1,019 nucleotides of DNA from Naegleria gruberi. Its lineage: Eukaryota. Each line of letters opens with the position of its first letter. Positions within the stretch are counted from its first letter, which is position 1. Location: NCBI GenBank assembly GCA_000004985.1, contig GG739613.1; one strand, 5' to 3'. The notes beneath the pieces were generated by a model. That model saw only the letters and a list, made by a program, of their open reading frames with translations. It did not search any database and was not told the origin of the DNA. Below are positions 1-1,019 of the stretch, one piece after another. The translations under genes were made by a program, and so were the position numbers.

Positions 1-580
1 ATATCAGTTCCACAACTCCAGTGTGTGAATTAATTTTTTCCATAATTTGTTTTTCTCCTATTTCTTCATCGTTTAAGTTGTTTCTATTAAATTTTACCTT
101 CTCGGCCACTTCAATACCATTTAACCAAGCTTTGTACACCCCAAAGCCAAGTACTTCGTCTGTACGAGTTATTGTTGGAACTGTTTCAAAAGTTTTGATT
201 TTTCTTGGTATTAATTGAATATTAGGTAAAGTATGAGCAACCAGTTCAGATGTTGTGTAGATAATGTATTTATCTTCAGGGGAAAATTGAGGTAATTCTA
301 CAAATAATTCCAATAATTGTTCGTGAATAGCTTTTATGGGAGGCCTTTCCTTTGGATCTTGATTAATGCAACGAACACAAATTTCAAACAACTTTTTCGA
401 CATGTCAGAAGTTAAACAGGGGAAATTATGTTGAAGTGTTTCTTCTAACTGGGATACATTGGATTGCAAAGATTTAATAAAATCATGGCCACAAAGAAGT
501 TCAATCATTGTTACACCAAAGCTGTAAACATCAATCTTCGATATTTCAGAATACCCTAAATCATATTTAACTTCTGGGGG
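1..580 (-). CDS. Partial exon continuing the kinase gene. It covers the end of kinase domain 1 (subdomains VIII to XI), a linker, and the start of a second kinase-like N-lobe. The gene continues beyond the left edge of the window.
   Basis: The same frame is open for 193 codons with no stop (PPEVKYDLGYSEISKIDVYSFGVTMIELL...CINQDPKERPPIKAIHEQLLELF...TDEVLGFGVYKAWLNGIEVAEKVKFNRNNLNDEEIGEKQIMEKINSHTGVVELI). Subdomain IX is D-V-Y-S-F-G-V and subdomain XI is DPKERP at plus 341..358. Further on there is a Gly-loop-like LGFGVYKA (plus 128..151), a VAEK lysine motif (plus 98..109) and an alphaC/beta4-like EEIGEKQIMEKINSHTGVVELI. Confidence 0.85.
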
Positions 581-616
581 CTAAAATGGATAGTAAAATA
601 AATCAAAATAACTTAC
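581..616 (-). other. Putative 36-nt spliceosomal intron (GT-AG), in phase 0 and a multiple of 3 long, containing an in-frame TAG.
   Basis: On the minus strand it reads gtaagttattttgatttattttactatccattttag, with a canonical GTAAGT donor and a pyrimidine-rich tract ending TTTTAG. It is more AT-rich than the flanking exons. It carries an in-frame stop (TAG at plus 581..583). Removing it joins GTRLYL to PPEV and recreates the kinase subdomain VIII spacing GT-x-x-Y-x-(A/P)PE. Confidence 0.8.
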
Positions 617-1019
617 CAAATACAGTCGAGTACCAAAGTGTGATGAATTACTTATGTCACCTTCAACAATAAAATCAAAGTCACATAGTTTCACGTCATT
701 AAATAAATTCATACCAGCTATCTCTATCGTGTTAACTAAAATATTTGCTGGCTTAATATCACAATGACTAATATTCATTTTGTGCATAAATGTTAAAGTT
801 TCACTAATTTTCACCTGAGTATATAATATTTGCCACAATTTTCCAAAGTGATTTCTCCCAAAATCTGCTATTTGCGAATGGTTAAGAGAATGATCCATCA
901 ACTCCATGAATATGTGGTTTATGCCATCCTCAGATTCATAATGATGTAATATTTCAACTATACCAGGATGTTCACTGATTTTTTTGTAGAGCTCTAAATC
1001 TATGAAAGCAGTGAAAGCT
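617..1019 (-). CDS. Partial exon of a eukaryotic-type Ser/Thr protein kinase gene (kinase subdomains III to VIII); the 5' end of the gene lies beyond the right edge of the window.
   Basis: Minus-strand frame with codons starting at plus 1018 is open for 134 codons (AFTAFIDLELYKKISEHPGIVEILHHYESEDGINHIFMELMDHSLN...HFGTRLYL). It contains the catalytic loop HCDIKPANILV (plus 743..766, HRDLKPxN-type), the Mg-binding motif DFD (plus 674..682, a DFG variant) and the activation loop GTRLY. The upstream subdomain III/IV-like LELYKKISEHPGIVEIL is in the same frame, so the M at 907 in the ORF track is internal and not the start codon. Confidence 0.9.

What the first reader, a model, noticed from the sequence alone, without database searches (positions are those of the whole stretch)
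1..1019. Tandem kinase-domain architecture with an internally duplicated motif
One uninterrupted frame encodes the C-terminal two thirds of a kinase domain. After a linker of about 50 aa it then encodes the beginning of a second kinase N-lobe. The second copy's alphaC/beta4 segment KINSHTGVVELI (plus 1..40 region) matches KISEHPGIVEIL in the first domain (plus about 930..965) at 6 of 12 identical positions, and 4 of the remaining 6 are conservative changes. This indicates an intragenic duplication of the kinase domain, not two unrelated domains. The second Gly-rich loop is degenerate (G-F-G-V-Y, with no third glycine), so domain 2 may be a pseudokinase or a regulatory domain, as in dual-kinase proteins. 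Dual or tandem kinase proteins are uncommon and are often signalling or immune hubs.
Basis: seen in the sequence. Interest (0 to 1): 0.7.

Follow-up and report, generated by a model that had tools for sequence, protein, structure and literature searches.

The report
Naegleria gene fragment with two kinase domains
This 1-kb scrap of the amoeba Naegleria gruberi's genome encodes most of one protein kinase domain followed, in the same reading frame, by the start of a second related one; this is a real but fairly ordinary multi-kinase gene, and the rest of it lies off the contig.

Summary
The window is a whole 1019-bp unplaced Naegleria gruberi scaffold. Its minus strand carries the NCBI model 'predicted protein, partial' (P0001, 100% identity).

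The frame is not uninterrupted. There is one TAG at 581-583, inside a 36-nt GTAAGT...TAG intron (581-616). P0001 also splices this intron, and removing it restores GTRLYL|PPEV.

Domain 1 (1018-314) is a clear protein kinase: Pfam Pkinase 2e-29, profile positions 49-259 of 263, with HCD, Asn and DFD present.

The last 101 aa get no Pfam or PDB sequence hit on their own. They do align to residues 113-206 of a single-kinase N. gruberi paralogue (P0017 = XP_002674560, BLASTP E=7e-10). In P0017 that stretch is a pre-kinase segment plus the N-lobe. Three further results agree:
- a generic kinase HMM places the tail on beta2-beta3-alphaC-beta4 (1 of 5000 shuffles scores as high);
- an AlphaFold model has beta-beta-beta-helix topology;

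So the tandem-kinase reading holds. Unit 2 keeps the beta3 Lys and alphaC Glu but lacks a canonical GxGxxG loop. Its catalytic core is off the contig, so pseudokinase status cannot be tested.

Multi-kinase proteins are frequent among the database hits. This is a new member of a known kind, of low interest.

The parts
617..1018 (-). Exon segment 1. Kinase domain 1 from alphaC/beta4 (KISEHPGIVEIL, 947-982) through the catalytic loop HCDIKPANILV (734-766) and DFD (674-682) to GTRLYL (617-634). The frame is open to the contig end, so the N-terminal about 48 profile positions (Gly loop, beta3 Lys) are off the contig.
   Evidence: Translation; Pfam Pkinase 2e-29, profile 49-259/263; 36% identity to P0017 199-436, E=8e-36; motif coordinates.
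581..616 (-). 36-nt spliceosomal intron, GTAAGT...TTTTAG, phase 0. It contains the only in-frame stop (TAG, 581-583).
   Evidence: The NCBI/JGI model P0001 reads GTRLYLPPEV across it. Removing it restores the G-T-x-x-Y-x-x-P-E spacing, which aligns without a gap to GTLGYMAPE of P0017. Intron GC is 0.19, against about 0.32 in the exons.
314..580 (-). Exon segment 2a. C-lobe of kinase domain 1: PPEV (569-580), DVYSFG (515-532), KERP (341-352), ending at ...HEQLLEL.
   Evidence: Pfam match ends at spliced residue 221-223; alignments to P0017 and to MKK6.
161..313 (-). Inter-domain segment of about 51 aa. It is homologous to the pre-kinase segment of the single-kinase paralogue (QFSPEDKYIIYTTSELVAHTLPNIQLIPRKI ~ P0017 113-143). 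It has no stop and no Met.
   Evidence: BLASTP of tail against P0017, E=7e-10. This part alone scores 70, z=10.2, 0 of 2000 shuffles. phmmer E=3.4e-5.
2..160 (-). Start of kinase domain 2 (N-lobe, beta1 to beta4). It has a shortened Gly-rich loop LGFGVYKA (128-151), VAEK with the beta3 Lys (98-109), the alphaC Glu (53-55) and KINSHTGVVELI (2-37). It is cut by the contig end.

Best explanation
The window is a fragment of one Naegleria gruberi protein-coding gene on the minus strand, with one 36-nt intron. Its product contains at least two consecutive units of a small Naegleria-specific Ser/Thr protein-kinase subfamily. Each unit is a pre-kinase segment of about 45 aa followed by a eukaryotic protein kinase domain.

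Shown:
- Unit 1 is seen from alphaC to its C-terminal end. It carries the residues needed for catalysis that can be seen: HCD catalytic Asp, Asn, and the Mg-binding Asp of DFD.
- Unit 2 follows directly in frame, with no stop and no start codon between the units. It is seen only up to beta4.
- Unit 2 keeps the ATP-anchoring beta3 Lys (VAEK) and the alphaC Glu.
- Its Gly-rich loop is reduced to G-F-G. Depending on the alignment this is four residues shorter than in the paralogue, or one residue shorter with the first two glycines replaced.

Inferred:
- Unit 1 is an active Ser/Thr kinase.
- Unit 2, with a shortened phosphate-binding loop, binds ATP poorly or differently and acts as a regulatory or scaffold partner of unit 1, as in other kinase/pseudokinase tandems.
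- The arrangement arose by duplication or fusion of paralogous units long ago, since no DNA-level similarity is left.
For: - Identity of the locus: P0001, 'predicted protein, partial [Naegleria gruberi]', 100% identical, longest contig 1019 bp.
- Single coding frame: 1 stop in 339 codons against 19-40 in the other frames. P(no stop in 193 codons) is about 1e-7, and P(no stop in the 51-codon linker) is about 0.014, from base composition. G is enriched at codon position 1 in all parts, including N-lobe 2.
- Intron.
- Domain 1: Pfam 2e-29; PDB best matches MKK6 and Nek7 at about 1e-13 to 4e-14.
- Unit 2: the exhaustive HMMER search returns P0017 with its best stretch on query 96-193. P0017 is XP_002674560, 'protein kinase [Naegleria gruberi]', with Pkinase at 156-431. 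Tail against P0017 113-206 gives E=7e-10. The pre-kinase and N-lobe halves are each significant separately, z about 10.
- Conserved G, A-x-K and E columns.
- Independent generic kinase HMM, built without the Naegleria paralogues.
- Both halves of the window map onto one paralogue as [199-436][113-206].
Against: - Pfam and PDB sequence searches with the tail alone find no kinase.
- The Foldseek PDB search is not significant: best E=0.96, although that hit is the MLK1 kinase.
- No full-length orthologue or longer contig was found. A complete second domain, and expression of the fused product, are therefore unproven.
- The sequence sits on a tiny unplaced scaffold.
- The closest C-lobe relative, P0024, ends in a low-complexity tail, not in a second kinase.
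Confidence: 0.8

Rival explanations
1. Decaying gene relic: a non-functional remnant of duplicated kinase genes on a repeat-like unplaced scaffold. On this view the TAG and the Gly-loop deletion are disabling lesions.
For: - In-frame TAG at 581-583.
- Four-residue gap in the Gly-rich loop relative to P0017.
- 1019-bp orphan scaffold with only a partial gene model.
- No orthologue in 1.8 billion representatives apart from one paralogue.
Against: - The TAG sits in a canonical GTAAGT...TAG unit whose length is a multiple of three, and removing it restores the activation-segment motif exactly.
- Otherwise there are 327 codons without a stop or frameshift in DNA of 32% GC, where other frames have a stop about every 8-18 codons.
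- Catalytic residues of domain 1, and the Lys and Glu of domain 2, are intact.
- Codon-position composition looks coding throughout.
Confidence: 0.1
2. Assembly or cloning chimera: two separate paralogous kinase genes joined artificially in a scaffold built from one or two reads.
For: The scaffold is very small and unplaced. The two halves each resemble the same paralogue more than they resemble each other.
Against: The junction is in frame. It lies exactly where one unit ends (…EQLLEL) and where homology to the pre-kinase segment of P0017 begins about 10 residues later. No repeat or composition break marks a joint. A random joint would keep the frame only one time in three and would rarely fall on a domain boundary.
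Confidence: 0.05
3. Two adjacent, separately expressed kinase genes in a head-to-tail array, not one polypeptide.
For: Kinase paralogues often lie in arrays. P0017 and P0024 are single-domain proteins.
Against: There is no stop codon after domain 1 anywhere in the frame. There is no Met between the end of domain 1 and the beta3 strand of domain 2; the first Met is in alphaC. The P0001 model also reads through the junction.
Confidence: 0.03
4. The downstream 101 aa are not a kinase N-lobe but an unrelated C-terminal extension, and the 6/12 match is chance.
For: No Pfam hit at E<=10. PDB phmmer hits are ribosomal protein L31 and others, none a kinase. The internal match has E=0.021 only. Foldseek is not significant.
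Confidence: 0.02

Closest known systems
XP_002674560.1 / D2VMW9_NAEGR, 'protein kinase [Naegleria gruberi]' (P0017, 452 aa)
   Same: Same organism and same kinase subfamily. It is 36% identical to domain 1 over the kinase core and 34% identical to the linker plus N-lobe 2. Shared signatures are VAEK for the beta3 strand, DFD in place of DFG, EKIN-x-x-TG-x-VE at alphaC/beta4, and the pre-kinase segment QF...Y..Y...EL.A......Q..PRK.
   Different: P0017 has one kinase domain, an extra 110-aa N-terminal region, an intact GKGGYG loop, and ends 16 residues after the kinase domain. The window's product runs straight on into a second unit, and that unit has a reduced Gly-rich loop.
Kinase-pseudokinase tandems of animals (JAK family JH2-JH1; GCN2) and dual active kinases (RSK/MSK)
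   Same: Two protein-kinase folds in one polypeptide. The working model is that one domain regulates the other (established knowledge; the pseudokinase definition is in PMC13519141).
   Different: No sign of FERM-SH2 or other accessory domains in the window. Domain 1's best solved relatives are MKK6, Nek7 and MST (E 1e-13 to 4e-14). JAK/TYK2 and GCN2 appear only at about 1e-9. The order here would be active-looking domain first and atypical domain second, which is the opposite of JAK. The origin is independent, since the nearest relative is a Naegleria paralogue.
Plant tandem kinase proteins (WTK1/Yr15, RPG1, Rwt4 and others)
   Same: Architecture of two kinase or pseudokinase domains joined by a short linker, with no other domains needed. 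They are thought to arise by duplication or fusion of kinase genes (PMC6170490, PMC8761531).
   Different: The plant proteins are plant-specific immune receptors. Nothing links the Naegleria gene to them beyond generic kinase similarity: Erigeron multi-kinase hits at 35-36% identity over the C-lobe only. No immune role can be inferred for an amoeba gene from this.
Multi-kinase array proteins in other eukaryotes (P0013 with 10 domains; P0014 from a chytrid with 5; P0048 from Gigaspora with 4; P0063 with 3)
   Same: Repeated kinase units in one ORF. The window's tail gives weak matches to the N-lobes of internal units of P0063 and P0048, and those alignments are collinear from the preceding C-lobe.
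   Different: Only 25-30% identical and from unrelated lineages. They rank high because scores from several domains add up, not because of orthology.

Membership tests
Eukaryotic protein kinase domain (Pfam PF00069): domain 1 | Profile HMM match above the curated gathering score | tested here: met
   103.3 bits against a cut-off of 31.7, E=2e-29, profile positions 49-259/263.
Eukaryotic protein kinase domain: domain 1 | Catalytic loop H-x-D-x-K-x-x-N, Mg-binding Asp of DFG, and APE-type activation-segment end | tested here: met
   HCDIKPAN (734-766), DFD (674-682; Asp kept, Gly replaced by Asp as in P0017), GTRLYLPPE after splicing.
Eukaryotic protein kinase domain: domain 1 | Gly-rich loop and beta3 Lys | not testable with these tools
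   These lie upstream of window position 1018. The contig ends there and no longer copy was found.
Eukaryotic protein kinase domain: domain 2 | Direct profile HMM or sequence match of the region to kinase models | tested here: not met
   No Pfam family at E<=10. No kinase among PDB phmmer hits at E<=10. A home-built generic kinase HMM run with --max gives 9.4 bits at the right model positions, reached by 1 of 5000 shuffles.
Eukaryotic protein kinase domain: domain 2 | Homology to the N-lobe of a protein that itself passes the kinase model | tested here: met
   Tail 6-101 aligns to P0017 113-206, E=7e-10. P0017 has Pkinase at 156-431, E=2.3e-34. The N-lobe part alone has z=10.1.
Eukaryotic protein kinase domain: domain 2 | beta3 Lys (VAIK) and alphaC Glu | tested here: met
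   VAEK Lys (tail K69, window 98-100) and Glu (tail E84, window 53-55) fall in invariant columns of an 11-sequence alignment and on the corresponding HMM positions.
Eukaryotic protein kinase domain: domain 2 | Canonical GxGxxG phosphate-binding loop | tested here: not met
   LGFGVYKA against LGKGGYGTVFKV in P0017. This is a 4-residue gap, or a 1-residue gap with G1 and G2 replaced.
Eukaryotic protein kinase domain: domain 2 | N-lobe fold (beta1-beta2-beta3-alphaC) | tested here: inconclusive
Tandem (multi-)kinase protein | Two kinase domains encoded in one continuous ORF or polypeptide | tested here: met
   There is no stop and no Met between the domains. The frame is open from 580 to 2, and the P0001 model reads through the junction. 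Whether the second domain is complete cannot be tested, because the contig ends.
Pseudokinase (domain 2) | Loss of at least one of VAIK Lys, HRD Asp, DFG Asp (definition in PMC13519141) | not testable with these tools
   The Lys is present. The HRD and DFG regions of domain 2 lie beyond window position 1. The degenerate Gly loop alone does not meet the definition.
Plant TKP / JAK / RSK families | Specific relationship (orthology or shared accessory domains) to these tandem-kinase families | tested here: not met
   The nearest relative is a single-domain Naegleria paralogue. The best solved relatives of domain 1 are MKK6, Nek7 and MST, with TYK2 and GCN2 only at about 1e-9. Plant hits match the C-lobe only.

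The most novel reading that the evidence does not exclude
The contig is a piece of a Heterolobosea-specific multi-kinase protein, possibly an array of more than two units like the 3-10-domain proteins seen among the hits. In it, an active kinase is followed by a unit with a truncated phosphate-binding loop that acts as a non-catalytic regulatory or decoy domain. This would be an independent invention of the kinase-pseudokinase tandem in an early-branching protist lineage, together with a conserved, so far undescribed pre-kinase segment that forms the inter-domain linker.
Probability: 0.2. Interest if true: 0.35.

Novelty: new member of a known kind. Interest (0 to 1): 0.2.

Why it matters
The gain is modest. 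It corrects and extends a public gene model: 'predicted protein, partial' is in fact a kinase followed by a second kinase unit. It adds a tandem-kinase gene to the 265 predicted protein kinases of N. gruberi (figure quoted in PMC9928731). It also shows that a domain missed by Pfam can be recovered through a lineage-specific paralogue. If the second unit proved to be a regulatory pseudokinase, it would be one more independent origin of that design. The search itself shows that multi-kinase proteins are common in eukaryotes, so a specialist would not be surprised.

Tried and rejected
- Pfam on the 101-aa tail at E<=10: nothing.
- PDB phmmer on the tail at E<=10: only L31, AQ2171 and JetD noise.
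- Word-indexed protein search with the tail: no candidates.
- Word-indexed search with the spliced 327 aa: only the self model P0001 plus distant generic kinases.
- Word-indexed search with P0017: no further family members.
- Attempts to extend the contig all failed: the look-up of encoding contigs on P0001, P0017 and two window ORFs, and a metagenome scan where 96 pattern matches gave no confirmed relative.
- Foldseek against PDB: not significant.
- Rfam: no RNA family.
- Repeat search: no DNA-level duplication between the two units.
- A ciliate-type genetic code (TAG=Gln) was considered for the single TAG. It was rejected because the organism is Naegleria, the TAG ends a canonical GTAAGT...TAG intron, and reading through would insert 12 residues into the GT..Y..PE motif.
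- A second intron starting at AEK|GTAAAA, where model P0001 stops, was considered. It was rejected because homology to P0017 continues in frame across it.
- Literature search for 'tandem kinase' plus Naegleria: no paper. The Naegleria genome paper itself is not held.

Full report
**What the window is.** A protein search with the spliced minus-strand translation returns a 215-aa entry, P0001, named 'predicted protein, partial [Naegleria gruberi]'. It is 100% identical, and its longest known contig is 1019 bp. The window is therefore an entire small unplaced scaffold of the N. gruberi assembly. GC is 0.32. All attempts to extend it failed.

**Checking the observation.** Minus frame 1, starting at +1018, has one stop in 339 codons. 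The other five frames have 19-40 stops each. From base composition, the chance of 193 stop-free codons is about 1e-7, and of a stop-free 51-codon linker about 0.014.

The frame is not 'uninterrupted', however. A TAG lies at 581-583. It ends a 36-nt element, GTAAGTTATTTTGATTTATTTTACTATCCATTTTAG (616-581), with canonical splice signals and 19% GC against about 32% in the flanks. Removing it joins GTRLYL to PPEV. That restores the G-T-x-x-Y-x-x-P-E activation-segment motif, which aligns without a gap to GTLGYMAPE of a paralogue. The public model P0001 uses the same splice.

They lie at 947-982 (domain 1) and 2-37 (domain 2). On its own this match is marginal: BLASTP E=0.021, and 27 of 2000 shuffles reach the same Smith-Waterman score.

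**Domain 1.** Pfam Pkinase matches at 103.3 bits (E=2e-29) over spliced residues 8-221, profile positions 49-259 of 263. The following are all present:
- HCDIKPANILV (734-766)
- DFD (674-682)
- PPE
- DVYSFG
- KERP

The best solved relatives are MKK6, Nek7 and MST-type Ser/Thr kinases, at E 4e-14 to 1e-10. So this is a generic Ser/Thr ePK with no confident group assignment. Its Gly loop and beta3 Lys are off the contig.

**Is the downstream region a kinase N-lobe?** Direct tests say no:
- no Pfam family even at E<=10;
- no kinase among PDB phmmer hits at E<=10;
- nothing from the word-indexed search.

The decisive result came from the exhaustive HMMER search of 1.84 billion representatives with the exon-2 translation. 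Apart from the self hit, one protein, P0017, has its best stretch on query 96-193, which is the linker plus tail. P0017 is XP_002674560.1, 'protein kinase [Naegleria gruberi]', 452 aa, with a single Pfam kinase domain at residues 156-431, profile positions 4-259.

The 101-aa tail aligns to P0017 113-206 at E=7e-10 with 34% identity. Domain 1 aligns to P0017 199-436 at E=8e-36 with 36% identity. The window's ORF is thus [P0017-like 199-436] followed by [P0017-like 113-206], which means two consecutive units.

Splitting the tail shows that both halves are significant on their own:
- the pre-kinase part scores 70, z=10.2;
- the N-lobe part scores 76, z=10.1;
- 0 of 2000 shuffles reach either score.

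Supporting lines:
- MAFFT with ten kinases places the tail on the N-lobe, with invariant columns at G55, A67, K69 and E84. These are the Gly-loop Gly, the A-x-K and the alphaC Glu.
- I built an HMM from 481 kinase domains of the fetched hits, excluding P0001, P0017 and P0162. It aligns tail 56-101 to 'vykg..kvavk...eieilk..kHpnivkll' at 9.4 bits, reached by 1 of 5000 shuffles.
- Weak phmmer matches fall on N-lobes of internal units of other multi-kinase proteins, P0063 and P0048.
- An AF2 model (pLDDT 70) has strands 45-53, 56-61 and 64-69 and helix 79-95.
- Foldseek was not significant.
- The model depends on an alignment of kinases, so I count the fold evidence as corroboration only.

**Anatomy of unit 2.**
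- The 'linker' (161-313) is a conserved pre-kinase segment, not a spacer.
- The Gly-rich loop reads LGFGVYKA where P0017 has LGKGGYGTVFKV. This is either a 4-residue deletion or a 1-residue deletion with the first two glycines replaced. Either way there is no GxGxxG.
- The beta3 Lys (VAEK, a family signature shared with P0017) and the alphaC Glu are kept.
- Everything from beta5 onward is beyond the contig end.
- By the standard definition, a pseudokinase lacks the VAIK Lys, the HRD Asp or the DFG Asp (PMC13519141). Pseudokinase status therefore cannot be decided here.

**One gene or two?** There is no stop after domain 1 and no Met before the alphaC helix of unit 2. Model P0001 reads through the junction. 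Codon-position composition is coding-like throughout. P0001 stops at ...VAEK, where a GT follows, but homology to P0017 continues in frame, so read-through is better supported. A chimeric joint is unlikely because the junction is in frame and falls on the unit boundary, with no repeat or composition break.

**Duplication or fusion?** The two units share no DNA-level repeat. In the 48-nt comparable segment they match at 27/48 positions, and at 7/16 third codon positions. Over the 16 comparable residues the tail matches P0017 at 9, domain 1 matches P0017 at 7, and the two units match each other at 6. The units are paralogous members of one subfamily. A recent intragenic duplication is not supported, and an old duplication or a fusion of paralogues cannot be told apart with so little overlap.

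**Comparison with what is known.** Two kinase folds in one chain are well known: JAK JH2-JH1, GCN2, RSK/MSK, and plant tandem kinase proteins (PMC6170490, PMC8761531). In the exhaustive search, many top hits are multi-kinase proteins:
- P0013, 2911 aa, 10 kinase stretches;
- P0014, from a chytrid, 5;
- Erigeron P0015 and P0022, 5 and 6;
- Gigaspora P0048, 4;
- P0063, 3.

They rank high through summed domain scores, not orthology, but they show the architecture is not rare. The nearest true relative is a single-domain Naegleria paralogue, so the tandem here is a lineage-specific instance. No paper linking tandem kinases and Naegleria was found. N. gruberi is credited with 265 predicted protein kinases (PMC9928731).

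**Mechanism.**
- Shown: one ORF; an intact-looking catalytic core in unit 1; an N-lobe in unit 2 with Lys and Glu kept and a reduced Gly loop.
- Inferred: unit 1 is an active Ser/Thr kinase. Unit 2 has altered nucleotide binding and modulates or scaffolds unit 1, by analogy with other tandems. This part is untested.

**Verdict.** The tandem-kinase reading is essentially right, though it needs a different evidential basis and several corrections. It is a new member of a known kind, poorly annotated in the public record, and of low general interest (0.2).

Noticed in passing
window 581-616 (minus strand): A very short (36-nt) phase-0 GTAAGT...TTTTAG intron with 19% GC interrupts the activation segment. 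Because its length is a multiple of three, its only tell-tale in the translation is a single TAG.
   Followed up: yes
window 98-778 (extent of public model P0001): The public N. gruberi model starts at an internal Met (MNISHCD, 776-778) and stops at ...VAEK (98-100). The open frame and the kinase homology run to both ends of the contig (1018 and 2). The record carries no kinase annotation.
   Followed up: partly
window 161-289; P0017 residues 113-146: A conserved pre-kinase segment (QF..(E/D).Y(I/V)(I/V)Y...EL(V/I)A......Q..PRK) precedes the kinase domain in both the window's unit 2 and the paralogue. It has no Pfam family and its role is unknown.
   Followed up: partly
window 674-682 and 98-109; P0017: Subfamily signatures shared with P0017: DFD in place of DFG, and VAEK in place of VA(V/I)K. 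The Asp at the DFG-Gly position is unusual for active kinases. The pseudokinase review notes a DLD in POMK (PMC13519141).
   Followed up: no
P0013 (2911 aa, ENA assembly, contigs up to 801 kb): An unnamed protein with 10 Pfam kinase-domain stretches and a weak N-terminal SH2 hit (E=0.005). It is a strikingly long array of kinase domains from an unidentified eukaryote.
   Followed up: no
P0024 (193 aa, ENA contig of 2018 bp): The closest relative of the window's C-lobe (46% identity, sharing FPCLT.D...KL and DPK.RPP). It ends in a low-complexity Ser/Lys/Asn-rich tail instead of a second kinase, so the tandem arrangement is not universal in this subfamily.
   Followed up: partly

What the first reader, a model, noticed from the sequence alone, without database searches (positions are those of the whole stretch)
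581..616. Short GT-AG intron splitting the kinase activation segment (GTRLYL | PPE)
The 36-nt element has a perfect GTAAGT 5' end and a TTTTAG 3' end. It contains an in-frame TAG and is the only interruption in an otherwise open kinase reading frame about 1 kb long. Splicing it out reconstitutes the conserved subdomain VIII motif G-T-x-x-Y-x-P-P-E exactly at the junction. Because its length is a multiple of 3 and it carries a stop codon, intron retention would give a protein truncated within the activation loop after the DFD motif. This could be a regulatory isoform. A spliceosomal intron also means the locus is eukaryotic, or from a nucleocytoplasmic large DNA virus, and not bacterial.
Basis: partly seen in the sequence, partly recalled or inferred. 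Interest (0 to 1): 0.55.

Follow-up and report, generated by a model that had tools for sequence, protein, structure and literature searches.

The report
Annotated 36-nt intron in Naegleria kinase
The 36-base element is an ordinary, very short spliceosomal intron in a protein kinase gene of the amoeba Naegleria gruberi, and the public gene model for this contig already splices it out at exactly the proposed junction.

Summary
On the minus strand one frame is open across the whole 1019-nt window, apart from a single TAG. That TAG is the last codon of a 36-nt element (window 581-616) that begins GTAAGT and ends TTTTAG. Removing it gives ...GTRLYL|PPE...

The window is an entire small Naegleria gruberi scaffold. 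The annotated protein EFC35190.1/XP_002667934.1 is 100% identical to the spliced translation across this junction. Of 26 frame-preserving GT/GC..AG choices, only this one uses a consensus donor and restores the motif. It scores 104 bits on Pfam Pkinase, against 78-90 bits for alternatives and 88 bits unspliced.

The element is 19% GC and 56% T, against 32% and 32% for the exons. All five N. gruberi paralogues have a contiguous G-T-x-x-Y-M-[PA]-P-E. Three paralogues recovered as genomic DNA are uninterrupted at this codon, so the intron is specific to this paralogue.

The in-frame stop follows automatically from phase 0, a 3n length and a TAG acceptor. Nothing supports a regulatory truncated isoform. 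No RNA data could be reached.

Verdict: a real but ordinary intron that is already annotated. Interest is low.

The parts
581..616 (-). 36-nt phase-0 spliceosomal intron (GTAAGTTATTTTGATTTATTTTACTATCCATTTTAG)
   Evidence: It holds the only stop in the 339-codon frame. The annotated product P0001 (EFC35190.1) is spliced exactly here. It is 19% GC and 56% T against 32% and 32% in the exons, and no exon 36-mer is as T-rich. It is exactly 36 nt extra relative to three paralogue loci.
611..616 (-). 5' splice site GTAAGT (exon side ...TATTTG|)
   Evidence: Only GTAAGT in the window on either strand. It matches the U2-type consensus donor (established knowledge). The candidate introns in paralogue locus L081 start with the same hexamer.
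581..586 (-). 3' splice site TTTTAG. Its TAG (581-583) is the in-frame stop seen if the intron is retained.
   Evidence: The downstream exon starts CCCCCAGAAG = P-P-E.
594..603 (-). Candidate branch-point adenosines at window 603, 599 and 594 (intron positions 14, 18 and 23; yTnAy matches TTGAT, TTTAT, TTTAC)
   Evidence: Pattern scan only. Which one, if any, is used is not known.
617..1018 (-). Upstream exon: kinase unit 1 from helix alpha-C to G-T-R-L-Y-L. It runs off the contig end.
   Evidence: Open frame. Pfam Pkinase match covers spliced residues 8-221, which is window 320-997. Catalytic loop HCDIKPANIL is at 737-766, DFD at 674-682 and GTRLYL at 617-634.
2..580 (-). Downstream exon: PPE (572-580), the rest of the C-lobe of kinase unit 1 (to about 320), then a linker and the start of a second kinase unit. 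It runs off the contig end.
   Evidence: Open frame. Pfam match. Gapless alignment to MKK6 and to paralogues.
2..286 (-). Pre-kinase region plus N-lobe (LGFG...VAEK...HTGVVELI) of a second kinase unit in the same reading frame
   Evidence: BLASTP to P0019 residues 114-181 (E 4e-9) and to P0018 residues 73-113 (E 5e-7). The homology continues past the VAEK where the annotated model stops.
98..778 (-). Extent of the deposited gene model EFC35190.1 / XP_002667934.1 (215 aa, 'predicted protein, partial'), with 581-616 spliced out

Best explanation
Window 581-616 (minus strand) is a genuine U2-type GT-AG spliceosomal intron. It is 36 nt long and in phase 0, and it lies in a Naegleria gruberi protein kinase gene. 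The gene belongs to a kinase family whose closest detected members are all N. gruberi proteins; some members also carry ankyrin repeats.

Inferred mechanism: U1 snRNA pairs with the perfect GTAAGT donor. One of the yTnAy adenosines 13-22 nt upstream of the acceptor serves as branch point within a T-rich tract. Cleavage after TTTTAG then joins ...TAT TTG to CCC CCA.... This produces a contiguous activation-segment / P+1 motif G-T-R-L-Y-L-P-P-E and an uninterrupted kinase C-lobe.

The intron itself has no demonstrated function. If it were retained, the ribosome would stop at the acceptor TAG after 11 foreign residues, and the product would lack everything from PPE onward. The most likely fate of such a transcript is surveillance or decay rather than a functional isoform.

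Shown: the sequence features, the fit to homologues and identity with the deposited spliced model. Inferred: actual splicing in vivo, the branch point used and the fate of unspliced RNA.
For: (1) One frame is open over 339 codons with a single stop, located at the 3' end of the element.
(2) The element has a consensus GTAAGT donor and a TTTTAG acceptor exactly on codon boundaries.
(3) Its composition differs from the exons: 19% GC and 56% T against 32% and 32%. No exon 36-mer is as T-rich, and 2.3% are as GC-poor.
(4) Pfam Pkinase scores 103-104 bits spliced, 88.0 bits unspliced and 77.8-89.6 bits for seven alternative in-frame GT..AG choices. Of 26 possible pairs, only this one restores G-T-x-x-Y-x-P-P-E.
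(5) The alignment to solved MKK6 (3fme) is gapless over the junction.
(6) Five N. gruberi paralogues (P0016, P0018/P0278, P0019, P0025/P0277, P0162; 34-39% identity) all have a contiguous GTxxYM[PA]PE. None has the 12-residue insertion.
(7) Three of those paralogues were recovered as genomic DNA (L081, L082, L084). Each encodes the motif without interruption, so the window carries exactly 36 extra nucleotides.
(8) The deposited N. gruberi model EFC35190.1/XP_002667934.1, on a 1019-nt contig, is 100% identical to the spliced translation.
(9) Window GC is 32% and N. gruberi is 33%. Naegleria annotators set the minimum intron length at 30 bp on the basis of predicted genes (PMC8296547).
(10) A 76-nt GTAAGT...TTAG AT-rich intron separates two homology-supported ankyrin exons in paralogue locus L081.
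Against: - No transcript evidence for this junction could be obtained. The gene is absent from every transcript or metagenome resource reachable here.
- The deposited model is an automated prediction. It is visibly imperfect at both ends, so its agreement is not independent proof.
- At 36 nt the intron is far below the N. gruberi mean intron length of 203 bp. I could not obtain the species' length distribution to show how common such short introns are.
- The intron is not conserved in any paralogue examined, so there is no positional conservation to lean on.
- The contig is a tiny unplaced scaffold, and the gene could be a non-expressed duplicate.
Confidence: 0.9

Rival explanations
1. Pseudogene or dead duplicate. 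On this view the 36 nt are an insertion that introduced a stop, and the gene predictor 'patched' it by calling a tiny intron.
For: The scaffold is tiny and unplaced. No transcript or second copy was found. The deposited model is automated and truncated at both ends. The Gly-rich loop of the second kinase unit is 4 residues shorter than in P0019. Ultra-short predicted introns are sometimes annotation artefacts (PMC5014332).
Against: A random insertion has no reason to begin GTAAGT, end TTTTAG, be T-rich and sit exactly on a codon boundary so that its removal leaves zero gap against homologues. The joint probability is about 2.7e-7. The rest of the frame has no stop in 327 codons (P about 1.5e-12), so there is no sign of decay. 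The artefactual introns described in PMC5014332 coincide with gaps in alignments to orthologues, whereas here removing the element leaves no gap.
Confidence: 0.05
2. The element is an intron, but the true boundaries differ or are used alternatively. An example is donor GTTATT at window 612 with acceptor CCCCCAG or CAGAAG at 574 or 571.
For: There are 25 other GT/GC..AG pairs that remove the stop and keep the frame. The nearest alternatives differ by only 3-6 nt in length.
Against: All alternatives tested score 15-27 bits lower on Pkinase and destroy the PPE or GT..Y motif. Their donors are non-consensus. The paralogues support the exact junction.
Confidence: 0.02
3. Regulated intron retention. 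The unspliced mRNA would be made deliberately, either to yield a truncated N-lobe-plus-catalytic-loop protein or to down-regulate the kinase through NMD.
For: The length is 3n and there is an in-frame stop, the pattern linked to NMD surveillance of short introns in ciliates (PMC5014332).
Against: The stop is simply the acceptor TAG read in phase 0, so no extra design is needed. In that literature the pattern is interpreted as error-proofing, not regulation. Intron retention is rare in N. gruberi RNA-seq. The donor is a perfect consensus, which argues for efficient splicing. A product ending before PPE lacks the substrate-binding C-lobe.
Confidence: 0.02
4. TAG is read as a sense codon, or is read through, and the 12 residues VSYFDLFYYPF(Q) are a real activation-loop insertion.
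For: The length is a multiple of three, so the frame is kept.
Against: The organism is N. gruberi, for which I know of no codon reassignment. There is no other TAA or TAG among 327 codons, and Gln is encoded by CAA/CAG 11 times. The insertion is absent from all paralogues. It lowers the Pfam score by 15 bits.
Confidence: 0.01

Closest known systems
Deposited gene model EFC35190.1 / XP_002667934.1 ('predicted protein, partial', Naegleria gruberi NEG-M, on a 1019-nt contig)
   Same: Same DNA. The model splices out exactly window 581-616 and reads ...HFGTRLYLPPEVKYD....
   Different: The model covers only window 98-778. It starts at an internal Met inside the catalytic loop and stops at VAEK. The open frame, and its homology to paralogues, continues to both contig ends.
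Canonical U2-type GT-AG spliceosomal introns of Naegleria
   Same: It has a GTAAGT donor, a T-rich body, a YAG acceptor and low GC. The same donor and a TAG acceptor are seen in the 76-nt intron between ankyrin exons of paralogue locus L081.
   Different: It is much shorter (36 nt) than the published N. gruberi mean of 203 bp (PMC8296547), although it is above the 30-bp minimum used for N. fowleri annotation.
Short 3n introns with in-frame stops (NMD 'spell-check' class described in Paramecium and other ciliates; Jaillon et al. 2008 as cited in PMC5014332)
   Same: It is short, its length is divisible by three, and it carries an in-frame stop, so retention would terminate translation.
   Different: It comes from a different lineage (Heterolobosea). 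This is a single case and not a genome-wide statistic. The stop here is merely the acceptor TAG. NMD targeting was not tested.
N. gruberi kinase paralogues XP_002674929.1, XP_002671040.1, XP_002674560.1, XP_002668129.1, XP_002680160.1
   Same: They share the family-specific pre-kinase region, the VAEK motif, an H-x-D catalytic loop, frequent DFD, and GTxxY[ML][PA]PE. Identity is 34-39%.
   Different: The three paralogues seen as genomic DNA have no intron at this codon. The window gene has two kinase units in one frame. The annotated paralogues show a single kinase unit, and two (P0016, P0162) plus the conceptual L081 gene carry N-terminal ankyrin repeats.

Membership tests
U2-type GT-AG spliceosomal intron | 5' splice site GT, consensus GTRAGT | tested here: met
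   GTAAGT at window 611-616 (minus)
U2-type GT-AG spliceosomal intron | 3' splice site YAG preceded by a pyrimidine-rich tract | tested here: met
   The element ends ...CCATTTTAG and is 56% T
U2-type GT-AG spliceosomal intron | Branch-point adenosine in a yUnAy context upstream of the acceptor | tested here: inconclusive
   There are three yTnAy matches 13, 18 and 22 nt from the 3' end. Which is used is unknown, and such matches are common in AT-rich sequence.
U2-type GT-AG spliceosomal intron | Removal restores an uninterrupted reading frame that is collinear with homologues | tested here: met
   The Pfam score rises by 15 bits. Alignments to MKK6 and five paralogues are gapless. The window carries exactly 36 nt extra compared with three paralogue loci.
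U2-type GT-AG spliceosomal intron | Host is a eukaryote with a spliceosome | tested here: met
   The window is 100% identical to an N. gruberi scaffold product. N. gruberi has about 0.7 introns per gene (1.7 exons per gene; PMC8296547).
U2-type GT-AG spliceosomal intron | Spliced junction observed in RNA | not testable with these tools
   No N. gruberi transcript data could be reached. Look-ups and scans found nothing.
U12-type (minor) intron | 5' end [AG]TATCCTT and a TCCTTAAC branch site | tested here: not met
   The 5' end is GTAAGTTA.
Self-splicing group I / group II intron | Structured ribozyme core of hundreds of nucleotides | tested here: not met
   The element is only 36 nt. There is no Rfam match in the window at E <= 1.
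Eukaryotic protein kinase domain (Pfam PF00069) | Score above the gathering threshold, with catalytic-loop Asp/Asn, metal-binding Asp and the APE-type motif | tested here: met
   103-104 bits against a cut-off of 31.7. HCDIKPANIL, DFD and PPE are present. The VAIK Lys of unit 1 lies outside the window.
3n short intron with in-frame stop (NMD-surveillance class) | Length divisible by 3 and at least one in-frame stop | tested here: met
   The element is 36 nt, and TAG is its twelfth codon.
3n short intron with in-frame stop (NMD-surveillance class) | Retained transcripts are degraded by NMD | not testable with these tools
   This needs RNA-seq with and without NMD inhibition in N. gruberi.

The most novel reading that the evidence does not exclude
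The intron is absent from the three paralogues seen as genomic DNA and sits at a near-minimal 36 nt with perfect signals. It could therefore be a relatively recent, lineage-specific intron gain in an expanding N. gruberi kinase family, rather than an ancestral intron lost elsewhere. It could also belong to a distinct class of ultra-short introns of about 36-38 nt in Naegleria; the candidate 38-nt elements in L081 point the same way.
Probability: 0.12. Interest if true: 0.3.

Novelty: already known. Interest (0 to 1): 0.08.

Why it matters
It matters little beyond annotation quality. The finding correctly identifies the locus as eukaryotic and confirms that an automated gene model placed this intron correctly. 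The useful by-products are these:
- The deposited model is truncated at both ends.
- The gene encodes at least two kinase units in tandem.
- The intron is specific to this paralogue, which could feed a study of intron gain and loss or of minimal intron length in Heterolobosea.

None of this changes current understanding of splicing or of kinases.

Tried and rejected
- Genomic or transcript context for the window gene was not on record. I tried P0001, two window ORF products, P0162 and P0025.
- A metagenome scan with the spliced protein gave 85 pattern hits, none of them a relative. A metagenome scan with an exon-only 31-mer next to the junction, which would have shown whether the intron was present or absent in any hit, found nothing.
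- The viral-origin (NCLDV) alternative was tested. IMG/VR holds only generic kinases: 24-39% identity over partial domains, best E 4e-12. That is weaker than the N. gruberi paralogues.
- An Rfam scan of the window found nothing.
- The first word-index protein search found only the self hit plus generic kinases. The family was reached only through the exhaustive search and a profile.
- I looked for the published N. gruberi intron length distribution. The genome paper is not held. The supplement table of PMC6142364 is truncated before the Naegleria row. Only the mean (203 bp) and the 30-bp minimum setting were obtained.
- Mapping the NCBI model P0278 onto L082 to harvest annotated introns failed. 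Only residues 81-474 map (one contiguous block), and the upstream exons differ between strain and model, so I abandoned it.
- Tandem-duplication (AGGT) and intronization origins were considered by eye, but the junction sequences give no convincing signature.
- Structure prediction was judged unnecessary and was not run.

Full report
**1. What is in the sequence**

The coding strand is the minus strand. Minus frame 1 (window 1018 down to 2) is open for 339 codons with a single stop. Base composition would predict about 27 stops, and the chance of 327 stop-free codons is about 1.5e-12.

The stop is the TAG at window 581-583. It forms the last three bases of the 36-nt element GTAAGTTATTTTGATTTATTTTACTATCCATTTTAG, which is the reverse complement of window 581-616. 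The flanking codons are ...H F G T R L Y L | P P E V K Y D...

GTAAGT occurs only once in the window on either strand. A single occurrence is not unusual by itself. The significance lies in the position. GTAAGT and TTTTAG bracket the only stop-containing segment exactly, on a codon boundary. The joint probability for fixed positions is about 2.7e-7.

**2. Identity of the locus**

A search of about 5.8 billion proteins with the spliced translation returned one near-identical hit, P0001. It is 215 aa, 100% identical, and named 'predicted protein, partial [Naegleria gruberi]'. It sits on a contig of exactly 1019 nt. Its accessions are EFC35190.1 / XP_002667934.1. The window is therefore a whole small scaffold of the N. 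gruberi NEG-M assembly.

The deposited protein reads ...SSHFGTRLYLPPEVKYDLGY.... The reference annotation therefore already removes exactly window 581-616. Window GC (32%) matches the 33% published for N. gruberi (PMC8296547).

**3. Is it really an intron, with these boundaries?**

(a) Pfam Pkinase scores 103.3 bits for the spliced protein and 88.0 bits for the unspliced one.

(b) I enumerated all GT/GC...AG pairs that remove the stop and keep the frame. There are 26. Only the 36-nt pair combines a consensus donor with restoration of G-T-x-x-Y-x-P-P-E. On Pfam it scores 104.4 bits, against 77.8-89.6 bits for seven alternatives.

(c) The alignment to solved MKK6 (3fme) runs without a gap through fgtrlylPPE / GckpYmaPE.

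(d) The element is 19% GC and 56% T, while the exons are 32% and 32%. No exon 36-mer on the coding strand is as T-rich, and only 2.3% are as GC-poor.

(e) There are yTnAy branch-point candidates 13, 18 and 22 nt from the acceptor. This is weak evidence in AT-rich DNA.

(f) There is no Rfam family in the window, and the 5' end is not U12-like.

**4. Comparative evidence**

The exhaustive HMMER search and a profile search show that the closest relatives, at 34-39% identity, are all N. gruberi proteins:
- P0016 = XP_002674929.1
- P0018/P0278 = XP_002671040.1
- P0019 = XP_002674560.1
- P0025 = XP_002668129.1
- P0162 = XP_002680160.1

All five have a contiguous G-T-x-x-Y-M-[PA]-P-E. The 12-residue read-through peptide VSYFDLFYYPF* aligns to a gap in every aligned member, and P0162 has the contiguous GGTYQYMAPE.

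Three paralogues could be recovered as genomic DNA from run ERR1078381: L081, L082/L083 and L084. They are 97-100% identical in protein to the N. gruberi models. In all three the kinase is one uninterrupted ORF of 357, 335 and 476 codons, and the motif is encoded contiguously. Lined up codon by codon, the window has exactly 36 extra nucleotides.

This supports the junction. It also shows that the intron is specific to this paralogue. At 35-39% identity, gain in this lineage cannot be told apart from loss in the others.

**5. Naegleria introns**

The published N. gruberi mean intron length is 203 bp, with 1.7 exons per gene. For N. fowleri a 30-bp minimum intron length was chosen 'based on an assessment of predicted genes' (PMC8296547). 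So 36 nt is at the short end but within the range annotators have seen.

In L081, two ankyrin exons are separated by a 76-nt element, GTAAGTATTG...TTAATTAG, with 14.5% GC. The ankyrin exons are 67% identical to the ankyrin repeat of P0016. A second, near-identical GTAAGTATTG... element of 38 nt would join the second ankyrin exon to the kinase ORF in frame. The 38-nt case rests on frame continuity alone. These elements show the same donor and TAG acceptor in the same gene family.

I could not obtain the full intron length distribution.

**6. Mechanism and consequences**

The most likely mechanism is ordinary U2-type splicing, which joins TTG (Leu) to CCC (Pro) in phase 0.

The in-frame stop needs no special explanation. 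Any phase-0 intron of 3n length that ends in TAG has TAG as its last codon.

Retention would give a product ending ...GTRLYLVSYFDLFYYPF. That product would lack PPE and the entire remainder of the C-lobe.

[quoted passage not shown] This is interpreted as error-proofing through NMD, not as a way of producing isoforms (PMC5014332). In the one N. gruberi RNA-seq survey found, 122 introns were retention-positive and 2,534 were negative (PMC6142364 supplement). The perfect consensus donor also argues for efficient splicing. The 'regulatory isoform' idea therefore has no support here.

**7. Rivals**

- Pseudogene with a patched model: unlikely, given the precise signals, the composition and an otherwise intact frame.
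- Other splice boundaries: they score 15-27 bits worse.
- TAG read as sense: rejected. There is no other TAA or TAG in 327 codons, Gln is encoded by CAA/CAG 11 times, and the insertion is absent from paralogues.
- Viral origin: IMG/VR kinases are only generic matches.

**8. What could not be done**

No RNA evidence for this junction was reachable. The deposited model is an automated prediction, so its agreement is supportive but not independent proof.

**9. Side observations**

- The deposited model covers only window 98-778. It begins at a Met inside the catalytic loop (MNISHCD) and ends at VAEK before a GTAAAA. The frame, however, runs off both contig ends.
- Homology to paralogues continues past VAEK: 43% identity over 47 aa to P0018, E 5e-7.
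- Window 2-286 encodes the family's pre-kinase region and the N-lobe of a second kinase unit in the same frame. The real gene is therefore a tandem-unit kinase that is larger than the scaffold.

**10. Verdict**

The feature is an ordinary intron that is already annotated. Novelty: already known. Interest: low.

Noticed in passing
window 98-778 (minus) versus the ORF at 2-1018: The deposited model EFC35190.1 is truncated at both ends. It starts at an internal Met inside the catalytic loop (MNISHCD, window 764-778) and stops at VAEK (98-109) before a GTAAAA. The frame stays open to both contig ends, and homology to paralogues continues past VAEK.
   Followed up: yes
window 2-286 (minus): After kinase unit 1 the same frame continues, with no stop, into the family-specific pre-kinase region and the N-lobe (LGFG...VAEK...HTGVVELI) of a second kinase unit. 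The gene is therefore a tandem-unit kinase that extends beyond the scaffold. The Gly-rich loop of unit 2 is 4 residues shorter than in P0019.
   Followed up: partly
window 737-766 and 674-682 (minus): The catalytic loop is HCD rather than HRD, making this a non-RD kinase. The metal-binding motif is DFD rather than DFG. Paralogues vary between DFD, DFS and DFG.
   Followed up: partly
L081 1514-1828: Two ankyrin-repeat exons are each followed by a near-identical AT-rich element that starts GTAAGTATTGAATATATT. One is 76 nt (1628-1703) and looks like two 38-nt units. The other is a candidate 38-nt intron (1791-1828) that would join the ankyrin exon in frame to the kinase ORF. This suggests tandem duplication of exon-plus-intron units and possibly a class of introns of about 38 nt.
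   Followed up: partly
L081 1976-3049, L082 531-1538, L084 110-1540: Three N. gruberi-like paralogues have no intron at the codon homologous to the window's intron. The intron is therefore paralogue-specific, and gain versus loss is unresolved.
   Followed up: yes
L081 1976-3049 versus P0025: The N. gruberi model XP_002668129.1 (241 aa) starts at an internal Met. The genomic ORF is 357 aa and includes the pre-kinase region and N-lobe, so this model also looks truncated at the N-terminus.
   Followed up: partly
L081-L084 (ENA ERZ929261 / run ERR1078381, PRJEB11402): A sample labelled 'metagenome' holds Naegleria gruberi-like genomic contigs, with 97-100% protein identity to NEG-M models and 32-34% GC. 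No copy of the window gene was found among its called proteins.
   Followed up: no

What the first reader, a model, noticed from the sequence alone, without database searches (positions are those of the whole stretch)
674..766. Non-canonical catalytic motifs: HCD (non-RD), DFD and PPE
The catalytic loop is H-C-D-I-K-P-A-N rather than H-R-D-L-K-P-x-N, so this is a non-RD kinase. The Mg-binding motif is D-F-D instead of D-F-G. The subdomain VIII motif is P-P-E instead of A-P-E. The catalytic Asp, the loop Lys/Asn and the first Asp of the DFG motif are all retained, so catalysis is plausible. However, the protein is unlikely to be regulated by activation-loop phosphorylation in the usual RD-kinase manner. 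Non-RD kinases are over-represented among innate-immune signalling kinases. This combination of variants may help place the protein in a specific lineage-restricted family.
Basis: partly seen in the sequence, partly recalled or inferred. Interest (0 to 1): 0.5.

Follow-up and report, generated by a model that had tools for sequence, protein, structure and literature searches.

The report
Divergent non-RD kinase gene, Naegleria
The window is a fragment of a Naegleria gruberi gene for a fast-evolving, species-restricted protein kinase whose regulatory motifs differ from the textbook ones (HCD, DFD, PPE); each variant is already known in other kinases, so this is a mildly unusual member of an ordinary enzyme class.

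Summary
All three motifs are real and lie on the minus strand. HCDIKPAN is at 743-766 and DFD at 674-682. PPE is at 572-580, outside the stated range, and joins the frame only after a 36-nt GTAAGT...TAG intron (581-616) is removed. The window is the whole 1019-bp scaffold behind Naegleria gruberi EFC35190.1. Its closest relatives are five N. gruberi paralogues at 33-39% identity. All six lack the HRD Arg (C/H/Y/N/Y/Y). Five of six lack the DFG Gly (D/S/D/D/N). Three of five have PPE. So these positions are relaxed across the family, and the combination is not a fixed signature. The catalytic Asp, Lys, Asn and DFx Asp are invariant, which favours an active Ser/Thr kinase. One further deviation is an Asp at the alpha-C Glu position. 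DFD is known from MNK1/2 and HCD from plant lectin receptor kinases, and PPE recurs in a few unrelated hits. The family leans towards IRAK/TKL-like kinases, but only weakly. The last 95 codons encode the N-lobe of a second family unit in the same frame, so this is a tandem-kinase gene. I rate it a new member of a known kind, of low to moderate interest.

The parts
1..1019 (-). Open reading frame across the whole contig, with both ends open. It is part of the N. gruberi gene annotated as EFC35190.1 / XP_002667934.1.
   Evidence: One stop in 339 codons against 19-40 in the other frames. 100% match to P0001, whose contig is 1019 bp.
296..1000 (-). Kinase unit 1, from alpha-C to the end of the C-lobe (subdomains III-XI), interrupted by the intron.
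   Evidence: Pfam Pkinase 2e-29. 220 bits against an HMM built from paralogues only, aa 7-229. AF2 pLDDT is mostly above 90.
998..1000 (-). Asp at the alpha-C Glu position of unit 1.
   Evidence: The column is Glu in 106/120 and 51/55 aligned kinases.
743..766 (-). Catalytic loop HCDIKPAN (non-RD; Ser/Thr-type DxKPxN).
704..727 (-). Family-specific 8-residue insertion (IEIAGMNL) between the catalytic loop and DFD.
   Evidence: An 8-residue gap in MKK6 and IRAK4 alignments. Present in all paralogues. Modelled as a longer beta-hairpin.
674..682 (-). DFD in place of DFG (Mg-binding Asp kept, Gly replaced by Asp).
581..616 (-). 36-nt phase-0 intron, GTAAGT...TTTTAG, holding the only in-frame stop.
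   Evidence: Removal restores a gap-free alignment with paralogues. The same splice is used in the annotated model.
572..580 (-). PPE in place of APE (end of the activation segment).
512..532 (-). Subdomain IX DVYSFGV, followed by TMIELLCG. This wording is typical of TKL/RLK-like kinases.
   Evidence: Consensus DVYSFG in the alignments. That it is TKL-typical is from general knowledge.
2..286 (-). Kinase unit 2: pre-kinase segment plus N-lobe (beta1-beta3, alpha-C, start of beta4), in the same frame as unit 1.
   Evidence: The paralogue-only HMM places positions 3-94 on aa 233-327. The tail scores 29.0 bits against a maximum of 8.7 in 2000 shuffles. AF2 secondary structure is helix, three strands, long helix, at low pLDDT.
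140..151 (-). Shortened Gly-rich loop of unit 2. LGFG is followed directly by VYK; four residues, including the third Gly, are missing relative to P0162 and P0163.
   Evidence: Alignment; model.
98..109 (-). VAEK: beta3 strand with the ATP-anchoring Lys of unit 2.
   Evidence: Aligned with VAEK of P0162 and P0163; coordinates.
53..55 (-). Alpha-C Glu of unit 2.

Best explanation
The window is a fragment of a Naegleria gruberi gene. It encodes at least two tandem protein-kinase units of a small, fast-diverging family found so far only in N. gruberi. Unit 1 carries the finding and is most likely a catalytically competent Ser/Thr kinase. Its catalytic loop is D-I-K-P-A-N and its P+1 loop is G-T-x-x-Y-x-P-P-E, and it keeps the catalytic base, loop Lys and Asn, and the Mg-binding Asp.

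Its regulation probably differs from the RD paradigm. There is no Arg to clamp a phosphorylated activation loop, so activity is probably not gated in the classical RD way. By analogy with MNK1/2, the Asp in DFD would favour an autoinhibited DFD-out state that has to be released.

Across the family the three motif positions vary freely, so they reflect relaxed constraint on regulatory and structural residues, not a selected triple signature.

Shown: the motifs, the intron, family membership, the variability of these positions, and the second unit in frame. Inferred: catalytic activity, the DFD-out tendency, and any cross-regulation between the tandem units.
For: Kinase identity and motif register.

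Source and annotation.

Family: five N. gruberi paralogues at 33-39% identity. Against an HMM built from those paralogues only, the window scores 222 bits and the best non-Naegleria protein scores 136 bits.

Motif table: HxD is C/H/Y/N/Y/Y, DFx is D/S/D/D/G/N and xPE is P/P/A/A/P, while D, K, N and the DFx Asp are invariant.

Open frame and intron.

Second unit.

DFD is compatible with activity and biases towards DFD-out in MNK1/2; the D228G mutant regains both states (PMC3326643).

Unit 1 models confidently as a kinase C-lobe.
Against: Unit 1 has Asp instead of the alpha-C Glu, and its Gly-loop and beta3 Lys lie outside the contig, so activity is unproven.

The free variation at three normally conserved positions, plus degraded Gly-loops in unit 2, P0035 and P0164, would also fit a family drifting towards pseudokinases.

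No expression data and no orthologue exist to test for purifying selection.

The contig is only 1019 bp, probably with low read depth.
Confidence: 0.55

Rival explanations
1. Unit 1 is a pseudokinase, a very weak kinase, or a decaying gene copy. On this view the motif changes are part of a general loss of constraint in a recently expanded family, and the protein acts as a scaffold or regulatory partner, or not at all.
For: There are four deviations in one domain: non-RD, DFD, PPE and alpha-C Glu to Asp. The same positions vary freely among paralogues, and Gly-loops are degraded in unit 2, P0035 and P0164. Paralogues are only 33-39% identical, and no orthologue was found elsewhere. In tandem-kinase proteins one unit is often a pseudokinase (titles and abstracts; general knowledge for JAKs).
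Against: The residues that define pseudokinases are all intact in all six family members: the catalytic Asp, the loop Asn and the DFx Asp. Asp for Glu is conservative. The frame is open for 338 codons where about 8% of random codons would be stops. The intron has canonical ends.
Confidence: 0.3
2. The variants, or the tandem junction, are sequencing or assembly artefacts of a tiny unplaced scaffold.
For: The contig is only 1019 bp. Each variant is one nucleotide away from the canonical codon. No second copy of this exact gene exists in any collection searched.
Against: The same kinds of deviation occur in paralogues on scaffolds of 250-380 kb and in an independent metagenome assembly, ERZ929261. 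Three errors would have to fall exactly on motif codons in an otherwise clean open frame. The two units share only about 40% identity in their overlapping part, so the junction is not a collapsed repeat.
Confidence: 0.07
3. It is a Naegleria counterpart of IRAK/Pelle/RLK-type non-RD kinases, and of plant tandem-kinase proteins, acting in microbe sensing or defence.
For: With the family profile, IRAK4 is the top solved structure (7.7e-26), and the alignment extends into the IRAK4 N-terminal extension. Plant RLK/RLCKs dominate the profile hits. IRAK4 is the top Foldseek hit. The non-RD state is associated with immune kinases in plants and animals. The gene has a tandem-kinase layout.
Against: The margins are negligible. 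CDPK, Nek7, MNK2 and MKK5 score 83-93 bits against 94 for IRAK4, and CDK2 ties with IRAK4 by structure. Pfam Pkinase outscores PK_Tyr_Ser-Thr in every member. There is no death domain, LRR or other receptor module, only one ankyrin repeat in two paralogues. The hit list is biased by shared words such as HCDIKP. There are no functional data.
Confidence: 0.08

Closest known systems
N. gruberi paralogues D2VMW9 (annotated 'protein kinase'), D2VY37, D2VLR3, D2W6B8 and EFC35393.1
   Same: 33-39% identity over the kinase domain. All are non-RD. They share the 8-residue insertion before DFx, the ELMD.SL and FG.T wording, the pre-kinase segment and the VAEK beta3 strand. Two of them also have DFD and two have PPE.
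   Different: They are single-kinase proteins that stop 10-13 residues after the kinase domain, and two carry an N-terminal ankyrin repeat. The window gene instead reads on into a second unit. None has Cys at the HxD position or Asp at the alpha-C Glu position.
MNK1 / MNK2 (MAP kinase-interacting kinases; CaMK group)
   Same: Active kinases with DFD instead of DFG. MNK2 is among the better PDB matches to the family profile at 88 bits. The crystal structures give a mechanistic precedent: DFD-out autoinhibition, relieved in the D228G mutant.
   Different: MNKs are RD kinases activated by activation-loop phosphorylation, and they have APE and MNK-specific inserts. There is no specific sequence relationship beyond the kinase fold.
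Non-RD IRAK/Pelle/RLK kinases, such as plant G-type lectin RLKs (HCDIKPxN), LRK10-like kinases (HYDIKPxN) and EFR
   Same: They have the same catalytic-loop wording, HCDIKPxN or HYDIKPxN, and DVYSFGV..E...G in subdomain IX. IRAK4 is the marginal best hit by both profile and structure.
   Different: They keep DFG and mostly APE or SPE. They carry receptor or death domains. Group assignment of the Naegleria family is not resolved.
Multi-kinase and tandem-kinase proteins (plant TKPs such as WTK1/Yr15; Selaginella XP_024525978; Ceratodon KAG0608811)
   Same: Two or more kinase units in one polypeptide. The Selaginella and Ceratodon proteins are the best non-Naegleria matches to the family HMM at 136 and 102 bits, and share VAEK and ELMD.DL wording.
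   Different: Their units have canonical HRD, DFG and APE. They are far more distant than the N. gruberi paralogues. No shared accessory domains were demonstrated.

Membership tests
Eukaryotic protein kinase superfamily (Pfam PF00069 Pkinase) | Significant match to the Pkinase profile above the gathering score | tested here: met
   103.3 bits against a cut-off of 31.7, E = 2e-29, profile positions 49-259 of 263.
Eukaryotic protein kinase superfamily (Pfam PF00069 Pkinase) | Catalytic Asp, loop Lys/Asn (HxDxKxxN) and Mg-binding Asp (DFx) | tested here: met
   D87, K89, N92 and D113 are present. These columns are 119-120/120 D, N and D.
Eukaryotic protein kinase superfamily (Pfam PF00069 Pkinase) | Gly-rich loop, beta3 Lys and alpha-C Glu of the same domain | tested here: inconclusive
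   For unit 1 the Gly-loop and beta3 Lys lie beyond the contig end, and the alpha-C position holds Asp, not Glu. Unit 2 has the Lys and Glu but a shortened Gly-loop.
Non-RD kinases (functional class) | No Arg immediately before the catalytic Asp | tested here: met
   H-C-D; codon TGT.
N. gruberi-specific kinase family (D2VMW9, D2VY37, D2VLR3, D2W6B8, EFC35393) | Scores far higher against a profile of these proteins than any outside protein does, and shares their insertion and pre-kinase segment | tested here: met
   222 bits against 136 bits for the best outsider, using an HMM that did not include the window. The 8-residue insertion and the pre-kinase segment align.
TKL group / IRAK-Pelle-RLK family | Clearly better profile or phylogenetic affinity to IRAK/RLK than to other kinase groups | tested here: inconclusive
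   IRAK4 is top at 94 bits, but CDPK, Nek7, MNK2, MKK5 and SLK score 83-93 bits. Foldseek ties IRAK4 with CDK2. Pkinase outscores PK_Tyr_Ser-Thr. No phylogeny was made.
TKL group / IRAK-Pelle-RLK family | Associated death domain (IRAK/Pelle) or extracellular/transmembrane receptor module (RLK) | tested here: not met
   Pfam finds only one ankyrin repeat plus the kinase domain in the full-length paralogues. The window gene itself is incomplete.
MNK subfamily (DFD kinases) | DFD motif together with CaMK-group affinity, the RD catalytic loop and MNK inserts | tested here: not met
   Only the DFD is shared. The catalytic loop is non-RD, and MNK2 is not the best match.
Tandem-kinase proteins (architecture class) | Two kinase domains in one uninterrupted reading frame | tested here: met
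   Two hits to the paralogue HMM in one frame with no stop between them. Both units are incomplete in the window, so the full architecture is unknown.
Pseudokinases | Loss of at least one of the beta3 Lys, the catalytic Asp or the DFG Asp | tested here: inconclusive
   The catalytic Asp and the DFx Asp are present. The beta3 Lys of unit 1 is not in the window.

The most novel reading that the evidence does not exclude
N. gruberi may carry a private, rapidly diversifying family of non-RD, IRAK/RLK-like kinases. At least one member would be a tandem kinase, analogous to plant tandem-kinase immune proteins, used by the amoeba to sense or resist bacteria, prey toxins or giant viruses. In that case, non-RD kinase-based innate immunity would extend to Discoba (the eukaryotic supergroup containing Naegleria).
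Probability: 0.06. Interest if true: 0.6.

Novelty: new member of a known kind. Interest (0 to 1): 0.25.

Why it matters
If the reading is right, this is one more example of protist kinomes holding small, species-private kinase families. In such families the catalytic residues stay fixed while the regulatory residues (HRD Arg, DFG Gly, APE Ala, Gly-loop) drift. That is useful for annotating the Naegleria kinome and for work on which kinase residues are truly indispensable.

The practical gains are modest. The annotated model EFC35190.1 is truncated at both ends, and the gene is a tandem kinase. The result does not open a long-standing question, because each motif variant already has well-studied precedents.

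Tried and rejected
(1) Ciliate genetic code. I considered it because of the AT-rich DNA and the single in-frame TAG. I rejected it because all 11 Gln codons are CAA or CAG, and the TAG lies inside a canonical 36-nt intron.

(2) Sequence search of the 98-residue tail alone against Pfam and PDB found nothing. Only the paralogue-derived HMM identified it as an N-lobe.

(3) The top-scoring hits of the exhaustive search are 1000-2900-aa proteins from an oomycete, Tritrichomonas and a fungus. They looked like close relatives but are not. Their scores are sums over several kinase domains, and each domain is only 24-30% identical to the window.

(4) Look-ups of genomic context for P0001, P0025 and P0035 returned nothing. 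Contexts of two paralogues in metagenome ERZ929261 show unrelated neighbours and no kinase array.

(6) The word-index protein searches miss even known paralogues. I therefore rested the claim of absence elsewhere mainly on the exhaustive search.

(7) Kinase-group assignment by PDB profile search and Foldseek gave near-ties and was left open.

(8) Rfam and the repeat scan found nothing else in the window on either strand. The plus-strand ORFs are 65 aa or shorter and have no support.

Full report
**Observation**

The window is 32% G+C. Its only long open frame is frame 1 of the minus strand, with one stop in 339 codons; the other five frames have 19-40 stops. From base composition about 8% of random codons would be stops.

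The single stop is a TAG. It lies inside a 36-nt stretch that starts GTAAGT and ends TTTTAG (+581..616). Removing that stretch keeps the frame and joins GTRLYL to PPEV.

On this strand the motifs sit as follows:
- HCDIKPAN at +743..766.
- DFD at +674..682.
- PPE at +572..580.

The finding's range therefore spans the first two motifs exactly. PPE lies 94 nt outside it and across an intron.

The spliced product matches Pfam Pkinase at E = 2e-29. Against the MKK6 crystal sequence, HRDVKPSN aligns with HCDIKPAN, CDFG with CDFD and MAPE with LPPE.

**Source**

The product is 100% identical to a 215-aa 'predicted protein, partial [Naegleria gruberi]' (EFC35190.1 / XP_002667934.1), whose contig is 1019 bp long. 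The window is therefore that whole scaffold.

The annotated model uses the same intron. However, it starts at an internal Met (MNISHCD...) and stops at ...VAEK. The open frame and the homology continue to both contig ends, so the model is truncated at both ends.

**Relatives**

An exhaustive phmmer search of 1.84 billion cluster representatives gave 54,145 hits. This is expected for a kinase.

The highest total scores belong to 1000-2900-aa proteins with several kinase domains, from an oomycete, Tritrichomonas and a basidiomycete. Their scores are sums over domains, and each domain is only 24-30% identical to the window.

The truly closest proteins are five N. gruberi proteins at 36-38% identity in that search (33-39% in the alignment): D2VLR3, D2VY37, D2VMW9, D2W6B8 and EFC35393.1. 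Near-identical copies of three of them occur in an independent metagenome assembly.

I built an HMM from these five only and scored candidates against it:
- The window scores 222 bits.
- The best outsider, a Selaginella multi-kinase protein, scores 136 bits.
- A Ceratodon (moss) multi-kinase protein scores 102 bits.
- Both outsiders have canonical HRD, DFG and APE.

No orthologue of the window protein or of D2VMW9 was found in any other organism. A scan of JGI metagenomes was also negative.

One caveat applies. The word-index searches miss even known paralogues, so moderately similar orthologues in other Naegleria species are not excluded.

**What the family says about the motifs**

| Member | HxD | DFx | xPE |
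|---|---|---|---|
| Window | HCD | DFD | PPE |
| D2VLR3 | HHD | DFS | PPE |
| D2VY37 | HYD | DFD | APE |
| D2VMW9 | HND | DFD | APE |
| D2W6B8 | HYD | DFG | PPE |
| EFC35393 | HYD | DFN | sequence ends before this motif |

All six members are non-RD, but with four different residues at that position. Five of six lack the DFG Gly, with three different replacements. The APE Ala alternates with Pro.

By contrast, the catalytic Asp, the loop Lys and Asn, and the DFx Asp are invariant.

Among 115 non-family hits the same columns are R in 64, G in 107 and A in 69. HCD occurs 26 times, mostly in plant lectin receptor kinases. DFD occurs twice and PPE six times. This set is enriched for HCDIKP by the way the word index picks candidates.

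The three variants are therefore real. Each has precedents. Within this family they reflect relaxed constraint, not a fixed signature.

That criterion is formally met. The explanation is family-wide relaxation, not sequencing error: paralogues on 250-380-kb scaffolds and in an independent assembly show the same kinds of change.

**Further features of unit 1**

The column that holds the alpha-C Glu in 106 of 120 aligned kinases is Asp here (+998..1000).

The family also shares an 8-residue insertion between the catalytic loop and DFx (IEIAGMNL, +704..727). It shows as a gap in both the MKK6 and IRAK4 alignments and is modelled as a lengthened beta-hairpin.

The Gly-loop and beta3 Lys of unit 1 lie beyond the contig end. 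Catalytic competence therefore cannot be fully judged from the window.

**A second kinase unit**

After the C-terminal helix of unit 1 the paralogues end within 10-13 residues. The window frame instead stays open for another 98 codons; from base composition the chance of that is about 3e-4.

The paralogue-only HMM gives a second hit in the window product. Its profile positions 3-94 (pre-kinase segment, beta1-beta3, alpha-C, start of beta4) align to aa 233-327. The tail scores 29.0 bits, against a maximum of 8.7 in 2000 shuffles.

The last 16 residues also resemble the first part of unit 1. EKQIMEKINSHTGVVELI compares with ELYKKISEHPGIVEIL, and only 3 of 2000 shuffles reach that alignment score. 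The two units share only about 40% identity in this overlapping stretch, so this is not a collapsed repeat.

The AlphaFold2 model gives pLDDT above 90 for most of unit 1. For the tail it gives a helix, three strands and a long helix, which is N-lobe topology, but at low confidence (pLDDT 37-68).

Unit 2 keeps VAEK (+98..109) and the alpha-C Glu (+53..55). Its Gly-loop is shortened: LGFG is followed directly by VYK.

The gene is therefore a tandem kinase with at least two diverged units. Neither unit is complete in the window.

**Classification**

With the family profile, the best solved structure is IRAK4 (7.7e-26, 94 bits). The alignment runs into IRAK4's N-terminal extension. Plant RLK/RLCKs dominate the profile hits, and IRAK4 is also the top Foldseek hit.

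These margins are too small to rely on:
- CDPK, Nek7, MNK2, MKK5, SLK and DLK score 83-93 bits.
- CDK2 ties with IRAK4 structurally.
- Pfam Pkinase outscores PK_Tyr_Ser-Thr in every member.

The full-length paralogues have no death domain or receptor module. Two of them have one ankyrin repeat. I treat 'TKL/IRAK-like' as a lead only.

**Mechanism**

The DIKPAN and GT...PPE wording indicates Ser/Thr specificity. This rests on established knowledge of kinase subdomains VIb and VIII.

Without the HRD Arg, the classical clamp between the catalytic loop and a phosphorylated activation loop is absent. Activation-loop phosphorylation can still matter in non-RD kinases, as shown for EFR (PMC8463890).

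For DFD the relevant precedent is MNK1/2. These are active kinases in which the DFD adopts a DFD-out conformation, with the Phe blocking the ATP pocket. The D228G mutant can adopt both states (PMC3326643). By analogy, unit 1 may rest in an autoinhibited state. This is inference only.

In a tandem protein, one unit may regulate the other. This too is inference.

My estimates are:
- Active but atypically regulated kinase: about 0.55.
- Pseudokinase, or a copy that is decaying: about 0.30.
- IRAK-like immune kinase: about 0.08.
- Sequencing or assembly artefact: about 0.07.

**Verdict**

This is a real but ordinary feature: a divergent member of the protein kinase superfamily in a species-restricted family. 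The individual motif variants are all known elsewhere (non-RD in IRAK/RLK kinases; DFD in MNKs; PPE in a handful of unrelated hits).

The added value of this second look is fourfold: the strand and intron, the family-level view of the motifs, the alpha-C Asp, and the tandem-kinase architecture. I rate it a new member of a known kind, interest about 0.25.

Noticed in passing
window 2-286 (minus strand): The frame continues past the end of kinase unit 1 into the pre-kinase segment and N-lobe of a second, diverged unit of the same family, so the gene is a tandem kinase. Unit 2 has a shortened Gly-rich loop (LGFG directly followed by VYK) but keeps the beta3 Lys (VAEK) and the alpha-C Glu.
   Followed up: yes
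window 998-1000 (minus strand): Unit 1 has Asp at the position where 106 of 120 aligned kinases have the alpha-C Glu. This is a fourth non-canonical position, not listed in the finding.
   Followed up: partly
window 704-727 (minus strand): An 8-residue insertion (IEIAGMNL) lies between the catalytic loop and DFD. All N. gruberi paralogues share it, and MKK6 and IRAK4 lack it. The model shows it as a longer beta-hairpin. It is a better family signature than the motif variants.
   Followed up: partly
window 581-616 (minus strand): A very short (36-nt) phase-0 intron, GTAAGT...TTTTAG, sits inside the activation segment. The paralogue gene in L002 (531-1538) was called as one uninterrupted ORF, so it has no intron at this position.
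   Followed up: partly
window 1-1019; annotated model EFC35190.1: The public gene model starts at an internal Met (MNISHCD) and ends at VAEK. Homology and the open frame extend to both contig ends, so the model is truncated at both ends.
   Followed up: yes
N. gruberi scaffolds of P0001 (1019 bp), P0025 (2072 bp) and P0035 (2161 bp): Three of the six family members lie on tiny unplaced scaffolds. This suggests the family sits in regions that assembled poorly, such as repeated or heterozygous DNA.
   Followed up: no
L001 and L002 (ENA metagenome assembly ERZ929261, run ERR1078381): A sample labelled as a metagenome contains contigs encoding near-identical copies of N. gruberi proteins (P0018, P0163, P0164), so a gruberi-like Naegleria strain is present in it. 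Neighbouring genes are unrelated: one ORF with a zinc-knuckle-like CHRCKKTGH motif and one with no obvious identity, neither run through any search. There is no kinase array.
   Followed up: partly
P0016 (aa 49-79) and P0162 (aa 27-95): Two full-length paralogues carry a single N-terminal ankyrin repeat ahead of the kinase domain. The others do not.
   Followed up: no
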